This document shows positions 1 through 64,000 of a DNA stretch of 64,000 nucleotides, piece after piece. Positions within the stretch are counted from its first letter, which is position 1. Every line of letters starts with the position of its first letter. Source of the DNA: Eledone cirrhosa (Eukaryota). Where the stretch lies: positions 30,132,001 to 30,196,000 of the forward strand of contig OZ024744.1 of the NCBI GenBank assembly GCA_964016885.1, in the 5' to 3' direction. Made by a program: the position numbers and the translations under genes. The notes beneath the pieces are model-generated. The model was not told the origin of the DNA. It did not search any database and worked only from the letters and a program-made list of their open reading frames with translations.

Positions 1-3000
1 CCTCTGTGTAAATAGGACAGTCACACCTACATCTGACCATGGATACACCTAGAACACAAAGTAATCAATGTATGTCCCTCTATGTAAATAGGACAGTCAC
101 ACCTACATCTGACTATAGATACACATAGAACACAAAGTAATCAATGTATGTCCCTCTATGTAAATAGGACAGTCACACCTACATCTGACTATAGATACAC
201 GTAGAACACAATGTAATCACTGTGTGTCCCTCTATGTAAATAGGACAGTCACACCTACATCTGACCATAGATACACCTAGAACACAAAGTACTCACTGTA
301 TGTCCCTCTATGTAAATATAACAGTCACACCTACATCTGACCATAGATACACATAGAACACAAAGTACTCAATGTATGTCCCTCTATGTAAATAGGACAG
401 TCACACCTACATCTGACCATAGATACACCTAGAACACAAAGTAATCACTGTATGTCCCTAAGTGTAAATAGGACAGTCACACCTACATCTGACCATAGAT
501 ACACCTAGAACACAAAGTAATCACTGTATGTCCCTCTATGTAAATAGTACAGTCACACCTACATGTGACTATAGATACACCTAGAACACAAAGTAATCAC
601 TGTACGTCCCTGTATGTAAATAGGACAGTCACACCTACATCTGACCATAGATACACCTAGAACAGAAAGTAATCAATGTATGTCCCTCTATGTAAATAGT
701 ACAATCACACCTACATCTGACTATAGATACACCTAGAGCACAAAGTAATCACTGTATGTCCCTCTATGTAAATAGTACAGTCACAACTACATCTGACTAT
801 AGATACACCTAGAACACAAAGTAATCAATGTATGTCCCTATATGTAAATAGGACAGTTACACCCACATCTGACCATATATACACCTAGAACATAAAGTAC
901 TCACTGTATGTCCCTCTATGTAAATATGACAGTCACACCTACATCTGACCATAGATACACATAGAACACAAAGTAATCAATGTATGTCCCTCTATGTAAA
1001 TAGGACAGTCACACCTACATTTGACCATAGATACACCTAGAACACAAAGTAATCACTGTATGTCCCTAAGTGTAAATAGGACAGTCACACCTACATCTGA
1101 CCATAGATACACCTAGAACACAAAGTAATCACTGTATGTCCCTCTATGTAAATAGGAGAGTCACACCTATATCTGACCATGGATACACCTAGAACACAAA
1201 GTAATCACTGTATCTCCCTCTATGTAAATAGTACAGTCACACCTACATCTGACTATAGATACACCTAGAACACAAAGTAATCACTGTATGTCCCTCTATG
1301 TAAATAGTACAGTCACAACTACATCTGACTATAGATACACCTAGAACACAAAGTAATCACTGTATGTCCCTCTATGTAAATAGTACAGTCACACCTTCAT
1401 CTGACTATAGATACACCTAGAACACAAAGTAATCACTCTACGTCCCTCTATGTAAATAGGACAGTCACACCTACATCTGACCATAGATACACCTAGAACA
1501 CAAAGTAATCAATGTATGTCCCTCTATGTAAATAGGACAGTCACACCTACATCTGACTATAGATACACATAGAACACAAAGTAATCAATGTATGTCCCTC
1601 TATGTAAATAGGACAGTCACACCTATATCTGACTATAGATACACCTAGAACACAAAGTAATCACTGTGTGTCCCTCTATGTAAATAGTACAGTCACACCT
1701 ACATCTGACTATAGATACACCTAGAACACAAAGTAATCACTGTATGTCCCTCTATGTAAATAGTACAGTCACACCTTCATCTGACTATAGATACACCTAG
1801 AACACAAAGTAATCACTGCACGTCCCTCTATGTAAATAGGACAGTCACACCTACATCTGACCATAGATACACCTAGAACACAAAGTAATCACTGTATGTC
1901 CCTCTATGTAAATAGGACAGTCACACTTACATCTGAATATATATACACCTAGAACACAAAGTAATCACTGTATGTCCCTAAGTTTCAATAGGACAGTCAC
2001 ACCTACATCTGACTATAGATACACATAGAACACAAAGTAATCACTGTATTTCCCTCCATGTAAATAGGACAGTCACATCTACATCTGACCATAGATACAC
2101 CTAGAACACGAAGTAATCACTGTATGTACTTCTAGGTAAATAGGACAGTCTCACCTACATCTGACTATTAGATACACCTAGAACACAAAGTAATCAATGT
2201 ATGTCCCTCTATGTAAATAGGACAGTCACACCTACATCTGACTATAGATACACCTAGAGCACAAAGTAATCACTGTATGTCCCTCTATGTAAATAGGACA
2301 GTCACACCTACATCTGACTATAGATACACCTAGAACACAAAGTAATCACTGTATGTCCCTCTATGTAAATAGGACAGTCACACCTACATCTGACCATAGA
2401 TACACCTAGAACACAAAGTAATCACTGTATGTCCCTAAGTGTAAATAGGACAGTCACACCTACATCTGACCATAGATACACCTAGAACACAAAGTAATCA
2501 CTGTATGTCCCTCTATGTAAATAGGACAGTCACACCTATATCTGACCATGGATACACCTAGAACACAAAGTAATCACTGTATCTCCCTGTATGTAAATGG
2601 AACAGTCACAACAACATCTGACTATAGATACACCTAGAACACAAAGTAATCACTGTATGTCCCTCTATGTAAATAGGACAGTCACACCTACATCTGACTA
2701 TAGATACACCTAGAACACAAAGTACTCACTGTATGTCCCTCTATGTACATAGGACAGTCACTCCTACATCTGATTATAGATACACCTAGAACACAAAGTA
2801 ATCACTGTATGTCCCTCTATGTTAAATAGTACAGTCACTCCTACATCTGACCATAGATACACCTCGAATACAAAGTAATCACTGTATGTGCCTCTATGTA
2901 AATAGGACAGTCACACCTACATCTGACTATAGATACACCTAGAGCACAAAGTAATCACTGTATGTCCCTCTATGTAAATAGGACAGTCACACCTACATCT

Positions 3001-6000
3001 GACTATAGATACACCTAGAACACAAAATAATCACTGTATGTCCCTCTATGTAATTAGGACAGTCACACCTACATCTGACTATAGATACAGCTAGAAGACA
3101 AAGTAATCACTGTATGTCCCTCTATGTAAACAGGACAGTCACACCTACATCTGACTATAGATACACCTAGAACACAAAGTAATCACTCTATATCCCTCTA
3201 GGTAAATAGGACAGTCTCACCTACATCTGACTATTAGATACACGTAGAACACAAAGTAATCAATGTATGTCCCTCTATGTAAATAGGACAGTCACACCTA
3301 CATCTGACTATAGATACACCTAGAACACAAAGTAATCACTGTATGTTCCTCTATGTAAATAGGAAAGTCACACCTACATCTGACTATAGATACACCTAGA
3401 ACTCAAAGTAATCAATGTATGTTCCTCTATGTAAATAGGACAGTCACACCTACATCTGACTATAGATACACGTAGAATACAAAGTAATCACTCTATGTCC
3501 CTGTATGTAAATAGGACAGTTACACTTACATCTGACCATAGATACACCAAGAACACAAAATAATCACTGTATGTCCCTGTATGTTAATGGAACAGTCACA
3601 CCAACATCTGACTATAGATACACCTAGAACACAAAGTAATCACTGTATGTCCCTCTATGTAAATAGGACAGTCACACCTACATCTGACTATAGATACACC
3701 TAGAACACAAAGTAATCACTGTGTGTCCCTCTATGTAAATAGGACAGTCACACCTACATCTGACCATAGATACACCTAGAACACAAAGTAATCACTGTAT
3801 GTCCCTATCTGTAAATAGGACAGTTACACCCACATCTGACCATATATACACCTAGAACACAAAGTACTAACTGTATCTCCCTCTATGTAAATATGACAGT
3901 CACACCTACATCTGATCATAGATACACATAGAACACAAAGTAATCACTGTATGTCCCTCTATGTAAATAGGACAGTCACACCTATATCTGACCATGGATA
4001 CACCTAGAACACAAAGTAATCACTGTATCTCCCTGTATGTAAATGGAACAGTCACACCTACATCTGACCATAGATACACCTAGAACACAAAGTAATCACT
4101 GTGTGTCCCTCTATGTAAATAGTACAGTCACACCTACATCTGACTATAGATACACCTAGAACACAAAGTAATCACTGTATGTCCCTCTATGTAAATAGTA
4201 CAGTCACACCTTCATCTGACTATAGATACACCTAGAACACAAAGTAATCACTGTACGTCCCTCTATGTAAATAGGACAGTCACACCTACATCTGACCATA
4301 GATACACCTAGAACACAAAGTAATCAATGTATGTCCCTCTATGTAAGTAGGACAGTCACACCTACATCTGACTATAGATACACATAGAACACAAAGTAAT
4401 CAATGTATGTCCCTCTATGTAAATAGGACAGTCACACCTACATCTGACTATAGATACACCTAGAACACAAAGTAATCACTGTGTGTCCCTCTATGTAAAT
4501 AGGACAGTCACACCTACATCTGACCATAGATACACCTAGAACACAAAGTAATCACTGTATGTCCCTATATGTAAATAGCACAGTCACACACACATCTGAC
4601 CATATATACACCTAGAACACAAAGTACTCACTGTATGTCCCTCTATGTAAATATGACAGTCACACCTACATCTGACCATAGATACACATAGAACACAAAG
4701 TACTCAATGTATGTCCCTCTATGTAAATAGGACAGTCACACCTACATCTGACCATAGATACACCTAGAACACAAAGTAATCACTGTATGTCCCTAACTGT
4801 AAATAGGACAGTCACACCTACATCTGACCATAGATACACCTAGAACACAAAGTAATCACTGTATGTCCCTCTATGTAAATAGTACAGTCACACCTACATC
4901 TGACTATAGATACACCTAGAACACAAAGTAATCACTGTATGTCCCTCTATGTAAATAGTACAGTCACACCTACATCTGACTATAGATACACCTAGAACAC
5001 AAAGTAATCACTGTATGTCCCTCTATGTAAATAGTACAGTCACACCTACATCTGACTATAGATACACCTAGAACACAAAGTAATCACTGTACGTCCCTCT
5101 ATGTAAATAGGACAGTCACACCTACATCTGACCATAGATACACCTAGAACAGAAAGTAATCAATGTATGTCCCTCTATGTAAATAGGACAGTCACACCTA
5201 CATCTGACTATAGATACACATAGAACACAAAGTAATCAATGTATGTCCCTCTATGTAAATAGGACAGTCACTCCTACATCTGATTATAGATACACCTAGA
5301 ACACAAAGTAATCACTGTATGTCCCTCTATGTTAAATAGTACAGTCACTCCTACATCTGACCATAGATACACCTCGAATACAAAGTAATCACTGTATGTG
5401 CCTCTATGTAAATAGGACAGTCACACCTACATCTGACTATAGATACACCTAGAACACAAAGTAATCACTGTATGTCCATCTATGTAAATAGGACAGTCAC
5501 ACCTACATCTGACCATAGATACACCTAGAACACAAAGTAATCACTGTCTGTCCCTCTATGTAAATAGGACAGTCACACCTACATCTGACTATAGATACAC
5601 CTAGAACACAAAATAATCACTGTATGTCCCTCTATGTAATTAGGTCAGTCACACCTACATCTGACTATAGATACAGCTAGAACACAAAGTAATCACTGTA
5701 TGTCCCTCTATGTAAACAGGACAGTCACACCTACATCTGACTATAGATACACCTAGAACACAAAGTAATCACTGTATGTCCCTCTATGTAAACAGGACAG
5801 TCACACCTACATCTGACTATAGATACACGTAGAATACAAAGTAATCACTCTATGTCCCTGTATGTAAATAGGACAGTTACACTTACATCTGACCATAGAT
5901 ACACCAAGAACACAAAGTAATCACTGTATGTCCCTGTATGTTAATGGAACAGTCACACCAACATCTGACTATAGATACACCTAGAACACAAAGTAATCAC

Positions 6001-8182
6001 TGTATGTCCCTCTATGTAAATAGGACAGTCACACCTACATCTGACTATAGATACACCTAGAACACAAAGTAATCACTGTGTGTCCCTCTATGTAAATAGG
6101 ACAGTCACACCTACATCTGACCATAGATACACCTAGAACACAAAGTAATCACTGTATGTCCCTATCTGTAAATAGGACAGTTACACCCACATCTGACCAT
6201 ATATACACCTAGAACACAAAGTACTAACTGTATGTCCCTCTATGTAAATATGACAGTCACACCTACATCTGATCATAGATACACATAGAACACAAAGTAA
6301 TCACTGTATGTCCCTCTATGTAAATAGGACAGTCACACCTATATCTGACCATGGATACACCTAGAACACAAAGTAATCACTGTATCTCCCTGTATGTAAA
6401 TGGAACAGTCACACCTACATCTGACCATAGATACACCTAGAACACAAAGTAATCACTGTGTGTCCCTCTATGTAAATAGTACAGTCACACCTACATCTGA
6501 CTATAGATACACCTAGAACACAAAGTAATCACTGTATGTCCCTCTATGTAAATAGTACAGTCACACCTTCATCTGACTATAGATACACCTAGAACACAAA
6601 GTAATCACTGTACGTCCCTCTATGTAAATAGGACAGTCACACCTACATCTGACCATAGATACACCTAGAACACAAAGTAATCAATGTATGTCCCTCTATG
6701 TAAATAGGACAGTCACACCTACATCTGACTATAGATACACATAGAACACAAAGTAATCAATGTATGTCCCTCTATGTAAATAGGACAGTCACACCTACAT
6801 CTGACTATAGATACACCTAGAACACAAAGTAATCACTGTGTGTCCCTCTATGTAAATAGGACAGTCACACCTACATCTGACCATAGATACACCTAGAACA
6901 CAAAGTAATCACTGTATGTCCCTATATGTAAATAGCACAGTCACACACACATCTGACCATATATACACCTAGAACACAAAGTACTCACTGTATGTCCCTC
7001 TATGTAAATATGACAGTCACACCTACATCTGACCATAGATACACATAGAACACAAAGTACTCAATGTATGTCCCTCTATGTAAATAGGACAGTCACACCT
7101 ACATCTGACCATAGATACACCTAGAACACAAAGTAATCACTGTATGTCCCTAACTGTAAATAGGACAGTCACACCTACATCTGACCATAGATACACCTAG
7201 AACACAAAGTAATCACTGTATGTCCCTCTATGTAAATAGTACAGTCACACCTACATCTGACTATAGATACACCTAGAACACAAAGTAATCACTGTACGTC
7301 CCTCTATGTAAATAGGACAGTCACACCTACATCTGACCATAGATACACCTAGAACAGAAAGTAATCAATGTATGTCCCTCTATGTAAATAGGACAGTCAC
7401 ACCTACATCTGACTATAGATACACATAGAACACAAAGTAATCAATGTATGCCCCTCTATGTAAATAGGACAGTCACTCCTACATCTGATTATAGATACAC
7501 CTAGAACACAAAGTAATCACTGTATGTCCCTCTATGTTAAATAGTACAGTCACTCCTACATCTGACCATAGATACACCTCGAATACAAAGTAATCACTGT
7601 ATGTGCCTCTATGTAAATAGGACAGTCACACCTACATCTGACTATAGATACACCTAGAACACAAAGTAATCACTGTATGTCCATCTATGTAAATAGGACA
7701 GTCACACCTACATCTGACCATAGATACACCTAGAACACAAAGTAATCACTGTCTGTCCCTCTATGTAAATAGGACAGTCACACCTACATCTGACTATAGA
7801 TACACCTAGAACACAAAATAATCACTGTATGTCCCTCTATGTAATTAGGTCAGTCACACCTACATCTGACTATAGATACAGCTAGAACACAAAGTAATCA
7901 CTGTATGTCCCTCTATGTAAACAGGACAGTCACACCTACATCTGACTATAGATACACCTAGAACACAAAGTAATCACTGTATGTCCCTCTATGTAAATAG
8001 GACAGTCACACCTACATCTGACCATAGATACACCTAGAACACAAAGTAATCAATGTATGTCCCTCTATGTAAATAGGACAGTCACACCTACATCTGACTA
8101 TAGATACACCTAGAACACAAAGTAATCACTGTATGTCCCTCTATGTAAATAGGACAGTCACACCTACATCTGACCATAGATA
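1..8182. repeat. Tandem satellite, 76-bp monomer (~107 copies visible; extends beyond window start)
   Basis: Unit cctctatgtaaataggacagtcacacctacatctgacyatagatacacctagaacacaaagtaatcactgtatgtc restarts at 1, 77, 381 (5x76); ends abruptly near 8182. Confidence 0.98.
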
Positions 8183-8265
8183 AATATTGAGTTTTGTCAT
8201 AAGTTAATCCCTACCTTGATTGAATCTTAACCATCTACCATGTCAGGGTATGTCATGTATCATTG

Positions 8266-8332
8266 TATTTTATCTGATGAGGACGTACTGTTGAACTTAA
8301 CTCAGTACCTCTGAAACATGTATAATAAAATA
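8266..8332 (+). ncRNA. Minimal type I hammerhead ribozyme in a PLE pLTR-like end (stem I imperfect)
   Basis: CTGATGA 8274-8280, stem II gtactg/cagtac, GAAAC-AT-GTA (palindromic stem III), AATAAA directly downstream, then (TA)n. Confidence 0.7.
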
Positions 8333-8372
8333 TAATTGATCACAAGAATATCTATTTTGTTAATATTTTGAA

Positions 8373-8415
<43 letters not shown>

Positions 8416-8859
8416 AAGTATGTATGTATGTATACATACATACATATATGTATATAGACGTCAGTGTTGAACAAAAAGGTGACGTGTTTGCCTAAACACT
8501 GTACGGCGTAATTCGGGCTGTTTGTTTGTTTTGTAAACAAACCGAGCATTATAATAAATGTTCGGTAAACCGATACGTGCATATATATATGTGTGCATGT
8601 ATGTATATATATATATACTACTGTACGTCTGTATACATATATGTAAGCACAAAACGTAAATGCATTTTACAAAGAAAAGTGTGAATGTAACAACTGATAA
8701 TGCAAAGTCAATATAAGGGAGCAGAGAAAATGAATGCTCAATGGTAAGTTCAAAGTTTTTCAAAGTTTTTCAAAGTCAAATAGTTCATACATCACCAGTG
8801 TACAGACTTTCTGACACTAGTTCTATCTGAAAATTGAAAAAGAAGTTTTGTTAATGCCA

Positions 8860-9954
8860 CTAGGGGTTAGATGTATATTGTTTTGAGAGTTTTCGTGGCC
8901 ATTTTACCGTCCTGCCACCTCGTGTGACATAAGGTTGTGTGGTATGTAGTGTTTGTGGTGGAGCTGAAGGTGTTGATGTGGGAGTGTATGTACGAGGTAT
9001 GTCAGGCAGTGTAATGAGACTTTCAGAGAAAGCCTTCTTTGCTCTGTCAATGGATATTGTCTCTTTTCGACCATTGACAGCCACTGTGAAATGTTTGGGG
9101 GTGTGCGAAAGCACACGAAAAGTTCCATTGTAGGGTGACGTAAGCGGTCCCTTGAAGGAATCATTCCGTATAAAAATGTGTCCACTTAGAGATGTCCGAT
9201 GGGACAGCAGAAGAAATAGACTGGTCACGAGTGTTCATCGGTGGAAGATCCGGGAAATACGAACGAATCCTGGTAACATATGATGCTAGGCGAAGGTGTG
9301 ATGAATCCACTGGTGCTAACATTTTTCCAGGAAGAGACAATGGGGTACCATAAAGAAGTTCAGCAGAAGAAAAACCCTAAATCTGTCTTAATGGCAGAAC
9401 GACAACCAAGAAGGACGATTGGCAAATATTCGGTCCAGCGTTGCGGATCAGGAGTAGAGCGAAGTGCAGGTTTCAACTGTCTATGAAACCTCTCCACCAT
9501 TCTATTGGAGGCTGGGTGATAGCTGGTCGTATGAATGTGATGAGTACCCAAGACTCGTGATATTTCACGAAATAAGGAAGCTTCAAATTGGCGTCCACGA
9601 TCCGTAGTTTTAGTAGGAACACCAAAACGAGCAATCCAATTGGAAATGAAAGCTCGGGCAATGGACTCTGCCGTTATGTCCACTAGTGGTATGGCTTCAG
9701 GCCACCGAGAGGAACGATCGATACAAGTCAATATATATATGAACCCACGGACCAACAATATCCATGTGAATATGACGGAAACATGCGTCTGGCGGGCTGA
9801 ATTTCCCAATAGAAGCGCGGACATGCCGATAAATCTTAGAGGGCTGACACTTCAAACAAGGATGAGCCCAACTGGTGATTAAACGACGCATATTAGGCCA
9901 GAAGAATCGAGCCGTAATAAGCTTTACCGTGGCAGCTATGCCAGGATACGACAA
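8860..9954 (-). pseudogene. pol: Gypsy pol: integrase (Zn-binding, core, GPY/F module), frameshifted
   Basis: [51 protein letters not shown]. Confidence 0.9.
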
Positions 9955-10075
9955 GGAATGAAGTGCATCAAAAACGGTACACTGATGACAATCTGGAACA
10001 AGTGGTCTGGGTGAACCAGTAGAAATATCGCAAAGAATTTTTCCTTCAGCAGATGGAAGAGGTAAATAATCAAAC

Positions 10076-10699
10076 TTACAGCAGGAAAGCTTGGGGAGAA
10101 GAAATTTCCAACGAATCCAAAGTAGGTTGGTCAGTTGCTATGGCAACCAAATCGATGTGTGCAGGAGACGCAAGAGAACACACAGAAAGTCGAGATAGTG
10201 CATCTGCAGGTATGTTGGCAGTTCCAGCTATATGACGAATGTCACTGGTATACTGGGAAATGAGATCCAGATGCCTATACGCTCTCGGAGAGTACCTGTC
10301 GGATTTGGTTTGAAGAGCGAATGTGAGTGGTTTATGGTCTGTGAATACCGTGAATTCCCGACCTTCAAGAAGATGGTGGAAATGTCTCACAGCAAGATAA
10401 ATCGCTAGAAGCTCTCTGTCAAAAGTACTGTAACGTTGCTCTGCTAGTTTTAGTTGGCGTGAGAAAAACGCCAGTGGTTGAACCTGGTGATCGATCGCAC
10501 GTTGCAAAACTGCACCAACAGCATGATCGGATGCATCAACAGATAAGGAACGTCTCGCGTTTGAAACAGGATGGGCGAGGAAGGAAACTTCAGCTATCTC
10601 AGACTTGACGGATTCAAAAGACTGCAAAGCATCAACAGGAAGTGAAATAGGAGCATCTTTCTTTTTTGCAGTCTTTAAAAGCTGTGTCAAGAGGAACAA
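10076..10699 (-). pseudogene. pol: Gypsy pol: RNase H
   Basis: DASDHAVGAVL, YSTFDRELLAI, FTDHKPL, NIPADALSR. Confidence 0.95.
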
Positions 10700-10884
10700 C
10701 TTGTCCGCACAGTTAGGGATGAAACGATGAAATGACGTAATTGTTTCAAGGATGTTGGTGGTGCGATATACTGAATCGCTTCTACCTTAGATGGCAAAGG
10801 TCGAATGCCTTCTGAATCTATAAGATGTCCAAGGAATTCGAGTGAATCTGTACCAAAAACACACTTAGCTGGGTTGATTCTGAC

Positions 10885-11877
10885 TTAGTAGGATCGAAGA
10901 CGTTGAAATAACTGGGATAGATGTTGATGATGGTGCTCAGTTGAATCACTGGCTATCAGGAGATCATCCACGTAAGCAAACACGAAATCCAATTCACGCG
11001 TGACTTCATCGATAAAACGTTGGAGCGTACTAGATGCATTCCGCAAACCAAAAGGCATGGACAGAAATTCAAACGAACCAAAAGGAGTGGTCACAGTTGT
11101 TTTTGATATGTCTTCTGGATGCATGTGTATTTGATGGTAAGCCCGTACCAGATTTATTTTAGAAAATATCTTGCATCCATGCAGAACGGATGAAAAATCC
11201 TGTAAATTTGGTAAAGGATAACGATCAGGTGTAGTGATGGCATTAAGTCGTCTATAATCTCTCACAGGTCTAAAATCCGCCTGACCCTTAGGAGCCAAAT
11301 GAAGCGGAGATGCCCATGGGGTGGTGGACGGTCGTATAAGACCAAGCTGAAGCATGTGTTCGAACTCATCCTTGGCTTTCTTTAGCCTGTCCGGAGCCAA
11401 CCTACGTGAACGAGAAAAAACAGGCGGAGCAGTTGTTGTAATAAAATGTCGAGTCGAGTGGACTACTTGGTTCGGTTTAAATGAAATGTCAGTTAACTCG
11501 GGAAACCAGGCAAGAAGTGAATGAAACTGGTTTCCAGAGGCAGCTATAAAACACGCGGGACTTATGACAGTAGCAGTAGACCTGCGAGCAGGCGTAGATA
11601 AGGATGTGGTACCATCCACAAGTTTCTGTCTCCTGACATCTACCAACAGTGAGTAGTGGTGTACAAAATCAGCACCGCGAATAGGATGAGGTAGGGCCAC
11701 AACGACGAAAATCCATTTAAAATCTCGGCGCAAAGCTATGTCCAATGATAAAGATATTTGTCCATAGGTTTTTATAGGAGACTGGTTTACTGCATACAAG
11801 GAAATGCCGGAAAAATTTGGCTTGGTAGAGCTGAACCGAAGAGGCCAAATACTGCAACTAGATCCTGTGTCGACCAT
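10885..11877 (-). pseudogene. pol: Gypsy pol: aspartic protease + reverse transcriptase
   Basis: VDTGS protease motif; PWASPL, DYRRLN, DRYPLP, MPFGLRNA, YVDD. Confidence 0.95.
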
Positions 11878-12778
11878 AAATGATTTGTTTGAAACTCAGT
11901 CTCTGATAAAGAAAGCACGATAAGGTGAATTAATGAGGGAGAGGTCTGCCGTGTCCAGACTCTCCAATTTTAGTTTTCCGCGGTCTCGAAAGAGCAGGGC
12001 TGAATACAGTGTTTTGCCTTTTCACGAAAACGCACGTGATACCAACACAAAGACGAGTTGTTGGCGCGTCATTTTGAAAAAAAAAAAAAATGATCACATC
12101 GAACGCAAGCATGCTAACCTTTTCCCAACCACATCTTATGCTTCAGGATTATACCTCGTTATGCCACGAGGACATTTGTTTACCACCTTTGTAACATGGA
12201 CTACAATAAATGCAAGTTATTTTGATACTCGTCTTGAGAAACTTATTATGCTTCAGTCATTACTTCTAATGTAGTGAGAGATAATTTTCACGCGAAGTGA
12301 ATTTGTAAGAAAATTCTTCTATCTCTTATTTTTATTAAATTTAGTAGTTGGGATCCGGTGGTACTTACTGGAGTAAGTGACCCTGGGACTAGCTCACTAA
12401 AAATGGTGACTTCCGAATACGCAGCATAACAAATTCATTCATTCAACAGCGTATAAAAGTAGTGACAAATATTTTCATACACTATTACAACTTATTGCTA
12501 CACAAATATTGCTAAACAACTCCACTAAAATGGTAAACCCAACAACTACACAGAAAAGAAAAATTATTCACGAATCCAGGAAATTCGTTTTATTTCAGTC
12601 AGTTCGTGTGGGGCGAACCAAATAGGAAACAAACATTTTTGTCCCTCGTGTCGTCGATTCAACCAGGCTTTCGTTTTTGAAGTCGCCATCTTACTTGCTC
12701 AGTGCTACATTTTACTTCAGCTATTCATGGTACAACCACGTGTGCGGCAGTTGAAACAAATTTCGCTCAGCGGCTACT

Positions 12779-13487
12779 GTGTTCATCATGAGCAATTGTT
12801 CGTTACCAACATATTCTGGTGATGCAAAGTTGTGGTTTGCACAACTGGACTCGTATTTTTCCGCCCACGGCATTCAAGCGGCACAACAAAGATTACACGT
12901 GCTCATAAGTGGAATTCCTGCATCGCTCGCAACCTCAGAGAAATACATAATCACAGATCCTCCACAAGGCACAACTTACGAAATTCTAAAGGCAGAAATA
13001 CTCAGACGGAACAGCCGTTCGTCTGAGAGCAGATTTCGTTCCTTGTTGGAGGAGGAAAACCTGAATAACAGAACCCTGTCTCAGTTTTTACGGCGCATCC
13101 GGAAACTCAACAGCAGAGGACAACTCTTTCGTGAAACAATTCTTCTTCTCCCGTTTGCCAACAAATGTGCAGACCATATTGGCAAATATGGTCGACACCA
13201 TTTCTCTGGACCAAATTGCAGCCTCGGCGGATCGCATTATAGAATTTTCTCGTGTGCCTACTTCGGTAGATTCACTGAGATCCATTGACGCGTTAACTCG
13301 TCAAGTGACTAAACTTTGTCGGGAGCGAGCACCATCCAGGTGGCGTTCACGGAATCGGTCTCCTTATCTTCATCGTCGCGCCAACTTCCCCGCCAACAAC
13401 TCGTCTTTGTGTTGGTATCACGTGCGTTTTCGTAAAGAGGCGAAACACTGTATTCAACCCTGCTCTTTCGAGACCTCGGAAAACTAA
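12779..13487 (+). pseudogene. gag: Gypsy gag (one frameshift near 13130)
   Basis: LPTYSGD..LWFAQL N-terminus; C-terminal CWYH-RF-AKHC-PC Zn motif; ends SEN-stop. Confidence 0.85.
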
Positions 13488-13579
13488 AATTGGAGAGTCT
13501 GGGCACGGCAAACCTCTCCCTCATTAATTCACCTTATCGTGCTTTCTTTATCAGAGACTGAGTTTCAAACAAATCATTT

Positions 13580-14122
13580 ATGGTCGACACAGGATCTAGT
13601 TGCAGTATTTGGCCTCTTCGGTTCAGCTCTACCAAGCCAAATTTTTCCGGCATTTCCTTGTATGCAGTAAACCAGTCTCCTATAAAAACCTATGGACAAA
13701 TATCTTTATCATTGGACATAGCTTTGCGTCGAGATTTTAAATGGATTTTCGTCGTTGTGGACCTACCTCATCCTATTCGCGGTGCTGATTTTTTACACCA
13801 CTACTCACAGCTGGTAGATGTCAGGAGACAGAAACTTGTGGATGGTACCACATCCTTATCTACGCCTGCTCGTAGGTCTACTGCTACTGTCATAAGTCCC
13901 GCGTGTTTTATAGCTGCCTCTGGAAACCAGTTTCATTCACTTCTTGCCTCGTTTCCCGAGTTAACTGACATTTCATTTAAACCGAATCAAGTAGTCCACT
14001 CCATTCGACATTTTATTAAAACAACTGCTCCGCCTGTTTTTTCTCGTCCACGTAGGTTGGCTCCGGACAGGCTAAAGAAAGCCAAGGATGAGTTCGAACA
14101 CATGCTTCAGCTTGGTCTTATA
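13580..14122 (+). pseudogene. pol: Gypsy protease and RT start, truncated by deletion
   Basis: Near-identical to ORF 10885-11877 up to LQLGLI. Confidence 0.9.
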
Positions 14123-14708
14123 ACATTTCACAGTGGCTGTCAATGGTCGAAAAGAGACAATATCCATTGACAGAGCAAAGAAGGCTTTCTCTGAAAGTCT
14201 CATTGCACTTCCTGACATACCTTGTACATACACTCCCACACCAAAACCTTCACCTCCACCGCAAATACTACATACCACACAACCTTATGTCACACGCGGT
14301 GGCAGGACGGTATAATGGCCACGAAAACTCTCAAAAACAATATACATCTAACCTCTAGTGGCATTAACAAAACTTCTTTTTCAGTTTTCAGATAGAACTA
14401 GTGTCAGAAAGTCTGTACACTGGTGATGTATGAACTATTTGACTTTGAAAAACTTTGAAAAACTTTGAACTTACCATTGAGCATTCATTTTCTCTGCTCC
14501 CTTATATTGACTTTGAATTATCAGTTGTTACATTCACACTTTTCTTTGTAAAATGCATTTACGTTTTGTGCTTTTTTTGCTATTTGCTTGCTCATGTTTT
14601 TTATTCATACATATTCTTGTACCTTTTGTTTTGCTCCTCATTTCTTACGGGTTTTCGCTACAATGACCTTCGATTGGTTATTCAACTTCTCGTCTGAGAG
14701 GGGAGTCT

Positions 14709-28589: not shown

Positions 28590-29720
28590 AACAGAAATAA
28601 CAAAACAAACGGCACAGCCTGGCCCGACTGTGGTGTGACATTAATATCGACCTTCCTTCCTCTCTCTTTCTATCTTCCTTCTTGTAGCCATCAACCATTA
28701 CTCTTCTACTTCTCTAAGCAAAATTTTAAAGTTCCAACGTTCTGTCGGACTGTTGGGTGGGTTTTAATGGCGGCGCGACCAGCTCCCTGGCGAACGAGCT
28801 CACCTGGAGTGCTTGGAAAAATAAATTTCCCCTTCTTTCGGTAAATGAAAATACTCGGCGTAGCTTAATTCGCCATGGGGCCCGGGGCGCGGCCGGTGTT
28901 TTAACCGCCACATAGTACCTTTAAATTACAGAACAAATCGGAACTATTATATAATAAAATGTTAAACTGTTGAACTTTAAATTTTTTAACCTCTTTAATA
29001 TTGAATATTGATTATTAATTTTTTTAACTTCATCCTAGAAGTCTAAACACTGTAACAGACTGACTCCCAATATATTCATCTCTGCTAAGATGCGGGTCCC
29101 TGTGAAAATTTTCTCGCGCCACTCGTGGCCTGACTGTGGTCTGACATTAATATCGACCTCTCTTCCTCTTTCTTTCTATCTTCCTTCTTCTAGCCATCAA
29201 CCCTTACTTTTCTACTTCTCTCTTCTCTTCCTTCTCTTCTCCCCTCTTCCTGTCTTCCTCCCGCAGGCTTATCTTCCTTCCCCCTCTTGCTTGCCTACTA
29301 TATCTGACCGGTAGTAGTTGCCTTTCTTCTTTTAGCTGACATTAACCCTGGCTTCTCTTCTTCTTTCTTCCTCCTTCTTCTCTCTCCTTCCTTTCTTTCT
29401 TTCTTTTACCTTGTGTCATGAGATCGACGTTAACTTATGTTCCCATCCCTTTCTGTTTTCGTTTATCTGACCGGTAGTAGCATACTATAAACTTTAGCCA
29501 CGTCACTCCAGGGCGACCGGCTGAAGTTGAAGGAACAGAATAGCGGTCGCCCTCGGGTCCTCGATTTTCAGCCCCATGGATTTTATCTATTACATTCACG
29601 TATTATATTTCGAATACCTGATGATATCACCGGATTCATACGGAACCCGGTCATTGAAATGATCATAGTATAATAAACCTTTCAAGGATTTACACACATC
29701 CAGCCTCCTGTCATTTCATT
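28590..29720 (+). mobile_element. Probable PLE 3' region/pLTR with hairpins and internal direct repeat
   Basis: Ends in HHR + AATAAA before (TA)n; 28621-28715 repeated at 29127-29221. Confidence 0.55.
29614..29671 (+). ncRNA. Type I hammerhead ribozyme
   Basis: atac-CTGATGA, stem II accggattc/gaacccggt, GAAAT-GATC-ATA-gtat, AATAAA at 29672. Confidence 0.85.
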
Positions 29721-30069
29721 ATATATATATATATATATATATATACATTTATATATATATATGTATATATATACATATATATACATATATATATATACAT
29801 ATACATATATATACATATATATATATACATATACATATATATATATACATATACATATATATATTTATATACATATACATATATATATATACATATATAT
29901 ATACATATATACATATATACATATATATATACATATACATATATACATATACATATATATATACATATATATATATACATATATACATATATATATACAT
30001 ACATATACATATTATACATACATATACATATATACATACATATACATATATACATACATATACATATAC

Positions 30070-30101
<32 letters not shown>

Positions 30102-30127
30102 ATATATATATATACATATATATATAC

Positions 30128-30206
<79 letters not shown>

Positions 30207-30378
30207 TATATATATATATACGTATATATCTATATATACATATATATATACATATATATATATATACATACATATATATATATATATTTATATACATATA
30301 TATACATATATATATATTCATATACATATATATATATATACATATATATATATTCATATACACACATATATATATGTA

Positions 30379-30433
<55 letters not shown>

Positions 30434-30526
30434 ATATTCATATACATATATTCCTATACATATATATATATATATATATATAGCGGCGATGAATTAGTTT
30501 ACGCAAATATGACCCTCCCCAAGTAT

Positions 30527-30607
<81 letters not shown>

Positions 30608-30625
30608 CATATATATACATATACA

Positions 30626-31188
30626 TGGTGGCTGCCAACTCGTTTTCGAGTACGGCCACTACTTTATATCCATGTAGGAGAACCCCTGCCGTTGCGCTAA
30701 ACAAGTTTGACTTTTTAGTCCAGCCAGTGACTTGAAAACTCTGGTACAAACACTACACATGTGACAATTATTGACACATAGTGCAGGGCCCATGGTACCA
30801 TGTGACGACAAGTGCAGATAAATCTCCAGATATAAAGCAATGCCTGTGCCGTGAAGCTTTTATAGTGAGCAAAGGCACTGCACAAAGCCAGTCCCATTCT
30901 CTTAACCAAGATGATATTTAGCAAAAAGAATAACAAGTCAACATCATTGGATAACATCAGGGTTGCAGGTGTTATATCAGAGTTTTCCTTCTCCTAGAAT
31001 TCTGCCTTGACAAAGGCTAAGGGGTCATCTCTGCCGGTGACTTTGGATGGCCATTGACTCTTGAGAGCTCCTTTGCCCTTTGACAGGTTTTGTTTTTAGT
31101 CCTGCAGGATGTCCTTGGTCACCCTCCTCACCAAGAAATCTTGGTGGGGTTGCCAGTTTAGTCGCCAACGACCCGACCATGAGACAGG
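30626..31188 (-). mobile_element. Internally deleted (bipartite) non-autonomous RTE element
   Basis: 30960-31030 resembles RTE 5' UTR at 57450-57535; [16 protein letters not shown] remnant; 3' stem-loop like 53255-53290. Confidence 0.75.
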
Positions 31189-31384
31189 TACATATACATA
31201 TATATATACATATATATACATATATATATATAATAAAAAATTGAACAGGGACAGAACAGAGAGGCAGTACGACAAATGTTTATTAGATTCACGCTCAGGA
31301 GAGTGGGGGGTAGGTGGATATATATACATAAATATATATATATATATACATATATATATACATATATATATACATATATATATA

Positions 31385-32705
31385 CTTGAACAGCTCTCTA
31401 TCTAAAATCTGTAATCTCTGCCTAAATGAAAAATTTACCATTATCTCTAATCTAGATTCTATAATAAATAGACGTACAGATTTGTTTTCTATCTGCCTGC
31501 ATAAATTCCATAGGACTTTTCACAAAGTATACAGCTAATATTCAATTCTTTATCAATTTAGAATCTTTTCTCAAACGCACATATACATACACCTCTTTAA
31601 AATATACCCATCTTCCTACCTTACTTCAAAGGGCATTATACACTCTATAATACTTGTTTACTCATTACCCTCATTCTATCTTCACCTTGTAAAATCCTTC
31701 ATAACATATACATTTGTTTTTTTGACGTTAGAATATTCATCCGCAATTATTATTATTTTTTTTCTCTCTATCATAAAACTTTTTAATCTCAATTTCATCC
31801 TTAATTTATTATTTTTTTTCTCCCCATCAACGAACTCATTCTTAATACATATTAACTCTTTCTTCGCACATATTATCAATTCCTTCAATATACAAACCTT
31901 AACTTCCCATTATTTTTTCTCAAATCATCTAATACACAAACCTTAATAATTTTTTAATACATATTAACTCTTTCTTCGCGCATATTATCAATTCCTTCAA
32001 TATACAAACTTTAACTTCACATTATTTTTCTCAAATCCTTCTACACACAAACCTTAATAATTTTTTCTCTTCGTTAATTTTGAAATTGCCACAATACTTA
32101 TAAACACACACCTTTTGACGTTAGAATATTCATCCGCAATTATTATTATTTTTTTTTTTCTCTCTATCTTCATACATATCAACTCCCTCTCTTTCCTCGT
32201 ACATATTTTTCCCTTCGTTAATTTTCAAATTCTTTTAATTTATACATTATCTTCCAACGGTTCTCAACCTCTCAATGTAAAACAATATATCTTCTCTCAG
32301 TTATAAAAACTATCTCTTTCTCTCTATCACCCATCTCTCCCTCTCGACCTTCACTCTCTTCTCCTCCCCTTTTTCATCCTTTCCACCCCACCTCTCTAAA
32401 TAAAATATTTTTCTCAATATCACACATCAATCTAAAACCACTTTTCATATGTAGATTTAAAACTGCACTATCCACAAGTGTTTTTTAGCCTTCATATCAT
32501 GTTCTCCTGTTTTATCTGATAAAAACACAAATATTATTGCATGATGATGTTTGTTTTTGAAATGCGCATAATAAAATACATGGAACTCCTTTAACCATCT
32601 TTTGATCTTATATATTATGTATACTCCAGTCCTACAAACTGTAGAGTGCTTCTTATCCGATATCTGCATTGCTTTATTGTACTACAATAAAACTCACCTC
32701 CTACA
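31385..32705 (+). mobile_element. 5'-truncated Naiad-type PLE: GIY-YIG C-terminus, 3' region, pLTR (family F)
   Basis: KICNLCLNEKFTII..IINRRTDLFSICLH at 31395-31505; HHR 32510-32576 with CTGATAA core; pLTR shared with 47935-48150. Confidence 0.75.
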
Positions 32706-32818
32706 TTATATATATACATATATATATATACATATACATATATACATATATATATATACATATACATATATATATACACATATATGTATATACATGTACA
32801 TATATATATACATATACA

Positions 32819-32852
<34 letters not shown>

Positions 32853-32918
32853 CATATATATATATACATAAACATATATACATATACATATATATATATA
32901 TATATACATATATGTATA

Positions 32919-32954
<36 letters not shown>

Positions 32955-33135
32955 CATATATATATACATATATATATACATATATATACATATATATATT
33001 TATATATATATACATATATACATATATATACATATATATATGTATATATATATATATAACCAAACCAACCTGTGCACTTCGTCGAGTGCTCCAATCTGCA
33101 TACTGATTTGTGTAGGTATACAACCAACATATAAT

Positions 33136-33247
<112 letters not shown>

Positions 33248-33308
33248 GTATATATATATGTATATATGTATATGTATAAATATATATATATATGTATATA
33301 TGTATATG

Positions 33309-33386
<78 letters not shown>

Positions 33387-33471
33387 TACATATATATATG
33401 TATACATATATATATATATACATATATATATGTATACATATATATATATACATATATATATACATATATAT

Positions 33472-33518
<47 letters not shown>

Positions 33519-33523
33519 CATAT

Positions 33524-33651
<128 letters not shown>

Positions 33652-33802
33652 ATTATATGTTGGTTGTATACCAACACCCTAGTATGCAGACTGGAGCACT
33701 CGACGAATGCGCAGAATGCGCAGGTTGGTTTGGTTACTCCAGAGTAATGTAAAATAAAATAAAATAAATAAGTCAAATATTTAAAATTTAGCTTCGTTTA
33801 TT

Positions 33803-33857
33803 ACTGCTATATATATTTCTGTGACAGCCATCATTGGCTGTGACCTCTTCAGGCAGT
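33803..33857 (-). ncRNA. Type I hammerhead ribozyme in pLTR fragment 33648-33975
   Basis: actgc-CTGAAGA, stem II acagcca/tggctgt, GAAAT-ATAT-ATA-gcagt-AATAAA. Confidence 0.85.
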
Positions 33858-34099
33858 CCGAATTAGTGTGGTATAGACAAGTACATATGTTGTTGAGGTG
33901 TATAATTTTGTCAATACTCTGATATGCCCAGTTCCTGGTTGGGTTTTTATTTCTCTGAGGAACTGGAATCATATCTATACATATATATACATATATATCC
34001 ATATTTATATATATATATACATATATATACATATATGTATATATACATATATACATATATACATATATACATATATACATATATACATATATATACATA

Positions 34100-34730
34100 T
34101 ATGAAAGACGTAAAAGAAGAAAATTTTAATTTGCTAGCATTAGTGTACATCTGTACGCATATGTTGGTAGATATACTAAATTCTCTATATTTATCTCCAA
34201 ATTATTTATTTGTTGAGCAAACCTCCAAAACCACTACTAATTCATGGTGTGGTAGTAGGCTTCTGTCATCTTACCAACCCACTCCTTCCGACTAGCCTCA
34301 GTGTCACGTGATTGATTCTTTAGAATCTGCCATTTGACCAGAGACAGCGAACTTTTCAGTGCATGGAATCCAGTCCCCGCTAGCTGTTCCATCTACCGAA
34401 TTATTATTATTTTCATATGAGTCCCCAGTGTCCGCGCATTGCCTGGAGACTTAGCTGAGAATAGACTCCCTGATGACCTAATGAATTCTCGATGGTTATA
34501 TTACGTAACTATATTTATCCCATGACAGAAACTAATTAGTTGGAGTGACAATTTTAGTAAGTAGGTTAATTTTTAAATTTTTCAAATTTTCTTATTTTAC
34601 GTCTTTCATATTATTGTTCTGCATCCTCCTGCATTGAACCACCTAGGTACTATGACATAACTTATGTATTTGCTAGCATTAGTGTACATCTGTACGCATA
34701 TGTTGGTAGATATACTAAATTCTCTATATA
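34100..34730 (+). mobile_element. Retrozyme-like family B, 1.1-mer with terminal redundancy (period 539), HHR 34465-34546
   Basis: 34130-34190 repeated at 34669-34729; short inverted piece 34100-34129; actcc-CTGATGA...GAAACTAATTAGTT-ggagt. Confidence 0.8.
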
Positions 34731-34799
34731 TACATATATATATATATACATATATATACATATATACATATATACATATATATATATATACATATATAC

Positions 34800-34879
<80 letters not shown>

Positions 34880-35017
34880 ATATATATATATATATATTTA
34901 TACATATATATATATACATATATACATATATATACACATATATATACATTCATATATATATACATATATATATATACATATATATATATACATACATATA
35001 TATATAAATACATATAT

Positions 35018-35048
<31 letters not shown>

Positions 35049-35056
35049 CATATATA

Positions 35057-35838
35057 TAACTTAACTTTGAATAACTTTGAAATGTTTCGGCCAGTATTGG
35101 CCCAGGCTATGTCTAACTTAATAGCACCACCTGGCGAAGTCTTTCAATTCAGGATTTGGGCACCATGGCCCATTCGAGAAGGGAATTACTGTTTGCGGAG
35201 ACATATCCGGGTGTGGGTGGTTTGTCCGGGATTACTTGGAGGAATTTGTCCAAAGACTTCTTGAATTTTGTGTGGTCAGTTTCTGTTTTGATGTGTCCTG
35301 GTGTGATGTTGAAGAGAGCAGGGCCAATTGAGGTGAAATAATTGTGCCGTATTGTTGTTATGAGTTGCGATTTAGATTTTTGTTTGGGACGGATAGCACG
35401 GGGCCCAAGCCTTGGGTGTATTTTGAAGGTGATGCCAACATCGTTTGGGCAGTGCTGATGAAACATTTTCCACATCATGCAGATAATATAACGCTCACGG
35501 CGACGTTGGAGTGAGTAAAGTTTCAGCTTTTCTAGTCGACCCCAGTAGTCAAGGTCTGACATGCCATCTATCTTTTTCGTGATTGCCCTTTGGGGAGCTT
35601 CAAGTTTCATGATACTTTGTTTCGTGTGGGGAGACCATAGTGGACAACAGTATTCAAGGTGTTGTCGGGCAAAAGTGGAGAAGATAAGGATAATGGTGTG
35701 GGAATCTCTCGACTGGAAGGTTGTGAGGATCCAGGAACACATTCTGCGGGCCATGTCAACTTTGCTGCTTATATGCGTAGCCCAGCTTATGTTGCTGTCC
35801 ACGGTTACTCCCAAGTCTCTGATGTTGTTAGATGCCAC
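35057..35838 (-). mobile_element. 5'-truncated CR1-like LINE
   Basis: [35 protein letters not shown]; near-identical to 39250-40013. Confidence 0.92.
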
Positions 35839-35864
35839 ATATATATATATATATACATATATAT

Positions 35865-37755
35865 AGAAATTACAAGAATCAAAGTTCTGTTTAAACCATT
35901 TATTCGCTTACAATTGTTTCTTCCAAACCGAGGTTTGGAGTCTTCGGAGCAATTTTTCAATGATTGTTTACATACATGACCTCCTTTCCAACACAAGAGA
36001 CATACAGAAACATATGTATATATTGATGCACAGTGGGTTGACATCCATTATAATATTTTAGCATGGCAATTTACATTCAAAGATTAAAGTCATATTAAAA
36101 GAAAACAAGATTAAAGTTAAAATACAACATTGGCAGTTTACGAAGATGATGCAAGAGGATAGTTTGAAGTAGTTAGTGTATGCAATAGTTACACGTGGGG
36201 CATGCACGTGTGTCTTATTTATATAAGGTTATAGTGCGGCAGGGTGTTATATGTAATACAAGCACTTTAAGCGGGCAATCAAGAGTATTATGGGGGTTGT
36301 ATTGGTAAAGTATTTTTTATATGTATGATATAGAAGCTTGTGTTGCAGAGAAATATTAACAATATTAAAAATGATAAGCAAAACACTGTTATGGTTTTCG
36401 TATACACCACCATTTTCACAATCCAGGAAACGATATATATAGATTATATGTCCTTCACATAATCTACGATGATTCAATATTGGATTCTTGAAGAATTATG
36501 TTAGAATATTACAGCTTGTTGTTCTTCAATCCAATTTTACAGAGCAGGTTGTTTTTGTTGCGAGAATCAACATCGTATTATTTTCCGGAAGTGTATGTGT
36601 GATTAAGGGGAGTTAATGCTTGAGGGGAAGTAACTAGCTGATTTCTATAACTAAATTTATTATCCTAATGTACATTAAATGGTGTCTCAAATGAGTCCCT
36701 ATCATATAAGGTTATAAACAGTTTCTAAATTTAAGTATAAATTACAGTGTAGTCTATCAAGAAGTACTATGATCATTACTCTCTATCATAGAGTGCCACA
36801 ACTGAATATTCTACATGAAGAGTCAGATCGCCAAATCAATGATCTTTGTAAGTGTAGTCTACCCGCAGAACCTGGCAGGGTTTTATTAGAATCACTTCTA
36901 TATATAACTCCTGGTAAGCTCTGGGTCAGTGCATGTTTGATTGTATGGCAAAGTTAAATATCACTAGGGTAGACCAGAGATCAATTCTCACTTACAATGA
37001 CACTAATCTGACCATCAAGTCATACATGTATGTATAACGCATACATCACTTGTACATAATTCATTGCACTCAGCATATAGGTTATATAGGTTATTTAATA
37101 AATTAAATAATCTTCCATTTATCCAATAATGGCACTCCATACACAGAACAAGATTAGCACAACCAATTTAGTGTTTAAAGTTTACATTAATTATATAGTG
37201 GTGTAATGTAGTCTAAGTAATTGAAGGCAATTATACCAAAAGTAGATGTACATGGGGATATCTCTAGGGTAAAAGGTTCTAGAAGGAAGTCACTATTTGA
37301 GTGAGGTGGATCATTGAGTGTGGAGATGTGGTGTAAGGTGTTCCCTTGAGGTTTGTTGATAGAGGTGGTGTCGGGTTCAAGTCTGACATTGTTATATATT
37401 GGGTTTAAAGTTTTGGAAGGAGTGTCGGAAGCGGTGCTGGCAAGACGCGAACACTTCTGATTTTTATTAAGGAGGTTATGGTTTGAGAAGATAATAGTAT
37501 GGGTCTCTAGTAGACAGAGGTTACGAAATTTATTAGGTGGTTTGTACGATGTCGCGTTACCTATCACTTCCCATTTAAGTGTATAAGATTTATTTTTAGA
37601 TTTTAGATAGTGTATGTAGCTAGACTGTTTTTTGAAAGAGTGGAGGTGCGAATTGTATCTAGTTTTGAAGCAGTTTGAAGTAGAGCCTATATAGGTTTCA
37701 GAAGAGTTGCTAGTTGTGACGGTGCATGAGTATATGATATCCTTGATTAAGCACA
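35865..37755 (-). mobile_element. 5'-truncated Naiad-type PLE: GIY-YIG, long 3' region, pLTR
   Basis: [41 protein letters not shown]; HHR at 35905-35951. Confidence 0.8.
35905..35951 (-). ncRNA. Minimal hammerhead, CCGAAGA (U4C) core
   Basis: tgct-CCGAAGA-ctccaaacc tc ggtttggaa-GAAAC-AATT-GTA-agcg-AATAAA. Confidence 0.75.
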
Positions 37756-37759
37756 TTAT

Positions 37760-38773
<1,014 letters not shown>

Positions 38774-39160
38774 ATTAGAAAGTGAGGTTTTTTTACAAAA
38801 TGAAAAATAACCGAGGTGTACTACACGAATGAAAGTATAAAGAAAAAGAGATGAAATCGAAAATGCAACTGGAGTCTTATTTAAAAAAAAAAATATATAT
38901 ATATACGTTATTCCGGGTTGAATCGGAGGTAACCACAGTAAGTAAGGTACTCAATACATAGCAGAGTATAAAAGTTTTAATATAGATGAGATTCTACAGG
39001 ACTAGAACTGTTTCATTCATTAGAAATCATCAGGAATCCTGATGATTTCTAAAACTATATATATATATATATATATATATTTATTTGGTTCCTTTACCGG
39101 TTTCGCAGTTCTTCTGCTTTTCAAAAGGTGAGTTGAGATGGAGGGTCTGTGGTTTTTCTC
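38774..39160 (-). mobile_element. Family D pLTR split by a nested second pLTR (38905-39056) that carries a CTGATGA..GAAAC motif
   Basis: 38774-38900 plus 39060-39160 are the reverse complement of family D at 17968-18172. Confidence 0.75.
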
Positions 39161-39171
39161 ACCATATATAC

Positions 39172-39224
<53 letters not shown>

Positions 39225-39330
39225 CATATATATACATATATATATATATATAATAACTTTGAAATGTTTCGGCCAGTATTGGCCCAGGCCATGTCTAACT
39301 TAATAGCACCACCTGGCGAAGTCTTTCAAT

Positions 39331-42300
39331 TCAGGATTTGGACACCATGGTCCATTCGAGAAGGGAATTACTGTTTGCGGAGACATATCCGGGTGTGGGT
39401 GGTTTGCCCGGGATTACTTGGAGGAATTTGTCCAAAGTCTTCTTGAATTTTGTGTGGTCAGTTTCTGTTTTGACGTGTCCTGGTGTGATGTTGAAGAGAG
39501 CAGGGCCAATTGAGGTGAAATAATTGTGCCGTATTGTTGTTATGAGTTGCGATTTAGATTTTTGTTTGGGACGGATAGCACGGGGCCCAAGCCTTGGGTG
39601 TATTTTGAAGGTGATGCCAACATCATTTGGGCAGTACTGATGAAACATTTTCCACATCATGCAGATAATATAACGCTCACGGCGACGTTGGAGTGAGTAA
39701 AGTTTCAGCTTTTCTAGTCGACCCCAGTAGTCAAGGTCTGACATGCCATCTATCTTTTTCGTGATTGCCCTTTGGGGAGCTTCAAGTTTCATGATACTTT
39801 GTTTCGTGTGGGGAGACCACAGTGGACAACAGTATTCAAGGTGTGGTCGGGCAAAAAAGAGAAGGTTAATGGTGTGGGAATCTCTCGACTAGAAGGTTGT
39901 GAGGATCCAGGAACACATACTGCGGGCCATGTCAACTTTGCTGCTTATATGCGTGGCCCAGCTTATGTTGCTGTCCACGGTTACTCCCAAGTCTCTGATG
40001 TTGTTAGATGCCACGAGAGTTTCACCGGAGGGAAGGGAGTACGGGAGTTTCAGCGCATCCTCTTTTCCAAAGTGGATCAGTTCGAATTTGTCTTCGTTCA
40101 GTAACATGTTCTTTTCCGCCCATTGGGTAACAGCCAGTAGGTCTGACTGAAGGCTTATCCGGTCATCCACGCCATTGATGACCTTTTAGAGCTTGTAATC
40201 ATCAGCGAAAATTCTAATGTTGCTGTGTTTGATCATGTCAGTGATGTCATTAATATAGATGATGAAGAGAAGTGGGCCCAACACACTGCCTTGTGGGACC
40301 CCACTACTGACTTTGGCTGGGCTGGATTTGACTCCTTCGACTACAACACGTTGGGTTCTGTTTGACAGGAAGCTCTTGATCCACTGCAGCAGCTTTCCAG
40401 TGACACCAATATTGGACAGCTTTCTCAGTAGAATGTTGTGATCAACCCTGTCAAAGGCCTTGCTGAAATCAAGGTAGATAACATCAGTGTTGGAACCCTC
40501 TCCCAAGGCTCTCAAAATGTCATCAAAGTGATGCAGTAGCTGCGTCAGGCAATCCCTTCCATTACGGAATCCATGCTGGTTGGAGTTCAGCATATTGTTA
40601 CTCTCAAGGAAGTGGGTCATTCGCGATCTCACCACTCTCTCAAATACCTTAATGATATGAGAGGTGAGTGAGATTGGACGGTAATTCACGGCAAGGGATT
40701 TGTTTCCTTTTTTGAAAACTGGGACAACAGACTGGGATAGAAGGTTTTCTGGCACATATCCAGCATCCAGTGAGTTCCGCCACAGATTGGCAAGAGGAGA
40801 TGAAAGTTGGTGTTGACACGCCTTCAAGACACAAGCAGGGAACCTATCGGGATCTACTGCTGAATTATGCTTGATTTCCTTTATTGCCGCTAAGACATCA
40901 GGGGCGCCAAACCTTATGTCCGATAAGGTGTAATGGGGAGTAACATCGCCGATACAGCCCAGATCGGCCATATCAGGATTGCTGAAAACAGAGCAGTATT
41001 GTTTCTGCAGTATCTCACTCATGGTTTTAGCATTGTCTTGAAGAGTGCCATTTTCATCAATTAGAGGGCCAACAGTAGAGCCAGTGATTTTGTGTTTTTT
41101 TGCAAATGAAAAGAACACTTTGGGATTGAGTTTGATATTCTCAATGGCCCAGGCCTCTTCAGCTCTTCTCTCATTGTTGATGATAGACATCATATTGTTT
41201 GGAGGTTATGTTTTTTAATCTCTAGTGATGAAATGGCAGTCAAGTTGATGTGTTGCTGCTGACAGTATTTCAGCTTGTTGATTTTTTTGTTCGTTCTCTT
41301 AATTTTCCTGATGAGCGTTTTTCTATTTCTAGGGATTCTGCTCTTAGATTTGTTTATAGTTCTTAATGGGGTGTGTTTTGCACATATGTTTGTAACAGTC
41401 CCCACAAATGTCTGCCAGGACTTTTTGATGTTAGTGGGTGTATGAGTGTGCGTGAAGGACCAGTCGACATGTGCAAGATCATGACTGATCGCTTCCCAGT
41501 TTGCATTGTGGAAATCCATAGCGTCAAACGGATGGACAGGAGAGATGACACTGGTTTGTATATTGGACGGTGGAATCTCAGATCACAGAGAATCATATCA
41601 TGATCAGAGAGTAGAGTTTTCTCCACTGCAATATTGTGGATATTGTCAGCGTGATTGCTGAAAATTAAGTCTAGGACGTTTTTGTGGCACCTCGTTGGTT
41701 CGAGCACCAGTTGGGACAGGAAGAAATCATCCATGAAGTCAAGAAGGGATTCCACTGCTTGCCTGTCAGAGGTTGAGGTAGAAGAACCTGGTGGCAGGCT
41801 GTTTGTGGACCAGTCAACTCCGGGGAGGTTGAAGTCCCCCATCATTAAGATGTTGTCAGGGTGACACTCTTGGATGAAACACTTTATGCTGTTGAGGCAT
41901 TCCTTGAAGCATAGTACAGGCGTTTGGGGTGGCCTATAGAGCCCAACTACTATTAGGTTGTTGGTTTGACTGAATACAGTGACTGCTTCGCAGTATCCAT
42001 TAGTAAATATGTTCATAGCCTCTGTTGAGAAAGAATTATGGACATAAATGGCAGTCCCACCCTTTCTTCTGCCAGCGTGATCAGCACGGATGGCTTTGAA
42101 ATTTTTCACTTTCACCTCGGCTTCCAAGTGGAGGTTACTGAGATGGGTTTCAGTGAGGACGAAGAAAGGGATGTGGTTTGGATGGACATCAACCCAGTCC
42201 TCCAGGAATTTGATCTTCCATTTTTGAGTATTGGTGGAAGGGCTGATGCCTTGGGCGTTAAGCAAAAATGTTGAGGCCTGAGTGGATGGTTTTAATTGCT

Positions 42301-42340
42301 TTGGTGTGGTGTTAATTTGTTTGTTTGTTAATGGCAGCAA
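39331..42340 (-). pseudogene. LINE ORF2: AP endonuclease + reverse transcriptase
   Basis: LTETHL, YRPP, MGDFNLP, LDLIF, SDH; NYRPISLTS, QHGFR, YLDFSKAFD, GVPQGSVLGP, FADD. Confidence 0.93.
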
Positions 42341-42369
42341 TGGGAGTTTGTGCAGTGGGGTGATAGAGG

Positions 42370-42951
42370 AGGGTGGTGCTGGGTGATAGCTCGAATGTTT
42401 TTTTCCAGTTCTTTTGCCAGATTCATTATGGCTAAAAAAGAGGAAGAACTTTCCTGTTTAGGAGACTGTTGGTGACTGTGGTAGTGGTTATTTTTATGTA
42501 GGTTATGGTTTTTGTTTTTGCTTTTATTTTTATTTTTATTTTCATTTGTCCGACGGGTCCCCGGGAGATGGGTAAAGGGACAATCCCGGTGTAAACACAG
42601 TCTGTCTCGCAGGGAAAAGTGGCAAATTTGTGGATTCCTTGTTTGAGTTATTGGTGGTTGTGTTGGTGTTAAATTAGAGTATGTATTATGGTGGTGGCTG
42701 TTTGTGGGGATAGACCGTTTTGTCCTAGGTAAATGGGTGAATTTGCAGCCACTATCCGCACATATTCTATAGCGTAGAGAGTAGCGGCAAATGATGGGAT
42801 TTCGAGTGGGTGTGTATGTGTGTGTGTGTGTGTTGTGAGAGGTGTAGATGATGGTTTGAGTAGGTTTTGACGACCTTTGTGGGCTGTGGGAGGAAGAGTT
42901 CTTGTACTAGTATTAGAAGGTAAATTCCTTGAGATAGCAGTAGGCAAAGAT

Positions 42952-43039
<88 letters not shown>

Positions 43040-43160
43040 GCAGAGGAGATGTTGGCAGTGGTAATGATTGGACTGCTGGGGCAGAGAAAGGAAGTGGCGT
43101 TTCCTGCTGTGAGACAGTGGCTACTGGGAGGTCAATAGTTTCATTTAGTAGATCGGTCAT
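42370..43160 (-). pseudogene. LINE ORF1 remnant with poly-Thr and two CCCH zinc fingers
   Basis: CRYSLRYRICADSGCKFTH (~42735-42790) and CHFSLRDRLCLHRDCPFTH (~42568-42625). Confidence 0.7.
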
Positions 43161-43341
43161 TGTGTGAGTGAGAAGAGTATATATAAATATGAGTATATAT
43201 ATATATAAATATGTTCTGGTTATTTGAAATTAATGAAATTAATGAAAAGACGAAAGTATATAATAATTTGTAGTTAAAGGAAAATGTACTCACAAGTTGG
43301 TAAACACCTGGTTTCAAATATATAAGAATATAGATGTATAC

Positions 43342-43494
<153 letters not shown>

Positions 43495-43549
43495 CATATA
43501 CATTTATATATATACATATATATATGTATATATATATATACATATATAT

Positions 43550-43660
43550 ATATTGTTATACTTTGGGAGGGTCATGTTGACCCTCACAAAGTATAACAAT
43601 ATCGGTTTCAACACACGATTTCAGATAAAGAATCTTGCTAAACAAATTCAGAAACGACAT
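43550..43660 (+). mobile_element. Copy of the 3' tail of the PLE at 63896-63977, with fold-back hairpin
   Basis: tattgttatactttgggagggtca-tgt-tgaccctcacaaagtataacaata followed by the same tail. Confidence 0.8.
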
Positions 43661-44628
43661 ATATATATACATATATATATATTTATTAAGAAAGTAAAAC
43701 AAAGAAGCCTTCAATACATCAAAAGTCTTTATTAGCCAACAATGTTTCGTCCTATTAAGGACTCATCAGAGCAATTAAAACAACAAGAAGTATTATCGGC
43801 CAATACAAGCCGAAAACTCCGAAGAATATGGAGTGTACATACACTAAAGTATTGCAAGATTATAGGTAAAAATATATAATAAAAATCACTAAGGAGGTGT
43901 ATAACATTTAGAACCATATTACAAATATAGTCCAAAGCAAAAAAAACCTAGAGCTAAACAAAGGTGGTTATATAGAGCGGGAATTATATATAATACTATA
44001 TAATATAATATAATATACTTGTAACAATATTAAAATTACAATAAAAATTAAAAGGTACAATATACATATGTATATATGTACGCACACGTACGCACATATA
44101 CACATACATCAATACACATATCCATCTTTAACAGCACAAATTAAACCTTATTAAGAGTTTAAATATAAATAAGCATGACAGGAATAAAAATAATAATAAT
44201 AATAATAATAATACGTATATCTAATATACATGAGGTAATAATATGATATGATTATAAGTAGCACATATAATATATAATAAACTATACAATTATATACTAT
44301 ATAATATAATATAATAGATAATCTCCGGTTAATTTACACAGACAATATAGATGTCACAATAATACTATAATAATAATATAATAACATATATAATATATAA
44401 TATATAATGGCATGCAAGTTAACAAATCAATTCATATAGAGTTACAGAGTAGGTGAGAAAAAAATATAAATTGTACAATACCCAAAATTATGATGGTACA
44501 AAAATATAAACATCTTACATGATATATAAAATAATAATAACCGTAAAAATTACATAGGTGTATCTGAACCCATCCATAAGTTAACCCACGGGACTCGTAA
44601 TAGGGAATATAATAACTCTAGGAAACAA

Positions 44629-45684
44629 GTGGAACCCTCTGAGCGCTCACTCATTGGTGATGATTTTGCTAGATCTAATTCTAATAATGTTGCTTCTACT
44701 GATCCTATTATTGGCCCTAATCCGTTTGATGGGATTCCAGACGACAGCAGATCTACTGGAGGTAGAAACAGTAAGAGACTTAATGGAATTTTGGCTGATT
44801 CTAAAAATGCGGTTTTAACTAATCCTTGTAGTAACCCTAGTCTTAATGGTGGGATATTAGATAATGGTAGAGTCGGTAAGGATAAAAATAGAAGGAGACT
44901 AAATACTTATTTTAACCCGCCATATAATCAGGAAGTATTAACTATTATCCCTAGGTCTTTCTTTTCTATCTTAGAGAAAAATTTCCCCCCTTCTCATAAA
45001 TACCATAGTATTTTTAATAAAAATGTTATTAAACTTTCATTCTCTACCACCTCTAATATTAGTTCCCATTTAGCTAGCACTAACAATAGGAAAATTAGGG
45101 ATGGATTCTCCTCTCTACATACTACTAGTCTGAACAGATCTGGAAATGCCTTACCACCAGAACAGACCTTATCTAATAGCAATCCTACGTGTAATGCATC
45201 ACTACTTCAGCCAACCAATAGCACCCGGAAGTGTAACTGTAGAGTGAGTGCTAACTGCCCTTTAAACGGTAACTGCCTCTCTAAGAACATCGTCTATGCT
45301 TGCGTAGTTATAACTAATTCCTCTAATAGAACTTATATAGGCTCTACATCTAACACTTTTAAGACTAGGTTTAATTCTCATATCTCTAATTTCAAACATG
45401 TTAAGTTTAAGAATTCTACTTCTTTAGCACACTATATCTGGGATCTTAAGGGGGCTAATATACCATATAGCCTTAATTGACGTTTAGTAGCACGCTCTAA
45501 TAACCTTTCTACACATACTAAATTTTGTAATCTCTGTATCCTCGAGACACACTCTATAATTTTCTCTAGCGAATCCTTACTTAATAGAAAGTCTGAGATA
45601 TTCTCTTCTTGCCCCCACGCTATTTCTAATTCTTACTTTTATTATAAACCTAAAGGTTCTAGTAGTATAAATTGTATCCATTAG
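44629..45684 (+). pseudogene. PLE linker + GIY-YIG endonuclease (in-frame TGA at 45478 replacing Trp)
   Basis: YFNPPYN; CNCR..CPLNGNC..NIVY..YIGST..FKTRFNSH; after the stop, CNLCILETH..LNRKSE..CPH. Confidence 0.88.
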
Positions 45685-47377
45685 CTGATATATTCCATTA
45701 CTTATTTTTTAGTTTAGGTTCTTTTTGTTTACCACCATTATTATCATCATTATTATCATTGGTTTTTGACAACTCTTTATTCTAGCTCTCATAATCTTTT
45801 GGCTACTATACCATATCTATCTTCTTACGCATTAACTTTTCACTATTAACACCTTATGAGTATATATCTGATTATATATTTTACATTATTTTATTTTATT
45901 TCATTTTATTTTATTTTATTTTATTTGGATTCTTCTTTGGATACCCCCACCCCACCCCCATGCGCACATAAACGTATTGTCAACCCCTTCATAATAGATT
46001 ATGATTATATTTAATCCCCCCCCTCTTTGACGCTCCTTTCTATTATTTAATATAGTATATTGACTATAATTTTATGCTCCTTTGTATCCCTCATACATTT
46101 CTTTTTTTCTGTCCCTATTAGCCTACCATAATTCTGCTTAAGTCAGTTTTTTAGATATCGTTATGTAAATGATAGTAGAAAATTTCATTCCTTTAAATAT
46201 ATATTTGTAGTGAAATATTAACGTTTATAAATTTTGATTACTTAAACCATAGCTAATATTGTATTGCCTTATTAGATATTTTAAATATTTTTAATATTAA
46301 TTTATCAAATAGGGTTTTCGAGTCATTTACCGGGGTTGTTTCCTAAGTTTTTACTTAACTGCATGTGAGACCTAAGTATATACTTTTGTTTTTGTTTTTT
46401 AATTTCCGGTTGATTCTATTTATTTATTTATTTATTAATACTACTGTGCATTCTATTTACTGTCTGGCCCTTACTCACTCATCCACATATATGTCTGTTT
46501 ACCAACCTTGTAATTATAAGTAATTATATATTATATTATGTTAATTATTTTATATTGTATTTGTTATTGTACTATCGATCCTTATTACTTACCGTTGATT
46601 ATTTGTACCACTATGATATGTTAAATTTTATATATCATGTAAGATGTTTATATTTTTGTACCATCATAATTTTGGGTATTGTACAATTTATATTTTTTTC
46701 TCACCTACTCTGTAACTCTATATGAATTGATTTGTTAACTTGCATGCCATTATACATTATATATTATATATGTTATTATATTATTATTATAGTATTATTG
46801 TGACATCTATATTGTCTGTGTAAATTAACCGGAGATTATCTATTATATATGTTATATAGTATATAATTGTATAGTTTATTATATATTATATGTGCTACTT
46901 ATAATCATATCATATTATTACCTCATGTATATTAGATATACGTATTATTATTATTATTATTATTTTTATTCCTATCATGCTTATTTATATTTAAACTCTT
47001 AATAAGGTTTAATTTGTGCTGTTAAAGATGGATATGTGTATTGATGTATGTGTATATGTGCGTACGTGTGCGTACATATATACATATGTATATTGTACCT
47101 TTTAATTTTTATTGTAATTTTAATATTGTTACAAGTATATTATATTATATTATATAGTATTATATATAATTCCAGCTCTATATAACCACCTTTGTTTAGC
47201 TCTAGGTTTTTTTTGCTTTGGACTATATTTGTAATATGGTTCTAAATGTTATACACCTCCTTAGTGATTTTTATATATTTTTACCTATAATCTTGCAATA
47301 CTTTAGTGTATGTACACTCCATATTCTTCGGAGTTTTCGGCTTGTATTGGCCGATAATACTTCTTGTTGTTTTAATT

Positions 47378-47415
47378 GCCCTGATGAGTCCTTAATAGGA
47401 CGAAACATTGTTGGC
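47378..47415 (+). ncRNA. Minimal hammerhead (inverted copy at 43735-43772 minus)
   Basis: gcc-CTGATGA-gtcct taat aggac-GAAAC-ATT-GTT-ggc-tAATAAA. Confidence 0.88.
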
Positions 47416-47568
47416 TAATAAAGACTTTTGATGTATTGAAGGCTTGTTTGTTTTACTTTCATAATTCTTCGGCTCTGTTTAATTACATTGAACTATACCT
47501 TTTACTGTCATTTCTATAATACGAAGAGGGTGTTTAACTCCAACACGCTCCAGTATTTTAATCCTTAC

Positions 47569-47620
<52 letters not shown>

Positions 47621-47745
47621 GTAGGAGGTGAGTTTTATTGTAGTACAATAAAGCAATACAGATATCGGATAAGAAGCACTCTACAGTTTGTAGGACTGGA
47701 GTATACATAATATATAAGAACAAAACATACCTATCTCACTCTCTC

Positions 47746-47829
<84 letters not shown>

Positions 47830-48150
47830 TCTCTCTATCACCCTTCTCTCCTCCTATCTCATCCTTCCTCATTATACTCCTCCCTCTCCACTTTTTACTC
47901 TCATCTCCTCCTCTTTTTCATCCCCCCCCCCCCTCAAAATAAAATATGTTTCCCAATATCACACATCAATCTAAAACTACTTCTCATATGTTGATTTAAA
48001 ACTGCACTATCCACAAGTGTTTTTTAACCTTCATATCATGTCTTCCTGTTTTATCTGATGAAAACACAAATATTATTGCATGATGATATTTGTTTTTGAA
48101 ATGCGCATAATAAAATACATGGAACTCTTTTAACCATCTTTTGTTCTTAT
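47621..48150 (+). mobile_element. Family F pLTR with inverted tail piece (47621-47725); HHR 48049-48115
   Basis: ttttat-CTGATGA..GAAAT-GCGC-ATA-ataaaa; 47621-47725 is the reverse complement of 32600-32705. Confidence 0.8.
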
Positions 48151-48366
48151 ATATTACATATATATATATATACATATATATATATACATATATATATATA
48201 TACATATAACATATAGGAACCAGTAAGACCCCGACGGCTGAGCTCAAGCCGTTTCGACGGCTAATTCTGGACAAATTGAGTACTTTGGTGCGTTATGGTC
48301 CACCTGGTTCCTTACCACATTTCCTTCGTTACATATAACATATATAGATATATATATATATACATA

Positions 48367-50470
48367 TATAGAAAGGATAAAAAGGACGATTGATTATTCC
48401 TTCATTGCATTTATTGACAGGTGACGCGTGTTTCGCCACTGATCAGCTCAAGGTTCAATCTATATCGCTCCTACCCGACTCAATAATCGGCAGCTCGACG
48501 GACCCTCTTAAAATGCTATAAGAAAATGAAATACATGTTATGTGGTAAAGTCAGAGTTTCAAGAGTTTGACAAAATGAGTTGTTTTGATTGGTGGGAAGG
48601 ATCAAGGCCATGTACTGGCCTGTAGTGTATATGGGGGTGGGGGTGATGGTGAGATGTTGGTGACGGTCTGTGGATGAGGTGGGCTGTGGTGTGGTGGTGG
48701 TGGGTTGGCCTTGGCGTGTAGAGTATGTGGGGCTGGATGTGATGATATGGTGGTGGTGGTTAAGGTTATTTAGTGGGATGGGCTGTGGTATGAGGTTAGT
48801 GGATTGTCAGTAGACGGGTTGGCGTGTGGGTGGGGGTGTGGTATTGGTGCCGTTGTCTATGGTAGCGGCGTTTCTACCATATAACACACCGTAACCTCTG
48901 ATCATGTAATGATCTTGTCGAACATATCACCCCAGCACCACCACCATCACCATGTCCACAACACACATCACCGTACGTCCATAAACGCTTTTCCCCCGCG
49001 TTCCCTATATCACCTTTTAACCGGTATTCGAACCACCACAAAACACAACTCCATACTTCATCAACACCGACAACACATACCTCCACTCCCCAACCAACAA
49101 TAGTGTGTGTGTCTGTGTGTAAGTATTTTTACTCATACGGGCGTTTAAGTATGCGTGCGTGTACGCATATTTATGTGTATGTGTGTGTGTGTGTATGTGA
49201 ACACATGTGTATGCATATGTCTATGTGTGTGTATATATATATCTGTATATATATGTGTATGTGTATGCGTATGTGTATGTATGTATGTGTATGTATGTGT
49301 GGGTATGTGTACGTCTACATATATGTATATGGGTAAATCTGACTGTATGTGTAGGTGAGCTCATATATGTGCATGTATGTGTATATGTGCGTGTATGTGT
49401 GTGTTGTCAGTACATGTGTGTGTATATATATATGTATATATATGTGTGTGAGTATACGTGTGTGCGAGTGTGTATGTGTATATCTTGCATACATGAGTGT
49501 GTGTCCATGTGCCCATACCCATGTGTATGTATGTGTATGTGTATATATGTAAAACACCTTCTACATTGCCTCTCACCTTCCCCCCATCTCTGTCGTTCGC
49601 CACCCCCACCGATACTCCCCCACTCTCCATATTCGTGTCCGCATGCGCGCATACACATACATGTGTGTACATATACATATGGCTGTGTGTAAGCGTATGT
49701 CGATATGTGTGGGCAAGGATGTGCGTATGTGTTTTATGTTGTGTGTGTTTATACAACAATATATGTGTGTGTACGTATACGTTTATACAAGGTATCTGTC
49801 AAACGAAGAGCGTCTAACTATGTATCTATGTAAGGACCTTGACGCCACCAATACATCCACCACACCACCACAAACGCCGCTACCATAGACAACGGCACCA
49901 CTACCACACCCCACCCACACGCCAACCCGTCTACTGACAATCCACTAACCTTATACCACAGCCCATCCCACTAAATAACCTTGACCACCACCATATCATC
50001 ACATCCAGCCCCACATACTCTACACGCCAAGGCCAACCCACCACCACCACACCACAGCCCACCTCATCCACAGACCGTCACCAACATCTCACCATCACAC
50101 CCACCCCATATACACTACAGGCCAGTACATGGCCTTGATCCTTCCCACCAATCAAAACAACTCATTTTGTCAAACTCTTGAAACTCTGACTTTACCACAT
50201 AGCATGTATTTCATTTTCTTATAGCATTTTAAGAGGGTCCGTCGAGCTGCTGATTATTGAGTCGGGTAGGATCGATATAGATTGAAACTTGAGCTGATCA
50301 GTGGCGAAACGCGCGTCACCTGTCAATAAATGCAATGAAGGAATAATCAATCGTCCTTTTTATCCTTTCTATATTTTACACTCAGTAAAGCTCTACACAT
50401 CATCACAGAAGTGAACCTAAACATTGAGTGCTCACCCGGGTGAACCTGCAGTAACTCCTAGTTACACCCA
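48367..50470 (+). mobile_element. PLE-like non-coding element with ~505-bp inverted arms (48367-48873 and 49872-50373) and a 3' tail
   Basis: Arms are reverse complements, each with an HHR-like motif plus AATAAA. Confidence 0.8.
50235..50321 (+). ncRNA. Hammerhead-like motif, CCGTCGA core, long stem II (inverted copy ~48419-48505)
   Basis: gggt-CCGTCGA-gctgctgatta...tgatcagtggc-GAAAC-GCGC-GTC-acct, AATAAA at 50325. Confidence 0.65.
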
Positions 50471-50509
50471 CTGGATATATACATATATATATATATATAT
50501 ATACATATT

Positions 50510-50561
<52 letters not shown>

Positions 50562-50614
50562 CATATATATATATATTTATATATACATATATATATATAC
50601 ATATATATATATAC

Positions 50615-50704
<90 letters not shown>

Positions 50705-50705
<1 letters not shown>

Positions 50706-52252
50706 ATTAAGTTAAAAATGTACATCCACATATGTATACTGAAATACTAGTATGCATATGAATACACACACGTATACATATGTAGATGTACCGAGTTTTT
50801 CACTGGTCACTTTACTGTGAGTGTCCAGCTATTCTGTATGTAAACACACAGACAAACCGGTTTTTAGAGTCATACTGGTTTTTGAGGAAACACCTTTCCT
50901 CTATTCTCCAGAAAGCCAGACAAGGAATATTGAACTAGTTTCGATGTTGTTACATCTCATCAGCAATATTTACCTATCTTCCGGCCTTTCTAGAGAATCG
51001 TAAAAGCACATATCGTTATATGCTTTTTCTATGAAAATTAGTAGTGGGCAGACTAATTTGCATAGAGCGTGAGTACGTACCGGTTCAACGGAGACGATAA
51101 AAACAAATAACGAAACGAAATTAAATTTCGTTTCGTTTGTAACTCACTTTTGTATGACTGACGCTTAAACAATTAAGTTAAAAATGTACATCCACATATG
51201 TATACTGAAATACTAGTATGCATATGAATACACACACGTATACATATGTAGATGTACCGAGTTTTTCACAAAAGTGAGTTACAAACGAAACGAAATTTAA
51301 TTTCGTTTCGTTATTTGTTTTTATCGTCTCCGTTGAACCGGTACGTACTCACGCTCTATGCAAATTAGTCTGCCCACTACTAATTTTCATAGAAAAAGCA
51401 TATAACGATATGTGCTTTTACGATTCTCTAGAAAGGCCGGAAGATAGGTAAATATTGCTGATGAGATGTAACAACATCGAAACTAGTTCAATATTCCTTG
51501 TCTGGCTTTCTGGAGAATAGAGGAAAGGTGTTTCCTCAAAAACCAGTATGACTCTAAAAACTGGTTTGTCTGTGTGTTTACATACATAATAGCTGGACAC
51601 TCACAGTAAAGTGACCAGTGAAAAACTCGGTACATCTACATATGTATACGTGTGTGTATTCATATGCATACTAGTATTTCAGTATACATATGTGGATGTA
51701 CATTTTTAACTTAATTGTTTAAGCGTCAGTCGTACAAAAGTGAGTTACAAACGAAACGAAATTTAATTTCGTTTCGTTATTTGTTTTTATCGTCTCCGTT
51801 GAACCGGTACGTACTCACGCTCTATGCAAATTAGTCTGCCCACTACTAATTTTCATAGAAAAAGCATATAACGATATGTGCTTTTACGATTCTCTAGAAA
51901 GGCCTGAAGATAGGTAAATATTGCTGATGAGATGTAACAACATCGAAACTAGTTCAATATTCCTTGTCTGGCTTTCTGGAGAATAGAGGAAAGGTGTTTC
52001 CTCAAAAACCAGTATGACTCTAAAAACCGGTTTGTCTGTGTGTTTACATACAGAATAGCTGGACACTCACAGTAAAGTGACCAGTGAAAAACTCGGTACA
52101 TCTACATATGTATACGTGTGTGTATTCATATGCATACTAGTATTTCAGTATACATATGTGGATGTACATTTTTAACTTAATTGTTTAAGCGTCAGTCATA
52201 CAAAAGTGAGTTACAAACGAAACGAAATTTAATTTCGTTTCGTTATTTGTTT
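50705..52252 (+). mobile_element. Retrozyme-like family A: 466-nt monomer; inverted 1.2-mer (50705-51269) joined to 2.1-mer (51268-52252)
   Basis: Period 466 in both orientations; one HHR per monomer; non-coding; flanked by (TA)n. Confidence 0.9.
51451..51495 (+). ncRNA. Type I hammerhead, family A (also 51917-51961 plus and 50926-50970 minus)
   Basis: aatattg-CTGATGA-gatgt aac aacatc-GAAAC-TA-GTT-caatatt; stem I extends via agg/cct and gccgga/tctggc. Confidence 0.92.
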
Positions 52253-52258
52253 ATATAT

Positions 52259-52373
<115 letters not shown>

Positions 52374-52418
52374 TATATATATATATACATATATATATAC
52401 ATATGTATATATATATAT

Positions 52419-52735
52419 ATGAAAGACGTAAATAAGAAAGTTATGAAAATTGACTTACTAAAATTTCCCTCCAACTAATTAGTTCTGTAAGGGGATAAAT
52501 ATGGTTACGGAGCGTATCCACAGAGAAGCCTTACGTCATCAGGGAGTCTATTCTCAGCTAAGCTTCCAGGCAATGCGAGGACACTGGGAATTAATATAAA
52601 AATAATTCAGTGGATGGAAAAAAGCGAGCGGGGACTAGATTCCAAGACATTGAAAAATTCACTGCCTACTTGGTCAAGTGGCAAATTCAAAAGAATCAAT
52701 CACGTGACACTGAGGTTAATCAGTGAGGAGTGGGG
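52419..52735 (-). mobile_element. Partial family B copy with degenerate HHR (GAA instead of GAAA)
   Basis: Reverse complement resembles 16010-16345. Confidence 0.75.
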
Positions 52736-52989
52736 GTCTTGAATAATCTCATTGAGAACTTGTTTGGTTTTTATAAAGAATATTAAGAGGGAGGAGTGAA
52801 ATTAGAAGAATGGTTAAGGGAATGTATGAGATTATTTTGATAAAATGATAGTTGAAAATAACATTGAAATATTGAGTGTCTGCATAATTAATACTTTGTA
52901 GATAGCAGCTGTTTTTAGGTCATATAACTGTTATTGAAATACATGTCAATAAATTCCTTTTACTGAACTGTATCCATTTAAATCCTTCT

Positions 52990-53066
<77 letters not shown>

Positions 53067-53118
53067 ATATATATACATATATATATATATACATATATAT
53101 ATACATATATATATAAAC

Positions 53119-53207
<89 letters not shown>

Positions 53208-53252
53208 TATATACATATATATATACATATATATATATAAATATATATACAT

Positions 53253-53398
53253 ATGATGGCTGCCCCCTCGTTATCGAGTATGGCCATTGCACGAGGAGAA
53301 AGAAAAAAAAATAGATAAATAAATAATAATAATAATAATAAATAAATAAAAAAAAAATAAAATGAAAAAAAAAAAATATATATATATATATACATACA

Positions 53399-53473
<75 letters not shown>

Positions 53474-53632
53474 ACACATATACACACACATACATTAATA
53501 ACAATAATAATGATTTCTTTATTAGTAACAATAATAATAATAATAATAATAATAACAACAATAATAACGACAACAACAATAATAATATACATATACATAT
53601 ATATATATACACACACACGCACACACATAAGC

Positions 53633-53670
<38 letters not shown>

Positions 53671-56600
53671 CAACTAACAACGCTGCGATCGAATGTGGCT
53701 TTTTAGCCCAGCCAATGATCTAAAATGTCTTGCACAGAGTCGGCAACCAAAACATTCACTGGGAATACTCGGCTGTGGTTGGAGTTCGTGTACTTTTGCA
53801 TGTTGCTTGAGCCCTCCTGCTGATTTACATTCTCTACCACATGTTTGGCAAGCATGATGAGTAGCATCTCCAACAGTAGCCTGGTAGTCAACCACTGGTC
53901 TTACTTTATGACTGCGAAGATGACTGTCGAGTCCAGCTTTGCTTAGGCAGAGTCTCGCACATACGCTGCATGTCAGCACCATAGGAGGACCCTCGCCGTC
54001 TGGAAGTGCAACAGCAATGCCCTTCCTCACATCCCGCTTTACTTTCTCGTATGCGATTCGAGATGCCTCAAAGGCAACTTTTCCCTCATATACAGTCTTT
54101 CTCCATTTATTACGATCAGCAGCAATATTTTCCCATGTATCAGCAGAGATGTTAGCGTCTTTCAAAGAGGCTTTCAAGGAATCCTTATACCTCTTTTTTG
54201 GTTTATGTGGCGGTCGTTTTCCTTTAACCAACTCTCCATAAAAGAGTTGTTTTGGTATTCTAGAATCCTTCATCCTGGCAAGGTGACCACTCCAACGAAG
54301 TCGTTGCTTAAGCACAAGAGCTTTTATACTGTCACACATAGAGCTTACCAAAATCTCGACATCACTGATGTGGTCCCTCCAGTGAACGCCATGGATCCGT
54401 CTGAGACACATCTGATGGAAACGCTCCAATTGCTTAAGGTGGTGTCGATATGTGACCCAGGTCTCGCAGGCATAAAGAAGACAAGAGAGCACACATGCCC
54501 TGTACATCTTTACCTTTGTCCTCCTGCATATGTCTCGCCGACCCCAGAGTCGCCTTTCTAGCTTTCCGAAAGCATCACTTGCTTTCCTAATCCTAAGTGA
54601 GATTTCACTGTCATGGTTGTTGTATCGATTGACAGTGCTCCCCAGGTAGACAAACTGATCAACCACTCCAAGTCGTTTGCCATACACATAGATGTTTGGT
54701 TCAGTGTACTGCTTACCAGGGGCAGGTTGGTACATGACAACGGTTTTCTTGAGACTGACAGTCAGACCTAGGGCAGTGAAAGCGTCAGAAAATGCATTCA
54801 AAATGTGCTGCATATTACTCTCTGTGTGCGCTACAAGATCGCAATCATCTGCATACAAGAGGTCTCTTATGATTGATGTAAATACTTTTGTCTTCGCAGC
54901 AAAGCGCCTGATGTTAAATATGCTGCCTGAGGTTCGATATCGGATGTAAACACCATGCTCGCAATTCCTGAATGTAATACAGAAAACCATTGCAAAGTAT
55001 ATGGCAAACAGGGTCGGTGCTGGAATATCCCCCTGTTTCACTCCATTTTTTACTGAGATAGGCTCCGACATGTTACCCCCGACATTAACCCAAGCCTTCA
55101 TGTCGTCATGGAAAGACCTAACTAAAGCAAGGAACTTATCAGCGCAACCAAGCTTCTGGAGAACCTTCCATAATGCATCTCTGTTAACAGTATCGAAAGC
55201 TTTTGTCAGATCGACAAAAGCCTGATACAGATCTAAGCCTTGTTCCATGCACTTCTCCTGGAGCTGTCTAGCTGAGAAGATCATATCAGTAGTGCCGCGT
55301 CCAGCACGAAAACCAGATTGACTTTCAGGAAGAACACAATCTGCAATGTGTGTCAGCAGACGGTCCAGAAGAACCCTACATAAAACTTTCCCTACGACAG
55401 AAAGCAATGATATACCTCTGTAGTTTCCACAATCGTTCCTGTTACCCTTTCCCTTGTACAAGACGATCATTACTGCATCTCTCCAGTCCTCAGGTACGGA
55501 TTCATTAGCCCATATCCTGCCAAACAAAGAGTGAAGATGTTGCAGGAGTCTCTCACCACCATATTGTAGGAGCTCAGCATGTATGCCATCCATACCTGGA
55601 GATCTTCCACTGTTCAGCTTCGAAACAGCCACTGCAACCGCCACAAGCGTCGGAGGTTCTGCGAAAGCTACCTTCACAGGACTTTCTGGAATGAGATTGA
55701 GGAAATCTTCACTGACGACAGACGGCTGATTCAAAAGATCATCAAAGTGCTCTCGCCACCTTCGTAGAATTCCTTGTGAGTCACGAAGAAGTTCTTTGCC
55801 ATCCTTGCTGCGAAGCGGTGTCACCAGAGAAGAAGACGGTCTATAAACCTCACGCAAGAGACTGTACAACAGCTTTGTGTTATTGGAATCAGACGCAGTT
55901 TGTATCTCACCAGCCTTCTCACTCCACCACTGATACTTCATCTGAGAAAGACTCCGCCTAACACGTGATTTTACATCCCTGAGTTCCTCATGCAACGTAT
56001 TCCTCTCCTGTAGTTTTGCCGTCAAGTAGCGTGACAGAGCACGCTTCTTATCAGCCAACAAGTCTTCTATATGTACATCATTCTCATCAAACCAGTCCTG
56101 GTGTTTCCTCTGCGCCAATCCCAGAACACGCCTGCCTACATCATAAACCGACTTTTTAAGGGTCGGCCAATCCTCACCAAGATCTGCAGCCTGCATCTCT
56201 TCTTCCAATGTCCTCTTCACATTTTTATCCTTAAGACGAGCAGCATTCAATCTTTTGGGCAGGGCAACACCAGGAGCCCGGATTTTACGTTTAGTGATTA
56301 GTTTCACTTTTGCGCGTACCAGGCAGTGGTCCGTCCAGCACTCAGCTCCACGAAGAACACGAACACACTGCACATCCTGTCTGTCACGCATCCTGACTAG
56401 GACGTAGTCCAAAAGATGCCATTCCTTAGATGCAGGATGCATCCATGTGGTCTTGAATTTGTTCTTTCGTTAGAACATGGTGTTGGTAACACACAGATCC
56501 AGCTCCTCACACATCTGCAGCAGGAGCATACCATTGCTGTTACACTTTCCCACCCCATGCCTTCCGATTATATTCCATGTGTTAAAATCCCTACCCACTC

Positions 56601-64000: not shown

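What the first reader, a model, noticed from the sequence alone, without database searches (positions are those of the whole stretch)
50705..52252. Family A: head-to-tail 466-nt hammerhead repeats, a candidate circRNA-producing retrozyme
Seen: a non-coding 466-nt unit as an inverted 1.2-mer fused (AC microhomology, 51268-51269) to a 2.1-mer. Each unit has an intact type I HHR with extended stem I and several hairpins (aacgaaacgaaat/atttcgtttcgtt, gaggaaa/tttcctc, aaaccagt/actggttt), and lacks the AATAAA that follows pLTR HHRs. Predicted cleavages after 51488 and 51954 release exactly one monomer. Segment ends fall at arbitrary points of the unit. Established: metazoan non-LTR retrozymes are tandem HHR repeats that yield circular RNAs and are thought to use PLE machinery. 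Inference: this is a large retrozyme copied by rolling-circle reverse transcription. I cannot confirm from here that the family is undescribed.
Basis: partly seen in the sequence, partly recalled or inferred. Interest (0 to 1): 0.9.

Follow-up and report, generated by a model that had tools for sequence, protein, structure and literature searches.

The report
Two-armed hammerhead retrozyme, Penelope-inserted
This is one of at least 2,500 insertions of a non-coding 466-base repeat that carries a predicted self-cutting RNA; the copies end at two fixed points, a known footprint of Penelope-like jumping genes, so the repeat is likely pasted in by their enzyme, probably from a small RNA circle.

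Summary
The 466-nt unit, three type I hammerheads, inverted 1.2-mer + 2.1-mer layout and AC junction are real. One claim is wrong: outer ends are not arbitrary. The family (9,337 hammerheads, 2,516 + 1,598 exact end junctions) ends at two fixed unit positions, 227-234 and 298-303, in (TA)n, and back-to-back arms pair one of each (39 of 41). That is the Penelope-like 'tail' signature; a Neptune-type element in the same window does the same (13 of 13). Inner ends are scattered. The fold is strong (z -10, 8 compensatory pairs); stem III is minimal, so cutting likely needs two units. Arrays of 18 and 32 near-identical units on both arms favour rolling-circle copying, but older arrays show later local expansion. 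Each unit carries a U6/MRP-type promoter word plus a TATA-like word, though these also form hairpins. Near-identical units occur in runs of other coded organisms; unresolved. No RNA evidence. Verdict: new member of the known animal non-LTR retrozymes, with a testable insertion mechanism. This scan noted two-armed ends and promoter words before, in other families of this genome.

The parts
50475..50704 (.). left (TA)n target microsatellite
50705..51269 (-). inverted arm, 1.21 units; 3' end at site A (unit position 228), 5' end at position 130
51268..51269 (.). AC microhomology joining the 5' ends of the two arms
51268..52256 (+). direct arm, 2.12 units; 5' end at position 246, 3' end at site B (position 298-302, merges with TA)
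51489..51954 (+). cut-to-cut monomer (466 nt), predicted circle; unit positions are counted from 51489
51440..51511 (+). type I hammerhead 1, predicted cut after 51488 (GUU)
51906..51977 (+). type I hammerhead 2, predicted cut after 51954
50910..50981 (-). type I hammerhead of the inverted arm, predicted cut between 50933 and 50932
52183..52256 (+). 'tail': the 74 nt between site A and site B, present at this end only; holds the aacgaaacgaaat hairpin
51630..51701 (+). long TA-rich hairpin just before site A, also in sister families
51357..51405 (+). promoter-like module: TATGCAAATTAG (51357-51368) and ATATAA (51400-51405); repeated at +466 and at 51056-51063 on the minus strand; also arms of two hairpins
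52257..52420 (.). right (TA)n target microsatellite

Best explanation
This is a young insertion of an abundant non-coding repeat whose unit carries a predicted self-cutting hammerhead and is likely copied into (TA)n by the reverse transcriptase/endonuclease of a Penelope-like element, probably from a circular monomer RNA. Steps: (1) inferred: tandem copies are transcribed, possibly from a U6-type promoter inside each unit, starting about 55 nt before the ribozyme; (2) predicted: hammerheads of neighbouring units cut, probably as a double hammerhead, releasing a 466-nt monomer that a host ligase would close (by analogy with coral, mussel and axolotl); (3) shown as a genomic pattern, inferred as chemistry: both DNA ends of a cut in (TA)n prime copying, one at site A (227-234) and the other at site B (298-303); (4) inferred: each runs round the template for a variable distance, from under one unit to tens of units; (5) shown: the two 5' ends are joined head to head by 0-8 nt overlaps or short fillers; (6) shown for some long arrays: later local expansion. 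My odds per step: Penelope-type mobilisation 0.92; circular template 0.65; working internal promoter 0.55; partner is a Neptune family 0.45.
For: Dispersed family: 4,731 + 4,606 exact hammerhead matches, control 0; 2,516 site-B and 1,598 site-A junctions with TA, controls 0. 39 of 41 outward-facing end pairs within 25 kb on C1:1-117 Mb are A+B, 0 of 100,000 label shuffles (the one B+B pair is two separate insertions); 29 of 29 two-armed loci with both ends called, of 34 examined. Neptune-type element of this window: two ends 58 nt apart, one per arm, in 13 of 13 two-armed copies among 30 loci. Two internal start sites bounding the tail were shown in vitro for an anole Penelope-like element (PMC11167929). 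Sister family at 62% identity keeps the unit length, the hammerhead type and homologous ends. 8 pairs with two-sided change among 16 units, 3 of 500 shuffles, at most 2 in slid controls. 34 of the 39 A+B pairs span more than two arms stopping at the cut could (535 nt, continuity not checked for all). 18 of 18 units identical across both arms at C1:30.83 Mb; 32 units with 2 singleton variants at C4:223.6 Mb. Promoter word at -77/-78 with TATA at -30 in three distinct U6 promoters and RNase MRP of this genome; word in 113 of 121 distinct units, 4 of 20,000 shuffles.
Against: No RNA evidence for cutting, monomer or circle. Only 2 of 82 inner ends lie within 5 nt of the cut, so cutting leaves no direct mark. 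Arrays at C1:81.85, C1:5.74, C10:47.4 and C1:14.04 Mb share variants in periodic patterns: array length alone does not prove rolling circle, and identical arrays could also be a very recent expansion or assembly polishing. Arms of one locus differ by about 0-2%, but the nearest other locus is often as close, so 'same molecule' is not proven; one locus (L036) differs by 7-9%. No Penelope-like ORF shares sequence with the unit in 1.2 Mb of fetched loci (outputs partly cut), and its tail (69-74 nt) is longer than the Neptune tails (58 and about 60 nt). Promoter word and TATA-like word are also hairpin arms, their spacing is 4-5 nt shorter than in U6/MRP, T5 runs at 215 and 296 would stop Pol III, and 14 of 18 U6 hits examined lack the word (most have decayed 5' ends). 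Only 1 of 9 predicted Xenopus retrozyme dimers cut in vitro. One A+A pair and two more listed.
Confidence: 0.62

Rival explanations
1. Same Penelope-type insertion, but the template is a linear, uncut read-through multimer from an existing array; the hammerhead is weak or acts elsewhere in the cycle and no circle is needed.
For: Minimal stem III and GUU triplet; arms run through intact ribozymes and inner ends ignore the cut site; ribozyme mutants did not affect insertion by the anole element in vitro (PMC11167929).
Against: Arms of 6+12 and 20+12 near-identical units would need a 5-9 kb uncut transcript of an already homogeneous array; compensatory change in hammerhead stem II in 6 of 16 units and an intact core in 9,337 copies argue for selection on the ribozyme; described retrozymes accumulate as circles (PMC7229834).
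Confidence: 0.26
2. Truncated pseudo-LTRs of an unfound autonomous Penelope-like element, some later expanded as satellite; not an independent replicon.
For: End signature is that of autonomous elements; Xenopus retrozymes are related to pseudo-LTRs; only about 100 of more than 2,500 insertions were viewed.
Against: In 26 positional loci no copy ran into an ORF as far as flanks and ORF lists show; the unit runs seamlessly from tail to ribozyme with no coding vestige, whereas the Neptune start sites lie inside its ORF; multi-unit arms on both sides in young copies.
Confidence: 0.06
3. A DNA-level satellite or fold-back element spread by recombination or circular DNA; the ribozyme and fold are relics.
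For: Periodic shared variants in 4 of 9 arrays examined; palindromic layout; (TA)n is recombinogenic (own knowledge).
Against: Strand-specific fixed 3' ends, A+B pairing, variable 5' ends, a 10-bp target duplication at L046, covariation in RNA stems.
Confidence: 0.04

Closest known systems
Animal non-LTR retrozymes (Cervera and de la Pena 2020, PMC7229834, parts 2-4 of 6 and passages read; Li, Clavereau and Pollet 2026, 10.64898/2026.07.22.740005, parts 1-3 of 5 read; supplements of neither seen)
   Same: Tandem non-coding units with one type I hammerhead, GC under 50%, strongly self-paired fold that leaves the ribozyme free, thousands of copies, weak stem III with a palindromic loop as in axolotl HHR_Amex1, co-occurrence with Penelope-like elements.
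   Different: In the text read, neither paper describes two fixed 3' ends, head-to-head arms, (TA)n targeting or an internal promoter; mobilisation by Penelope-like elements is argued from co-occurrence and pseudo-LTR similarity. No cephalopod family is mentioned in what I read. RNA and cutting are untested here.
Insertions of endonuclease-bearing Penelope-like elements with inverted pseudo-LTR and tail (PMC8557442 passages; PMC3846280 passages; PMC11167929 parts 1-2 of 4)
   Same: Inverted 5'-truncated copy, tail at one end only, two internal start sites, microsatellite targets, 8-10 bp duplications when visible.
   Different: No ORF; tail 69-74 nt against 30-40 bp described; both arms can be long tandem arrays; PMC3846280 explains head-to-head inversions by self-priming on an antisense template, whereas the A+B rule here fits priming from both DNA ends.
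Newt satellite 2 (Coats, Zhang and Epstein 1994; paper not held; seen only as cited in PMC2220036)
   Same: Hammerhead repeat reported to be transcribed from an internal snRNA-type promoter.
   Different: There Pol II; here the word matches this genome's U6/MRP promoters and not U1/U2, the spacing is shorter and the polymerase is unknown.
MRC1-type non-autonomous Chlamys elements (PMC8557442, passage)
   Same: Non-coding Penelope-like passengers with multicopy head-to-tail insertions.
   Different: They share 3' sequence with autonomous families, and the group is described as lacking canonical hammerheads; no such shared sequence was found here.

Membership tests
non-LTR retrozyme | tandem repeats with a type I hammerhead in each unit, at least two consecutive | tested here: met
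non-LTR retrozyme | non-coding, no tRNA-derived head | tested here: met
   longest stop-free stretch 60 codons; no tRNA; among Rfam hits seen over the element only the hammerhead is credible
non-LTR retrozyme | no LTR / primer-binding site / polypurine tract | tested here: inconclusive
   no LTR-body-LTR layout; primer-binding site and polypurine tract not searched
non-LTR retrozyme | highly self-paired monomer with the ribozyme free to fold | tested here: met
   z -10.15; 8 compensatory pairs
non-LTR retrozyme | dispersed insertions, target duplication over 4 bp when visible | tested here: met
   at least 2,516 insertions; one clear 10-bp duplication (L046) among 34 loci, the rest hidden in (TA)n
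non-LTR retrozyme | self-cleavage of the RNA | not testable with these tools
   needs in vitro transcription
non-LTR retrozyme | expressed as linear and circular monomers | not testable with these tools
   no run on record as RNA was listed; contigs cannot show circles
Penelope-like insertion (passenger) | inverted 5'-truncated copy and one-sided tail between two fixed start sites | tested here: met
   same in a Neptune-type family
autonomous Penelope-like element | RT + GIY-YIG ORF between pseudo-LTRs | tested here: not met
pseudo-LTR derivative of a known partner | sequence shared with the pseudo-LTR of an autonomous family | tested here: inconclusive
   no match in 1.2 Mb of loci; whole genome not searchable this way
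type 3 (U6-like) promoter | proximal element and TATA box at the host's fixed spacing | tested here: inconclusive
   word matches exactly, spacing 42-43 nt against 46-48 in U6/MRP; internal T5 runs
LTR retrozyme (plants) | type III hammerhead in LTRs, 4-bp duplication | tested here: not met
   type I topology, tandem layout

The most novel reading that the evidence does not exclude
A self-promoting, viroid-like RNA circle that mimics both start sites of a Penelope reverse transcriptase, is written into both ends of a DNA break by two-sided rolling-circle copying, and has moved between animal species: words of the unit are held by 20 runs from 16 studies and 17 coded organisms, and the three other organisms laid hold units about 98% identical to this one.
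Probability: 0.13. Interest if true: 0.85.

Novelty: new member of a known kind. Interest (0 to 1): 0.5.

Why it matters
Which enzyme mobilises animal retrozymes, and how Penelope-like elements make their head-to-head inversions with a one-sided tail, are both open in the papers read. This family gives a sequence-level link (two fixed start sites, one per arm, thousands of times) and a minimal 466-nt substrate on which both questions can be tested in vitro: circle against linear multimer, and one start site per DNA strand. If the internal promoter works, it would explain why retrozymes are so highly expressed. The class itself is known.

Tried and rejected
No RNA holder listed: no evidence either way on expression. 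Run X8 (same coded organism as the best holders, kind not on record) has one depth-3 contig with clustered T>C changes, which resembles A-to-I editing but is one low-depth contig. The control for close kinship or cross-contamination (laying other organisms on a stretch with this unit and other repeats) could not be obtained, so spread between species is open; the three foreign units lie 5-8 substitutions from the nearest of 171 genome units and mostly use alleles seen in this genome, and two have low depth (4.5, 9.7), which fits contamination as well as transfer. Partner search: low-stringency BLAST and a DNA profile of the tail region found only sister families. Single-copy hammerhead variants checked as possible pseudo-LTRs (4 loci) were truncated copies of a third non-coding family. 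Target duplications mostly unreadable. Enrichment of inner ends at the cut: not found; a deficit at positions 407-466 (2 against about 10 expected, one of 8 bins, post hoc) is unexplained. Idea that sites A and B are simply Pol III terminators: rejected, since site A holds in subfamilies with a broken T run and arms run through both sites. Rfam microRNA hits are microsatellite noise. Sequence look-up in earlier notes gave nothing. Coats 1994 not held. Dfam and Repbase were not available, so the family may be catalogued there.

Full report
Observation. Between two (TA)n tracts lie an inverted arm (50705-51269) and a direct arm (51268-52256) of a 466-nt unit, 99% identical, sharing AC at their junction. 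Each full unit holds a type I hammerhead (Rfam HH9, 36.5 bits, below gathering) with predicted cuts after 51488 and 51954. Unit positions below count from 51489. The monomer folds far better than shuffles (z -10.15) and the minimum-energy fold contains the ribozyme. It has no ORF or poly(A) signal. Stem III is only A.U + C-G around the palindrome ACUAGU, which can pair between two ribozymes; axolotl ribozymes of this kind cut well only as dimers (PMC7229834).

Family. The window lies in a 3.0-Gb animal genome; the closest named relatives of a retroelement protein in the window are from octopus, so a cephalopod is likely. The hammerhead pattern matches 9,337 times, control 0. Sixteen units chosen for diversity (ten representatives span 88-97% identity) show 8 pairs changed on both sides, in hammerhead stem II, the extended stem I and three other helices; 3 of 500 shuffles reach that number and slid controls give at most 2 (related sequences can inflate such counts). 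A looser pattern gives 23,319 matches: two sister families, one 62% identical with a 466-516 nt unit, also non-coding and tandem.

Ends are fixed, not arbitrary. In 26 loci taken by position (first 100 pattern hits, C1:1-30.8 Mb), 41 of 42 called 3' ends lie at site A (228-234; 18) or site B (301-303; 23), 39 of them running into TA repeats by my filter (one further short end at L090 was below the length filter). Genome-wide there are 1,598 exact A and 2,516 exact B junctions. Of 41 outward-facing end pairs within 25 kb on C1:1-117 Mb, 39 join one A with one B; none of 100,000 label shuffles does. By sequence, 29 of 29 two-armed loci with both ends called are A+B, of 34 examined. Either arm may be the longer. 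Inner ends are scattered (82 ends, KS p 0.15; 2 within 5 nt of the cut) and joined by 0-8 nt overlaps (27 of 41) or fillers. The window copy obeys the rule: A on the left, B on the right.

This is the Penelope-like signature. An inverted truncated copy and a one-sided tail are described for these elements (PMC8557442, PMC3846280; passages), and the anole element starts reverse transcription at two internal sites that bound the tail, on both strands of AT-rich DNA (PMC11167929). As an internal control, the Neptune-type element at 61438-63978 (CxxC linker before GIY-YIG, own hammerhead; 1,561 candidates) ends at 63920 or 63978, one per arm, in 13 of 13 two-armed copies among 30 loci (the query favoured the longer end). 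The sister family has homologous ends, and all three families keep the same local fold: long TA-rich hairpin, small hairpin with site A in its loop, second hairpin, then TTAT|CG at site B. No autonomous family sharing sequence with the unit was found in 1.2 Mb of loci, so the partner is not identified; Naiad elements also target (TA)n.

Circle or linear multimer. Most insertions cross the cut site: 34 of 39 A+B pairs span more than 535 nt. Arms of one locus differ by about 0-2% against medians of 3-11% to other loci, but the nearest other locus is often as close (64 elements). Two arrays are near-clonal on both arms (18 of 18 identical; 32 units with 2 singleton variants), as rolling-circle copying of one molecule predicts; four long arrays show periodic shared variants, meaning later local expansion; three short ones say little. 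An uncut linear multimer remains possible.

Promoter. All three families keep TATGCAAATTAG followed by a TATA-like word. The same word lies at -77/-78 with TATA at -30 in three distinct U6 promoters (4 of 18 U6 loci examined; the other 14 lack it and most look decayed) and in the one RNase MRP gene, and not in the 13 U1/U2 loci viewed. A start near position 409-413 would sit just ahead of the ribozyme. Against: spacing is 4-5 nt short, whereas insect U6 spacing is tightly kept (PMC1761439, passage); T5 runs would stop Pol III, although human type 3 promoters can also recruit Pol II (PMC6023835, abstract); and both words are hairpin arms. Newt satellite 2 is cited as having an snRNA-type promoter (PMC2220036).

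Other organisms. Twenty runs from 16 studies and 17 coded organisms hold words of the unit. Of 4 laid, three from other organisms hold it at about 98%; two give single 495-496 nt contigs, that is one unit closed on itself, at low depth. They are 5-8 substitutions from the nearest genome unit. Close kinship, contamination and horizontal transfer are all open.

Comparison and novelty. It meets every testable feature of animal non-LTR retrozymes; cutting and circular RNA could not be tested. Searches (open-access library only; supplements unseen and could bear on this) found no paper reporting fixed two-site ends or A+B arms for a retrozyme, nor an octopus retrozyme. Earlier notes of this scan report the same end rule and promoter words for other families in this genome; I had found the end rule before reading them and tested both here. 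Verdict: new member of a known kind, with an unusually clear and testable insertion footprint. Interest 0.5.

Noticed in passing
window 59156-59855: A second, unrelated tandem hammerhead element between (TA)n tracts: two ribozymes 484 nt apart (59217, 59701; CUGACGA core), with a GACCTCCC word like the distal element of this genome's snRNA promoters.
   Followed up: no
window 61438-63978: 5'-truncated Neptune-type Penelope-like element with hammerhead (about 63720-63765) and two fixed ends (63920, 63978) inside the first codons of its ORF; a second Neptune family about 72% identical has an 1,130-codon ORF at L150.
   Followed up: yes
window 48366-50374: Inverted-repeat element with arms 98% complementary and a hammerhead-like pseudo-LTR followed by AATAAA.
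   Followed up: no
window 1-8182: 76-bp satellite, 108 copies, followed by a hammerhead at 8274.
   Followed up: no
window 8860-14170: Two opposed, broken copies of an LTR-retrotransposon-like ORF set (protease, RT, integrase-like stretches), judged from the translations.
   Followed up: no
window 53674-57258: Long RTE-like LINE ORF on the minus strand (931 codons plus endonuclease frame).
   Followed up: no
L159:6556-7421 and G000 C1 loci L193-L210: Sister retrozyme families (62% identical and a third variant) with the same two-armed layout; together with this family 23,319 hammerheads.
   Followed up: partly
L123:1833-2037: A Neptune copy ends in three tandem repeats of its last about 102 nt, as if the enzyme re-started on the tail region.
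   Followed up: no
L085:4424-4440, L043, L010, L093, L096: Very short inverted arms (12-20 nt) that still end at the other fixed site; many apparently one-armed copies are two-armed.
   Followed up: partly
L211-L237, L252 upstream regions: This genome's U1, U2 and U6 genes share a TTACCTCCCTT-like element near -265; U6 and MRP have TATGC(A/T)AAT(T/G)AG at -77 where U1/U2 have TCAGT near -57.
   Followed up: partly
window 60000-60345: Short fold-back element with a hammerhead-like motif on each arm, between TA tracts.
   Followed up: no
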